Notes under the pieces: generated by a model
The model's database searches: none
Told to the model about the DNA's origin: nothing
What the model saw: only the letters and a program-made list of their open reading frames with translations
Translations under genes and position numbers: made by a program
Part shown: positions 1 to 53,664 of the stretch, piece by piece
Layout of the letters: each line of letters begins with the position of its first letter
Position numbering within the stretch: position 1 is the stretch's first letter
Virus record (IMG/VR): IMGVR_UViG_3300045146_000572
Span: 1 to 53,664 of that record
DNA from: a virus
Taxonomy: Duplodnaviria; Caudoviricetes
Direction: 5' to 3' (one strand)
DNA: 53,664 bases

Positions 1-126
1 TTTTGCTACTTTACTTCCACCTTCCAATTCGAGTAGTTCAGCGTTCAGCAGATTTAGTTCATCTTTCAAAGCTGTGGTATATTGGTTATTAGCCATATTG
101 GTCGTAAGAGCACCAAAGCCAACACC
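1..126. repeat. Terminal direct repeat, left copy (circular overlap)
   Basis: 1-126 is identical to 53516-53641; the following 23 nt diverge. Confidence 0.95.
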
Positions 127-1728
127 CGCAGAGTTACTAACGTTAGCGGTATTTTCAAGTTTCTTGTTGACTTCTTCAATTTTATCCCGCACCTCGTCAA
201 TTTTTTGCTGTTGCAAAGTAGACGATAAATTTCCAAAAGCCAAATCAGCGTCTGAGACCTTATATCCGAGTTTTTCGTAAGCATCCTTCAATGCGGATGT
301 GGTTTTTTCAAGAGCTTCCTGATTCAATCCAGTTCTCTCATAGGATGCTTTGATTATATTGTAACTTGCCTCCAAATCTTTTAAAGCAAAGTATTCGTCA
401 CCTATCGAAGTGATTGCTTCCGTCCTTTTTTGTTCCAGGACTTTAGACGCTGTATAAAGGGCGATAACTGCAGTTGTAACCGTACCGATCGCAATCGCAA
501 TCGGTGCCCATGGAGCCGTCAATAATTGAAGGCGCAGATAGCTCAGTCCTTGAAATGCTTTTACAGAAACAGCAAGGGCTCCAAGTGCGACAGTCATCTT
601 GGTGATTCCGGTCACTACTCCCTGGATCAATCCAGGATATTGGTTAAGCAGATAAAAAACTTTCTTCATCTGCGAATTGACTTCGGTGCCTATGCTTATA
701 AAAGCACCTGTCACAATATTCTTAAATATCTGTGATTGCTTGCCCAGGCCATCCATCTGCAATCCAAAAGCCCGCTCTGTCATTCCCATTGATGAATACA
801 TCGCAGCAGTCTTTTCTGCAAGGTCATCCGAGAGATGGCCTGTTAAAGCATAAAATGCGACAATGCCTTCTTTCCTGCCTAACAGGTCTCCAATAGACAT
901 TTCGTATTTATTAGTATAATCTGCCATTGCCTGCAAAGCCCCCTGGAGACCGCCTACTTTTTGGATAAAATCTTTTCCGCTTCCGACACCAAGTTCGTCA
1001 AAAAATCTTCCCATCTCATCTTTGGTTTTAATGAACGCAGTCATCAAAGATTCCATTTGAGTCGTAACTTCAGCAGTATTGCCGGTCACACCTGTCAAAG
1101 TTGCTAAAACGCCGGCAACCTCTTCAAATCTAATACCCAGAGCCGATGCAAGCGGAATTGTTTTACCAAGTTCAGTAGACAATTCCGCCATTGTGGTTTG
1201 ACCCAACTTTATGGTCTGAAAAGTTATGTCTGAAATTCGCCCGACTTCCTCCCATTCATACCCATACCCTTTTATGACGGCGCTGAAAAAGTTGAACGTC
1301 TCCGTTGTATCCGCGACCCCTGCGGATGCACCTTTTGCTGACGCTTCAAGCATCATCAGCGATTTCTCGACTGGAACTGTTGCGGATACAACTTGATACA
1401 AGGCATCGCTCAAAGCAACAGCAGTATTGGGCAACGTATATGAAAGTTCAAGCGTCTCGGCTTTTAATCTCTCAAACGCCGGCATTGCCTCATCATCGAC
1501 GAGAGTCGAAACATTTCTCATTATACTGCCGAATTCAGCTGCAGCAGTTGAAACAGCGTACAGAGCAGCCCCTGCAGCAGCGAAGGCCATGTTGAGAGCG
1601 AGATTCATCCTCGAAGCGGATTTGTCTGTTTCCGCGCTTGCCTTCTCTAAATCATTGGTGAACTTCTCGGTTCCGGTAATTCCGATGGTTGCTTCAATGT
1701 CATATTTTCCGCTTCCCCAGATGTTCAT
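1..1728 (-). CDS. Tail tape measure protein, N-terminal part (TP901-family core); runs off the left edge and joins 50636-53664
   Basis: Not in ORF track. Manual translation from ATG 1728: MNIWGSGKYDIEATIGITG...LSDALYQVVSA...FQTIKLGQTTMAELS...GVTGNTAEVTTQMESL. In frame with MANNQ at 94-96 (=53609-53611); joined length about 1535 aa. Confidence 0.92.
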   Translation of the reverse strand, partial: MNIWGSGKYDIEATIGITGTEKFTNDLEKASAETDKSASRMNLALNMAFAAAGAALYAVSTAAAEFGSIMRNVSTLVDDEAMPAFERLKAETLELSYTLPNTAVALSDALYQVVSATVPVEKSLMMLEASAKGASAGVADTTETFNFFSAVIKGYGYEWEEVGRISDITFQTIKLGQTTMAELSTELGKTIPLASALGIRFEEVAGVLATLTGVTGNTAEVTTQMESLMTAFIKTKDEMGRFFDELGVGSGKDFIQKVGGLQGALQAMADYTNKYEMSIGDLLGRKEGIVAFYALTGHLSDDLAEKTAAMYSSMGMTERAFGLQMDGLGKQSQIFKNIVTGAFISIGTEVNSQMKKVFYLLNQYPGLIQGVVTGITKMTVALGALAVSVKAFQGLSYLRLQLLTAPWAPIAIAIGTVTTAVIALYTASKVLEQKRTEAITSIGDEYFALKDLEASYNIIKASYERTGLNQEALEKTTSALKDAYEKLGYKVSDADLAFGNLSSTLQQQKIDEVRDKIEEVNKKLENTANVSNSAGVGFGALTTNMANNQYTTALKDELNLLNAELLELEGGSKVAK

Positions 1729-2060
1729 CCTACCACCTTGTAAGGTTTGAATTTTCCATTCTCATAAACCTGCTCTGTCTTTACTGTTTTTTTCCTTTTT
1801 TTGGTTAGAATCGATTTCGGCTTCCCTTTAAAATTTGCGCTTTGGAACAATCTAATGAAAATATCAAAAGCCCTCAAAATGTCATTTGTTTCCGGTTCAA
1901 TTATTTCTTCCTCTATACTGGTCAGCAGCAGTTCCCTACGAATCGGGTCATTTGAATCCATGATTAACTGAGGGCTAAATGGGCTTTCATACCTATAATG
2001 TTTGTATAACAGCAGCCGAGTTTCCCATTCTTCAAAAGAACGGGACTCGATCAGTTTTTT
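1725..2060 (-). CDS. Tail assembly chaperone frameshift extension (gpT-like)
   Basis: Lies in the -1 frame after the slippery A AAA AAC at 2054-2060; sits between chaperone and tape measure. Confidence 0.75.
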   Translation of the reverse strand, partial: KKLIESRSFEEWETRLLLYKHYRYESPFSPQLIMDSNDPIRRELLLTSIEEEIIEPETNDILRAFDIFIRLFQSANFKGKPKSILTKKRKKTVKTEQVYENGKFKPYKVVG

Positions 2061-2581
2061 GCTGTTTTTGTAATACTGGCAACAATCTGAGCAAGTTGAA
2101 CATACTGATCCGCGCATAAACGCAGCAATTCAAGATTCGATCCCATTAGTTCGCTGAACATTTTCTGTTCTTCCTCTGTCGGGAACAGCTTTTCACCTGT
2201 TTCAGGATCTGTCAGAAATTTTGGAATAATGTTAAGGACGACGATCTGCCTGGTTAAATCATAGGCAATATGTTCCGCCAGATTTTTCGGCTTTTCCTTT
2301 TCCAGGGTCGCCTTGACTTCCTTCGTTGCGTTCTCAAGGTCTGCCTCCCATTTCGCTTCATTCATCGGAAGTTTGTCCAGCCCTTTTTCAATGGTCTTTG
2401 CAAGTTTTTCATGGAATACAAGGATTCGCTCTTCCTGAATCGAATAAATATCAGGAGACGACAACCTTGCCCTGACGGAATCCGTATCGCTTATCGGAAT
2501 CTCAAAATCGACGAAAACTTTTCTGTAACGATCAGCCGATTGGATGATATCAATTTTGCGGATTTTGGTTTTTTGACTCAT
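2051..2581 (-). CDS. Tail assembly chaperone (gpG-like)
   Basis: Position between major tail and tape measure; ends GCA AAA AAC TGA. Confidence 0.75.
   Translation of the reverse strand: MSQKTKIRKIDIIQSADRYRKVFVDFEIPISDTDSVRARLSSPDIYSIQEERILVFHEKLAKTIEKGLDKLPMNEAKWEADLENATKEVKATLEKEKPKNLAEHIAYDLTRQIVVLNIIPKFLTDPETGEKLFPTEEEQKMFSELMGSNLELLRLCADQYVQLAQIVASITKTAKN
2054..2060 (-). promoter_or_regulatory. Programmed -1 frameshift slippery heptamer AAAAAAC
   Basis: X XXY YYZ immediately before the chaperone stop; -1 frame stays open to 1725. Confidence 0.8.
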
Positions 2582-2849
2582 TAATTAATTCCTTATTTTT
2601 TTCGATTATTTTAAAAACTTGGTTTTTTAAGCGTCTGAGTGTGAGCCCATATGCAATGGGCTCGACACTCATCTCGCGTGAATTTAAGGTCATAACCACA
2701 TTTTCGTCAACATCGAATTTCATTTTTGCCTTTGGTGTTTTCTGGTCTCCAATGAGCTCCTCTGTCAGGAAAATGCATTTCGGTTCAATGTGGCAGCTGG
2801 TCATAACAGCTGCAGCCCTTAAAAAATCGTCCGTTGTGTACTCAATCAT
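2550..2849 (-). CDS. Hypothetical protein (DUF5659-like small phage protein)
   Basis: YTTDDFLRAAA N-terminus resembles that family; GAGGTG RBS. Confidence 0.5.
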   Translation of the reverse strand: MIEYTTDDFLRAAAVMTSCHIEPKCIFLTEELIGDQKTPKAKMKFDVDENVVMTLNSREMSVEPIAYGLTLRRLKNQVFKIIEKNKELINESKNQNPQN

Positions 2850-2857
2850 TAATCACC

Positions 2858-3649
2858 TCAGGCGGTTGCTTTGGCGTAAGTGACGGTCACGATTGTTCCC
2901 GCTGCAGGAGTCGGCGTTAAAGTGAATGTCGTTCCAACGCATGTCGCTCCGCTGGTCACCCTGGAACCGTAGACCTGAGCCGTTGTCTTGGTGATGCATG
3001 AAACGACATTATTCAGCAGGAAGTCCTCATTTTCCTCGTTGGTCACATCAAAGAGAATAACAGGGGTCGAGGACAACGTGAATGAACCGCTGCTCCCATT
3101 CGCAGTGAACCGATCAATGACAAGCTCTGCACCTGCATAGATTCGGAACGGATCGCGCTTCGACCAGAAAGTGAAAGTTGAAGGATTATCCTCCATTGGA
3201 GTATTTTCTTCCCATTCCTTCAAAATCATCTGCGGATATACTTTCGTATACTTGTGGGTTCCATCGCTTTCGCGCATTTCCGTTTCCCAGGTGATGATCG
3301 GAATCGACTTTGCCCTGGTCGCCTGGCCGTAATAACCTGCACCTCCAAAAGTGGTTCCGTACAGTTGAGCCATGAACGCGAACAATTTTCCGGCAAGGAT
3401 GTCAACAGCCAATTCGTGTTTCCACTGGCTTTTGACTTCCGTATATTCATCTCCCGCACCTTCCTGAAAAACGTTTTTTGTCGAACCAGCCGTAAGAGGC
3501 GTCGGAGTCGCGTTTTGGATGCCTTCAACATAGGCAGGGGTCAAAGGCGCCGCGACCGAAGCACCAAGTCGCCAAATGCGATGCAATGAGTTTTTACCCA
3601 TAAGAACATCGTCCTCAGATGGGGCTTCGAGCCATGATGTGTAGTCCAT
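2858..3649 (-). CDS. Major tail tube protein with C-terminal beta-rich extension
   Basis: Synteny, size, Thr/Gly-rich composition, GGAG RBS. Confidence 0.7.
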   Translation of the reverse strand: MDYTSWLEAPSEDDVLMGKNSLHRIWRLGASVAAPLTPAYVEGIQNATPTPLTAGSTKNVFQEGAGDEYTEVKSQWKHELAVDILAGKLFAFMAQLYGTTFGGAGYYGQATRAKSIPIITWETEMRESDGTHKYTKVYPQMILKEWEENTPMEDNPSTFTFWSKRDPFRIYAGAELVIDRFTANGSSGSFTLSSTPVILFDVTNEENEDFLLNNVVSCITKTTAQVYGSRVTSGATCVGTTFTLTPTPAAGTIVTVTYAKATA

Positions 3650-3661
3650 AAAAAATCTCCT

Positions 3662-4147
3662 CTAAATGATTAAATCTGCGCTCATCTCCGTGCGGAAATC
3701 CATCGCACTCGGATCGCTCAGGTCTTGCATGTTGCTTATTTTATCAATCGCAATCCCGAAATATTTTAATGTTTTATTTGTGTACGTATCCGTCCCCAGG
3801 GTCACAGTGAACTGGCTGGTATAAACTGTCGGACTTGTCAGCAGCAGGTTATTAAGCTCTGAACAGATTATAGAGTTCTCCGCTTTACCACCTGTTTTTT
3901 CATCATTCCATATCCCAATATCAACTCGCCACCGTCCTTTATGATTTGAAGAGCCCTGGGCAAGGATGGCAGCTTCAATATAAAATGGAGGCTGGATATA
4001 TATAATCGGACGATTAAGTTCTTCACCTTGCTCTATGTTCGGAAACGACTTTAGAATATCGTATCCGCTCCATGGTGAACCGAGTGACTTTAAAAAGGCC
4101 ACAAGGATCGCCTGAGTGTCGTTCATTATCCGCTGGTTTCTTATCAT
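3662..4147 (-). CDS. Tail terminator/completion protein
   Basis: Synteny; RPIIYI and FRTEM beta-strand pattern. Confidence 0.55.
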   Translation of the reverse strand: MIRNQRIMNDTQAILVAFLKSLGSPWSGYDILKSFPNIEQGEELNRPIIYIQPPFYIEAAILAQGSSNHKGRWRVDIGIWNDEKTGGKAENSIICSELNNLLLTSPTVYTSQFTVTLGTDTYTNKTLKYFGIAIDKISNMQDLSDPSAMDFRTEMSADLII

Positions 4148-4557
4148 CCTTTTGAACCTGCATAATCACGAATCCTCTTTTTTAAAGAGGACTTCCAGAG
4201 CTTTATGACGTTTTCCTTATGCACTTTGAATGCACTTGCGAAAAAGTCGCGTTTCATTAATTTTCGCGTTCCATACTGCACGAATACAGCATAGGGAGCT
4301 GAATCCTTGTCCATATAAATGTGCTTTATATATTTCGATTCTCTTTTCTCCCGCAATGCTCCGTAAAGCCGACCGCTGACCTTGCGGACAGGGAGCCTCC
4401 CTTTTCTGTATACGGTTCCACGAAGATTCGCTTTTATTTGATTCGCGACAGTAAAGCTCCCCAGGGTAACCATTGCAGCCATGTCCTTGGGATAATACTC
4501 GCGTATCTTCCGAATCTTTTTTTTCCAATTATCAATATTAACTTGTCGCTTGCTCAC
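4144..4557 (-). CDS. HK97 gp10-like neck/tail completion protein
   Basis: PVRKVSGRLY...APYAVFVQYGTRKLMKRDFF motif. Confidence 0.8.
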   Translation of the reverse strand: MSKRQVNIDNWKKKIRKIREYYPKDMAAMVTLGSFTVANQIKANLRGTVYRKGRLPVRKVSGRLYGALREKRESKYIKHIYMDKDSAPYAVFVQYGTRKLMKRDFFASAFKVHKENVIKLWKSSLKKRIRDYAGSKG

Positions 4558-5021
4558 AGTTTTCTCAACAGCGTCAAATAATACTTTTCATTACCTGCAG
4601 CCATAGGCACCACAGAAATCAATTTAAATTGATCATCGTCAACCTGCAGGTATGCACTCAAATCATTTTCCCAATCTTCCATCGAGGGAACTTCATTGGT
4701 TGCTCCGTCAAGAGCACAAATCGCCGCGAAATCATTCGCTTCGGCTTTGCCTATTTCCAACCATTTTTTGACCGTATCAAGGGTCGCCAGTGACGTGATG
4801 CTCCCGATGAATATTTTCATGTTGCGCTGCACAGAAACCGATGAAATAACAAGGTTTCCATTGCAATTCTCAGCAGACGGATTAAGGCGATGCCATTCCG
4901 GTGAATAACTCGGATTATCTGGATCTTCATATAAACGACAAGGGCATGACGTTCCGACCGAATAATTCAGAACGGAGTCCATGCCCCTGGTTGCCAGTTG
5001 CCTCAATAATCTTTCAATCAT
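4554..5021 (-). CDS. Head closure/head-tail joining protein
   Basis: Synteny only; CPC motif. Confidence 0.45.
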   Translation of the reverse strand: MIERLLRQLATRGMDSVLNYSVGTSCPCRLYEDPDNPSYSPEWHRLNPSAENCNGNLVISSVSVQRNMKIFIGSITSLATLDTVKKWLEIGKAEANDFAAICALDGATNEVPSMEDWENDLSAYLQVDDDQFKLISVVPMAAGNEKYYLTLLRKL

Positions 5022-5491
5022 GGAAACAAGTCCCAGACGCTCAGATTGTTGTCTGACCAGTTTATATTCCGATTGTCGAGTCCGTCAGGAATATAATCAT
5101 CGCCTCCGCTGGTAGACCCTCCGACCGCATAATTTTTGATTCCGCACAGACCGAGGAGCTCCTGCAGTTCTTTTGCAAGTTTGTCAAGTATCGTCGCCCT
5201 GTCTTGCGCGTCAATCGGAGTAAAGCTCACGATTCCACTTTTGACCGCCTCATTCGGTGCCTCCGTCAAAACAACAAGGCAGCAGGTCACAATTTCGGCG
5301 CCTATCAAGAGAGTCTGTTGTGTGGCCGTGAGACCCGAAAACGTCAGACTGTTGTTCGTCAGCCATTGGTCTATTTTCGCCTCTGCAAGAGGAATATAGG
5401 ATGGGGAATACAAGTCCCCATCCGATAGAGTCACTGACGGAATAGTCCGGAGCCTCCTCCGGACGTTGTCCGCTGTTATTCTATAGCTCAC
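5018..5491 (-). CDS. Head-tail adaptor
   Basis: Synteny; ITADNVRRRL N-terminus typical of gp6/gp15-like adaptors. Confidence 0.55.
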   Translation of the reverse strand: MSYRITADNVRRRLRTIPSVTLSDGDLYSPSYIPLAEAKIDQWLTNNSLTFSGLTATQQTLLIGAEIVTCCLVVLTEAPNEAVKSGIVSFTPIDAQDRATILDKLAKELQELLGLCGIKNYAVGGSTSGGDDYIPDGLDNRNINWSDNNLSVWDLFP

Positions 5492-5898
5492 TGAGGTTTC
5501 TTCCCTTTGCTGCCTGCAGGTTTCTTGGGAGCCGGCCGTTCAGCCGGTTCCTTTTTTGTTCTGCGGAAATTCGGAAGGATCGGGACGACGATTTGCCTCC
5601 CATCAAGAGCATCAAGCCCCCCCATCGCAATCAGACGATTCTTTTCGGCTTTGATTTTTTCGACTTCACCCTCGCGTTCCGAAATGTACTTTTCAAGGGT
5701 ATCGACCGCAGCCTGGTCGTCATGCAATTGCGTGAGCGGATTGTCAGGTTTCTCCTCAGTTCGCAGGTACGCAGCAAAAAACGAATTCGCTTCGCATTCC
5801 TGCGGAATCTCCTTATCTACCATCTCGCGACTGAAATCCAGCCGTTCGTTGGTATAAGGATTCTGAATGTGTAATACTTTCGAACTAATGACCCACAT
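5488..5898 (-). CDS. Hypothetical protein
   Basis: ORF with AGGAG RBS directly after the capsid gene. Confidence 0.6.
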   Translation of the reverse strand: MWVISSKVLHIQNPYTNERLDFSREMVDKEIPQECEANSFFAAYLRTEEKPDNPLTQLHDDQAAVDTLEKYISEREGEVEKIKAEKNRLIAMGGLDALDGRQIVVPILPNFRRTKKEPAERPAPKKPAGSKGKKPQ

Positions 5899-5925
5899 CG
5901 TTTTCTCCTGTCGTTTTATCGTGAA

Positions 5926-7056
5926 TTAATGAGTTTCGTCAAACAGGGTGATGGCCTGGTTATCGTCCACCGTGAACGTGTCGCGATGGCTGACCGCCGT
6001 GCCATTGATCTGTTTACGGATGATCTTGTCTGTTTCCACCATGATTCCGCCGTTCGTCAGATGGGTCATCGCATAATCGGAATCAAAGCCGACAAAGTTA
6101 TCGGCACCGATGACATCACGATCCCATTCATATGCGACCGGCAGTGAAATCCCGCTTGCCTGGAATTGCACCTGCGGATTCGCCATGCCTGCGATGGTCG
6201 TGGCGTATTCCTGCAGCAGAGCCTTGCGACCGACAAAAACTTTCGTCTTGTACGGACTCGGTGATCCGGTTGCCCACTTTATGACGTCACCCACCGCAAT
6301 GGTTCCGCTGGCAGCCGTTTCGACTGTGGTTCCAGGAGTATTTGAATTTCCATCGCCATTCTGAGCAATGTAAAGCAGGCGGTCAGTTCTGCGGAGGTCG
6401 ATCTGCTGGCCGACTCGACGCAGGAACGTTGCGAAGAAATTTAAATACTGCATTGCAAGGGCTTCGTAAGTGACTGAGATGTAACGACCGAATTTCGTCA
6501 GATAAACAGTATGCTCACCGATGACGATTTTGGTCTCACCCATTTGCTCACCCTGGCCGATCTCACCGAGGTCACGATCCGCCTCAGTATCTTCCAGATA
6601 GGGCTTCTGGTAAGACAGGGCATTGATGTCTATCTGTTCGGTCACAAGGTACGGAACCAGCGAGTTCAACATCATGCCGGCATAAATTCGGTCTCCGACC
6701 CATGCCGGAAAAACAACATCAATGCCGGCATATTCGTAAACCTTGTTGACTTTTGCAGCCCTGGCGCCGCTCACAGGAATGCCGGCGTATTTAAAACATT
6801 CATCAACAGCAGTGAGGGGGACTTGCTTGCCCTGCTCCCGCAGTCGCTTCTTCTCGAAGAAAACTTCGCTGGCCGTCATTCCGAAATACGGAGATTCGGT
6901 GCCTGTTTTCTCTGACTTGATTTTTTCAAGTTGCATCTGAAAAGTCATACCATCCTCTTTTCCTGATGCATACATCCCTTCCTCAAGCGAGACCCCTTTT
7001 AACCAGAAGTCAGGTTTGTTAAGAGGGTTTTCGCGCGGAACAAAAATCTCTGGCAT
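5926..7056 (-). CDS. Major capsid protein (HK97 fold)
   Basis: EIGQGEQMGETKI...LTKFGRYISVTYEAL motif; synteny; GGAGG RBS. Confidence 0.88.
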   Translation of the reverse strand: MPEIFVPRENPLNKPDFWLKGVSLEEGMYASGKEDGMTFQMQLEKIKSEKTGTESPYFGMTASEVFFEKKRLREQGKQVPLTAVDECFKYAGIPVSGARAAKVNKVYEYAGIDVVFPAWVGDRIYAGMMLNSLVPYLVTEQIDINALSYQKPYLEDTEADRDLGEIGQGEQMGETKIVIGEHTVYLTKFGRYISVTYEALAMQYLNFFATFLRRVGQQIDLRRTDRLLYIAQNGDGNSNTPGTTVETAASGTIAVGDVIKWATGSPSPYKTKVFVGRKALLQEYATTIAGMANPQVQFQASGISLPVAYEWDRDVIGADNFVGFDSDYAMTHLTNGGIMVETDKIIRKQINGTAVSHRDTFTVDDNQAITLFDETH

Positions 7057-7110
7057 ATGATGCCTCCATTATAATCAATTAAAAATTCAAGTTGTTTACA
7101 GCCGTCAGGT

Positions 7111-7563
7111 TTACAACAGCATGTCCAGTCGACCGGATGACGGAACATCGATTCCAATGACGTAACCGATGCCCGATGCATCTCCATAGATAGGACGATA
7201 GGTTGCACCATAAACAAGACCGCCATTTCCACGTGACGGTGAACCGCTGTATTCGAAATTCACGACCCTGGTCGCCGGATGAAAATCTCCGCCTCCGTCC
7301 TCAAAGCCCCAGATTTCGCAGGTGAGTTTGTAGGACGTTGCAGTTTTCTCTTTCCACAGGATTCGACCGTGCGGTTTCTCGCCATTTGCAGGAGTGACCG
7401 CCTGGTAGTTGGCACCGGTTCCAAGTCGAATGAGTTTTCCTTCAACTTTGGTGCCTAAAGCAATTAAAGCATCAATGGCCGTTTTCAGACCTGAATCAGG
7501 GGTCAGCGTCAACGTCAGCTGTTCGCCTTTTTGACCTCCACCCACTGTCGGTAAAGTAGACAT
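7111..7563 (-). CDS. Putative capsid decoration/cement protein
   Basis: 150-aa Gly-rich beta protein between protease and capsid genes. Confidence 0.55.
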   Translation of the reverse strand: MSTLPTVGGGQKGEQLTLTLTPDSGLKTAIDALIALGTKVEGKLIRLGTGANYQAVTPANGEKPHGRILWKEKTATSYKLTCEIWGFEDGGGDFHPATRVVNFEYSGSPSRGNGGLVYGATYRPIYGDASGIGYVIGIDVPSSGRLDMLL

Positions 7564-7577
7564 AAGAATCTCCTTCT

Positions 7578-8948
7578 CTAATCAGAAATAAATGATCTGT
7601 CATGGAAATTCGGCAAAGCAGGTTTCTCCGGTTTCGGCTCAAAAGAGATGGCTCCCTTTTTCCCCTTTAGAGATCTGTGTTTTTCCGTTAGCTCTGCAGG
7701 GGTCAGAACCATAAGCTCAGCCCTCTTGCCATCGGCTTCATCCCACTTCATTTGCCCTGCCTGAAAAGTATTCTGCAGGATCATCTCCACGACCTCAGAT
7801 TTCAGCGAATCTTTTTCCGCCTCTATCTGTTTGATTTTTTCGTCCAATTGGTTATTCTCTGCAGTCATGGCAGCAAGGTCATCCTCGGCCTTTGCCTTTG
7901 CATTTTCAGCTTCGACCTTTTGGGTTTCGAGTGACTGGTTCAAAGTTTTCACCTGCTCCAGTTCCTGCACCTTGCTTTCAACAGCAGCAATGAATTCAGC
8001 ATTTTCGCCGTCAGCCTGCAGGGTAAATTCACCAATGGACATTTTCAAATTAATCGGCATTTCACTTTCCTCCTCGCAACCGGAATTTTCATCGGTTACG
8101 TTGTAGAATTTGCTGGACGCTCCATATTGCGCTCCGAGAAAAACATGGCTCCCCTCAAGGGCTTCCGCCTCTTGGTTTTCGGAATTGCGATATTCTCTCC
8201 ACAGTAGTTCGCCGGATTTTTCGTCTTTCACGTCAACAAGCAAGGGATAACGAAATCCGATACTCATCGGACTTGTCACTCCTGCCTTCATCCTGGTAAT
8301 AGCATCAGAATCGATGACGTGCATATAGAATTTCGGAGCGAACCAATATAGACCGCCTTCGATGTCAAGAATTCTTTTTAAGTGGTTTATGAATTTTTTG
8401 TAAGGTACAAATCCAAGAGTTTCGCTGAACTCTTGTGGATCATCGTATTTCAGCAACCTGGAATCAAAAAATCGACCTTCACCGGTATTAAACCAGTTAT
8501 GATTGTTCAGCTTTGATTTTCCGACAATCGACTTGGTGAAGCTCTGCAGGACTCCAAGTGACAAACGTTCTGCATCCCGATCCATAACGTTGTTCGCCAA
8601 TCTGGTATCGATTGCCACGAAATCGCTTTTCTGGAAAGCGTTAGGGTCAGGAATTATTTTCAGCATCTTTGCCCATTCTTCATCGGACGGTTCGAATGCC
8701 TTTATGTTCGCCTGGTAGCTTTTAACGACATTTCTCATATTTTTTGCATCCTCAAATTTTATCAGCCATTCCGCACATTCTGATGGGGCTTTAAAAACTG
8801 TTTTTCCATCCATCACATTGTCTGGGTCGTTTGTTGGAAACCTTATTCCCCGCTCCTCAAAAATTATCCCGAAAAATTCCCCCTCCACCCCTGTTGAATT
8901 GCGGAAAGTAAAGAACCGCCTGGACTCATTTGTCAAAGTCGGAATCAT
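7578..8948 (-). CDS. Prohead protease fused to coiled-coil scaffold
   Basis: MDRDAERLS, NNHNW (His), SPMSIGF (Ser), EALEGSHV (Glu) motifs; acidic coiled-coil C-terminus; start uncertain. Confidence 0.75.
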   Translation of the reverse strand: MIPTLTNESRRFFTFRNSTGVEGEFFGIIFEERGIRFPTNDPDNVMDGKTVFKAPSECAEWLIKFEDAKNMRNVVKSYQANIKAFEPSDEEWAKMLKIIPDPNAFQKSDFVAIDTRLANNVMDRDAERLSLGVLQSFTKSIVGKSKLNNHNWFNTGEGRFFDSRLLKYDDPQEFSETLGFVPYKKFINHLKRILDIEGGLYWFAPKFYMHVIDSDAITRMKAGVTSPMSIGFRYPLLVDVKDEKSGELLWREYRNSENQEAEALEGSHVFLGAQYGASSKFYNVTDENSGCEEESEMPINLKMSIGEFTLQADGENAEFIAAVESKVQELEQVKTLNQSLETQKVEAENAKAKAEDDLAAMTAENNQLDEKIKQIEAEKDSLKSEVVEMILQNTFQAGQMKWDEADGKRAELMVLTPAELTEKHRSLKGKKGAISFEPKPEKPALPNFHDRSFISD

Positions 8949-9183
8949 CTTCTGTCTCTACCTTTTCAAACTCACCGACTTTATCGTCGATCGGTATGGT
9001 GTTTCGCATTCTTCGGGCAGCCGGCGGAATCGGTTTGGTCTGCAGCAAAGGTTTCACAGATTCACCGAAATTTACATCATGGAATCTTTTTGGTTGCGCT
9101 GCACAGATGCACCCTGGGTCTGTACCTTTGCGAGTCCATGTTCTTGTTCTTTTGCAATGCGGACAAGTTGCCATTGTTTCCAT
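8926..9183 (-). CDS. Small Zn-finger hypothetical protein
   Basis: CPHC...CIC; GGAG RBS. Confidence 0.5.
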   Translation of the reverse strand: METMATCPHCKRTRTWTRKGTDPGCICAAQPKRFHDVNFGESVKPLLQTKPIPPAARRMRNTIPIDDKVGEFEKVETEDDSDFDK

Positions 9184-9184
9184 T

Positions 9185-10066
9185 TTAATTTACTCCGAGA
9201 TTGTTTCGTAGGCAATTAACAAATCCAATAAAATCTTGCATGGTGTTCATATAATAAAATCCCATGTTTTCCGTATAAGGCATCCATTTCTTATTGACGA
9301 ATCCCCAGCTTACAATGTTTCCACCTGCAGCCCCTGCAAGATGCCCAATGCCTGAGTCTTTACATACTGTAAATTTCGAGTTTCTGCAGACACAAGCTAT
9401 TTCGTCAAGTGATAGTTTGAATCGTAAATCGTGGAGTAAATTCTTGGCGTATTGTTCTATCCCTATCGGCTCATCGTTTCCGATTAAAACAATCGGAATT
9501 TCGCTTTTATTCAAAATTTCAAACAACAGCATTGATTCGGCAGGGGTCACGTTCTTGAAATCCGCCTTTGCAACGTTGCGCAATTGCAACGCAATGTATG
9601 TCTCTGGAAGTTCAACGTCTGGTTTCTGTATTTTATCCCATTTCGGGAAAATGCCCATTTGCCTTAAAATCGTGACTTCATTTATAAGGATGTATTCATA
9701 ACAATGCGGCGCCTGGGTAAAAAGAGAGGACTTCACGCGAAGATCTGAAATAAAAAACTTTGTTATATTCTGCGGGATTGGGCTCTCCGCCTGCATAAAA
9801 ACAACCTCTTCACCAGGATTGTCCTGCAGGTATGCTCTTCGGATTGCATCAAAAACAACGACATCCCCCAGGGCTTCACCTATGTGGTAAAAAACAGTCT
9901 TGGCGCCTGGTATGTTGATTTTATACCTTTTTTTCGCAATGCATGAATGACAATCAGGGCAATAAAAGCCTTTTAGTTCATAATGACCCCAATCGTTGAT
10001 GGTGATGAAAACGGTTCGACCGCAGTCAAGGCAATCAAAATGAGTCCGTTCAACATCCTTTTCCAT
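9185..10066 (-). CDS. Glycosyltransferase family 9-like (GT-B) with N-terminal Zn ribbon
   Basis: ALGDVV and CKDSGIGHLAGAAG motifs; CLDC/CPDC. Confidence 0.8.
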   Translation of the reverse strand: MEKDVERTHFDCLDCGRTVFITINDWGHYELKGFYCPDCHSCIAKKRYKINIPGAKTVFYHIGEALGDVVVFDAIRRAYLQDNPGEEVVFMQAESPIPQNITKFFISDLRVKSSLFTQAPHCYEYILINEVTILRQMGIFPKWDKIQKPDVELPETYIALQLRNVAKADFKNVTPAESMLLFEILNKSEIPIVLIGNDEPIGIEQYAKNLLHDLRFKLSLDEIACVCRNSKFTVCKDSGIGHLAGAAGGNIVSWGFVNKKWMPYTENMGFYYMNTMQDFIGFVNCLRNNLGVN

Positions 10067-10071
10067 GCATG

Positions 10072-10100
10072 AATTTAATGCATGGTAAATTGCAAGTCAA
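10072..10100 (-). promoter_or_regulatory. Sigma70-type promoter TTGACT-17-TAAATT
   Basis: Directly upstream of the GT9/head genes; transcript may be leaderless. Confidence 0.55.
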
Positions 10101-10180
10101 GAAATATTATGAACGTTTTTAAAGCCCCCCCTCTTAAAGGATGAAAGGAATTTACTGTGGAATGGTTGCCCCACTTTGCC

Positions 10181-10219
10181 TATTGAACGATTAAAGTCCT
10201 GTGAAAGGAATTCGTTCAT
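10181..10219. repeat. Intergenic repeated element copy 1 (TATTGAACG-N12-TGAAAGGAATTCGTTCAT)
   Basis: Second copy at 39254-39291. Confidence 0.7.
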
Positions 10220-10257
10220 TTTAAGCAGTAAACGGAATATTCCCCCCTGGTAGTGAG

Positions 10258-10782
10258 TCAATAAATTTTCCGCATTCTTTCGGCCAGGGTCGTTGCCCTG
10301 GGCTTTGTATCCTCCCTCGCCCACTTGGAGTCCAGCATTGCATCCGCTGCAGCCTTGAAATTCGAATCGTTGACCAGCCGGATAACGTTTTTGAATCCGA
10401 GGACTCCGTACTTACCAAACTTTTCACCGACTCCCATCTGATACGCCATTTCCATAAGAATATCCCATGCATCCTGTGGCCATAGTTGCGGATAATAACC
10501 TGCAGCAACCAATTTCGCCGTGAATTCCTTTTCAAATTCCGTTAAAATATAACGGACAATCAATTCGCTCAAATTTCTGGTGAGATACAGATTTTTAACA
10601 AAGTTCGCAGCAACCTCTTTATTCTCCGCGATTGCCGGCTGGGGGATCAATTTGAATTTAAGCATCGTCGTTATTCTTATTCCGTGACCGATTGTCACCA
10701 GACCATATTGATCCGTATAAGCCATCGGCCTGAAACCTTCATTCCTCAGAATGCTCATCACACATTTTTCAGAGTACGTCAT
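10258..10782 (-). CDS. Endolysin, T4-lysozyme/GH24-like
   Basis: NEGFRPMAYTDQYGLVTIGHG (E-x8-D-x5-T); MAYQMG; AAADAMLDSKWARE..PRA. Confidence 0.9.
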   Translation of the reverse strand: MTYSEKCVMSILRNEGFRPMAYTDQYGLVTIGHGIRITTMLKFKLIPQPAIAENKEVAANFVKNLYLTRNLSELIVRYILTEFEKEFTAKLVAAGYYPQLWPQDAWDILMEMAYQMGVGEKFGKYGVLGFKNVIRLVNDSNFKAAADAMLDSKWAREDTKPRATTLAERMRKIY

Positions 10783-11014
10783 TTTTCCTCCTGCAATTAT
10801 AATGCTTTTTCATTAATCTCGTTAAATGACCTAAAACGCGACTTGCATATATTTTGACGACATTAGGCCTATCGTTCAGGTTATCAGAATAATAAATAAT
10901 ATCCCGCTGCTCTGGAGTCATTTTACAATCAGTTTTATACTTATCTAAAGGACATTTTTTGCAAAAATGATATTTTGCGCATAGAGCGCATTGCCAAAAT
11001 CTATCGGGTGCCAC
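10769..11014 (-). CDS. Cys-rich hypothetical protein
   Basis: CALC..CKKCPL motif common in small phage proteins. Confidence 0.5.
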   Translation of the reverse strand: MAPDRFWQCALCAKYHFCKKCPLDKYKTDCKMTPEQRDIIYYSDNLNDRPNVVKIYASRVLGHLTRLMKKHYNCRRKNDVL

Positions 11015-11086
11015 GATAATCCCTGTCCTCGCGCCATGGCGAAAAAACTTGAGATAAGCCGCTACATAGTCGCGACGTCTTTTTCT

Positions 11087-11323
11087 TCAAAAATAGTTCG
11101 CAGCATTTTTTCCCTCCAATCTTTCAATTTCATTTGCCATCCTGATCAGTTCATCGGCCTGGTTCAAATAACCAATCGCGAGTCGAATATGGTTCTTTAC
11201 CATTTCACTCGGAGTTCGTTTTCCGGTTGCCCAGGAATGCATTGCTATATAACTACAGCCCAGGAATTTTGCAGCCTGCGACATGTTCCCGCACATCTTG
11301 ATTAATTCACGCAGTTCCTTCAT
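11087..11323 (-). CDS. Cro/XRE-like HTH protein
   Basis: MSQAAKFLGCSYIAMHSWATGKRTP helix-turn-helix. Confidence 0.75.
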   Translation of the reverse strand: MKELRELIKMCGNMSQAAKFLGCSYIAMHSWATGKRTPSEMVKNHIRLAIGYLNQADELIRMANEIERLEGKNAANYF

Positions 11324-11505
11324 TTCTTATCTCCCTTCCTTATACTTTTTATTAAAGCGTTTTTGTCGAATACCTGCAGCTTATTCTTATTGCACCATTT
11401 CACAGCTTCATCTTCAGAACCGCACTCGGCATCAGCCTGCGGATGATACTCGCGTTTCTCAATCTTCGCCATTCCATAGGGCAATTTCACAATATACCAT
11501 TTCAT
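11320..11505 (-). CDS. Hypothetical protein
   Basis: ATGA overlaps with both neighbours. Confidence 0.55.
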   Translation of the reverse strand: MKWYIVKLPYGMAKIEKREYHPQADAECGSEDEAVKWCNKNKLQVFDKNALIKSIRKGDKK

Positions 11506-11729
11506 CCTGGTTCCCCCATTCTTGTTTTCAAACTTTCAATAATAACTTCAAATTCAGGCAGTTCATACCAGCGTATATAAAACTCCACCCACCTCATAGT
11601 TTCCTTTACCCCATCGTCCCATTCATCAGTTCTTTTTATGCCATAGCTGGTAAGGACTGATTTCAACTTTGCAATTTCCATATTGACGGCCTCTATGAAA
11701 ATTTTTTGCTTTGCACTTAACTCGCTCAC
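11502..11729 (-). CDS. Hypothetical protein
   Basis: Coupled ORF in operon. Confidence 0.55.
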   Translation of the reverse strand: MSELSAKQKIFIEAVNMEIAKLKSVLTSYGIKRTDEWDDGVKETMRWVEFYIRWYELPEFEVIIESLKTRMGEPG

Positions 11730-11881
11730 CGCACCCTCCCCTCCTCAATTTCAAAGAATGTATCGGTGACCGTGCGAACGTTATCGTAGACCCATTTCCA
11801 AATGCAGCGTCCGCCCTGGTTAAGGAATGCGGAGTCGTCCAGCCTTTTTACCTTGCCCAAAAAATATCCGAAATTCATCAT
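11726..11881 (-). CDS. Hypothetical protein (51 aa, not in ORF track)
   Basis: MMNFGYFLGKVKRLDD...EEGRVR fills the gap; GGAGG RBS. Confidence 0.5.
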   Translation of the reverse strand: MMNFGYFLGKVKRLDDSAFLNQGGRCIWKWVYDNVRTVTDTFFEIEEGRVR

Positions 11882-11883
11882 CG

Positions 11884-12249
11884 TTATTTCCTCCCCACTA
11901 AAGGCATCAAAAACCGTTTCACAAGTTCACGCTGGGCTTTAAGCACCGTCACCCTGGTCGCGTCCTCAATATCAACTCTGTACATATAACGTTCATGCAT
12001 CGCTTCGTCTATAACGTCATTAATGATCTGAGTTATCTTTACGGCCATGAGTTCCTCTTGCAATATGCTTATCAGGATTCTGCGTTCTTCGCAACATCTG
12101 ACAAGGTGTTCAGAGTATTTTAAAAATTCGACCCAGTTTATCGCTTTTAAATCTTCCTTTTCCACCAGACTGATTCTTGCGTCAATTTCCGCCTGCACAT
12201 CACGCAGCTTTGATTCAACCGCTTCTTTTATTCCACTATATGTTTTCAT
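11884..12249 (-). CDS. Hypothetical protein
   Basis: AATAAAGGAG RBS. Confidence 0.65.
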   Translation of the reverse strand: MKTYSGIKEAVESKLRDVQAEIDARISLVEKEDLKAINWVEFLKYSEHLVRCCEERRILISILQEELMAVKITQIINDVIDEAMHERYMYRVDIEDATRVTVLKAQRELVKRFLMPLVGRK

Positions 12250-12291
12250 CTCTTTTTCTCCTTTATTGTTAAAATGCCCCCCTGGTTAATT

Positions 12292-12651
12292 TTACCATGC
12301 TAATAAAGCATCCCCATAAATTTCAACAAGGGCTTTCGCTGCCTTGATCTGGATGTGCAAATCGGCTTCGCCTGCATGTTCAACAATTTCATCCTTTAAC
12401 GTTTTTATGACAGATGAGAGGTAGATGTAAAACAAGTCATCGCATAAATTTTTCGTATGTTCCTGCAGCCTTTGCAGTCGTTGAACTATTTCAGAAGCAA
12501 CTCTCAACTCGGTGAAACTTGTTTCCATTATGACCTCGGCCAGCCTGGTGACTTCGCAATTTCCGATTTTCGCCTGGGCGACCGCCAGCTTGTTTAACTG
12601 GTTCATGACGGCCTCATGAATAATTTGGTTTGACCTGGTTCGCATTTGCAT
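12292..12651 (-). CDS. Hypothetical protein
   Basis: AAGGAG RBS; first gene behind a promoter. Confidence 0.65.
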   Translation of the reverse strand: MQMRTRSNQIIHEAVMNQLNKLAVAQAKIGNCEVTRLAEVIMETSFTELRVASEIVQRLQRLQEHTKNLCDDLFYIYLSSVIKTLKDEIVEHAGEADLHIQIKAAKALVEIYGDALLAW

Positions 12652-12705
12652 TTTAGTTCTCCTTATTTTTTTACAGCGTTATTAGTTGCTTATTTCAACT
12701 ATTTA

Positions 12706-12734
12706 AATATATAAAATATTTAATAATTTGTCAA
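12706..12734 (-). promoter_or_regulatory. Sigma70-type promoter TTGACA-17-TATATT
   Basis: Near-consensus boxes with AT-rich upstream region. Confidence 0.8.
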
Positions 12735-12790
12735 GTATTTTTTTTAAAAAATTGAATATTTTTTAAGTTTTTTTAAAATATTTTTTGGAC

Positions 12791-12829
12791 AAAAAAATCC
12801 CCCCTGCAGTTAGGTTGCAGGAGGGATTT
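12791..12829 (-). terminator. Intrinsic terminator
   Basis: AATCCCTCCTGCA/TGCAGGGGGATT hairpin followed by a T run. Confidence 0.75.
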
Positions 12830-12854
12830 CGGTAAAAGAGGCTGACGATGAATT

Positions 12855-12883
12855 AATATAAAAAGCCCTGGTTTCTAATGCAA
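12855..12883 (-). promoter_or_regulatory. Promoter TTGCAT-17-TATATT
   Basis: Same -10 box as the other phage promoters; points into the terminator about 60 nt downstream. Confidence 0.5.
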
Positions 12884-12884
12884 G

Positions 12885-13925
12885 TTATTCCTTGCCATAC
12901 CAGCGTCTCCACGCTTCCAGTTCTTCCTTGCTCATTGCCTGTTCATAAGGTGTCCGCCGATCCCATCGGTCGCGTATTGATTCGCCTTCCAAAATTTCCC
13001 AGGACGGTTCTATGACACATTGGCAATGAGGATGGGTATCGCTCACCGGCCAAGGATTTTCATTAATCAACCATTTGCAGCCGTCAAAGAAACTGCATAG
13101 AGCGCAACAGCCGGCTTGAGAATGCCATACACTGTAGAGGACAACAGCCTTTTTTGTCCACTCCTTGTATGCCTCATTCTGGGCAAGAACCATTTCGCTT
13201 CTTACCAGCCTGTTCCAATATGCCAAGTCGCCCCCCCAGCTTTTGTGGAGCAACTTTGCAGCCTGCATGGGGCTCTTTCTTGTTTTAACCTTGTCCAGCA
13301 GAGTTTTTACCATCCCTCTGTAATTTTCCTTGACGACTTTTTTCCTCATCCTTTTCGCTGCGGTTTTATAGAGCTTTGCAATACGTGGATTGTCCTGCCT
13401 TAAATTTATAACCACCTGGTCGAGGAATGCAGGATCTATCGACTTCGGGAGTTTCTTCTTAAATACCTTTTTATATTTATTGACCGCCATGCCAAAGGAA
13501 TCAACATGAATCGCTTCGGTATAGGGCATCACGTCAGTCATCAAGGTTGCCGATTTCAACGCAGCCGTTCCGGTCATGGTTATGAGGAATTCTTTTATGA
13601 TGCCTTTATACGCTTCCTGCCTTTTGCCGGTGAATTCCCATGAGCCTGTTTCGCCAGGCTCTTCATCTAAAAGATAAGCCTCGCGCACCTGGTCAATGTC
13701 AGGGAGGCCGAGTTCACGCAGAATTTTGATTTCTGTTTTTTCAATAAGCTCCACGGATTCTAAAAAATAGGCATCGGCCATTCTATTGAATTCCGGCCAA
13801 AAGTGTTCAAGAGATGCCTGTTTCTGCGATGAATCTGCCTGCTTTATTTCTCCGTCACATTCCCCCTGGGCATCCGGTTCCTCAAGGGAAAAAATGACGT
13901 CGAGGATTTTTAGACTATGACTCAT
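12885..13925 (-). CDS. Minor head morphogenesis protein (MuF/SPP1 gp7-like)
   Basis: RLVRSEM...CCALC...HPHCQC motif; follows portal. Confidence 0.85.
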   Translation of the reverse strand: MSHSLKILDVIFSLEEPDAQGECDGEIKQADSSQKQASLEHFWPEFNRMADAYFLESVELIEKTEIKILRELGLPDIDQVREAYLLDEEPGETGSWEFTGKRQEAYKGIIKEFLITMTGTAALKSATLMTDVMPYTEAIHVDSFGMAVNKYKKVFKKKLPKSIDPAFLDQVVINLRQDNPRIAKLYKTAAKRMRKKVVKENYRGMVKTLLDKVKTRKSPMQAAKLLHKSWGGDLAYWNRLVRSEMVLAQNEAYKEWTKKAVVLYSVWHSQAGCCALCSFFDGCKWLINENPWPVSDTHPHCQCVIEPSWEILEGESIRDRWDRRTPYEQAMSKEELEAWRRWYGKE

Positions 13926-15327
13926 CAGCGTACCTCTTTAATTGCTGCAGCCGTTTTGCACCCGCAATCTTTTCAGGGACTTTGCTCAGAAGAATCAATT
14001 TTTTGTACTTTGCAATGTTTTTGATGAAAACATCTTTATTCGTTTTTTCACCAAGAACTCCAATGGTTATGAGGGAATCGTAAACATCATTATCGCTGAT
14101 CAGCTGGTTCTGCCATAGGCTGATATATGTTTCAGCAATGGTCGCCAAAGTTTCGGCGTCAAGATTCCTTGTTTCAGCTGATTCTTTTGCATCAGTCCAA
14201 TCAATTTCAGGCCACACGATTTTGAACTTTGCCCCTGTTCTCTTCCTGGACATAAAAAAGTAATACATCAGCCGGTCTGCAATGTTCGTCATCGTTTCTC
14301 GGTACGAATAGATATTCGCCTTTAACGCTTCGGCCTGGTCTGTGCTCATACGATAGTTTGAATTCCAATCGTAAAGAGCGAACCTATACGGAGGCAACAG
14401 GGTCACCGTGATGATGCTTTCAATAAGGAACCGCGATGGGAAGTGGAAGTCGAACATCTGCGTTTTTCCGTCTGCACCAAGAGCCTGGAATTTTATAGAA
14501 TATCCGCCTGGTGAGTAAAGATGCATATCCTTCACCTTGCCCTGGTTGCGTGCCTGGTAGACGTCCTGCAGCCCTGTTTTAATTATTCCGCTCAGAACCT
14601 CAGGGTTCTTATCACCTGGGTTGTCCTTGTCCCCCATCACAATAGAGACGATGGATGGGTCTCCGAACCGCCAGATTGTATTGTACATTGATTCTTGTAG
14701 CATCGTGTACATCTGCGAGACGAATGGGCAACTGTAAAAAATAGAGTATCCAAAAGGGTTTCCATCACGCTGGACGAATGTGCTGTAAAAACACTTGTCG
14801 GGATCAACCACTACGGTCTGCGATGTCTGTGGTTGCTGGTATCCGAGAATGTATTCTTCACCCTCTTTTATGAATCTGATGTTCTCAGGTATTCCATTCG
14901 TCAAATGGTCTCCGGTCGTATTTATTTCGCCTATACCCATGCCCAGGTGCAGGGTTGAGTCAACCATCTGTTTCGTCCAGTTTGAAACTCCATAAGACAA
15001 AAAGTTGACTCTTGCCTTTTTTAAAAATTCATCGCTTAACTTTTGATCAGCATCGGACTCGCACTCAACAGAAAATTGTCCGACCATCATTGAAAGCTGA
15101 ATTACCGCCATGTCCACAAACGGAATGGCCTGGCGTATTGCTCTATAGACGCTCATATCCCAATTGCTTGGAACGTTTGAGGAATAACTTCCATAACGGA
15201 TGGAAACGCTTCCGCTTGCCTTGCCATGCACCTGGCCGGCCGGCAACATGGTTTCCTGATTTTTTATTCTTGTTATTTCAAAGCCTGCAATTCTCATTTT
15301 CTCACCTATCAGCTGTTTCTCCTCCAA
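13915..15327 (-). CDS. Portal protein
   Basis: About 460 aa after TerL; NPFGYSIF motif; likely start near MRIAGFEI. Confidence 0.8.
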   Translation of the reverse strand: MEEKQLIGEKMRIAGFEITRIKNQETMLPAGQVHGKASGSVSIRYGSYSSNVPSNWDMSVYRAIRQAIPFVDMAVIQLSMMVGQFSVECESDADQKLSDEFLKKARVNFLSYGVSNWTKQMVDSTLHLGMGIGEINTTGDHLTNGIPENIRFIKEGEEYILGYQQPQTSQTVVVDPDKCFYSTFVQRDGNPFGYSIFYSCPFVSQMYTMLQESMYNTIWRFGDPSIVSIVMGDKDNPGDKNPEVLSGIIKTGLQDVYQARNQGKVKDMHLYSPGGYSIKFQALGADGKTQMFDFHFPSRFLIESIITVTLLPPYRFALYDWNSNYRMSTDQAEALKANIYSYRETMTNIADRLMYYFFMSRKRTGAKFKIVWPEIDWTDAKESAETRNLDAETLATIAETYISLWQNQLISDNDVYDSLITIGVLGEKTNKDVFIKNIAKYKKLILLSKVPEKIAGAKRLQQLKRYADES

Positions 15328-16597
15328 CGCCGGCGCTTGTTATTTTAAGATGAGGCGCTGCATAACGGAGGGCATCAATCCAGTGATACTTTTCTTTATC
15401 ATCAATTTCTTCTGTCGGCTCACCCTGGTCATCGAGTACTCTGGAATAATCATTTAGTTGCTCCCAGACGTGTGGACAATTCTGCATGATATAAAGTCGG
15501 TCGTTTTTTATTAAAGAATATACATCATTTATGCCCATTTCAACAGTATTATATTTTGGAGGCACAAAGCCGACTCCTTCCTGCCGATATTCATTTCTCC
15601 ATTGCGATTCGCTTTTTGAACCGCCTGCAGTGATGGCGATGATTTCATTTTTCTCAAGTTTTTTCCATTCTGCAACGTGTTCCTTTGCTGTTAAATTTGA
15701 ATGGGTCGCCTCCCGATAAACGTAATAGATCGATTTCCGTTCATCGTCTACCAGTTGTTCAAATAACCATATGGTCATATGGTTCACTGCACCAAAGTCA
15801 ACACCTCTGAATTTTCTGGTGTCTGCAGGCGGATGGAAATATGGAACTCTGTGAGAATCTGAAATGCAGCTGTATATGAGCCCTGCAGGTCGCGTGAAAA
15901 CTGCATTATAAAACATGTCGAATTTCCACGTTGGAAGAATACGCTTTGCCCTCTCATATTCATTTTTTGAGAACGCCGGATTCATCGTACTTGGAAATTG
16001 GATGACATCATAATCGGCGTCACCTGCAGCCCACCGATCATAAGCCTCCGTCTTAAGCCAGCCTATGTTGTAGATGGTTGTCGTCGCGAGGCTTCGCCCC
16101 TGGTGAATTGCGAGGCGCCGTTGTATTGCCTCCCATGCATCCAGCTTAAAAGACTTCTGGCCGGCTTCATCCAGGTGAGCAGCATTTGCGGTCACGCTTT
16201 CAAGTGAGTCTGGATTGTCGGCAGAACTGAAAAAAATGTTCGCCTTTATATCACCGACTCTTATTTCAAGAACTCTGTCACCTTTTTTATAGGTGCCTAT
16301 TTTAAGGACTTTCTCAAAGACATCTTTGTAGGCAGGTGTCACTTTCTTGCTCTGCAAAGGATAATTCGGGGAGACAACCATATAATCCCCGCTCCCCTGT
16401 TGCATTATTTCCCTATTCATCCACCAGGGAGCGAATTCTGTTTTTCCACCCTGGGTTCCGGCAAGGACAAAGATAAATCGTCTTTGACTATTCCACGCTC
16501 TGGCCTGGCCAGGGTGGAGATTTAGAATTGCCCTCCCTTTGCTTTGGTCTATTTTTTCAATTAAGTAAAGACTTGGTTTCATCTTCTTTTCGGACAA
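15302..16597 (-). CDS. terL: Terminase large subunit
   Basis: Walker A AGTQGGKT, Walker B AHLDEA, nuclease GVDFG and HWIDALRYA. Confidence 0.93.
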   Translation of the reverse strand: MSEKKMKPSLYLIEKIDQSKGRAILNLHPGQARAWNSQRRFIFVLAGTQGGKTEFAPWWMNREIMQQGSGDYMVVSPNYPLQSKKVTPAYKDVFEKVLKIGTYKKGDRVLEIRVGDIKANIFFSSADNPDSLESVTANAAHLDEAGQKSFKLDAWEAIQRRLAIHQGRSLATTTIYNIGWLKTEAYDRWAAGDADYDVIQFPSTMNPAFSKNEYERAKRILPTWKFDMFYNAVFTRPAGLIYSCISDSHRVPYFHPPADTRKFRGVDFGAVNHMTIWLFEQLVDDERKSIYYVYREATHSNLTAKEHVAEWKKLEKNEIIAITAGGSKSESQWRNEYRQEGVGFVPPKYNTVEMGINDVYSLIKNDRLYIMQNCPHVWEQLNDYSRVLDDQGEPTEEIDDKEKYHWIDALRYAAPHLKITSAGVGGETADR

Positions 16598-16991
16598 GGA
16601 TTTCCACTATTTTCATCTCTACAGTTTCAGGGTCTATTTTTTGTTTATAAGCGTCCTGCAGTTTGGCCATTTCCCTGAGCGCTGCAATCGCAGAAGAGAA
16701 TTCCCCTGCAGCCCTGGCCATCCGGTAAATTTCCAGGTTTCTATTTAAGAGCATCTCATAAGCAACAGAGTCCTCATGCATTGCAGCCTGCTTTAAATTT
16801 CGGTAACATATGGCAATATAATTTCTGACCTGGCGCCTTGATATTGCAAGGACTTTATTCCGTTCTCGTAAATAATAGGTTTCCAGCAACTGGCGAATCT
16901 GGTCGTCGCTTTCGACCCCGCTGACAATCAGGTCTCTTACAAGTCTTATCCTCATTTCGACTTCTGCTTTTGGTGCCTTTTTTCCTGCCAT
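16557..16991 (-). CDS. terS: Terminase small subunit
   Basis: HTH-like N-terminus, AIAALREMAKL motif, directly upstream of TerL. Confidence 0.7.
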   Translation of the reverse strand: MAGKKAPKAEVEMRIRLVRDLIVSGVESDDQIRQLLETYYLRERNKVLAISRRQVRNYIAICYRNLKQAAMHEDSVAYEMLLNRNLEIYRMARAAGEFSSAIAALREMAKLQDAYKQKIDPETVEMKIVEILVRKEDETKSLLN

Positions 16992-17109
16992 TAAACCACC
17001 TTCAGATTCCCGTTCCAGATGTCATTATAAATTGCTCTCACATCCTTGCTCCCCCTGGTATTGTATTTTGACCTTAATAGAATATCATGGTATTCTCGGA
17101 GCCTGGAAT

Positions 17110-18078
17110 TTATCTGATAGGCTGAATGTTTTCCGTCCACGTATAAGGAGGTCGCATACAAGCGTGAGCAGCTCCGAATTTTCTATATTCTGCAGCGAGG
17201 TCAAAATTTAAAACGTTCTGCAGGTATTGCCATCGGCTTTTCAGCTTCGCAGGTATTCTCCCAGGAACAAAAGCGACTTCATAACTGACTGCGGATGCCC
17301 CAGCTTCTGCAGCCATCTCGATGAGTGTTTTATACGCTCTTGGATATCTTTTCGTCTTGTCGCTTGCCCCTGGCAGCATAGGCCGAAACCGCAGAGACGT
17401 TTTGACTCCGACATCTGACAGGGCTTTCATTGTTTTGATTCTCTGCGTTGCGTTAGGTGCAAGTAAATCAATTTTTTCAATCAAAGAGTCGTCAGGTGTT
17501 ATAATTGAAAATGCGACCCAGAATAATTCCGGCGCCTTTGCAATTCTATCGAGATATTCTTTCAGCTGAAATACTGTTCCTTTGGTGGAAATCCTTGTTG
17601 GCTGACGATATTTTATTGCGATGTCGATGTATTCCAGCAGCCACCCTCGGTGACGTTCGATGTGGTCACACGGATCATTTAACGTGCCAAGTTGAACAGG
17701 GCAAGGGTATCCGTTTTTATTCCGATCGTGATATTTTAAGGCGGTTCTTATCTGATCCCCATATGCACTGGGCTCACCTGCGAATAATCTCTCAATGGTT
17801 TTTAGACTTGTTTCGCCGATGTGGGCTGCAGACGCTTCTCTATGTTGTATGGTGTTATCTGAAAAACAGTATACGCAACCATATGAACAATGGGAAAATG
17901 AATCCATGCTCACCGGCAAAGCGCAATCAAAACCGTCACTTGTAAACCTTATCCCCCCATAAGACCGTGGAGTTAATTTAGCCGATGAGCACCTGGTTCT
18001 TGTATTGCACTTGGCAGGGCATTCCCCGCAGACGTTGACCCTTTTAAATCTTGGTTCACCCTGCATTGACATAAGCAC
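17110..18078 (-). CDS. Radical SAM protein (SPL-like), possibly C-terminally disrupted
   Basis: CSYGCVYC (CxxxCxxC), ISTKG, APNATQRIKTMKALSDVGV, LRFRP motifs. Confidence 0.85.
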   Translation of the reverse strand: MLMSMQGEPRFKRVNVCGECPAKCNTRTRCSSAKLTPRSYGGIRFTSDGFDCALPVSMDSFSHCSYGCVYCFSDNTIQHREASAAHIGETSLKTIERLFAGEPSAYGDQIRTALKYHDRNKNGYPCPVQLGTLNDPCDHIERHRGWLLEYIDIAIKYRQPTRISTKGTVFQLKEYLDRIAKAPELFWVAFSIITPDDSLIEKIDLLAPNATQRIKTMKALSDVGVKTSLRFRPMLPGASDKTKRYPRAYKTLIEMAAEAGASAVSYEVAFVPGRIPAKLKSRWQYLQNVLNFDLAAEYRKFGAAHACMRPPYTWTENIQPIR

Positions 18079-18727
18079 TCACCATTTCATAAAATTTATC
18101 AGAATTCAACTGCTTATCGGCTGCCATGAATGGTGCAAGCATTTCCGACAATTTATTGTATCGATCATCGTCTCCATAATATTCCACATAAAACCAGTTT
18201 CCATTTTTTGCGCTGATGCCTGGTTTATTGTCAGCCACATTCTCAACCAGCCCATCGAATTCCGGTCTGGCAAAGCCTTCACCAACAAAAGGGTTGACGC
18301 TCTCGACCAGACCGGCAAGTATTTCATCATCAACCTTTAAAATGCTTTTCAGCTCTTCAAAAATAGATTCATCCACGTAAGCCATTTCGGTCATTTTGTC
18401 GAAAATCGCCAACATCAGATTCTCTTCATCCTCTGTCAGGTCGACCTGGATATACGGGACATCATCATTATTTTCCAGAGCCTGCATGACCCTCTCATGG
18501 CCGTCAATAAGGTTTCCGGTTCGCACATTTTCAATCACCCCTGTTATCCAGCCGATCTTTTTTAAAGATGCCTGGACAGCGTCACGCTGATTTTCTGGAT
18601 GGCGCCTGAAGTTATGCGGATTGGCCGTAAACTGGTCAGCCGGCTTCACATCGTATTTTACGATTCTGTTTTTGATCAAACTCTTCTTCTTTGTCATTTT
18701 TTGCCCTTTATAGTTTTTCCAGGCCAT
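18056..18727 (-). CDS. ParB/Srx N-terminal domain protein
   Basis: NPHNFRRH...SLKKIGW...NVRTGNLIDGHERV; likely start MTKKK at 18697. Confidence 0.85.
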   Translation of the reverse strand: MAWKNYKGQKMTKKKSLIKNRIVKYDVKPADQFTANPHNFRRHPENQRDAVQASLKKIGWITGVIENVRTGNLIDGHERVMQALENNDDVPYIQVDLTEDEENLMLAIFDKMTEMAYVDESIFEELKSILKVDDEILAGLVESVNPFVGEGFARPEFDGLVENVADNKPGISAKNGNWFYVEYYGDDDRYNKLSEMLAPFMAADKQLNSDKFYEMVSAYVNAG

Positions 18728-18882
18728 TCACCTTTTAAAACAAAAGATGATGGGGAAATTATTCTTTCAAACATTCCTCCGCACCTGCAGTCTGCAGGGG
18801 GAATGGGTATAACCTTTGGGGTCAGTATCGTATCGGTAATAACAGTCCCGCACTTTCTACAGATATATTCGTAAATCGGCAT
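18694..18882 (-). CDS. FmdB-family zinc ribbon protein
   Basis: MPIYEYICRKCG...CRCGG.FERIIS..SFVLKGEW. Confidence 0.85.
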   Translation of the reverse strand: MPIYEYICRKCGTVITDTILTPKVIPIPPADCRCGGMFERIISPSSFVLKGEWPGKTIKGKK

Positions 18883-18883
18883 A

Positions 18884-19702
18884 TTACTCCTTCACGATTA
18901 AAGCAGACCCCGTCTTGTCCGGCATTGGTATGGCGACCTCAGGTTTATCACTGAAAAAATCGTTGACTGCTTTAAAGGCACCTGGTAAATTCATATAATC
19001 ATGAACAAGGATCATTCCATGTCGAACCATCCTTGGATAAACAAGTTCAAGCCCTTTATGAATCGGCTCATAAAGGTCAGGGTCAAAATGTACAAAGGCG
19101 AATCGGCGGTCATTTAGCTCAGCCGGCCAAGTGTCTGGAAAATAACCTTTGAACCAGTGAACATTTCCATTTTCGGCGTCAACATTTTTCATCGCAATCT
19201 CGAGGCTGGTATCACTTAATTCGCCCTGGGGATAATCCCATCCGGTTTCCTGTTTTTCGCTTTTAAGGCATCGATCAGTAAAGCCCTCAAAGGTATCGAA
19301 CAAAAACAGTTCGCGCTCTGGAATGTAGTGATGAATGAGCGCTGCAGACCAGCCCCGATATACTCCGACTTCAAGCATGTCCCCAGGTATTTTTTCAACC
19401 AGCAAAGTTCTGAGCAGCAGAACAATGAGGTCGCGCCTGGTATGGCTGGTTATTTCAGGGGCAACGATTCTCCTGCCATCACCTGGTCTCGGCTGATAAC
19501 CACCGTGCAGGTTGACAATTAATTTATCATACCATTGAGTTGAGGGATGTATATCCTGATTATAATCAAGATGCCATTTCGTGCCTGTGAATAACGCTGC
19601 CAGTTCTTTGTCGTCATACTCAAAAACAAAATCTTCTCCTCCGTTGACTGCGAAAGTAATTTTCGTCTTGTAGAATCCGCATGTTTCAATCTTCCTGATC
19701 AT
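18884..19702 (-). CDS. TylF/MycF/NovP-family O-methyltransferase
   Basis: IPGDMLEVGVYRG, LFDTFEGF, KGYFPDT, FAFVHFDPDLYEP, HDY motifs. Confidence 0.9.
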   Translation of the reverse strand: MIRKIETCGFYKTKITFAVNGGEDFVFEYDDKELAALFTGTKWHLDYNQDIHPSTQWYDKLIVNLHGGYQPRPGDGRRIVAPEITSHTRRDLIVLLLRTLLVEKIPGDMLEVGVYRGWSAALIHHYIPERELFLFDTFEGFTDRCLKSEKQETGWDYPQGELSDTSLEIAMKNVDAENGNVHWFKGYFPDTWPAELNDRRFAFVHFDPDLYEPIHKGLELVYPRMVRHGMILVHDYMNLPGAFKAVNDFFSDKPEVAIPMPDKTGSALIVKE

Positions 19703-19922
19703 TTTTATTCCTCTTTTTTGGACACCATGATGGAGCCGTCACATTGACTAAAAACGACCCTCGAACCTGCTCCATTGTGACTTGATCACCATATTCATTC
19801 GGGAATTTGCAAAGTGTGCGAACCGTGTCAACTATGTTTAATTCAATCGCAAAAAATTCACAGCCCACGCAGACGTGTCGTGGATTTGTTTTGAATATTT
19901 TCAGTTTCTCAAGACCAGCCAT
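19686..19922 (-). CDS. Hypothetical protein
   Basis: CVGCEF...PSWCP motif common in phage ORFs. Confidence 0.55.
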   Translation of the reverse strand: MAGLEKLKIFKTNPRHVCVGCEFFAIELNIVDTVRTLCKFPNEYGDQVTMEQVRGSFLVNVTAPSWCPKKRNKNDQED

Positions 19923-19923
19923 C

Positions 19924-20379
19924 TCATTTTCCTTCCGGTTTTTTCAGTTCGTCATCCTTAACCTGCAGCCCGCTCAAAGCCCTGAATAAAGGGATGTAAT
20001 ACCTTTTGTCTCTAATCATGCCGGTCGAGAAGTGGTATACCCTCCACCCTTTAGCGGTCGCAGCGTTATGCTTTTCAAAATCATCCTGCAGTCGTTTCGT
20101 ATTCTGGTGTCTGCCTGCAATTTTTCCGGTTCCGTGACATATATCGCAGGTGCCTGTTGCACGACCTCCGAATATTTTGAATCCGGTTCCTTTGCATTTT
20201 CCGCACTTTACTCCAAACTGTCCTCCGTCAATTTCAACAGCAATCATCTGCTTTATCCACCCGAAATCGAGGCGCCACCGCCTGGAAGATGCGAATGCGA
20301 TTTCGCCCTGGGGAACCGGATACTGGTTATTTCCAAATATAAGGAAATTTCGTATAAATTCATCAGCAAGTTTACTCAT
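19924..20379 (-). CDS. DUF559/Vsr-like endonuclease with inserted DnaJ-type Zn finger
   Basis: RRWRLDFGW...IAVEIDGG...GRHQ...DFEKHNAATAKGWRV; two CxxCxGTG repeats inserted. Confidence 0.75.
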   Translation of the reverse strand: MSKLADEFIRNFLIFGNNQYPVPQGEIAFASSRRWRLDFGWIKQMIAVEIDGGQFGVKCGKCKGTGFKIFGGRATGTCDICHGTGKIAGRHQNTKRLQDDFEKHNAATAKGWRVYHFSTGMIRDKRYYIPLFRALSGLQVKDDELKKPEGK

Positions 20380-20767
20380 TCAGCAGCCCCTTGATTTTCT
20401 TTTCCAGTTCAGAACCAATGGCGACCAGTTCATCCCTTGTGTATTTCTTAAAAGTCCTTTTCAGTTTTTCGAGTTCCCTGACTTTCTGTTTACCGATTTT
20501 TACCATCAATCGCTCACGATACATTTTCGTCGTCACTCCGCCGAAGCGATTGCAGGTTACACATTGCGCGTGAACGTTATCCTCGTGCCACCTGGTCGCC
20601 ATGATTCCTCTTGGGATCCAATGGCCGGCGTCACATCCATTGTAATTTATCGGTTTCCCGCATGTTATGCAATACCCTGTCGCTTTAACGTCCCTCATCC
20701 TGACGTATCTTGACATAAGGATGTCGAGTTTTGATTCAATCGTCATTTTAAAATAACCTCGGCTCAT
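20372..20767 (-). CDS. ninG: NinG/Rap recombination endonuclease
   Basis: CITCG...CDAGHWIPRG..TRWHEDNVHAQCVTCN. Confidence 0.85.
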   Translation of the reverse strand: MSRGYFKMTIESKLDILMSRYVRMRDVKATGYCITCGKPINYNGCDAGHWIPRGIMATRWHEDNVHAQCVTCNRFGGVTTKMYRERLMVKIGKQKVRELEKLKRTFKKYTRDELVAIGSELEKKIKGLLNE

Positions 20768-21037
20768 GGTGTTTTAATCGTTTAACGATGGTGGAAAAAT
20801 GCTCCCCATCCTTTTCTATTAAAATGAATCGGCGCCTGGTATTAAGGCAAGCGACCCCTGTTGTTCCGCTGCCTGCAGCGTTATCCAGAACAATATCCCC
20901 TTGATTTGTATATGTTTTAATTAAGTATTCAAAAAGCGAAACAGGTTTTTGAGTCGGATGTATTGCATGGTGTTTCGCGTCATAACTGAGATGGCATTTC
21001 TGGCATAGTGCTCTTATTTTTTATAATCAATCGGCAT
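20748..21037 (-). pseudogene. Collapsed remnant: HNH-like protein ends joined to the C-terminus of an N4/N6 DNA methyltransferase
   Basis: MPIDYKK* then, in another frame, RALCQKCHLSYDAKHHA-IHPTQKPVSLFEYLIKTYTNQGDIVLDNAAGSGTTGVAC...HEPRLF*. Confidence 0.75.
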
Positions 21038-21404
21038 CTTTTTTGTCATAAGGATTCGGGAGAGTGAGAGCCCATTTTTTTACCATTGCGACCGTCAATT
21101 TTTTCTGCTTCCCCTTTTTTGCTCTTTCTATCAATTTGTTTATTGTGACAGGTCGCGGGAGCCTTATTCTTATTCCGATGTGAAACGCTGCCTTGCAAAG
21201 CAAAGCAGTCACAATCATGAGCAGCAAGTTTGGCCATAGCATTAGAAAGAGAAATACCCAGATCGTCCAGGTCGATGCCCATTTTACCATATGCCATGAA
21301 ATCCAACTTGCTCTTCGGCCTATGTTGAAATCGCTGTCTCGAATTCCGTCGCAGAAATTCGAAAATATTAAAAGAACAGCTATCAGATAAACATTGTTCA
21401 GCAT
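21027..21404 (-). CDS. Membrane protein
   Basis: Start MLNNVYLI with GGAGGTG RBS; several hydrophobic segments. Confidence 0.6.
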   Translation of the reverse strand: MLNNVYLIAVLLIFSNFCDGIRDSDFNIGRRASWISWHMVKWASTWTIWVFLFLMLWPNLLLMIVTALLCKAAFHIGIRIRLPRPVTINKLIERAKKGKQKKLTVAMVKKWALTLPNPYDKKDAD

Positions 21405-21572
21405 TCTTATCACCTCCTTTAAAAGCCCTGCAGAACATGATAAAATATTTGATGTAAAGAACAAAAACAATAGCGGCAAAGGTTTCAATCGGAATCATCA
21501 ATTTCATAATCATTTCACCGTGCTGTATAAAATAATCTTCCATTTCCCCTCGCAAGTTTATTCAGGTTTTTG

Positions 21573-21938
21573 TCACCTGTTCTTGGATATTAACAGCCTG
21601 CATTTAAAGCAAACATAGACCGCAACTTTTCTTCCATCGGAATTCCTGGAATACTTGTGTGGGGCAACTTTTGACTTGTGGCAATAGTTCCGACAAACGC
21701 TGCAAAGCCGTAAATTTTTATCCGGATTTACTTCCGGCTTTACGTCACGTTGTTTCCACTGAATATAATCGATCAAACCATTGATCGACGATATCATTTC
21801 ATCATATCCGAGATGGTGCAGTATGACCCTGATATCAGCAATTATCGAGGCGATGTCAGGGTCAACCCTGCTCTGTAGAAGAAATAATCTTGCATTCAGC
21901 GTTGACTCTGAAATTGTTATTTTTTTATTTTTTCCCAA
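21573..21938 (-). CDS. Hypothetical Zn-finger protein
   Basis: CSVC...CFKC. Confidence 0.5.
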   Translation of the reverse strand: MGKNKKITISESTLNARLFLLQSRVDPDIASIIADIRVILHHLGYDEMISSINGLIDYIQWKQRDVKPEVNPDKNLRLCSVCRNYCHKSKVAPHKYSRNSDGRKVAVYVCFKCRLLISKNR

Positions 21939-22662
21939 AGATCAGTCCGACGGCCAAAATAACTGAAACCGCACATGCTCCGATAAATGGAATTCTGAAA
22001 CGGTCAAAATCATGATTCGTGACCTCGACTTTGTTTTTAATGATAAGCAGGGTCTCCTCTCCGTCCTTTGGTGCCTTATCGAGGATCCTCTCAGTCTGTT
22101 CGTCGGCATAAAATCCTCCGCTCATACCAATTTTCCGCAGCAGATCAACGTAAAGAGTGTCATCGTCAGGCTTTATAACGGTCTGAATCAAAGTGTCCAG
22201 CCTGGTGACGTAAGTTGTATCATGAACAGGATACGGTTCAGGCACCGGATACCAGAATCTCAAAGTGTCATGAATTATAGTCGTATCATGAACAGGGTAA
22301 GGAACCGGAATCTCAATTTTTACTTCATAAGGAACCGGAATTTCCAAAGTATCACAATAAAAGAAATCCAGCCCCTGGGGTCGCCCTGGTCTGTATCGTG
22401 CTGTTGCCATTTCACTCGGTAGAGAAACATTTCCAACCTGGTCATAAGCCCGCAGGACTGCAGCAACCGAGTCACCACCTTGAAACCGCCACTCGGTAAC
22501 GTTTCCAAGTTTAACTTTCTGCCATTCGCTGCCTTCACTCCATACTGATATTTCATAGCCGGCAAGATCAGTTTCCTTGTTCGGTTCCCAGACCGCAATC
22601 CACTCACGTGATAAAAGCGAGGTCACCAGAATCAAGACAATTGCAAAAACTTTTGTAAACAT
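21925..22662 (-). CDS. Exported FN3-like protein with PVHDTT repeats and C-terminal membrane anchor
   Basis: Signal peptide; WEPNKETDLAGYEI...RAYDQVGNVSLPS; C-terminal TM followed by KK. Confidence 0.7.
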   Translation of the reverse strand: MFTKVFAIVLILVTSLLSREWIAVWEPNKETDLAGYEISVWSEGSEWQKVKLGNVTEWRFQGGDSVAAVLRAYDQVGNVSLPSEMATARYRPGRPQGLDFFYCDTLEIPVPYEVKIEIPVPYPVHDTTIIHDTLRFWYPVPEPYPVHDTTYVTRLDTLIQTVIKPDDDTLYVDLLRKIGMSGGFYADEQTERILDKAPKDGEETLLIIKNKVEVTNHDFDRFRIPFIGACAVSVILAVGLIFGKK

Positions 22663-22703
22663 AGAACCACCTCATTTTTAATTAAAACCTGCAGGTGAAC
22701 CGA

Positions 22704-23120
22704 TCATCCTGCAGCAGGTTTATTTTTTGAAGAAATAAAGGATCGGCGAGGAACTTCATACATTTCACCATAAATTACAGCGTCAGGGAATTGCTTTACC
22801 ATGCCCGCAGCAGCCAGGCCAGCCCTGCACTTTTTACCATTATGACATCGGTTAAAATGTGAGCAGACTTTCATGGTTCCAAGTGGTAGACCACACAGTT
22901 CAAGCATCTCATTTTTGAGTATCGCCCTTATTCGAACCTCATATTCCCAAATAATGCCCTGGTCACATGCGATCAACTTTTGGATTTGACCTGCAGTGAT
23001 GCCCAGGTATTCAGTTATCACTTCGGTCGGATAACCGTCCGCCCTCATAACAAGGGCAATGTTGCGCTGCCATTCCTTTTCACTGACCTTCTCAATGTTT
23101 GGAATCGTCATTTCTCTCAT
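22704..23120 (-). CDS. Hypothetical HTH-like protein (possible transcription regulator)
   Basis: GYPTEVITEYLGIT helix-turn-helix-like segment. Confidence 0.45.
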   Translation of the reverse strand: MREMTIPNIEKVSEKEWQRNIALVMRADGYPTEVITEYLGITAGQIQKLIACDQGIIWEYEVRIRAILKNEMLELCGLPLGTMKVCSHFNRCHNGKKCRAGLAAAGMVKQFPDAVIYGEMYEVPRRSFISSKNKPAAG

Positions 23121-23836
23121 ATTCTGCCTCTCATACTTTTTCCTGAAATTTCTACAAATCTGTAAACTCTGGAATCTCGAAATCTGTCGATTGTTCTTTC
23201 ATAACCTGTTAAAGTTTTGAAATCCTCCTTTGCTATGTTGGTCGTCACAATGGTTGCTTTCCTGTTGGCATAACGGAAATCCATGATTTCTTCCAATTGT
23301 GCTGCAGGGAATTCAGCCCGATACTCACTTCCGAAATCGTCAAGCAACAGCAGGTCGCAATTTTTTACATCTTCAAGAGATTCTTTTGTGACAATTGCGT
23401 GAAACAGCTGATTTACTTTTCTAAACTGCAGGTCATATTTCGGAGTATACCAGCAACTTGAAACAAGATCGTTCGTTGTTATGGTTCCCAATAAAAATGC
23501 CCTTTTAGCGATAAACGATAATATCGTCGTCTTGCCGACTCCCAGGCCACCGCTTAAAAGCATCCCGACACCTGACTCGATGTTTGCAGCAAGGTTTTCA
23601 CAATATTCCATGACTTGCTGTTTCGGTCTCATTAATTCCATATTGACTTCCCAGAACAACTTGCCTATTCCGAGTTTCTGCAGGTATTCATCCATCAGCC
23701 TTTTGCTGTTTTCTCTGAGATATTTTTTCCGCTGGTCACCATGTTCCTGGTTTGACTGTTCCGGTTGCTGCAGGCTGTTTTCCGGCTGATGGTATGTATC
23801 TCTTGTTTCCTGGCTTTGGTTTTCTTCCATCGTCAA
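23117..23836 (-). CDS. DnaC/IstB-like ATPase (helicase loader)
   Basis: GGLGVGKT, LLLLDDFGSE, FRYANRKATIVTTN. Confidence 0.9.
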   Translation of the reverse strand: MTMEENQSQETRDTYHQPENSLQQPEQSNQEHGDQRKKYLRENSKRLMDEYLQKLGIGKLFWEVNMELMRPKQQVMEYCENLAANIESGVGMLLSGGLGVGKTTILSFIAKRAFLLGTITTNDLVSSCWYTPKYDLQFRKVNQLFHAIVTKESLEDVKNCDLLLLDDFGSEYRAEFPAAQLEEIMDFRYANRKATIVTTNIAKEDFKTLTGYERTIDRFRDSRVYRFVEISGKSMRGRI

Positions 23837-24764
23837 TCTCCTCTAAAAGAACCTGGTAAATTAAAACACCGTCCCCCCCTTTTGTTCTGGCCAGCAACTT
23901 CGCAGGGCTTCGGATATTTTTCGTCCTTGCCCACCAGGATTTTTCTTTATCAAAACAATGATGGATGACGGTTTTTATTTCTTCAATGTCTTTACCCTGC
24001 AGTATGAGATCGGCAATGCTCACCCTCCATTTTTCTTTATAATTCTTCTGCAGCCCACTGAAAATATTAGGCATATTTTCGTATAATAGGTCTGCGAACA
24101 TATCCACCGCTCCATCTATCTCAGGATTATGAGAGGTGAGAATTTCGTTGATTTTCTGCTCCCTGGTTCTTTTATTATTATTTGTTGAAACTGCATTAGG
24201 AGGAATATCCTCTTCTTTACTATTATTTTCTTTCTTTTTATTTGGGGGAATTTGCTCTCCGTTGCTTGCACTTGCTTGCAATTGCAGCCCCCCATTCCCC
24301 CCTGTTCCCTGGTCATTGTTTGCTGCCGGCGCCACCTTATATGCAGCCGTAACCATTTGGCCGTTCGTCGGAGCGGAAATTTCAATCTTCCTTGTTGCAC
24401 TCACCGGTTCGACGGATCTTATGTATCTGCTTTTCGCAGCCTGGCTCCGCTTCTCACTAATCTCACTTCTCCGCTCCTTATTCCGGTCTACCCTGTTGCT
24501 TCCAAGTCTGTCATCCTTTAAATAAAAAAGCCCCACCTCGATGCATGACTTTATTATTTCCTTTGCTGAATTAATCTCAGTCATGAGGTCGATTGCAAGG
24601 GCTTCATAAAAAACCTGGTCAACTGCCAAGAGCGAATCGCTGATGTGCATTTCCTCGACAACTCGCCAGAATACAGCATAAGCGATTCCACCATGCCTTC
24701 TGACAATTATCTTTATCCTCGAATCATTAAAAGAGTGATAGTCGTGGGGAAAGTATTCCGTCAT
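23736..24764 (-). CDS. Replication initiator, DUF4373 (Lin1244/Lin1753-like) N-terminus
   Basis: YFPHDYHSFNDSRI...GIAYAVFWRVVEEM; C-terminal WWARTKNIRSPAKL; upstream of DnaC-like gene. Confidence 0.85.
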   Translation of the reverse strand: MTEYFPHDYHSFNDSRIKIIVRRHGGIAYAVFWRVVEEMHISDSLLAVDQVFYEALAIDLMTEINSAKEIIKSCIEVGLFYLKDDRLGSNRVDRNKERRSEISEKRSQAAKSRYIRSVEPVSATRKIEISAPTNGQMVTAAYKVAPAANNDQGTGGNGGLQLQASASNGEQIPPNKKKENNSKEEDIPPNAVSTNNNKRTREQKINEILTSHNPEIDGAVDMFADLLYENMPNIFSGLQKNYKEKWRVSIADLILQGKDIEEIKTVIHHCFDKEKSWWARTKNIRSPAKLLARTKGGDGVLIYQVLLEEIDDGRKPKPGNKRYIPSAGKQPAATGTVKPGTW

Positions 24765-25275
24765 ACCTGCTCCTGTCGAAATTTATTTTTGCAAATTTGC
24801 CAAAGTGTTCCAACGCAGCGATATCATACTTTACTGCAGCGTCCTCTTCTCTTAGGTAGTATCCAAGATGAACAAGTTTTCTGCCGATGCGAATCAATGC
24901 CTGCCATTTTTCCAACTTAATATTGAAGCTCACCCCTTTGAACTTGCTTGAACATCCCCGCTTCGGATTCATGTTCCGCATATTTTCAGTCCTGGTTGCG
25001 AATCGCAAGTTCCCCCTGGTATTGTTCAGACCGTTGTGATCTATATGGTCTATCTCTTTGCCCTGCACCTTGCCCATTATAAGGTGATGCATAAAAAGAG
25101 CCATCGTTTTACCAGTTTGTTCATCCTTGTAAAAATTAACAGCATAGACGGTCGTTCTTGCCCCATTGAGTATACCCATCCATCTGTAATTTGAGCAAAC
25201 ATCATAATCGCAATCGTCAATGATCGCGATCAATCCTTTGCCCACTTTGCCCTGCAGTTTAATTTGCATCATCAT
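24727..25275 (-). CDS. HNH endonuclease with AP2 domain
   Basis: IDHIDHNGLNNTRGNLRFATRTENMRN; SSKFKGVS...HLGYY..EEDAAVKYD. Confidence 0.92.
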   Translation of the reverse strand: MMMQIKLQGKVGKGLIAIIDDCDYDVCSNYRWMGILNGARTTVYAVNFYKDEQTGKTMALFMHHLIMGKVQGKEIDHIDHNGLNNTRGNLRFATRTENMRNMNPKRGCSSKFKGVSFNIKLEKWQALIRIGRKLVHLGYYLREEDAAVKYDIAALEHFGKFAKINFDRSRYDGILSPRLSLF

Positions 25276-25286
25276 CGCCTCTCAAT

Positions 25287-25354
25287 AAAATCTGCGCGAC
25301 CAATTGTGTGAGAAAGATTGCGGTTTGTTTTTTTGAGGGAGTCGCGCAGATTTT
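25287..25354. repeat. 14-bp perfect inverted repeat in the HNH-AP2 leader
   Basis: AAAATCTGCGCGAC (25287-25300) / GTCGCGCAGATTTT (25341-25354). Confidence 0.8.
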
Positions 25355-25416
25355 TGAGTTCACAAAGCCTTTTCCGCAGCCTTTGAAAATTAAAAGAATG
25401 GTTCAACAAAAGCAAA

Positions 25417-26124
25417 TTAATATTTTATTGCCTGCACAAATTTATCAATTTCCTGGTCTGTGACCTGTTGTAAGTAAAACGTTTCATCATTCCAGTTTAC
25501 TGATTCGTGGTGCCTGCCATAACCAAATGACCAGAAGTGGGCATCGTCTTTGAATAGTTGATGAAAAACTGCCTCTTCCTTTTCTTTTGTTTTTGGATGG
25601 TCTCCGGCCAGTATCCGTGCAGCAAATTCATGAGTAAAACTTCGATCAACAAAAACAAGTGAGTTCTCAGCCCAGCCTTCTTCATATGACCATTTTCCGA
25701 ATCCGTAGCACATTTTTTTGTCTGAATGAAATGCCTCATGCAATACTCCGATAATACTTTTAACAAGGCAGTCCTGCTCTACATACAAAAAATATGCATG
25801 GTTCGCATAAGCGTAAAGAGCACCGAACACCAATGAATTCCAATGGTCGAAGTACCTGGTAAAAGTTCTGTTTTCAAGTGATGACTTTATCCACCCTCCG
25901 ATAAACGAATCACCTTTATAGAATCCTGAATGTTCTTCAAAAGTTATGGGGCAATCGCTCTCATAAATAAAAGGTATAAAGTTCACACCTTTTAATCTAT
26001 GGAAATTAATACGCCACCATGTTTCCAGCCAATCTCTTTGGTACAGCCTTTTTGACGCCAGGGGATTGTTATGGCCGGCTTCATCTGCATACCAGCCTGT
26101 TCCTATTATTAAGCGATCCTCCAT
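25417..26124 (-). CDS. Hypothetical protein, possible GT-A glycosyltransferase
   Basis: YFLYVEQDCLV resembles the DxD strand of GT-A folds. Confidence 0.45.
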   Translation of the reverse strand: MEDRLIIGTGWYADEAGHNNPLASKRLYQRDWLETWWRINFHRLKGVNFIPFIYESDCPITFEEHSGFYKGDSFIGGWIKSSLENRTFTRYFDHWNSLVFGALYAYANHAYFLYVEQDCLVKSIIGVLHEAFHSDKKMCYGFGKWSYEEGWAENSLVFVDRSFTHEFAARILAGDHPKTKEKEEAVFHQLFKDDAHFWSFGYGRHHESVNWNDETFYLQQVTDQEIDKFVQAIKY

Positions 26125-26133
26125 TTGCTCCCC

Positions 26134-26370
26134 TTATTTATTTCTAACCACTGTGGCCTGCCCTTCTTCATATTTACTGAAGATCATGTTGCAGTCTACA
26201 TTTTTATTTAACGGAGCCCTGACGATAAAAAACATGTCCCTCTTTTTTGCGTTCATCCCGAACCTGACCAACATGGTTGAATCTTCTGCGTTTTGAACAA
26301 TCAAACCAATCATGAAACTGCCATCGTATTCATTAACGTTTACTATCATTTTTTTACGCTCCATTTCCAT
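26134..26370 (-). CDS. Hypothetical protein
   Basis: ORF in dense minus-strand cluster. Confidence 0.5.
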   Translation of the reverse strand: MEMERKKMIVNVNEYDGSFMIGLIVQNAEDSTMLVRFGMNAKKRDMFFIVRAPLNKNVDCNMIFSKYEEGQATVVRNK

Positions 26371-26639
26371 CGTCTTTTAAGTGGTTCAAAACCTGCTTTT
26401 TTATCGGACTCTGCCTGCCTTAAAATTTCTCCAATATGTTTTTGGTAAAGTTCTTTGACCTGCTTAAATTCTTCTGCTGAACTATACCAAAAATTCTCCT
26501 CATCCATTTCAGCCGGCTGGTATGTAGCAATTTTTTTCTCTTTTACTTTTGCGAGAAATGTTTTCCAATCACCGCCGAAATCCCTTTTGTCAAGGCGCCA
26601 ATAGACTCCGTGACCATTTTTACTGGTTTGCTTATCCAA
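26346..26639 (-). CDS. Hypothetical protein
   Basis: TTG start with AATAAAGGAG RBS. Confidence 0.55.
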   Translation of the reverse strand: MDKQTSKNGHGVYWRLDKRDFGGDWKTFLAKVKEKKIATYQPAEMDEENFWYSSAEEFKQVKELYQKHIGEILRQAESDKKAGFEPLKRRWKWSVKK

Positions 26640-26793
26640 TATTTTCTCCTTTATTTTTTAACGTTAATTTCCAGGTGTCAATGCACTGCGGACATGCATA
26701 TCCACCGTCGACCAGCTTATAAAACATTTTTCCAGACTTCCCGCAGATACTGCATATTCGAACCGCCACACTCATTGTCGGTATACGGATCAT
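26632..26793 (-). CDS. Small Zn-finger protein (53 aa, not in ORF track)
   Basis: MIRIPTMSVAVRICSICGK...ACPQCIDTW; GGAGG RBS. Confidence 0.5.
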   Translation of the reverse strand: MIRIPTMSVAVRICSICGKSGKMFYKLVDGGYACPQCIDTWKLTLKNKGENIG

Positions 26794-27122
26794 CACTTCT
26801 TACCTCCATAGGCATTTTTTAATCTATAGATGTTTGAACAAATCACATCGATGATTTCGTCATACCTGGTCGTCCGCTGGTTGATTTTTATTCTCTGCAG
26901 CATGGTTGCAAGGAATACAGCCCTGGTATAATTATTCACAGCCATTTGGGGGGGGATAGCACCACCGCCCATAGAGAATGCTATGAGCGACTGATTCACT
27001 TTATAAGCAAATATCCGCAGTTCTTTAAATTCTGCATCAATATCAAGTCTGACCTGGTCTGTAGTATTATCCATGGTAACCTCAACAGTAGACAATAACT
27101 GCCAGAACAACCAAGACGACAA
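26793..27122 (-). CDS. Hypothetical protein
   Basis: ORF; true start probably MDNTTDQ. Confidence 0.5.
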   Translation of the reverse strand: MSSWLFWQLLSTVEVTMDNTTDQVRLDIDAEFKELRIFAYKVNQSLIAFSMGGGAIPPQMAVNNYTRAVFLATMLQRIKINQRTTRYDEIIDVICSNIYRLKNAYGGKK

Positions 27123-27142
27123 GGATGCAATATTCCAGACCC

Positions 27143-27388
27143 TTAAAATCTATTTTCATGCTTGCCTCTTTGCTCCTTGCTTTGTTCAGGCCATTTAATT
27201 TCTTCAATGTTGTAATTTCGGCATATATCATAATCAGGTATCTTTATCTTAATCCAACATGCCCTTGCGCCAACTATAACACCATCAACTTTCCCCACCA
27301 TTGGAACGTAAACCGTTACGTGTTCGCCTCGGTATGCTGGGACTTTATACTTTTTTCTGATTTCGGCCAAAGTCATACTTGCATCCAA
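27143..27388 (-). CDS. Hypothetical protein
   Basis: MTLAEIRKKYKVPAYRG motif common in phage ORFs. Confidence 0.6.
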   Translation of the reverse strand: MDASMTLAEIRKKYKVPAYRGEHVTVYVPMVGKVDGVIVGARACWIKIKIPDYDICRNYNIEEIKWPEQSKEQRGKHENRF

Positions 27389-27394
27389 TTTAAC

Positions 27395-27655
27395 TTAATT
27401 TTCTCCAAAGTTTTCTTCTAACCATTTTTTGAAAACTCTCATCGCTGGACTTGACCTGTCAGGCTGCCTCTTCATTGCCCTTCCGCTTTTGTTGAAAAAA
27501 GTCATTCCATGAATCGGATGAAATACCCAGCGCCTCGTCTTGCCGCAAAAGTCAATGCCTTCGCCGTAATATGCCGCATGTGGGCAATTGGTACAAACCG
27601 AACTCCCAATATTATGTCTACAGACTTGTTTAGATATACATTTAGTCGGAATCAT
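27395..27655 (-). CDS. Hypothetical protein
   Basis: RRWVFHPIHGMTFFNKSG...RQP motif common in phage ORFs. Confidence 0.55.
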   Translation of the reverse strand: MIPTKCISKQVCRHNIGSSVCTNCPHAAYYGEGIDFCGKTRRWVFHPIHGMTFFNKSGRAMKRQPDRSSPAMRVFKKWLEENFGEN

Positions 27656-27748
27656 TTTTCATCCTTTTATCTTTGGAACCGATCCGGTTTTATCCAGCTT
27701 TTTCTTGTCAGAGTAAATCCGTCTGTTTTTATAAATTCGTTCAACTTT

Positions 27749-27961
27749 TTATTCTCCTCCTGTCGAATCCGGCAAAAGTTCACCCTGAAACGCTTTCTTG
27801 TGAATTTCCAGATTATCAGAAGATAATGGATTAATCGCACATCTCGAAACAAGACACATTAAAATCAACAGGACTATAAGAATATAAAACAATGTCCTGA
27901 TAGTCTTTAGTTCTTCTTTGCCGATCATCTTAATTCCACTTTTTAATAAATCCATTCCCAC
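27749..27961 (-). CDS. Small membrane/lipoprotein-like protein
   Basis: Hydrophobic stretch ending VSRC. Confidence 0.4.
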   Translation of the reverse strand: MGMDLLKSGIKMIGKEELKTIRTLFYILIVLLILMCLVSRCAINPLSSDNLEIHKKAFQGELLPDSTGGE

Positions 27962-28668
27962 GGTTTACTGTCTTTATCTGTGCAAATAAAATAATCCATT
28001 TCAGTGTCTACATCATCAGGAGGAATTACTTTGTATCCGGGCAAACAAAGACTGAAATCATCATCACATGGAACCAAGTCGCTTAATTCACAACCACATT
28101 CACCGTCATTTACCAGTCCATCGAATCCGTTATTTTTTAAAAATCTTTTTATAATCTCTAAACAATTCATTTTCTTCCCGATCGTGCTGTACTCTGTTAT
28201 TACTTTATTCTTTTCAAGCCGAATAGTTGTAGCAAGTATATAAGCACAATCTTCATCGTGATTCATATCCCCCAATAAAAGGTTGGTGTCTCTAGAAACC
28301 CTCTCACTTGATGAACAGTATGGACACTCCCAATAATCATGACCATTTGGGTTATTGACGTATGTTGGATTGCTTCCAATTACTTTATCTATCAACAAGA
28401 TGATTTTTTTTTCAGTCTCTGTCATTGAATTTCCTTCGGCAAGTCCTGTTGATCCTGCCATCGCAAAACACGCTTCTTCGCTGCCGTTTTCGATTCCGGC
28501 AATAATATCTTCAAAGTGCACAGCCAGATTCCATATTTTATATGTAGGATATTCGAACTTTTTGATGACAATTCCGTTTTTAGATAATTCAAGAGTAGAC
28601 GTGCCGTTGATGCACTTTAACTCGTTGATCCTATACTCCTTAAGCTCGATATCAAAACACTCACTCAT
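27943..28668 (-). CDS. Hypothetical Cys-rich, apparently multi-module protein
   Basis: AAGGAG RBS; CPYC...H...C and ECGCELSDLVPC modules. Confidence 0.6.
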   Translation of the reverse strand: MSECFDIELKEYRINELKCINGTSTLELSKNGIVIKKFEYPTYKIWNLAVHFEDIIAGIENGSEEACFAMAGSTGLAEGNSMTETEKKIILLIDKVIGSNPTYVNNPNGHDYWECPYCSSSERVSRDTNLLLGDMNHDEDCAYILATTIRLEKNKVITEYSTIGKKMNCLEIIKRFLKNNGFDGLVNDGECGCELSDLVPCDDDFSLCLPGYKVIPPDDVDTEMDYFICTDKDSKPWEWIY

Positions 28669-28743
28669 TTTGTTCTCCTTTGCTTGTCTTTTTTTGCATT
28701 AAATGAAATGCAAAGCGATTTGCACCTCATAGATTAAATACTA

Positions 28744-28882
28744 ATCCGGCGGCAGGACTCGAACCTACACGGCTTTGGGATGCCTCTGCACAAGTCATAT
28801 TGTCCCACCCTGCTTTCCCGAAATTGCGGTTATACAGTTCCTCAATATTACCCTCATAGCGTCTACATTTCGCCACGCCGGA
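28744..28882 (-). ncRNA. tRNA-like RNA (Leu/Ser-type D arm) with greatly enlarged anticodon arm
   Basis: Acceptor TCCGGCG/CGCCGGA; D arm GCGAAATGTAGACGC; T arm GTAGG-TTCGAGT-CCTGC; about 90 nt between D and T arms; no canonical anticodon loop or encoded CCA. Confidence 0.75.
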
Positions 28883-28890
28883 ATCATTAT

Positions 28891-29142
28891 CTACTCACCG
28901 TTGCAATTGTGCATCTCGTCGAGAACGCGATCAAGGGCATCTTCTTCATTTTTATAAGACCCCATGCCTGTCGTTCCATCGTTGCATTCAGTCTGCACTA
29001 CATAGATGTCCGTGCTGTCGACATAGTTCACAGACGACGATTTGAATCCGCCATGATCAACACCTTCACTCTTGCAGGCAGTAAAAACGCAGGAAATCAA
29101 TACTGCAGCAAAGAATAAAACCGTGAACTTTAACGTTTTCAT
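28891..29142 (-). CDS. Lipoprotein
   Basis: MKTLKFTVLFFAAVLISCVFTA-C signal and lipobox; AGGAG RBS. Confidence 0.7.
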   Translation of the reverse strand: MKTLKFTVLFFAAVLISCVFTACKSEGVDHGGFKSSSVNYVDSTDIYVVQTECNDGTTGMGSYKNEEDALDRVLDEMHNCNGE

Positions 29143-29176
29143 TTCACTTCTCCTTTGTAAATTTCCAATCACTTTT

Positions 29177-29527
29177 TCAATCGTCAACCTCAGCCCCCTG
29201 TTCATCAAAATCAAATTGATACCCTTTGGGGATCAGCTCCTCTTTTATGGTTTCTCCGGTTTGAATGTCGGTGAATACAAACATGTCACGAACGATTTGT
29301 TTTTCACATTGCACTTCCCTGACCTCACTTCCACGTGCAACAGCAGAAACAAGCATATTGATGGCTACCTGCAGGGCATTAATTTTGCCACCCTCCTCTT
29401 TCTTCACCTGGTCGAGGCGCCCTTTTATTTGTTCGAGTTCGATCAGTTTCGCGACCACATCATCACGCATTTTTTTAAGCTCTGCATCCTTGAATACATA
29501 AGTGACCATGACAACATCTGTGACCAT
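29177..29527 (-). CDS. Hypothetical protein (small coiled-coil phage protein)
   Basis: GSEVREVQC...DIQTGETI; GGAGG RBS. Confidence 0.6.
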   Translation of the reverse strand: MVTDVVMVTYVFKDAELKKMRDDVVAKLIELEQIKGRLDQVKKEEGGKINALQVAINMLVSAVARGSEVREVQCEKQIVRDMFVFTDIQTGETIKEELIPKGYQFDFDEQGAEVDD

Positions 29528-29568
29528 ATTTCCTCCGTTATTTAAAGGGGGACGGTTGCCCCCCCTGG

Positions 29569-30645
29569 TTATTCAAAAAGAGACGTCCTGTAATTTGCGA
29601 AAACTTTCAGAATCGCATCTTTGATCTTTTCGTTTCGCTCCCGCAAGGTTGCAAGGTATTCGTCAAACGTTTCCAGGCCGGCGTCAGACAAAAATTTCAT
29701 CTTTCCGTTTTCGCTCAGCCCATTGAACGCAGCCGTGAGATCATGGTTAAACTTCTGGACATAATCTGCCCCCAAAATGGGAACCGCCTGGTTATCGGTT
29801 TGAGGAGGAACCTGTTCCGGCTTCACCGCTGCAGCCTTTTTACTTTTCGCTGCCTTTTTCAGACCTGACTCCTCTTCGCCTGCAGGCTTTTTATCATAAT
29901 CTTCCCATTTTGATTGTCCGTCCAGCATTGATTGGTAAATTGCTCTGAGCTCTGCAACTTCCGCAGGCTGACACTCATCAAGTGTATGACCGAGATACTT
30001 TTCGATTTTTTCTGAGCCGATTCCGAGTTCCACGAATGAGGCAGCAATTGCCTTTTTCGCAGCGTCAGGATCTTTGGCTGCTTTGCTGGTAAGGGTCTTT
30101 TTGACAGCCACCAATGCATCCTCAATATAATCGGATGGCATCAATTGCAGGATGCAATTCCTGACAAGGATGGCGCCCCTCCTGAACGTCAACTCTCTGA
30201 GATCACGTTCATCTGGAACCACCCAGCCACCCTCTTTCCGATAGATCAGTTTCAGAAAATCGTCCTCATACTCAACTCTTGTGTTTGTTTCCAAATCCCA
30301 TGCCCATCCCCTTATCAGCCTGCTTTTATCGTCATCCCTGACGATATACATTCCATAACGGATATTCCCCCATGCCCTGGCCATCTCCCTGGCCAAGTTG
30401 ACGCTTGCACCTGAAACCTGTTTTCCGCCTCTCGGAAAAGCGTATCTCGCTTTCTCCGCGAACGCAGTTCTTTTGCAGCTGTGCATGATTTTTGTATAAG
30501 CGGTCATTTCGCCCCTGGGGAGGGCTTTGGCCACCTGGATCATGCCGAGGATTTCCGTCACGCTGTTTGACTGCATTGCGGTTGTCGAGAGCTCATTCGC
30601 CTGGTTGGATACAAGAACCTCACCGGCTTTCATCAATTCATTCAT
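29569..30645 (-). CDS. Putative single-strand annealing/recombination protein
   Basis: YAFPRGGKQVSGASVNLAREMARAWGN motif; adjacent to exonuclease; function inferred. Confidence 0.55.
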   Translation of the reverse strand: MNELMKAGEVLVSNQANELSTTAMQSNSVTEILGMIQVAKALPRGEMTAYTKIMHSCKRTAFAEKARYAFPRGGKQVSGASVNLAREMARAWGNIRYGMYIVRDDDKSRLIRGWAWDLETNTRVEYEDDFLKLIYRKEGGWVVPDERDLRELTFRRGAILVRNCILQLMPSDYIEDALVAVKKTLTSKAAKDPDAAKKAIAASFVELGIGSEKIEKYLGHTLDECQPAEVAELRAIYQSMLDGQSKWEDYDKKPAGEEESGLKKAAKSKKAAAVKPEQVPPQTDNQAVPILGADYVQKFNHDLTAAFNGLSENGKMKFLSDAGLETFDEYLATLRERNEKIKDAILKVFANYRTSLFE

Positions 30646-30928
30646 TTTTTACCTCCGTTTTAGTTGCTGCATTTATAAGATTGTCTTCGATTTTTTTTAC
30701 AAATCTCTCGATCAGTTTGATTCTGAATTCGCCATCTGTTCTCCTTGCACCATCAAAATAATCTTCGACGGATGCTACGACAACATTATAGCCGAGGATT
30801 TTGCGCTGTACAGCTTCGATTCTTGGTTGGATAAAACTATAAATCGCCGACCACTCTTCATTCATAACACGGTTGACTATTCCCTCCGCTTTTTTCTTTA
30901 TTGCATCGTCCATCATTTTATACCTCAC
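30638..30928 (-). CDS. Hypothetical protein
   Basis: Coupled ORF. Confidence 0.5.
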   Translation of the reverse strand: MRYKMMDDAIKKKAEGIVNRVMNEEWSAIYSFIQPRIEAVQRKILGYNVVVASVEDYFDGARRTDGEFRIKLIERFVKKIEDNLINAATKTEVKNE

Positions 30929-31710
30929 GTTTTTCTATACTTGCATGATTTAAAGTATCCGCACCACTTGGCTGAGCACCACCAATTAGATGAATCTGTC
31001 GGGATGAAAACACCTTTTTCTATGGCAGAGGAAACCGCTTCCACTTTCAGCAAAAAAGCGTTTATCTGTGCCTGGGTTCGACGTGCCTTTAACGAAACCG
31101 TTTTTGGCACCTTCAAATCTACAAGATAATCCAGGCAGTAAAGACGGCCAGGGTCTCGCTCAAACGATTCTTCCATCGCGAACGCATACATCGTCAGCTG
31201 ATCAGAAATTTCAGCAGTATCTTCGCTGGGTGACTTTGCTGTTGTTTTTGTATCCCTGACGGTTCCATCGGTTTCAATGACGTCAATTTTTCCGACCAGC
31301 CCAAAAGGGTATCCCTGCAGTTCAAGCTCCCAATCTGCCTGCACACGCAATGGACTGATAACAGGTGCAAACTTTGCATGATGCAACTTGCTTAAAAGCA
31401 CAGCAGAATCAATTGTGAGGCCTTTAACTTTTCTTATCCCGATCTTCGCTTCTTCATCATCCAGCAGGACGCCGGCCACGAAACCGGTTTCCACCGTTTC
31501 CGCTGCGATGGTCGCAACATCTTCCGGTTCTAATAATTGACCGGTCTCGATCTTATTATTAAGGTTATGGTCAACTGACTTGTCGACCGCACTGCCTTTG
31601 ATAAGCGAGACCCCTGGTGGAACTCGGTCGCCCTGGACGTATCTTCTGCGATATTGTTCACCACATTTCATGAACATGGAAATCTGGGTGAAACTCAAGT
31701 TTTTGATCAT
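30925..31710 (-). CDS. PD-(D/E)XK (RecB/Cas4-like) exonuclease
   Basis: LSFTQISMFMKC; GKIDVI...VRDTKTT; QLTMYA; CSAKWCGYFKSC. Confidence 0.88.
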   Translation of the reverse strand: MIKNLSFTQISMFMKCGEQYRRRYVQGDRVPPGVSLIKGSAVDKSVDHNLNNKIETGQLLEPEDVATIAAETVETGFVAGVLLDDEEAKIGIRKVKGLTIDSAVLLSKLHHAKFAPVISPLRVQADWELELQGYPFGLVGKIDVIETDGTVRDTKTTAKSPSEDTAEISDQLTMYAFAMEESFERDPGRLYCLDYLVDLKVPKTVSLKARRTQAQINAFLLKVEAVSSAIEKGVFIPTDSSNWWCSAKWCGYFKSCKYRKT

Positions 31711-32360
31711 CTTTTCCCCCTTACACTCATCCCCTCGATGATTTCAATTTTGAGCCCTGGTATTGATTTCACGATTCCTGAAAGCACTACAGTTTTCACC
31801 CTGGCCAGATCAACCTGTTTCACGATATATTGATCGGGAACCTTGTCAATATCAACGACCTCGATTTCAACGGTTCGCCTGGATACTGCAGAAGCAATAG
31901 AACCTGACGGTTTCGCGATGGTTGCGCTTGGAACCGCCGGCATGGTGACAGTCTGCTCCTCAACATTTCCAGAAGCGATTGCCTGCAGTTCACGGCGCCT
32001 GGCTTCGGCCTGTTGACGTTGAAGTTCTTCCTGGGCTCTCTTCCGCTGTTCGATCAAAAACCTGCTTAACTGTTGCTCAGCCATGTTTTTCACGTACTCG
32101 ATCCGCTGCAAGAGTATCTTGTATGGTTCCTCTGTCTGGACAATTTTCTCGCGCAATGGCCGGATGGCATCCTTGCGTTTTTGGTCGATTTCAGTGATCG
32201 ATTTTTTCAGCAGGGAAACAAAGTCAATAACGGTTCCCTGGTTTTCGGATGTTATGGTTATTCCGGTTACCTGTTTTTCGACATTCTCGACCTGTTGCCG
32301 GTATGATGTCAATTCCGTTGCTTCCTGCTTTACGTCATCCTTTGCATTGTTCATAATCAT
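31707..32360 (-). CDS. Coiled-coil recombination-module protein (Gp157/Gam-like)
   Basis: Coiled coil with EVVDIDKVPDQY...IPGLKI C-terminus. Confidence 0.55.
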   Translation of the reverse strand: MIMNNAKDDVKQEATELTSYRQQVENVEKQVTGITITSENQGTVIDFVSLLKKSITEIDQKRKDAIRPLREKIVQTEEPYKILLQRIEYVKNMAEQQLSRFLIEQRKRAQEELQRQQAEARRRELQAIASGNVEEQTVTMPAVPSATIAKPSGSIASAVSRRTVEIEVVDIDKVPDQYIVKQVDLARVKTVVLSGIVKSIPGLKIEIIEGMSVRGKR

Positions 32361-32365
32361 CTTCC

Positions 32366-32539
32366 TTAATAACCTTTAGCCGAAATGATCTCATCCAATG
32401 CTTTGTGCAGCAATTGCTCCGCATATTGGTTGATCTTCTTGGCTTCACGTTCGCAGACAAGGACAAGTTTCCGGTGAACAGCTTTGGAAACCTGCAGACC
32501 TTTTGTCTTTTCGATTTTCGGTTTTTGTTTTTCAGCCAT
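32366..32539 (-). CDS. Ribbon-helix-helix (Arc-like) DNA-binding protein, 57 aa, not in ORF track
   Basis: AAAGGAG RBS; MAEKQKPKIEKTKGLQVSKAVHRKLVLVCEREAKKINQYAEQLLHKALDEII. Confidence 0.7.
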   Translation of the reverse strand: MAEKQKPKIEKTKGLQVSKAVHRKLVLVCEREAKKINQYAEQLLHKALDEIISAKGY

Positions 32540-32572
32540 GATTTACTCCTTTGGTTAGTTAGCTGGTTTAAT

Positions 32573-32601
32573 AATATACAAAAAAAAGTAAAATATTTCA
32601 A
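32573..32601 (-). promoter_or_regulatory. Promoter TTGAAA-17-TATATT
   Basis: Upstream of the RHH/recombination operon. Confidence 0.65.
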
Positions 32602-32607
32602 ATTATT

Positions 32608-33117
32608 TTAAAACGTTCTAAAGGCAGCAAGTTTCAGGGATGGGAAGTCAACTGCAATAAACCTCTCGCCTTTTTTGTACCTCACCGCCTGGCTATCGCT
32701 TAAAACTTCACGCAGCAAATGATCCTCAAATATCTCTGCGACCAACTTTCCATTCAAGTATACATTGATATCGTCAAGGGCTTCACTGTTTTCTTTTCTC
32801 AATTCGACAACTTTGGTATCCTTCGAATAGAAAAATGAGATCCTTGCCTTTATACGTAGACAGAAATGGAATTCCTGAATATCTGAGGTCACACTTAAAT
32901 GGGAACCAAAAATCCTGGCTTTGCTTCCCTGCCGGCAGAACCTGCAGTCCACTATTTCATTTGTACCAGATTTTTTATAATCACGAAAAAACCGCCTGGC
33001 GCCATCCGCTGAATCGAAATATATTGTAAAGCAGCCCTGGCCGTCCGTCAGGTAATACTTCCCTGAGCCTGCAATCGACGTATCCCGATAGACTCCGCCT
33101 TTTAATTTTCTAACCAT
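32608..33117 (-). CDS. Hypothetical protein
   Basis: GAGGTG RBS. Confidence 0.6.
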   Translation of the reverse strand: MVRKLKGGVYRDTSIAGSGKYYLTDGQGCFTIYFDSADGARRFFRDYKKSGTNEIVDCRFCRQGSKARIFGSHLSVTSDIQEFHFCLRIKARISFFYSKDTKVVELRKENSEALDDINVYLNGKLVAEIFEDHLLREVLSDSQAVRYKKGERFIAVDFPSLKLAAFRTF

Positions 33118-33157
33118 TATTCACCTCGCAAAAAAAGAGCCCCCCCCTGGCGCCTGG

Positions 33158-33985
33158 TTAATTTTTCAATTCGATCATTGCTGCAGCAAGTTGATGCAAA
33201 GCCTGGTTGAGATTCACATCTCTCTTGATGTTTTTAACAGCCCTGGTCGTGTGGGCTTTCAGCCGTCCGCTTTCGTCATTTTTGTAATAACGAATCCCGC
33301 CTTTTAAAGCATTCTCCTGGACGATATTAAAAGTCCGCCACAATGAATTATCTTCTCGGTCTGCATATCTCCGTACTGTGAGCAGCCTGTTCGCGGGGAA
33401 TGGCTGGTCATCTCCGTAAATCGCTTTCATGGCTGATTGCGCGAAAACACCTTTTTCCACTTCCGTCAATTCAATGTTGCGCATGTCCTCGATCTGCTTA
33501 ACCACTTTCGGAGCACCTCCAAGCATTCTGTTTGAAATTTCGTTGACCTCGGCATTCGTGACCTTAACATGTTTCAGGCGAAAACTTCCAAGTTGATCTC
33601 CGACGACAATGCCGTTTGAACATACATGTCTAAAGATTCCGAAGCTGAACCGATAGCTTGTTCGCCCATCGAATGAATTGATAAGAACCGCCTGCAGAAA
33701 TTCTTCATTGAGAATAAGGTCTGGGTGAGCAAGTTTCACCATATGTCTCTGGAATCCCCTTTCCTCCGTATCCTCCCTCTGCTGCACCTGCCTTGCATGG
33801 GTCACGACCCACCCTTTATCCATGAGCCAGTTTACAACGTCAATCGTCGAAATCGGTGCATACTTATCGGTCAGATGGCTTGCCCCTCTTACGGCCAGCG
33901 TACTCGGCGCCTGCTTTGCCAAAGCCTCAAGGCTGATTTTGTGATTCTCGATCCAATTTGTAGAATCAATCGTTCGATGATACAT
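33158..33985 (-). CDS. DUF932/DUF945 family protein
   Basis: KYAPISTIDVV, GFQRHMVKL, LINSFDG, GIFRHVCSNG, LWRTFNIVQEN..KGG. Confidence 0.9.
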   Translation of the reverse strand: MYHRTIDSTNWIENHKISLEALAKQAPSTLAVRGASHLTDKYAPISTIDVVNWLMDKGWVVTHARQVQQREDTEERGFQRHMVKLAHPDLILNEEFLQAVLINSFDGRTSYRFSFGIFRHVCSNGIVVGDQLGSFRLKHVKVTNAEVNEISNRMLGGAPKVVKQIEDMRNIELTEVEKGVFAQSAMKAIYGDDQPFPANRLLTVRRYADREDNSLWRTFNIVQENALKGGIRYYKNDESGRLKAHTTRAVKNIKRDVNLNQALHQLAAAMIELKN

Positions 33986-33996
33986 AGTAACCTCCT

Positions 33997-34446
33997 TTAT
34001 TGTTTTAAAATGCCGGCGTCAGAAAATGAGTAATATTCGCCGGATGGTTTTTTGGTGTTCGTGCCTATTACAAGATGATCAAGAACAGCAATTCCCAGGA
34101 ATTTACTTGCCTGGACAAAAACGTCAGTCAAAGATTTATCTTCTTCTGATGGCATTGTATTTCCACTTGGATGATTGTGTACCAGACCGATTCTTGCAGT
34201 TCCGTTTATGATTGCAGTTCTGAAAATTTGAGCAGGCTTAACAACAGCTTCATCAAGCGACCCCATAGCGACCACATTCACCCATATGATTCCTTTCCGA
34301 GTATTAAAGCCGAAAACCGTCATAACTTCCTGGAACCTGGTAGTACAGAAATGCTTTGAATAAAAGGCTGCAGCCTTTTCATAAAATGCCTTACTGTCGG
34401 AAACAATAAAGTCACCACTCTCACGAATAAAGGTTTTCATGACCAC
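33997..34446 (-). CDS. RadC-like JAB domain protein
   Basis: QE...HNHPSGNTMPSEED...LGIAVLDHLVIG...YYSF. Confidence 0.92.
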   Translation of the reverse strand: MVMKTFIRESGDFIVSDSKAFYEKAAAFYSKHFCTTRFQEVMTVFGFNTRKGIIWVNVVAMGSLDEAVVKPAQIFRTAIINGTARIGLVHNHPSGNTMPSEEDKSLTDVFVQASKFLGIAVLDHLVIGTNTKKPSGEYYSFSDAGILKQ

Positions 34447-34610
34447 CTCCTGCCTTGTTGGAATAGAAATAATAACTTTTCATCGTCGCTTTCTCCTTTA
34501 TTTAATTCTTTTAATAATTTAAAAAATATTAAAAAATATGCAAGTTAAATTTTAAAATATTTTAAAACAGCAGGGACAAGAATGTGACGGTTGCCGGCGG
34601 ATTGTCAGCG

Positions 34611-34688
34611 TCAAAAACTGTTATGTCTCCGTCCGACAACCTGGGTTCTGACGCACTCCCAGGTTCCGTTTTTATCTTTCCTAACCAT
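34611..34688 (-). CDS. Small ORF (25 aa)
   Basis: AAAGGAG RBS; MVRKDKNGTWECVRTQVVGRRHNSF. Confidence 0.35.
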   Translation of the reverse strand: MVRKDKNGTWECVRTQVVGRRHNSF

Positions 34689-34741
34689 TGTTTTCTCCTT
34701 TGTTAAATTGGTGCGGGACAAAGCCCGCACCTGGTTATCGG

Positions 34742-35194
34742 TTATCCCTGATAGAGCCAGCGTTCAGCCTCATAATAATCGAGGCGCCGTTTCATTGTTT
34801 GACGAATTTCCTGGTCGCGCTGGTATTCAGCCTCTCGTGCCTCTTCTTCACGTTTTTCAACGATGGCGTCCTGACTGTTCCAATCCCTCACGTCCATACT
34901 CGGCGTATACTCCCACCATCCGCATTTTATGGAAATCAAACGTTCTGCAGCAAAGCATCGAAATTCGCCTTTTTGAATATCAAAAATCGTAAAGATATTT
35001 TCAGGTCTTTGCGTGCCGGTTCCTTTGACGCCTTTGCGAACGCCGATTCTGGCAACCATGTGGCGAATAGTGCCATCTTTCTTTTCGAAGGTCAGCGAAA
35101 AAAATTTGCCGCCGGTCTTGCGCAGCATGGCAGCGATATTCAGGTCGCCCTTGCTGATGATCATTTCGTCTGCGGTCATTTTATAGTTTTTCAT
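34742..35194 (-). CDS. SH3/WYL_2-like beta-barrel protein
   Basis: FFSLTFEKKDGTIRHM...IFDIQKGEFRCF. Confidence 0.75.
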   Translation of the reverse strand: MKNYKMTADEMIISKGDLNIAAMLRKTGGKFFSLTFEKKDGTIRHMVARIGVRKGVKGTGTQRPENIFTIFDIQKGEFRCFAAERLISIKCGWWEYTPSMDVRDWNSQDAIVEKREEEAREAEYQRDQEIRQTMKRRLDYYEAERWLYQG

Positions 35195-35208
35195 GACTTT
35201 CTCCTTTA

Positions 35209-35406
35209 TTAAAAGTTTGTGAGTTCTGTTAAAAAGGCTTCTGCTTTAATCGCATCTAATTCGTTCATCATTGTGAACGTTTCTTCACAATCGTAAAAAT
35301 TTACGATGATGTGTAACTTTGTATATAATATTCTGCTCTCAAAAACTTTTTCAGCATTGGCTCTGCTACTGAACTCGATCTTGTTGTTTTTTCTGTAAAT
35401 TTTCAT
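35209..35406 (-). CDS. Hypothetical protein
   Basis: Start MKIYRK downstream of the promoter; the longer track ORF overlaps the promoter. Confidence 0.55.
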   Translation of the reverse strand: MKIYRKNNKIEFSSRANAEKVFESRILYTKLHIIVNFYDCEETFTMMNELDAIKAEAFLTELTNF

Positions 35407-35446
35407 CTTATTATTTCCTTTTTTTATTTCTTTTTTCATCTGATTA

Positions 35447-35475
35447 AATATATTAAATATTTTATAATTTGTCAA
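35447..35475 (-). promoter_or_regulatory. Sigma70-type promoter TTGACA-17-TATATT
   Basis: Near-consensus boxes with AT-rich upstream region. Confidence 0.8.
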
Positions 35476-35543
35476 GTATTTTTTTTAATTTTTTTGAAAA
35501 AAATGCAATTTTTTTAAAATATTTTATTGAACACCTGCAGCCA

Positions 35544-35579
35544 ATAAAAAAGGGGAACACTCTTGCGAATGCTCCCCTT
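35544..35579 (-). terminator. Intrinsic terminator after Ro60
   Basis: AAGGGGAGCA/TGTTCCCCTT hairpin followed by a T run. Confidence 0.7.
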
Positions 35580-35606
35580 GCCTGGTCTCCTTATTTAATT
35601 TGCAGG

Positions 35607-36956
35607 TCAGCCGTGCAGTTCTTTCTCAATTATAAACCTGACCACTTCGCTTGAGAATCCGTCAATGTGGGTCACGACATTTCCGTAACCGATTCCATTC
35701 CTGTAGGTGCCAACATTCATGACGTAAACTCGATCAAAGCCTTTAAATGAAACATCATCATGAGTCTGTCCATCCGTGATGACGATCAACCGCTGGTCTT
35801 TGGTCAGCAGCCCCTTTGCCTCTGCCTGGTTCATGCTCTCCATTAGATACGTTCCTGAATTTGAGTCCACTTTCCGGCGTATTGCATCGCCCAGGGAAAA
35901 TCCCTTGCGGAGCGGAATTTCGTGATATTTGTCCCCGAAAACGCCGGCAATCAAATGGTCACACAGACCGGAAAGTAAAACCGCCAAGGAAATAGCAGCG
36001 TCAACCCTTTTCATGTCAGATTTTCCGCTCATTTTCGAAAACATCGAACCGGAACCGTCAACCAGGAGAAACGTCTTGCCCTGCAGCTTAAATTCGCCGG
36101 CTGTTGCAATAGACCTGAAAAATGCATCTTCGAGAGCCTGTTCAAAGCGAGGTGCCTCTCTTGCTGCAGCAATGAATCGATACGGAGATATCCGGTCGAC
36201 CTGCATATTGTTTAAGGCATTGATGATAAATTCAGGATCGACATGAGCTTCGGCCATATTCCGCAGGTTGCGAATCAATGCAAGTCCACCAAGTTTATTT
36301 GCCTGCAACAGGCGAGTCCATTTTGTTTTTTTATCAACTCCGTCATTCGCGCTCAGAGAAACCTCCCAGGTGTCAGGAATATCCATGGAGCCTGTTTTGA
36401 TTTTGTTATAAAGCAGGCTACGCTCTTCATTTTCCGGCTTCGGGTGAGTCAGCCTCATGATATCGATCAACCGGATGTCGCGCTGGCGGTCGTACTTTGC
36501 CAGCTGGTATTCGTTGAACTTTGCAAAGGCAAGACCGATCCCTTTTTTAAGCTGTTTCGGGATCCCCTTCCGTCCGTAAACTTTCCAGTAAATCGCGACG
36601 ATTTCCATAAGTTCATCAGCCCTGGCAATTGTATCGTAAACGAATCCACTCAAAGCAAAGTTTTTCGCCTGCTCTGCCAATATGCTTAACATGAGCAGGG
36701 GAGCGTGTCTCAGATTCATTCTGTGCCTTGCATCAAAAGCAAGTTTAGCGACTTCCTTTGCTTTTCCTTCTGAAACAAGCAAAGCGATCAAGTCTTTGAT
36801 TCTGGTTGCAATCTCCTGACCGGATTCATAAAAGGTGTCCTCCCATAACAGGCAGCCCATGACAGACCGTCTCAATTGCTGCAGGTTATCAATACGGACA
36901 GCCCTTCCGCCTTCATGAGTGACGATTTTTCGATTCTGGGGAAAATTGGTTTTCAT
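35607..36956 (-). CDS. Ro60/Rsr-like TROVE + vWA RNA-binding protein
   Basis: THEGG, LRRSVMGCLLWEDTFYESG, IARADEL, FAKFNEYQLAKY, LTHPKP, TWEV.LS, ALIRNLRNM, LVDGSGSM (MIDAS), IVITDGQ, IDGFS; start at 36956 with AAGGAG RBS. Confidence 0.95.
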   Translation of the reverse strand: MKTNFPQNRKIVTHEGGRAVRIDNLQQLRRSVMGCLLWEDTFYESGQEIATRIKDLIALLVSEGKAKEVAKLAFDARHRMNLRHAPLLMLSILAEQAKNFALSGFVYDTIARADELMEIVAIYWKVYGRKGIPKQLKKGIGLAFAKFNEYQLAKYDRQRDIRLIDIMRLTHPKPENEERSLLYNKIKTGSMDIPDTWEVSLSANDGVDKKTKWTRLLQANKLGGLALIRNLRNMAEAHVDPEFIINALNNMQVDRISPYRFIAAAREAPRFEQALEDAFFRSIATAGEFKLQGKTFLLVDGSGSMFSKMSGKSDMKRVDAAISLAVLLSGLCDHLIAGVFGDKYHEIPLRKGFSLGDAIRRKVDSNSGTYLMESMNQAEAKGLLTKDQRLIVITDGQTHDDVSFKGFDRVYVMNVGTYRNGIGYGNVVTHIDGFSSEVVRFIIEKELHG

Positions 36957-37036
36957 AGTGTTTTTCTCCTTCATTAAATTAAAAAAGCCATCGGAGACTT
37001 TCCGATGGCTTCGAAAATCTCCGGTGAAATTTTATC
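36951..37036. repeat. 86-bp direct repeat, copy before Ro60 (Y-RNA 3' end + terminator + RBS + ATGAAA)
   Basis: Matches 38702-38787 with one mismatch. Confidence 0.95.
36981..37011 (-). terminator. Intrinsic terminator (duplicated copy)
   Basis: AAGCCATCGGA-AAGTC-TCCGATGGCTTTTTT. Confidence 0.85.
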
Positions 37037-37156
37037 GGTTCGCTTTAGCCGCCGCCGTGTGTAGCGGGCGATTCATCTGCTGGCGAGTTGCCAGGCAGGG
37101 GGAATTCGGATTGCATACCCACGCCAAAGGCGGTCGGCTGCAAGCGGTTGTTAGGC
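37030..37156 (-). mobile_element. Integron attC-like site 2 (R' replaced by GATAAAA)
   Basis: GCCTAAC-AACCGCTTGCAGCCGACCGCC...GGCGGCGGCTAAAGCG-AACC-G|ATAAAA. Confidence 0.8.
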
Positions 37157-37815
37157 AACGTAAAGACCGCTTCGGTTGTGCGGTAACGATTGCCATGCAT
37201 TTCAACCAGTGGGACAAAAGGCAACCAGTCGGCTTTTGTATTCTCACAGACTATGACTTCGCCCATGCGCTCGGAGCTCCATTGAGCCAGTGACGGATAA
37301 TCAATTTTGCTGTGGACATAATACTTCCCGCCTGTTTGATATGGCGGGTCAATAAACCAAGTCGCTTTTTGATTTTCAATCTCGGTGTAATCGCCCTGCC
37401 TGATTTCCCAATGGCGAATTTTCCAAAGGTTATCAGCGGCAAATTGCAACTTATAATTTTGTGTGTTCGGGCGGATTACGGTTTTCCACTTACTTGCTGT
37501 TTTCTTGGGCTGGCTTGGAGCTCCTACGATAATCATGCCTACAAACCACTTCGCTTCAATGCAATCAAAATTGTATTGGTCTGTCGTTTCACCAAACTTC
37601 AAGCGGGGCAAGCCCAGAACATCGGCGGGCGAACATTGCTGTAACCACTTCCAAACTTTGACAATCACTTCGTATTTGTCCACGAGCAAAACTTCGCGGT
37701 CAAAATACCGCAAGGCATATTGAGCCGTTCCCGCGAATGGTTCGATAACCTTCCCGAACTGCGGGGCTGGATAGTGACGAATGACTTTGCTCTTACTGCC
37801 GTAATAACTGAACAT
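37045..37815 (-). CDS. DNA adenine methyltransferase (D12/Dam-like), cassette gene
   Basis: FSYYGSK, IEPFAG, FIDPPY; ORF reads through the attC (PNNRLQPTAFG tail). Confidence 0.88.
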   Translation of the reverse strand: MFSYYGSKSKVIRHYPAPQFGKVIEPFAGTAQYALRYFDREVLLVDKYEVIVKVWKWLQQCSPADVLGLPRLKFGETTDQYNFDCIEAKWFVGMIIVGAPSQPKKTASKWKTVIRPNTQNYKLQFAADNLWKIRHWEIRQGDYTEIENQKATWFIDPPYQTGGKYYVHSKIDYPSLAQWSSERMGEVIVCENTKADWLPFVPLVEMHGNRYRTTEAVFTLPNNRLQPTAFGVGMQSEFPLPGNSPADESPATHGGG

Positions 37816-37825
37816 AATTTTAGCA

Positions 37826-37955
37826 ACCTAACGGTTCGCTTTACCTGCGCGGGGCGGGTGTAGTACCCTGCTCGGCGGGAGTAAAACCTTCGAGTGTAGA
37901 TTGACTCGGTTGGCGGGGAGAATCCCCCGCGTCCATGTGCAAGCGGTTGTTAGAA
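37826..37955 (-). mobile_element. Integron attC-like site 1
   Basis: TTCTAAC-AACCGCTTGCACATGGACGCGGGG...CCCCGCGCAGGTAAAGCG-AACC-GTTAGGT, 130 bp. Confidence 0.85.
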
Positions 37956-38707
37956 GGCGTAAAGAGCGGCTGTTGTGCAAGACGTTTGACCGTCAACTCA
38001 CAATATTTTTCAGAGACTTCTATGCCTATCGCCTTTCTGCCTGATAACCTTGCGGCTACAAGGCTCGTACCTGTTCCCGCAAACGGGTCAAACACGGTTT
38101 CATTTTCTGCACTCCATCCAGTAATTGCTCGTTGTGCCAAGTGAAGCGGGAATGTTGCGCCATGACCTTCTGTATTATCGCCGCGTTTCATGCGCCAAAT
38201 ATCTGGCATTTCACCACGCGGAAAATAAGACTTTGAAAATGCTCTACCTGCTGACGCTTCTTTCTCGAAAATCAGAATCAATTCAGCCGCCTTGTTTATA
38301 ACTGCGTTGTGCATGGCTGGCTGACCATGACCTTTATCCCAAACGATTACATCCTTTAGTTCTCGCGCAAACTGACCAATGATTTTGAAAACGGCTTCCT
38401 TGCTACCTGTGACAATTTGAATGTTCCAAAATACAAGCCCTGAAATTCTCATCATTTCGCGGAGGGCGTGACTGTGAAATTCAAAATATTCGTCAATTGA
38501 TAAATCATCGCCAAAGTGCGCGTACTTCTTACTGAAATGCTCGGAGTTCTCGCGGGTTGTGTACTCGCCGTTTCTTATGCGGGTTCGCATGTTATACGGT
38601 GGTGAAGTGACCGTGAGGCTACACAGATTATCAGGCAGTTCCGCCATGACATCGCGGCAATCGCCATTGTAAATTGTGACGCCATCCTGCTGGTAATAAG
38701 GTTTCAT
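37841..38707 (-). CDS. N4-C/N6-A DNA methyltransferase (beta class), cassette gene
   Basis: VTSPPYN, HGATFP, VFDPFAGTGT, GIEVSEKYC; reads through the attC (SNNRLHMDAG tail). Confidence 0.92.
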   Translation of the reverse strand: MKPYYQQDGVTIYNGDCRDVMAELPDNLCSLTVTSPPYNMRTRIRNGEYTTRENSEHFSKKYAHFGDDLSIDEYFEFHSHALREMMRISGLVFWNIQIVTGSKEAVFKIIGQFARELKDVIVWDKGHGQPAMHNAVINKAAELILIFEKEASAGRAFSKSYFPRGEMPDIWRMKRGDNTEGHGATFPLHLAQRAITGWSAENETVFDPFAGTGTSLVAARLSGRKAIGIEVSEKYCELTVKRLAQQPLFTPSNNRLHMDAGDSPRQPSQSTLEGFTPAEQGTTPAPRR

Positions 38708-38787
38708 CGTGTTTTTCTCCTTCATTAAATTAAAAAAGCCATCGGAGACTTTCCGATGGCTTCGAAAATCTCCGGTGAAATTTTATC
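38702..38787. repeat. 86-bp direct repeat, copy before MTase
   Basis: Matches 36951-37036. Confidence 0.95.
38732..38762 (-). terminator. Intrinsic terminator after the Y RNA array
   Basis: AAGCCATCGGA-AAGTC-TCCGATGGCTTTTTT. Confidence 0.85.
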
Positions 38788-38897
38788 ATCGGTTTAAGCG
38801 CTCTAACCACTGAGCTATCAGATTCTAAGAACTGAGGTGGATTCGAACCACCGACCGCTCGATATTGAGTCGAAGTAACCGATAAAGACGCACCGGA
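38771..38897 (-). ncRNA. yrlA: YrlA-type Y RNA with permuted tRNA-like domain
   Basis: Terminal stem TCCGGTG/CACCGGA; ATCGGTT/AACCGAT; T arm GGTGG-TTCGAAT-CCACC precedes a loop-closed acceptor TCAG/CTGA and D arm GCTC-AGTGGTTA-GAGC; adjacent to Ro60. Confidence 0.9.
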
Positions 38898-38904
38898 AAA
38901 TGGG

Positions 38905-38967
38905 AGCTGGGAAATATTTTGCCTCGGTCATTTTTTCTGCCGAAGTAACCGAAACAGGCGCCCAGCT
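38905..38967 (-). ncRNA. Minimal Y-RNA-like hairpin 2
   Basis: AGCTGGG/CCCAGCT stem; TGTTTCGGTTA/TGACCGAGGCA stem; shared TCGGTTACTTC motif. Confidence 0.75.
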
Positions 38968-38979
38968 TATATTTTAAAA

Positions 38980-39049
38980 GCAGGGAAGTCAGCGATTCGG
39001 AATTTTCGGTTTCATCAAATGAATGAAGTATCCGAATCAATCGCCCTGC
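38980..39049 (-). ncRNA. Minimal Y-RNA-like hairpin 3
   Basis: GCAGGG/CCCTGC stem; GATTCGGA/TCCGAATC stem; shared TCGGATACTTC motif. Confidence 0.75.
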
Positions 39050-39061
39050 AGTTTTTCAAAG

Positions 39062-39141
39062 AACTGGAGGGGCTGCGACGAAACAGCCCCATCCACAATA
39101 AAGGAGAAGAAAATGGCCTCAGGGTCATATTGATCCTGCGA
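39062..39141 (-). ncRNA. Structured leader/sRNA with anti-SD tract between two hairpins
   Basis: CAGGATCA/TGACCCTG hairpin - CCATTTTCTTCTCCTTTATTGT - GGGGCTG/CAGCCCC hairpin. Confidence 0.5.
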
Positions 39142-39147
39142 CGTTAA

Positions 39148-39176
39148 AATATATAAAAAAATTAAAAAAATGTCAA
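39148..39176 (-). promoter_or_regulatory. Sigma70-type promoter TTGACA-17-TATATT of the Y RNA/Ro60 unit
   Basis: Near-consensus boxes. Confidence 0.8.
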
Positions 39177-39253
39177 GAAAATTTTAAAAAACTTTTGCGC
39201 AAAATGTGCTGATCGATAGAGTGCTGCCGGCTGGAGAGATTGCTGCAGGTGCA

Positions 39254-39291
39254 TATTGAACGGTCAAAATGTCTGAAAGGAATTCGTTCAT
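39254..39291. repeat. Intergenic repeated element copy 2
   Basis: TATTGAACG-N11-TGAAAGGAATTCGTTCAT, as at 10181-10219. Confidence 0.7.
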
Positions 39292-39360
39292 GCACTGTAT
39301 AATCGAGCAGGAAATCCAATGCAGGGGATTGAAAACCACCTGCTTTCCACCCTGCAAAGC

Positions 39361-39390
39361 AAAAAAAAAGACCTGCACTTCTGCAGGTCT
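39361..39390 (-). terminator. Intrinsic terminator ending the late (tail/holin) operon
   Basis: AGACCTGCA-GAAG-TGCAGGTCT followed by a T run. Confidence 0.85.
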
Positions 39391-39400
39391 GCATGGCTGA

Positions 39401-39667
39401 TTATCGCTTTCTTGCTTTCCGGCTCCACATTGGTTTCCAAAAAAGATGGAACGCAGCCGTTGCGATGGTGAAAAATAATGGAATGTTAAGCAGGTTGATC
39501 GGAGTAGCCATAATGACCATTGTCACCAGAGCAGTCACTGCGGACAGCCCTCCCGCAATCAGGAACCTCAACCACGATTGTTTGACATACCTCACAATCC
39601 ATTCGATGACAATCGGCGCGAAAAGAGCCAGTACGCTTAGTACGATTTCAGGAAATTGAAATTCCAT
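39401..39667 (-). CDS. Putative holin
   Basis: 88 aa, three TM segments, basic C-terminus, end of late operon. Confidence 0.65.
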   Translation of the reverse strand: MEFQFPEIVLSVLALFAPIVIEWIVRYVKQSWLRFLIAGGLSAVTALVTMVIMATPINLLNIPLFFTIATAAFHLFWKPMWSRKARKR

Positions 39668-39676
39668 AGAGTCCTC

Positions 39677-39994
39677 CTATTTTGGTGGTGATGTTAGTAT
39701 TAATTTCCACACTGCAATCGCAGTGGTAATTGCCCACACAAGACCCTGAGCAATGATCGCGTTGCGGATTTGCTTTTGTCTATCCTTCCAGTTCACAACG
39801 AATTCGGATATTTTTTGTACCTCACTGCACATTCCCGTTCCTCCGTTGCCTTTGCCTGTTAATAATTTCCATATATTTCCCACCTCACCGTCTATTCTTG
39901 CAAGTTCACTTTCGAGAGTTTCTAAACGCATCCTCAAGACTTCGAAATGATCTTCCATAGCAGCTCTTGCCGATCTATTATCTGACTGTGACAT
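39677..39994 (-). CDS. Coiled-coil protein with C-terminal TM (holin/XhlA-like)
   Basis: LLTGKGNGGTGM motif; C-terminal hydrophobic helix. Confidence 0.55.
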   Translation of the reverse strand: MSQSDNRSARAAMEDHFEVLRMRLETLESELARIDGEVGNIWKLLTGKGNGGTGMCSEVQKISEFVVNWKDRQKQIRNAIIAQGLVWAITTAIAVWKLILTSPPK

Positions 39995-40310
39995 CTTCCT
40001 TCACTATTATTTTTTTTGAATGTTCAAGAGTTGCGCCATATTGCCATTCGATAAACAAATCCAAAACGGAATTCGTCTCTAATACTGAAGTTATGGCTTT
40101 TTCCACATGTATGTCAAGGGTAACTTTTGTCAGCGACTCATCAAAAGTATAACCAGTACCACCTGCGGCTATCGTAGAGAGGAGGTTTATCCCGAGATAA
40201 GTCAGAAATTTACTTCCGCTCAAATTTCCTGTTGTAAACCTACTGTTGGTGATGTGAATCTTAAAATCCCAACAGAAGCCCTTTTCAAACTGCTCAATTG
40301 CTATGCTCAC
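39978..40310 (-). CDS. Hypothetical tail-module protein
   Basis: Likely GTG start MSIAIEQF; beta-rich. Confidence 0.5.
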   Translation of the reverse strand: MSIAIEQFEKGFCWDFKIHITNSRFTTGNLSGSKFLTYLGINLLSTIAAGGTGYTFDESLTKVTLDIHVEKAITSVLETNSVLDLFIEWQYGATLEHSKKIIVKEDVTVR

Positions 40311-40512
40311 CTTCGACCTCGTAATTATAATCAAAGTCAATGGAATAATTGGTTTCTTCCACGTTTATATCAAGGGTTGCCTCGATTATTTGATTTGACA
40401 ATTCGTTACTGTTTAGTTCCAAGACAAACGGACTATCCGAATCGAATAAAATTTCAAAGTCCTCGGACGGACTCGGAATCATATCAGATCTGTTCAGAAA
40501 ATAACTGATCAC
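40294..40512 (-). CDS. Small acidic hypothetical protein
   Basis: Coupled ORF. Confidence 0.45.
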   Translation of the reverse strand: MISYFLNRSDMIPSPSEDFEILFDSDSPFVLELNSNELSNQIIEATLDINVEETNYSIDFDYNYEVEGEHSN

Positions 40513-42164
40513 CTTGGAACCATCCTTTTTATACCATCAGTTCCCGACACTAAACCGTCCTTATCTAAATAACAATCGAATACCATTAAAACATTGCCAT
40601 CTTCGTCTTTCAACGTAAGAGTGTCCTCGTCAGGATCGATAATTTGCTCACATCTGTGGTATTTTCTAAGATCGGTTACTCCTTGCTCGTCTGCCATTAT
40701 CTGATCTGTTGCGAATCTTGCGGTCTGGCTTATACTACCACCCGCCTCGATAAAATCTGAATATCCTGTGGGCAAAGGGAAATTTCCACGTATCGTTATA
40801 GAACCTCCCGTGCAGCTACCATCAATTATCAACCTTCCGGCGCCGTCCAGAATCAACTCATCACCTGCACTCATGTTTGTTATTTTGACACCACCCGCCC
40901 AATTACGGAGCATTATCTTCGCTCCGGCGGAATAGACAAAGGTCTGAACATCGTCACTTTCGTTACAATCTCGGCAATTCATAATAAAGTAAACATCACC
41001 AGCCACCGTAGTAAAAGTACCCTTCATCCGGCAATTACTTAGATAGCAATGCTCAAGAGTTACGTTCCCGATGCCACAGTTTTCTATGAAAATATCGTCA
41101 CCAATTCCTATGCCGCTGATAGTATAAAGCCCTTCAAAATTCGAATCTGCAATCGACTGCCCGTTCAGGTCGACCTTCCCGCCTCCTGAAAATATCCAAC
41201 TATCTGAATTTGTCGAAAGAGTTATTAGCGTACCAGGAGCTACTTTCAATTTACTCAATCCAATTGCAGTGCATATTGCAAGAGCGTCAGTTAACGAGGC
41301 AACAGGATTGTCCGCTGTTCCGTGAACGAATGCTGTAGTTCCGGCCTCTCCTTTGATTGAGTCTATCCAGACGGCTCCCTCAAGATATCCAACAGTCAAT
41401 CCTATGTTGGCTCCGGCAACAAGCAATTCGTCAATATACAAAACAGGAGAAGTCATTCCACTGCACACAAAACGCAGATAAACCCATCCCGCTTCCGTTC
41501 CGGTACCTGTGTGATTTTGAAGTAAGGCAATGTCCTTGGTAATATTAGTTGACGTGTTTTGACCATTAATAATGGCTCTCGTGTCCCATGTTGATCCATT
41601 ATAAGCCTGAACTGTTATAGTGTCGTTCGAACTTAAAAGATAGCCTTTTAGGACGGCTTTTGATGCATTTCTTCCCGCGCCAATATTAAAGGAATAAACA
41701 ATATCGATAGCATTACCGGAATGAGTGATCTGGTGCTTTATGCCGTCATCTGCGTATGTGCTTAAATAAGTGCCTGAAGATTGTACTCCGACAAAACCGA
41801 TTCCCTTTATAGCGCCGGAAACATTGCAGGCTTGAGCAGCGTAATTTAAAGCAGCGCCAGTTCCGGAACCTATCGAACCGACAGCGTTCAAAATATCGTC
41901 TGGATATCCGCCTATTTCAATTTTGCCATACTGACTCATAGTTCCATCGCTCATAATCCAGAGATAAACAGTTCTCGAAACAGGCTGAATGATTATATCG
42001 CTTGAGTACCATCTAAAAACACCTGTAGAAGCTATTTCATTGCACGTACCTGCCGTTAATGAAATTATACTTTCTGTTGCAGGATCGTATAATACCATTG
42101 TAACTGTCGCGCCAGTATCAAACTTTCCAAGCACACAAACAATTTCGGACAATCGGTATCTCAT
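40509..42164 (-). CDS. Tail fibre/spike-like protein with possible beta-helix
   Basis: GAVWIDS..GEAGT...GTADNPVASLTDAL motif; repetitive beta strands. Confidence 0.6.
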   Translation of the reverse strand: MRYRLSEIVCVLGKFDTGATVTMVLYDPATESIISLTAGTCNEIASTGVFRWYSSDIIIQPVSRTVYLWIMSDGTMSQYGKIEIGGYPDDILNAVGSIGSGTGAALNYAAQACNVSGAIKGIGFVGVQSSGTYLSTYADDGIKHQITHSGNAIDIVYSFNIGAGRNASKAVLKGYLLSSNDTITVQAYNGSTWDTRAIINGQNTSTNITKDIALLQNHTGTGTEAGWVYLRFVCSGMTSPVLYIDELLVAGANIGLTVGYLEGAVWIDSIKGEAGTTAFVHGTADNPVASLTDALAICTAIGLSKLKVAPGTLITLSTNSDSWIFSGGGKVDLNGQSIADSNFEGLYTISGIGIGDDIFIENCGIGNVTLEHCYLSNCRMKGTFTTVAGDVYFIMNCRDCNESDDVQTFVYSAGAKIMLRNWAGGVKITNMSAGDELILDGAGRLIIDGSCTGGSITIRGNFPLPTGYSDFIEAGGSISQTARFATDQIMADEQGVTDLRKYHRCEQIIDPDEDTLTLKDEDGNVLMVFDCYLDKDGLVSGTDGIKRMVPR

Positions 42165-44302
42165 AGTGACGCCTGCTCCTGATCAATTCTTACCGATTCT
42201 CTTTTCAAAGAAAAGATTAAATTTTTTGCTGATGAGACTTGACTAATATTCAGCAAATATGGTTCGTACCCTTCCTTTTTTATCCTTATTACGATATTGT
42301 TCATCAGAGTGGTTTTCGACCAAAATTTATAATTAGCTCCGCCACAAGTATAGCCATCAGTATTCAGCGGATCGTATTCGACTGTGTAACATTTTACGTT
42401 TTGTGTTGTTATAGTTCCATCTGCTCCCGTGGAAGCCGTATAAATATTAGGAACGGCTGCAGAATTAATTATTGAAACGGAGGCACCGGATATCGGACTG
42501 CCGGCCGAGTTCATTACTTTTATGTCGATATTAAAAAAAAAGTTAAACATGAATATTGATCCAACACCATAATCCGGCGGAGTTGACGAGGGCGAATACC
42601 TGAATAAAATTCGTATTAATTTGTTGCTTCTCTCAAGGCTTGTAACGTTGTAGCAATTCCATACTTTATTAAAAACATATCCAGCCATAGTATTGTTATA
42701 CTCAAGAGCAATATCAAAATTGTATATCGAACCGGAGGCCTGATTTGCCGCATCATTCTGTATTTGGGCGAATTCGATCTCCGTCATTTCAAATACCTGT
42801 GGAGTTCCGTATGACGAAGGAGTCGTTATCATCGAGCAATAATTGAGCTTAGTATTACGTATATAATCATTATTGTCCGGATAGCGGATCATCTGTGTGT
42901 AGTTATTCTGTTTCCACAATGCACCGTAGATAATATATCCACTCAAAGGTTCGTAAGCAGTCCCCTGATAAGTAGTAGTATTATATGGCGTAAAATTTGC
43001 TATAACCTTTATATTATCATAAACATAAGCATCGCCATTCACGTCTATTCTGGTGTTCTTGACGGAGAGGTGAGGATTATTCCAATAACTATCATTCAAT
43101 CGTTCAAAAAACAAATAGGAACTGGTAAACTGGATCATGGCTGACGACAAATTTCCACTGCCCACACGACCATGGATGAAAGTAAAATTTTTGTCATACC
43201 ATTCAATGGGAGTACTAAATGTTGCTGATTGCGAACAAATACAACCACGTAAAATCAGTTTCTGGTTATAATAATCGTCGCTTGACGTAGCCGAGAGTAC
43301 TCTGTCATAAAACAACAAAGCGCTTTTTCCAATTATACCTCCCGCCTTGATCGCAGCCGCAACATATCTCCACTGATTTAAATAATCCGAATTTGTTATA
43401 TAAATCAATGCTGCCGATTCTGTTTCCAACATGCCGACAGGCAATGAATACGCTACGGTAGTCCCTGCGGAATCGGAATATTTTCTCATCGCAATCTCGG
43501 GATGAGCCATCCTGCTGCAAACACTTCCATTAGTGCTTCGTTCCCACAAAGTAGTAGTGTTCCATTGGTGATTAATATTGTCAATCGTTACCGAGTCAAA
43601 ATATCTGAATTTTGACCCGTCAGCTGCTGTCGTTAAATATGATTCCACTGCTCCATAATAATAATACGACCCTCCCCATCGACTGTGCCCATAGTTATTA
43701 TAATCTGAACCAACAGGATATCGCCATTCAGACGAAAACATCGGATTATTCGTATTTAACCATTGGAACTTTGTTCCGTCACCACGAAGCATTGAATAAT
43801 AATCCCATTTATGATATATTGTTAAATTACCATTGAACCCTGTTGGTTCATCTGGAATACCGGGCGTATTATACCAATAACTCGCTCCGTCATCTACAAC
43901 CCACGTTGCCGTTATGTCAAACAGATTACCGGATGCGTTTGAGATGGTGTACTTGCCAGTATAGTTTACTGTACCCCTCAAGTAAACAGAGACTCCATTC
44001 GACAATCCGTGCTCAATATCGGTTTGTACCCTGACGATTCCACCGCCGACGTTTGAGTATGAAACAACCCCGCCGCCTTTTTCATAAATTTCCATCTTTA
44101 TCTTTTTATTGACAGCAGTCGTAACGCATGACATCTGATTCGATGCCTTTCCCGGAACGTACCCGTAATATGCGCCGTTATCGAACGGACAAAAGGCATT
44201 AAAAGTAATGAAATAAAAACTTTTACTTTCCGGTAGAGAGCCGCCTGCTACCGCCTCAACCCAAATCCATGGTTTATCGAGAGTGTAAATTATAACTGCC
44301 AT
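42161..44302 (-). CDS. Large tail-associated protein with C-terminal carboxypeptidase-regulatory-like domain
   Basis: DIEHGLSNGVSVYLRGTVNYTGKYTIS module; GSPISGASVSI...STGADG...IKKEGY; Tyr/Asn-rich. Confidence 0.55.
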   Translation of the reverse strand: MAVIIYTLDKPWIWVEAVAGGSLPESKSFYFITFNAFCPFDNGAYYGYVPGKASNQMSCVTTAVNKKIKMEIYEKGGGVVSYSNVGGGIVRVQTDIEHGLSNGVSVYLRGTVNYTGKYTISNASGNLFDITATWVVDDGASYWYNTPGIPDEPTGFNGNLTIYHKWDYYSMLRGDGTKFQWLNTNNPMFSSEWRYPVGSDYNNYGHSRWGGSYYYYGAVESYLTTAADGSKFRYFDSVTIDNINHQWNTTTLWERSTNGSVCSRMAHPEIAMRKYSDSAGTTVAYSLPVGMLETESAALIYITNSDYLNQWRYVAAAIKAGGIIGKSALLFYDRVLSATSSDDYYNQKLILRGCICSQSATFSTPIEWYDKNFTFIHGRVGSGNLSSAMIQFTSSYLFFERLNDSYWNNPHLSVKNTRIDVNGDAYVYDNIKVIANFTPYNTTTYQGTAYEPLSGYIIYGALWKQNNYTQMIRYPDNNDYIRNTKLNYCSMITTPSSYGTPQVFEMTEIEFAQIQNDAANQASGSIYNFDIALEYNNTMAGYVFNKVWNCYNVTSLERSNKLIRILFRYSPSSTPPDYGVGSIFMFNFFFNIDIKVMNSAGSPISGASVSIINSAAVPNIYTASTGADGTITTQNVKCYTVEYDPLNTDGYTCGGANYKFWSKTTLMNNIVIRIKKEGYEPYLLNISQVSSAKNLIFSLKRESVRIDQEQASL

Positions 44303-44607
44303 TATCCTTCCGAATCCAATAAGGTCAATATGCTTTGATTCCTTGTGAGATTGTCATTTAAATAGACAAGTTCATCCTTTATTTTCCTGTTATGCTCATC
44401 TATTGCTTCGATCTGATTAGCAGTCGCATTTTGCGGATATATCGCAAGACTATTATTTACGTTGGAAATTATATCCTGCAGACGCATAATTTCCCGTTCT
44501 AAGTCAGACTTAATAATAACAGGATTGCCGGCCACATTATCTTCGATATACATATATCTGTCCGTTACGGATCCATCGTCATTCGGAATTAATAACCACC
44601 TACCCAT
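44302..44607 (-). CDS. Hypothetical protein
   Basis: Coupled ORF. Confidence 0.55.
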   Translation of the reverse strand: MGRWLLIPNDDGSVTDRYMYIEDNVAGNPVIIKSDLEREIMRLQDIISNVNNSLAIYPQNATANQIEAIDEHNRKIKDELVYLNDNLTRNQSILTLLDSEG

Positions 44608-44752
44608 TCTTGACTGCCCTCCCGGAATTTTGCTTTTCGAGCTTTTTAGACTCGATATTCTGTTTTATCTTTTTTGAATCGATCAGTCCGAATTCTTTAA
44701 GTATCATTTCCGCACGCCTTAACTTTATCCAATCTTTGAGCCATTGTTCCAT
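44600..44752 (-). CDS. Hypothetical protein (50 aa, not in ORF track)
   Basis: GAGGTG RBS; MEQWLKDWIKLRRAEMILKEFG... Confidence 0.5.
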   Translation of the reverse strand: MEQWLKDWIKLRRAEMILKEFGLIDSKKIKQNIESKKLEKQNSGRAVKNG

Positions 44753-44760
44753 ACTTCACC

Positions 44761-45834
44761 TCAAAGCGAGTTATCGATTTCATAAACGACCAATTGCAGA
44801 AATTTTTCCTTGTCGTAATGCCCCGCAGCATAATAAAGAGGTGCTCGATTGTCTATCCTACAGTAATAATAGGTGCCCTTGTTACGATAATAATCAGGAT
44901 AAAAGCGGACGGTCGTTTCAATTTTCCTGAGGGCTTCAATTAACCCCACAGTTGAAGAATCCGGTACGATCAGCAGCCTCCACCTTCTAACATCAGCCCC
45001 AACATAGTAGACCCTCACACTGTTGTCCGAATAACGATGTTGGATACTGTCGCGATATTTTTCCTCGATTATGGAATCTGCCTGCAGGAGTTCAATATTA
45101 TAAATCGTCCCATCATCCAATACCATCCTCACAGCTGTTTTCTCAGCCGTATGCCCCATCTCTGCAAAAGCTCCCATTTCAAAAGTCAATGTTTCCTGAA
45201 ATCCTATATAAGGGGTCGCAGACAAAGAGCCGGCGATTTCAAAGTTTAACGAATCAAATGCACCTCCACCGACAGTTTCAGCCAAGCCCAGGGTCGAACT
45301 AATCACGAATGCTATAACTTCATCGACATTGCCCACTGAATCCGTAAAATATATCGTTACTGTAATTGAATCGACCTCAATGGTTCCAAGGTAATTCGGT
45401 GAAACGAAATAACAACTTACCTCAAAATCTGATCTATTTACATTGGCAGGAGTCAGGTATGCACCGATTCCGCCTTTTTCAGATGATCCTCCGAAATAAT
45501 TCTTGACATCCGATGTAGTCAATGTTTCATCGTCGGCGAGGTTGTTACTCTCATATCCACCTGAAAAAAATGAAACATTCATAAAAGCGATGCCCTGATC
45601 AGCAGGGTCACATCTCGCCTCAACCATTATTTCAACGCCATCTATGGTGGCTCCGGCCGGAACATTGAATCGAAAATCTGATGCATAAATACATTCACTC
45701 ACCATATGTCCGGCCATATTGGAGAAAGCCCGAATATTATCACTTGCAAGTATTTCATCAATATAATCCCAAACGTAACCACCCTCGTCAGATGAACTGG
45801 AAACATTCGGAGATTTTTTAATAGTTTCGCTCAC
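44761..45834 (-). CDS. Minor tail/structural protein
   Basis: FRFNVPAGATIDGVEI...FGGSSEKGG...LTPANVN...IEVDSITVTIYF domain. Confidence 0.6.
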   Translation of the reverse strand: MSETIKKSPNVSSSSDEGGYVWDYIDEILASDNIRAFSNMAGHMVSECIYASDFRFNVPAGATIDGVEIMVEARCDPADQGIAFMNVSFFSGGYESNNLADDETLTTSDVKNYFGGSSEKGGIGAYLTPANVNRSDFEVSCYFVSPNYLGTIEVDSITVTIYFTDSVGNVDEVIAFVISSTLGLAETVGGGAFDSLNFEIAGSLSATPYIGFQETLTFEMGAFAEMGHTAEKTAVRMVLDDGTIYNIELLQADSIIEEKYRDSIQHRYSDNSVRVYYVGADVRRWRLLIVPDSSTVGLIEALRKIETTVRFYPDYYRNKGTYYYCRIDNRAPLYYAAGHYDKEKFLQLVVYEIDNSL

Positions 45835-46370
45835 GCATTTTCCACAGACAAATTCGTTTGAATCGTTATAGTATAACCACTCGACAGGGTATGATTCGTG
45901 TCGAAATCTGAAACACCTAACAGCGTCCCAGTCGAACCGCCTTTTGTATTATTCGAACAAATTCCGCCACCATAAACGTCTATTGAAGCGTTCGCCGTGA
46001 AAACGCACTTGCTGGCAGAATTGTTGACTGCACCCGCAGCAACAGTCCCCAGGGTCACCGTCTGTCTGACTGCCTCAGAATACCCTGTTATTTCACTCCA
46101 CCCTGCATGGCTGGCCATCGTATCGGTGAGTGCTATTGTTCCTGATCCTTTGAGAAACAAGTACCATGCCGCTGTATAGGACGACCCCTTTAACCATTTA
46201 TCAAGGCAATCATTCAGCCCTGCAGTGACCACCATGTTTTTCCCCGCACCCCTGGCCACCAGTTTTCCTCGGTCGTCCCTCACCCAATAATCATAAATAT
46301 TGGAGAATACCAGTTTCATGTCCTTTGGATTTTGTATCAATTCAATTCTTTGGATCATTTCAGTCTCCAT
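45831..46370 (-). CDS. Minor tail protein
   Basis: NMVVTAGLN...DTMASHAGWSEITGYSEAVRQTV...TKGGSTGTL. Confidence 0.65.
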   Translation of the reverse strand: METEMIQRIELIQNPKDMKLVFSNIYDYWVRDDRGKLVARGAGKNMVVTAGLNDCLDKWLKGSSYTAAWYLFLKGSGTIALTDTMASHAGWSEITGYSEAVRQTVTLGTVAAGAVNNSASKCVFTANASIDVYGGGICSNNTKGGSTGTLLGVSDFDTNHTLSSGYTITIQTNLSVENA

Positions 46371-49300
46371 TCAGATGATTTCTTTTAATTGTTTTTAGTG
46401 CTATTGTCTGCGAATTATAATCGTAAACAATTCCATAAATTTCCAATTTTGCCGATATACTTGGATGAAGATTCAAGATATCAATCCTCTCTCCAATACA
46501 GCAGGATATTCCCCTGAGATCGAGTTTAACATTTATAAGTTTAAGCCCTGCATTATAGGCAGCGAATAAATTATCTATGATGGCCTGCACCTGCGATTCA
46601 CCGTAATACCCAGGGAGGGAAAGTTTTTTGTATTGTCCGCCTGCTCCGTTTTCGTTGTAAAGCGTTTTTAAGAACTCTCTCTCGATATAATCATAACCAT
46701 ACTCCACTTCTATTGCTGTTATTGGTTCGAGGTGTTCAATATTCACAGAATCATTGATTATCTCGCTGGTTGCGATGACGTGCGGAGTTTCGGTCGCTCT
46801 CGATATAAAGCCGGCCATTCTTTCCTTGCCCAGGCTCTGCGCAGAATATATCCCCGCATGTTGACAAACAAGTTCAATGGCCTGCAGGTATGTCATTTCC
46901 CGCTCAAATGTAAAACTCGGGAAAAAAGCACTATTATCACAAAAATTATAAAATTCGTCAAAAGTATAGTCATCGTCAGTTTCATCCCGCTGTTTCCAGG
47001 TGACGACCGCCTGCTCTGTGTAGCTGTTTAATAAAACCGTATTTCGAATATCGAGAAACGGCGGAAACATTCTCGCAGACAAGTTTGCAAGGGATGTTTT
47101 TAAAATCGTCGAATCAGGCTGGCATCCGGCAATAAAAACATTATCCTCAATTAGGCTGCATTCGTAGACGGCATTCATATTGCCGAACGCATTTTCAAAG
47201 ACCTCACCGCCGTCATACCATGTTTCTCCGGCGTCATTTGAGAAATAAACATTCGCCGGACGATACGACCAATCCAGTTCAGAACCAGAAGCAAACGCAA
47301 GTATCTGATCATCATTAATTTTTATGATACTCCGGAAATAAGCATACCCACCAAGGACACTCGCGTCGAATACTTTTGTCCAATTTGAACCACTATCAAC
47401 TGTGCGATAGATTGAAATGGTTTGAGGGCTGCTTCCTGTATCCATAGTCCCCAATAAGTATATACCCGCTCCCGCTTCGCAGATTCCTGAAAATGGGTAA
47501 ATACTCGCTTCTTTTTTTACCCAGGTTGCTCCACCGTCCGTTGAAACATATATTCCTCGATTCGATCCGGTATTCGAAAAAACTCCGGCGAGAATGATGT
47601 TCCCATCAGACATTCTCTGCATAGACCTTCCTGATGCCAACAATCCTGTCGTGGATAAAGCAGCCCATGCAGCACCATTATTTATTGATTTCAGGATAAA
47701 TATTTTTGATTCAGCGTCTGGACTTTTTGTGTTTTTCAGACATGCCAGCCAAGTATTGGCAGAGGTATTGACAAAAGAGAAAACAGATGTGACTGATGAT
47801 GTTCCTGCCAAAGTATGCACCTGGGCATGAGTAACAACGATACTCCATGTTTCACCCCAATCAGTTGACCGGAGAATCATTTCTCCTCCGTTGTCGCCTG
47901 TTCCGGCAAGTATCATTCCGGCTCCGTCAGTTGCCAATCCGTAGATGTTGTTTCCGCTTATTCCAATCGGATTGGCAATTGGTGCCCAGGTCTCGCCATA
48001 GTCCGTCGACCGATAAAAAGCATATCCGCCATATGTGGCGTAAGCCCTTTTCCCTGCAATGCAGATTCCATTTCCAATATAGGCAATTGATGAAAAGGCA
48101 TCCGTTTCCTCTCCGAGTTCATATTTCGATTCAAACTCAACAAGTAAAGGATTCTCTATGGCCACCTCCTCAGTTGTTTCGCCTTCTGTTATTGTAAGCG
48201 TTTCACCCGCTTTTATCAAGGCAGGGACTTCGGTTTTTATCTTTATCGTGGTTGCACCTGCAGAGGCGCCCCCCCACAAAGTTCCAAGTTCCACATCACC
48301 GAAATAAGAACTTGCATCCAAAAACTTCGCCTCTACTCCACTTAAAATATAAAGCTCATAAATCGTTTTTACAGCGTTTTGACTTTCGTAAGAAACACCT
48401 GTCACAAATTTTATAATATTTCCTTCCATGAAGTGACCAGCCCATGCCGTTGCCGGTATGGTTATTCCACCTTCTGAAAAATCATCGTTGATATTTCCAG
48501 ATGCATCTTTAACACCTGCACCATTAACGACATAGTTTTCATTATCAAGAAATTCTATTTCCCATTGTCCGAGACCGCAATCCGTGCTGACTGTTATTTC
48601 CGTCCGATCAAGGGTTCCATCGCCATAGGTCGTGAATGATTCGCTGTACGCCACATCTACAGTTCCATTCGGTAACCTTGCCGGATAGAAAAAAAGCTCA
48701 GCCTCAATTGTTATGTTGAAAGTCTGAGCAAATGTGCTGCCTGCACCATCCGTCACTGTTATTTCAAAATTAACACTTTTGTCGACTGTCGGAGTGCCTG
48801 AAATTATACCTGTTGCAGAATCAAGGCTGAGTCCGGTCGGAAGAATTCCGCTGGTCACTGCAAAAGTATATTCACCCGCTCCACCGCTTGGAACCATTGT
48901 CGTGGAATAAGCAAGTCCGACGGCGCCTGTCGGCAAAGCAGAATCAGTAGAAAATGCAAGTGTTCCAGTTTTGAAATACATCTGATCAACCTGGCCGTAT
49001 CCGTTTCCCGTCACATCGCACATTGTCATAAATCCGACCTGGGAAACCGTGCCAGCCCTGGTATAGTTATTCAGCAAAGTCCATGACCCTGAGTCTGCCA
49101 GCCTATAATAGAAATAATAAGTCGTCGAAACCTTTTTTATCTTGAACCATGCGGACGTCACTGCAATATCTGCAGAATATATCGCATTGGAATCATAAAC
49201 TCTGTAGATTTGCGCTTTTAAAGCCCCAGCCACTCCTGTCGATTTTATTCCGCAGATGAAACCGTCATAAGTTCCCAGCCTGAAATACAGCCCTGAGTAA

Positions 49301-50256
49301 TTAGCATTTTGACCATCGAAACCGTTTTTGACTTTACCATACAAGACCCAATCGCCGGCAAGGTCTGCACCTGTTAAATACAAGTGGGGAGCATCATCTG
49401 AGTCAGCGTCCCATTCATAATTTCCATTCATGGTCATACGCAGCCATGATTCTTCTGCTGCGAGGGAAAAGGTGGTTCCTTTATCTACTGATGTATAATC
49501 TCCAAGTCCGCCGGCGCTGGTAAAGTGTTCGTTAATCGGAGTGTCGTCAATCGTCAGTGAGCAGTCGAGTTCCTTTTCTATTCCATCCGCATTCCTGCAG
49601 GTTACCACAAAAGAAGATTCGCCCGCAGCCGTCGGAGTCCCAGATATTTCACCATCCTCTGCCAGGGTCAGCCCTGTTGGGAGTGATCCATCGGTCAGCT
49701 CAAACTCAAATGGCGGAGAATTCCAGTTGTCATCATATGTGATGGAATCGATCATCCCGCCGGCAGCGTTCATGATCATTAGTTTTTTTGCTGCACTTGT
49801 GTCCGGCGTTCTTATGACTTTGTTCAGAATTAATTTCCGTCTATCGCTGCATTGAATTGAAGAATAACCTGTTTCCAGTATCGGCAGCCTGTCAATTCGT
49901 CCTGCAAAAATCGGAATCCTGTTCACAGTCGGTTCCGTCAGGTTTATAAGACTACAGACGATTTCCTTCCCGACCGGATCAATGCCGTAAAGAAATGAAT
50001 TCGGATTTTCAACGGAAAAGTATTCGTCAGGGTCATTGAATTTAAAGGTTATAACCTGCAGGGTCGGAACAACAGAACCGCTTGGGTCTACATCCTTTAT
50101 AATGGAAACCGGACTGATCTGTACGCAAGAATATTTTTCTGTGAAAGTTATGTTTGAACCTGGGGGATCATAGACTATTTCCGCAGCAAAATGACCGCCG
50201 ATCCTGCGTTCCAATGCAGATTCAAATTCTGCAGGTATATTTCCATCATACCACAT
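46360..50256 (-). CDS. Central tail/host-specificity protein with putative Ig (He_PIG) repeats, lectin-like sandwich and BNR/Asp-box propeller
   Basis: GSLPTGLTL..GEISGTPT and GILPTGLSL..GIISGTPT; Asp boxes STDYGETW, STDWGETW, SINNGAAW, STDGGATW, TVDSGSNW, SNDAGETW. Confidence 0.8.
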   Translation of the reverse strand: MWYDGNIPAEFESALERRIGGHFAAEIVYDPPGSNITFTEKYSCVQISPVSIIKDVDPSGSVVPTLQVITFKFNDPDEYFSVENPNSFLYGIDPVGKEIVCSLINLTEPTVNRIPIFAGRIDRLPILETGYSSIQCSDRRKLILNKVIRTPDTSAAKKLMIMNAAGGMIDSITYDDNWNSPPFEFELTDGSLPTGLTLAEDGEISGTPTAAGESSFVVTCRNADGIEKELDCSLTIDDTPINEHFTSAGGLGDYTSVDKGTTFSLAAEESWLRMTMNGNYEWDADSDDAPHLYLTGADLAGDWVLYGKVKNGFDGQNANYSGLYFRLGTYDGFICGIKSTGVAGALKAQIYRVYDSNAIYSADIAVTSAWFKIKKVSTTYYFYYRLADSGSWTLLNNYTRAGTVSQVGFMTMCDVTGNGYGQVDQMYFKTGTLAFSTDSALPTGAVGLAYSTTMVPSGGAGEYTFAVTSGILPTGLSLDSATGIISGTPTVDKSVNFEITVTDGAGSTFAQTFNITIEAELFFYPARLPNGTVDVAYSESFTTYGDGTLDRTEITVSTDCGLGQWEIEFLDNENYVVNGAGVKDASGNINDDFSEGGITIPATAWAGHFMEGNIIKFVTGVSYESQNAVKTIYELYILSGVEAKFLDASSYFGDVELGTLWGGASAGATTIKIKTEVPALIKAGETLTITEGETTEEVAIENPLLVEFESKYELGEETDAFSSIAYIGNGICIAGKRAYATYGGYAFYRSTDYGETWAPIANPIGISGNNIYGLATDGAGMILAGTGDNGGEMILRSTDWGETWSIVVTHAQVHTLAGTSSVTSVFSFVNTSANTWLACLKNTKSPDAESKIFILKSINNGAAWAALSTTGLLASGRSMQRMSDGNIILAGVFSNTGSNRGIYVSTDGGATWVKKEASIYPFSGICEAGAGIYLLGTMDTGSSPQTISIYRTVDSGSNWTKVFDASVLGGYAYFRSIIKINDDQILAFASGSELDWSYRPANVYFSNDAGETWYDGGEVFENAFGNMNAVYECSLIEDNVFIAGCQPDSTILKTSLANLSARMFPPFLDIRNTVLLNSYTEQAVVTWKQRDETDDDYTFDEFYNFCDNSAFFPSFTFEREMTYLQAIELVCQHAGIYSAQSLGKERMAGFISRATETPHVIATSEIINDSVNIEHLEPITAIEVEYGYDYIEREFLKTLYNENGAGGQYKKLSLPGYYGESQVQAIIDNLFAAYNAGLKLINVKLDLRGISCCIGERIDILNLHPSISAKLEIYGIVYDYNSQTIALKTIKRNHLNGD

Positions 50257-50639
50257 TATTTCGAACTTTCCAGCATTTTAAAAGATGTCTTTCGCAAAGC
50301 CTCTGGCCTGCCGAAAAACAAAGTTCTCACAATCATGTCAGGGACGATTATGACATTATATTTCAATGTCGGCTGGGCATCAAAACAAGGATAAAAAACA
50401 AGCTCCTCACCTGCAGCCAACAAAGAATCGATGTCATTCATTATCTCAACGGAATTTTCATTTATTAAAACGTCGAACTCCATAAATTGGTCATTATAAA
50501 CCTGCACATAATAAGCCCCTGTTGGATTCTTATGTATGACAATTTTCTGGTTCGGACTTTCCACTATTTCGGGAATACACGATTTTGGAAAATATATATC
50601 CCCTCCGCTGGTTTCAAATTTCAAGGCATTGGTGCTCAT
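50256..50639 (-). CDS. Distal tail (Dit-like) protein
   Basis: Synteny directly after tape measure. Confidence 0.5.
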   Translation of the reverse strand: MSTNALKFETSGGDIYFPKSCIPEIVESPNQKIVIHKNPTGAYYVQVYNDQFMEFDVLINENSVEIMNDIDSLLAAGEELVFYPCFDAQPTLKYNVIIVPDMIVRTLFFGRPEALRKTSFKMLESSK

Positions 50640-53600
50640 CTGTATGGATTCCCCTCTGCCTCATAATTGCGCTGCAGGTTTTTTATATGAGGATAGATTT
50701 TATCCTGAGTAACCTTCACCCAGGTCTGCGGATTCGCTTCATTCACTTCCACGACGACCCTTGTGTCACCACCTGCAGCATGGCGCCCACCAAGAACATC
50801 AGGATTGAGAGTCCGATTAAATTCCAGCAACCTTCCATGTCCGAATTTTTCAGTCACCCTGGGGGAGAGAACCATTTCCTTTTTCAGGGCTTTTATCCAT
50901 ACTTCATCGCCCCTGTTTAAGAAACCGGAATGAGCAGTCGGATATCCTCCACCGTGCAATATGCCGCCACCTTCAAGGGGAGGAGTCGGTATAATCGGCA
51001 TTGCAAGAATTTTATCCCGCATTTCATCAAGATACTGATTCACGATTGAGACACTGTCTCCCATCAGGTCAAAACCATTAACCACATCATCCATCCCGCT
51101 TTGGATTTCCTGGGCTTCTATTGCAGCCGGATTAAATATTGCAAAGGAATCTTCTATCGCCTGCTTTGCAGGTGTAATAGAATCTCCGAGAAATTTATCA
51201 TATTCGTTTTTCAGGTACGTCAAGGTATTATCTGCCTGTTCCACAAACGCATCGCTTATCGGAGGATCAAGGGTCGCCTCGTTCGCAGCCTGCAGCTGGT
51301 CAGCATAATCGTCAAGTACGTCTGTCAAGTCTGACGTATCATCTAAAGCCCCTGGTATAACTCCCCCCATAGCTTCGAATCGTGTAGTGAATGAATCAAT
51401 TGCCATACTCAATTGCTGGTATGCCTCGCTCTGCGGATCAAGTGTATTAAGGAATTCCCTCATCTGCAGAATATACTGGCCAAGTTGCTCATCAACGTTT
51501 GTTTCAGCGAAATTGATGTTAAACTGTTCCAGCCGGTCGAGGACGTCGAACATCTCTCCGGTTCCCTCAAAACCTTCTTTCCCGAATCTTCCAAGAGAAC
51601 TCATATATTCGTCGAACTGATCTGTAACGTTGCCAAAAAATACATCCATGTCTCTGTAACTCAGATTCAATTTATTTATTTCATAATTCTGGTCATGCAG
51701 AGCATCCACTAAAGTCTTGGTCGCTTCTGCTTGCCCCTCTATCTCCGGCGTCGTGTTTTCGAGCGCCTCATTTAATTCATTCGTTGCATTCACAACATCA
51801 TTCGTCGGCGAGACGAGACCCTGCATATCATTTCCGAATTCATTCGCCATGATGCCGGCATTATTCGTCGATTCGGTCAAGCCCATATATTGCTGGCGCA
51901 ATTCTTGGAATGCCGCCAAACCTTCTCGGAACGCCGGACTATTTCTGTCAAGCGTTTGAAGATATGCCGCCCACTTCGCCATAAGCTGAGCAACTGCCTC
52001 ATCAGCATTTGTCGTGTTCAGATCAACATTGAAATAAGTCATCTTTGACATCATCTCTTTTGCTTGATCTGCGGATGACATAAATTCATCAAATTCGGAA
52101 AAAGCATCTTTAAAGCCGGCCATCAAAGAGGACGCCATTTCCTGCCAGACAGAGTTCCATGTTTTCACTGCCTCGCTATTATCTTCTGTGGCTTCTGTTG
52201 CATCCTTAATAAGCGGAGGCAAGCCGGCCAATACCCTATCAGCATTCTCGATCTGTTCAGTGAGTTCGGCATATGCCGCGCTTGTCGGGTCTAATTTAGA
52301 GCGCATCACTTCCAGCCTGTTGATCTGCTCCCGAACAAGCGCCTCGATTGCCGAGGTGTCAGCAGCCTCGCCAAACATTTCCTGATATTTGGCATACTGT
52401 TCAAGAACATATTCCAGGGCAGATTGCGCTTCTTCCATTTCGCGCATCTGGGTAAAAGGAGCTGTTAATCGTAAAATCTCCTCATTGGTCGCAGCGAGTT
52501 CCTCCTTCATTCTCTTGTAAACGTCGGACAATTTAGTGACACCACCTGGGACACGTTCCAAATAATCTATCATATCAGCGAGTCGTTCCTGAGTTTCCCT
52601 CATTGCCTCAAGTGCATCAGACTTAAAAGAACTGTTCAGACTTTCAAAAGCGTTCTTGGCGTCGATTGTTTGTTGGTACAGTTCTTTTAACGTCCCGCCC
52701 ATTTCCTCAATTTCTCTGTTGGCTATTGAAACCGTTCCGCCTGTTCCAGCGAGAAGATTGAGTATAGTTCCGGCTGCCATTAATCCAAGAGATGTCAAGT
52801 CAAGTGCTCCAAGCATGGTATTCAGACTCGCTTTTGTCGGGTCTATTCCCAATTCTTTTAATTGCCCAAGAGCAGTTGTGACAATGTTTAATCCACCCTT
52901 AACAGCGTCAGCACCTTTGCCTTCTCCGAAAAAATTGAACTGATCAATTACATTTCCAAGAAAGTTCGAATAATCTATCCAATTTCCTACCTTTGCCTTT
53001 ATTTCATCATTTATCCCTTCAAGACCGCCTTGAACGTTCGGGAACGTTTTGAGCCCTTTTTCCATATGACCAATAGTATCATTCAGCTTCGGATTCAATC
53101 CTGTATTCAGGTCTCCACCCAGACTTCCAATGCTTAACCGCCATGCTTCGGTATAAACACCACTGTCTACCAAAGTCTTGTTCAATTCCAGTATTTTATC
53201 ATCAATCTGCGATATTGCAAAGTTATCCCCTGAAACAACTCCACGATAATTTTCCCATTCCTTGATCTGGGCAATGATAGAATCTGTTGTGTCGATCCCT
53301 TTTTCTGCCAATATCTTTAACTGCTCAGCCTGAGTTTTTACAGATGGGACGTTGTTATTTATTTTTTCGGTTAAATTGCCGATCTCTGTAACAGCCTGCT
53401 TAAACAGTTCAGGTTGAGACTCGAGTTTGGGGAGCAATTCTTCAAGAGCTTTCCGTTTTTCTTTGTCGGTGAGGGTGCTGGTGCCCATCACTTTTTCAAG
53501 AGCTTCTTGGGCATCTTTTGCTACTTTACTTCCACCTTCCAATTCGAGTAGTTCAGCGTTCAGCAGATTTAGTTCATCTTTCAAAGCTGTGGTATATTGG

Positions 53601-53664
53601 TTATTAGCCATATTGGTCGTAAGAGCACCAAAGCCAACACCTGCGGAACTGCTAACACTGGCAG
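50636..53664 (-). CDS. Tail tape measure protein, C-terminal part (open at right edge)
   Basis: Long helical ORF; C-terminal AHSGFLNRGDEVWIKALKKEMVLS motif; continuous with 1-1728 through the terminal repeat. Confidence 0.92.
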   Translation of the reverse strand, partial: ASVSSSAGVGFGALTTNMANNQYTTALKDELNLLNAELLELEGGSKVAKDAQEALEKVMGTSTLTDKEKRKALEELLPKLESQPELFKQAVTEIGNLTEKINNNVPSVKTQAEQLKILAEKGIDTTDSIIAQIKEWENYRGVVSGDNFAISQIDDKILELNKTLVDSGVYTEAWRLSIGSLGGDLNTGLNPKLNDTIGHMEKGLKTFPNVQGGLEGINDEIKAKVGNWIDYSNFLGNVIDQFNFFGEGKGADAVKGGLNIVTTALGQLKELGIDPTKASLNTMLGALDLTSLGLMAAGTILNLLAGTGGTVSIANREIEEMGGTLKELYQQTIDAKNAFESLNSSFKSDALEAMRETQERLADMIDYLERVPGGVTKLSDVYKRMKEELAATNEEILRLTAPFTQMREMEEAQSALEYVLEQYAKYQEMFGEAADTSAIEALVREQINRLEVMRSKLDPTSAAYAELTEQIENADRVLAGLPPLIKDATEATEDNSEAVKTWNSVWQEMASSLMAGFKDAFSEFDEFMSSADQAKEMMSKMTYFNVDLNTTNADEAVAQLMAKWAAYLQTLDRNSPAFREGLAAFQELRQQYMGLTESTNNAGIMANEFGNDMQGLVSPTNDVVNATNELNEALENTTPEIEGQAEATKTLVDALHDQNYEINKLNLSYRDMDVFFGNVTDQFDEYMSSLGRFGKEGFEGTGEMFDVLDRLEQFNINFAETNVDEQLGQYILQMREFLNTLDPQSEAYQQLSMAIDSFTTRFEAMGGVIPGALDDTSDLTDVLDDYADQLQAANEATLDPPISDAFVEQADNTLTYLKNEYDKFLGDSITPAKQAIEDSFAIFNPAAIEAQEIQSGMDDVVNGFDLMGDSVSIVNQYLDEMRDKILAMPIIPTPPLEGGGILHGGGYPTAHSGFLNRGDEVWIKALKKEMVLSPRVTEKFGHGRLLEFNRTLNPDVLGGRHAAGGDTRVVVEVNEANPQTWVKVTQDKIYPHIKNLQRNYEAEGNPYR
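53516..53641. repeat. Terminal direct repeat, right copy
   Basis: Identical to 1-126. Confidence 0.95.

Follow-up and report, generated by a model that had tools for sequence, protein, structure and literature searches.

Positions 37036-38707 (minus strand) of the window, the whole 53,664-nucleotide stretch of viral DNA that we analysed, very probably are a two-cassette CALIN (a cluster of attC sites without an integrase) that a tailed phage of lake water obtained from a pool of phage-borne integron cassettes, with the history and function set out below. The block holds two orphan DNA methyltransferase genes on the same strand, each tailed by an attC-type hairpin of about 121-130 nt. The preliminary description had proposed such attC-tailed cassettes in a phage without an integrase, and this proposal is borne out by one-strand arrays of the same attC family in 20 other phage contigs.

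The methyltransferase cassettes and their attC sites

The downstream gene, M1 (37045-37815, minus strand; 256 aa), encodes a Dam-like orphan DNA adenine methyltransferase of the D12 class that carries a DPPY motif (22.6 bits to the Pfam D12-class family, cut-off 22). The upstream gene, M2 (37841-38707, minus strand; 288 aa, counted from the ATG downstream of a ribosome-binding site), encodes an orphan N6/N4 DNA methyltransferase of the beta class; it carries an SPPY motif and matches Pfam N6_N4_Mtase at 106.6 bits over residues 31-240 only. Both reading frames continue through their attC, as had been noted, and end at a TAA in its L' part; attC1 encodes the last ~37 residues of M1 and attC2 the last ~40 of M2. 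From crossover G to crossover G the M1 cassette occupies 37036-37831 (minus strand; 796 bp), which lies within the spacing seen across the attC family (229-3075 nt, median 595 nt).

The two attC sites, 796 nt apart, are the only ones in the window, and no intI was found in its 53.6 kb, as the preliminary description had stated, nor a gene for any other tyrosine recombinase; the contig is 68% complete by CheckV. A complete integron would have intI and attI beside the array; here the neighbours are a Y RNA on one side and a TROVE gene on the other. A tRNA scan returned no tRNA. The GC content is 46-47% in the bodies of M1 and M2, 47% in the neighbouring TROVE gene, 59-63% in the attCs, and 43.6% in the whole window; among the parts of the block, only the attCs depart from the window. 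A foreign origin had also been read from the lack of CTGCAG in the block. The motif is indeed absent there and frequent elsewhere (91 sites in the window versus 8.9 expected from dinucleotide shuffles), but the CTGCAG-free interval of 2167 nt is only the fourth largest of 92 and the probability of finding no site in 1751 nt is ~0.05, so its absence is not significant and says little about foreign origin.

Full attC architecture had been claimed at both cassette ends, and we found it at one. The upstream site, attC2 (37826-37955, minus strand; 130 nt; R' 37826-37832, R'' 37949-37955; 115.3 bits to our covariance model R1), is complete, with its crossover point between 37832 and 37831 and its recombinogenic bottom strand on the plus strand of the window. 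The downstream site, attC1 (37036-37156, minus strand; R'' 37150-37156; 101 bits to R1), ends at the crossover G 37036, where phage DNA stands directly in place of the R' box GTTAGGT. Thus the core sites RYYYAAC (R'') and GTTRRRY (R', cut between G and TT) are both present in attC2, and only R'' in attC1. The extrahelical bases on the plus strand of the window are T37134 and C37141 in attC1 and T37932 and C37940 in attC2. End motifs common to the 3' parts of M1 and M2 recur ~796-799 nt apart (D4 at 37033 and 37829, D2 at 37139 and 37938), with ~90 nt between D4 and D2 that are not conserved between the two sites; the 53.6 kb contain exactly two copies of the 15-base right-end motif. The pair had been considered as repeats of a diversity-generating retroelement, a candidate dropped because the middles of the two elements are unrelated.

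R1 finds these two sites only, also with filters off. Both were in its 18-sequence training set; support independent of the model comes from their 75-85% identity to elements of other contigs (attC2 is 84% identical to an element in L024, and attC1 matches the attC adjoining intI in L025 at 85% identity across 122 nt). Folding of the single sequences is weak evidence here, with DNA z-scores of –2.65 on the plus and –3.60 on the minus strand for site 1, and of –0.91 and –0.96 for site 2. Rfam searches in both gathering and E-value modes returned nothing on the attC elements.

An attC family behind phage-encoded integrases

An exact 16-mer scan yielded 30 loci. We ran R1 on all 31 sources and counted sites on 21 of these, namely the window and 20 other IMG/VR phage contigs, which together have 63 sites with E ≤ 1e-3 and as many as 10 copies on one strand in L006, 8 in L022, and 6 each in L027 and L011. 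The elements are 86-132 nt long, within the published attC range of 57-141 nt (PMC5371416, in which attC sites are defined by EHBs, UCS, and VTS), and their middle parts split into subtypes.

The pairing of the basal stem holds in 94.2% of cells, compared with 81.8% in shuffles (0/500) and 27-44% when the arms are slid, and 8 of the 15 basal pairs show changes on both sides, indicating that the L''/L' pairing is held by structure and not by sequence. Extrahelical bases are correctly placed, on the L'' arm of the bottom strand, as the preliminary description had anticipated. A T is bulged in 51 of the 58 distinct elements, and the following six pairs match in 42-57 of 58 with this T bulged versus 2-30 of 58 without; because the complementarity of the helix depends on it, the bulge is required. 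Six nucleotides nearer the L box than the bulged T lies an unpaired C that is invariant (63/63). The spacer between R and L is unpaired: on the bottom strand it comprises 4 nt in the 5' arm and 2-3 nt in the 3' arm, and the possible contacts are G-T at most, never Watson-Crick. In basal stem, spacer, and bulges attC2 matches the rest of the family. As a control, the best R1 match in a class 1 integron region begins 1 nt past the aadA1 coding sequence on the bottom strand (E 0.0043), and four further matches abut cassette 3' ends.

Reading frames run through the element at 42 of the 63 sites and stop in R'' at 9. A conserved protein C-terminal domain was dropped as an explanation, since the same DNA element follows unrelated reading frames and stops fall in R'' at those nine sites; tails lying outside the methyltransferase fold and the covarying stems also oppose it. 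DNA methyltransferase families scored above cut-off for 16 of the 28 cassette reading frames tested and come from at least three Pfam families, or four if the D12-class M1 of the window is included.

The family is associated with integron integrases in phage genomes. Two of the 20 other records carry a match to TIGR02249 (396 bits, cut-off 265), and the phage IntI can be aligned over its full length to IntI4 of V. cholerae (PDB 2A3V, E 8.7e-75), on contigs that also encode tape-measure, head, and tail proteins. An attI-like conserved block directly follows the intI stop codon, and arrays of the family stand directly downstream of full-length intI and attI, all in the same direction. The same layout is found in the GenBank entry Virus Rctr41k (KX853513.1; 6 sites) and in two further IMG/VR contigs, L046 and L048. 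The integrase of KX853513.1 is annotated only as xerD. L046 and L047 share 9011 bp at 99.92% identity and then carry unrelated arrays, with the divergence starting right after the GTT of the attI core site. The remaining 18 records have no integron integrase, and two of them are complete genomes that have terminal repeats. The attCs of this family appear to be serviced by the integron integrases of other freshwater and wastewater phages. These data agree with the earlier suggestion that the cassettes came from another cassette-bearing element: genuine integron integrases stand directly upstream of arrays of the family, near-identical phage backbones carry different arrays from the attI core onward, and, as described below, the cassettes of the window occur in lake metagenomes without the flanks of this phage.

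Proposed insertion into a Y RNA-Ro module

A Y-RNA gene and its Ro/TROVE gene stand on either side of the array. The YrlA-like Y RNA (38766-38876, minus strand) matches Rfam RF02553 at 40.7 bits (E 5.7e-7), which is below the gathering score of 69, and the TROVE/Ro60-like gene (35607-36956, minus strand) matches Pfam TROVE at 47.7 bits. An 85-bp direct repeat, with only two copies in the window, brackets the array: the left copy (36952-37036) is the leader of the TROVE gene and the right copy (38703-38787) is the leader of M2, and each holds the Y RNA 3' end, a hairpin, a ribosome-binding site, and first codons. The block is inserted into an ancestral Y RNA-Ro module, marked by the Y RNA.

The two junctions differ in kind. 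At attC1 the G is followed by AT, exactly at the canonical cut, and we infer a fit to the GWT consensus reported for attG sites in a preprint (10.1101/2022.09.11.507474). The upstream junction falls at a start-codon microhomology and is not of the integrase type; in L022 and in contigs of lake run X5, unlike in the window, M2 is preceded by an attC R'. Because simple cassette insertion yields no 85-bp duplication, at least one non-integrase event is needed.

In the sequence of events that we propose, the M1-M2 pair would have come to this phage from the phage-integron pool. The downstream end would have arisen when attC1 was cut at its canonical point, in the manner of an integrase, and joined to a GWT-type secondary (attG-like) site in the 3' end of the Y-RNA gene, which would explain why attC1 lacks R'. 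Another crossover, this one illegitimate and located at the start codon, would have put M2 behind a duplicated Ro-gene leader and thereby produced the direct repeat.

It is possible, though clearly less probable, that these are real integron cassettes brought without an integrase, by homologous or illegitimate recombination with an integron-bearing phage, so that the canonical cut is a coincidence and the array a fossil. The repeat around the block, the microhomology at a start codon where relatives have R', the varying pairings of genes and attC subtypes between contigs, and the lack of an integrase in the window would all fit such an arrival. However, the downstream junction comes immediately after the crossover G, reads GWT, and needs no indel, whereas a nearby 4-nt microhomology junction would need a 3-nt deletion, and near-identical phages do swap arrays at the core site.

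Metagenome data bear on whether the block is a single molecule. In lake runs X3 and X5, contigs that lack the flanks of this phage match M1 and M2 at ~99-100% identity, and X2, an independent sample, has the flanks and both genes at 100% identity. We consider it improbable that the block is an assembly chimera, in which the high-copy attC arms would have drawn together M2-attC2-M1, or the joins to the 85-bp repeat, from different molecules. Word depth is 41-526 in the attC arms versus 4-35 in the genes, the contigs of all four lake runs break inside the attCs and at the repeat, and the X2 contig with M1 runs upstream into 29 letters unlike the window, all as a chimera would predict. Against it, the repeat is specific to this phage (two copies, containing the Y-RNA 3' end), and therefore both its junctions exist in molecules of this phage; X2 matches flanks and genes perfectly, and a chimera would leave the identity of the elements unchanged. 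Among the contigs of the four independent lake runs, none bridges the junctions and none shows the block in excised or empty form; uncovered parts carry no weight there. Short joints, among them 37148->37830 in one contig (side 29), cannot be relied on.

That the elements are a phage-specific structured repeat (acting, for instance, as a terminator, as an RNA element, or as the target of a different recombinase) and not integron sites is highly improbable: the lack of Rfam matches, the absence of integrase from most carrier contigs, and the frequent read-through would suit it, but the elements adjoin integron integrases and attI, array divergence begins at the core site, their R/L boxes, spacer, and two bulges are canonical, and R1 recovers class 1 attC sites.

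The preliminary description held that the phage could shed or shuffle the cassettes. The site attC2 is intact. For the M1 cassette, shedding or shuffling is doubtful because attC1 has lost R', which probably makes it a poor recombination partner. A more obvious route than cassette shedding is recombination between the 85-bp repeats, through which the whole block would be lost most easily. Homologous exchange within the conserved attC arms would also move genes of the M1 and M2 type, because their homologues carry other attC subtypes: M1 has 88% DNA identity to L003 4168-4879 and M2 87% to L022 7387-8152, each tailed there by a subtype that differs from that in the window.

The block had no blastn match among INPHARED phages or PLSDB plasmids, and a search of viral contigs with the TROVE protein and its 551-aa neighbour found no close phage relatives, so an empty site could not be demonstrated. 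A scan of genome contigs with M2 found only two alphaproteobacterial MAG loci (44% identity), which lack the attC-encoded tail.

Relation to known phage and chromosomal integrons

Phage CALINs with five methyltransferase cassettes, including N6_N4_Mtase, were published in 2023 with a proposed role in anti-restriction, in a report that describes 17 CALIN phages and the recombination of phage attCs by IntI1 (Qi et al. 2023, PMC9892861). The CALIN of the window is thus of a kind already known, and like those it has at least two attC-tailed cassettes in the same direction in a phage without intI. In contrast to the CALINs as described in that report, the window has a different attC family (121-131 nt, branched), one site that ends at its crossover point, and an array that lies within a Y RNA-Ro module and is accompanied by an 85-bp duplication; the tie of its family to phage-encoded integrases goes undescribed in that report's account of virulent phages. 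Rctr41k-like records may be among its 17 phages.

The CALIN of the window thereby points to a larger, undescribed family of phage-borne integrons. We lean, with some reserve, toward the view that tailed phages of freshwater and wastewater own a dedicated integron (co-directional intI, attI, and attCs of 86-132 nt) whose methyltransferase-dominated pool is an active, exchangeable anti-restriction toolkit, and that the window is an offshoot, its cassettes having been inserted by the integrase into an unrelated phage, at a non-att GWT site, while the two phages infected one cell. The pool's cargo, mostly predicted DNA methyltransferases, would modify phage DNA and blunt host restriction, and the integron would let phages exchange methylation specificities. 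The window's cassettes indicate that integron cassettes in phages are not stray bacterial fragments: they belong to a methyltransferase-rich pool that phages themselves appear to shuffle, and this pool would offer a concrete, testable route by which phages alter their methylation repertoire and escape restriction-modification.

Sedentary chromosomal integrons offer a second comparison. As described for the V. cholerae repeats (PMC5371416), their attCs exceed 120 nt with a complex variable terminal structure, similarity within the family is high, and arrays hold many cassettes; the family here shares these features but resides on phage genomes, in short arrays (2-10 sites) with intI in the same direction as the cassettes. 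The attC1 junction resembles attC × attG insertion as reported in the preprint of Loot et al. (10.1101/2022.09.11.507474), in which a cassette end likewise meets non-att DNA at GWT and at the canonical cut, with expression from a resident promoter; in the window, however, the target is a phage genome and one of the two junctions to be expected is missing, its place being taken by a start-codon fusion with the 85-bp duplication. The locus would exemplify the insertion of cassettes into viral DNA away from att sites. In "inverted" integrons, such as those of Treponema, the integrase gene is co-directional with the array. The related phage integrons likewise run intI, attI, and cassettes in one direction.

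A family of attC elements behind phage genes

The window is a linear IMG/VR viral contig of 53,664 bp (CheckV completeness 68%) that encodes a portal, large terminase, major head, and tape-measure protein and carries most of its big ORFs on the minus strand. Among these are the adjacent genes M1 (37045–37815, minus strand), a D12-class adenine methyltransferase barely over the Pfam cut-off, and M2 (37841–38707, minus strand), an N6_N4_Mtase. Because the Pfam domain of M2 ends at residue 240 of 288 and its matches to solved methyltransferases end at or before residue 270, the final ~40 residues of each protein lie outside the enzyme fold. These C-terminal tails are encoded by attC1 (37036–37156) and attC2 (37826–37955), which have conserved ends of 13–16 nt in common and ~90-nt middles that are not shared. 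As the preliminary description held, both ORFs read through their attC, stopping at a TAA in the distal arm. The R'' of the M1 cassette, which it calls complementary to the R' at the cassette's start, pairs with that R' at six of seven positions. The hexamer CTGCAG is absent from the block, as was also noted, but this absence is unremarkable; CTGCAG is the fourth commonest hexamer of the window (43.6% GC), and with 91 sites where dinucleotide shuffles predict 8.9 it is about ten times over-represented.

Scanning IMG/VR with one 16-base end motif gave 30 loci, about the number that we estimate a 16-mer would find by chance; 18 of them contain a complete two-ended element. Eighteen elements, including both window elements, were used to train a covariance model (R1). 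Across the full set of 31 sources, R1 found 76 sites at E ≤ 1; at E ≤ 1e-3 it found 63 sites in 21 of the 31, namely the window and 20 loci. The remaining 10 loci hold only fragments round the 16-mer. The window holds exactly two R1 sites, even with filters off. Elsewhere the sites form one-strand arrays (10 sites in the phage locus L006, eight in L022, six each in L027 and L011, and four in L030) with a median spacing of 595 nt (range 229–3075, n = 42). At 42 of the 63 sites the longest ORF ending there reads through the attC and stops 12–20 nt before its end, which adds a low-complexity tail of ~35–40 residues to unrelated proteins; at nine sites the ORF stops in R''. As a control we ran R1 on a class 1 integron region from a P1 phage, where the best match was a 60-nt bottom-strand site beginning one base past the aadA1 CDS, and four more matches abutted the 3' ends of the dfr, aadA, aadA2, and cmlA1 cassettes. 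In locus L003, a short attC of classical size (4857–4915, ~58 nt) lies upstream of an M1 homologue, behind another N6_N4-like methyltransferase gene. R1 missed this element, and its counts for the family are therefore too low for short sites.

Single-sequence folds on their own were unconvincing (attC2 z-score −0.9). Pairing and bulged bases in the 63-site alignment fit an attC. In the basal helices 94.2% of cells are paired, compared with 81.8% in column shuffles (none of 500 reached the observed value) and 27–44% with slid partners, and eight of the 15 basal pairs show double-sided changes. The R and L helices are separated by an asymmetric stretch (4 versus 2–3 nt) in which no Watson–Crick pairing is possible. 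Above the L helix, in the 3' arm of the window's plus strand, an unpaired C is invariant (63/63), and 51 of the 58 distinct elements have a T six nt beyond it. Bulging this T lets the six positions that follow pair in 42–57 of the 58, against 2–30 without the bulge, and the bulged-T helix has many compensatory variants. Relative to the genes, the window's plus strand is the bottom strand, as expected for attC. Folded attC bottom strands are described as imperfect hairpins, 57–141 nt long and hardly conserved in sequence, in which some bases are extrahelical, the central spacer is unpaired, and the terminal structure varies (PMC5371416); the phage elements match the definition as published there.

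Integron integrases and cassette cargo

The preliminary description reported no integrase. None is present in the contig, but about one third of the genome is absent from it. We searched 20 viral records that contain the attC family with TIGR02249, a search that fires on any tyrosine recombinase in 14 of 14 control genomes. Eighteen records, among them two complete genomes with terminal repeats, gave no match to TIGR02249, and two, G017 (94% complete) and G019, gave a full-length match (396 bits versus a cut-off of 265). The alignment of the G017 integrase with Vibrio cholerae IntI4 (PDB 2A3V, E 8.7e-75) runs from one end to the other and takes in the integron-specific insertion. The Atlas clusters nearest to the G017 integrase are integron integrases. 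G017 and G019 each carry tail and head genes, and in both a conserved block closing in a core site lies at most about 20 nt behind intI, followed by cassettes of the attC family that all point in the same direction as intI.

This intI-attI-cassette layout also occurs in loci L046 and L048, and again in GenBank KX853513.1 (Virus Rctr41k) at 4680–10100, with six attC sites, two annotated methyltransferase-like genes, and an integrase annotated as xerD ('xerD integrase-like protein') that shares 68.5% identity with the phage IntI. A complete integron lies unrecognized in the deposited Virus Rctr41k genome. L046 (1–9011) and L047, the G017 locus (1–9007), share 99.92% identity across the 9011 bp that lead up to attI; past it lie unrelated arrays, with divergence in the alignment directly after the GTT of the core site. 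Integrase-mediated cassette exchange is expected to leave just such a footprint. Positions 8998–10306 of L046 also match L006 499–1807 at 100% over 1309 bp, part of the 10-site L006 array.

Sixteen of 28 cassette ORFs (13 loci) score above cut-off for DNA-methyltransferase Pfam families (10 N6_N4_Mtase, four C-5 DNA_methylase, and two MT-A70); one encodes an AAA_33 kinase-like protein and 11 have no match or only a weak one. In the G017 array beside intI, the first two genes are N6_N4_Mtase and a third ORF has a DPPY motif without a Pfam match. A screen of 10,705 NCBI phage genomes by Qi et al. 2023 yielded three complete integrons, one In0 element, and 17 CALINs, included five methyltransferase cassettes, and found five of six phage attCs to be recombined by IntI1 (PMC9892861). 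The kind is thus already known, and the window adds one more case. In the literature searched we found no description of a phage-borne co-directional integron family with methyltransferase-dominated arrays, and no mention of Rctr41k either there or in the main text of Qi et al. 2023 (PMC9892861), whose supplements may overlap with our set.

Insertion of the block beside a Ro gene

A near-perfect 85-bp direct repeat (36952–37036 and 38703–38787, spacing 1751 nt) brackets the block. To its left lies a TROVE/Ro60-like gene (35607–36956, minus strand) and to its right a YrlA-like Y RNA (38766–38876, minus strand; Rfam RF02553, 40.7 bits, E 5.7e-7, below the gathering score), the two forming a phage-borne Ro-Y RNA module; just upstream of the Y RNA sits a 21-nt repeat (38871 and 38941). 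Since the right repeat copy overlaps the Y RNA 3' end and the left copy is the leader of the Ro gene, the Y RNA was ancestrally followed by a hairpin, a ribosome-binding site, and the Ro gene. Y RNA and Ro gene are now separated by the methyltransferase block and a second leader copy.

At the downstream junction, attC1 ends exactly at the crossover G (37036) and is followed by AT from the phage, with zero indel required, whereas a junction at the nearby 4-nt microhomology would require a 3-nt deletion; genomic attG sites of consensus GWT are reported cassette insertion targets of integron integrases (10.1101/2022.09.11.507474). The upstream junction is not of integrase type. There M2 is joined at its start codon to the duplicated leader, whereas the L022 and metagenome run X5 versions of the gene have an attC R' a few bases ahead of the ATG. 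The two junctions suggest that the block arose by one integrase-type event and one illegitimate crossover, with a purely recombinational origin as a serious rival. Lacking R', attC1 cannot form its R helix, and excision of M1 on its own is doubtful; loss of the whole 1751-bp unit through the repeats is plausible. Among the viral contigs searched we found no close relatives of the window phage, and so no empty site.

The cassettes in metagenome contigs

The stretch, or part of it, occurs in 24 runs (18 lake-water, five wastewater, and one sludge), and the 12 with a share of at least 0.20 are lake water without exception. We compared Logan contigs, rather than reads, of four runs with the window. 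Run X2 has the flanks, M1, and M2 at 100% identity. Runs X3 and X5 have M1 and M2 at ~99–100%, and the phage flanks 35552–36471 and beyond 38864 were not found in their contigs. Logan contigs end inside attCs, word depth is 41–526 in the attC arms versus 4–35 in the genes, and other genes are joined behind conserved attC arms. These contigs show that the M1 and M2 cassettes exist in other contexts, evidence that covers the genes and not the window's own junctions. Elsewhere in the window, 20769–20963 (minus strand) encodes what is left of an N6_N4-type methyltransferase, 65 C-terminal residues (motif I region); this remnant lacks the N-terminal half and an attC and lies directly ahead of the next gene's ATG.
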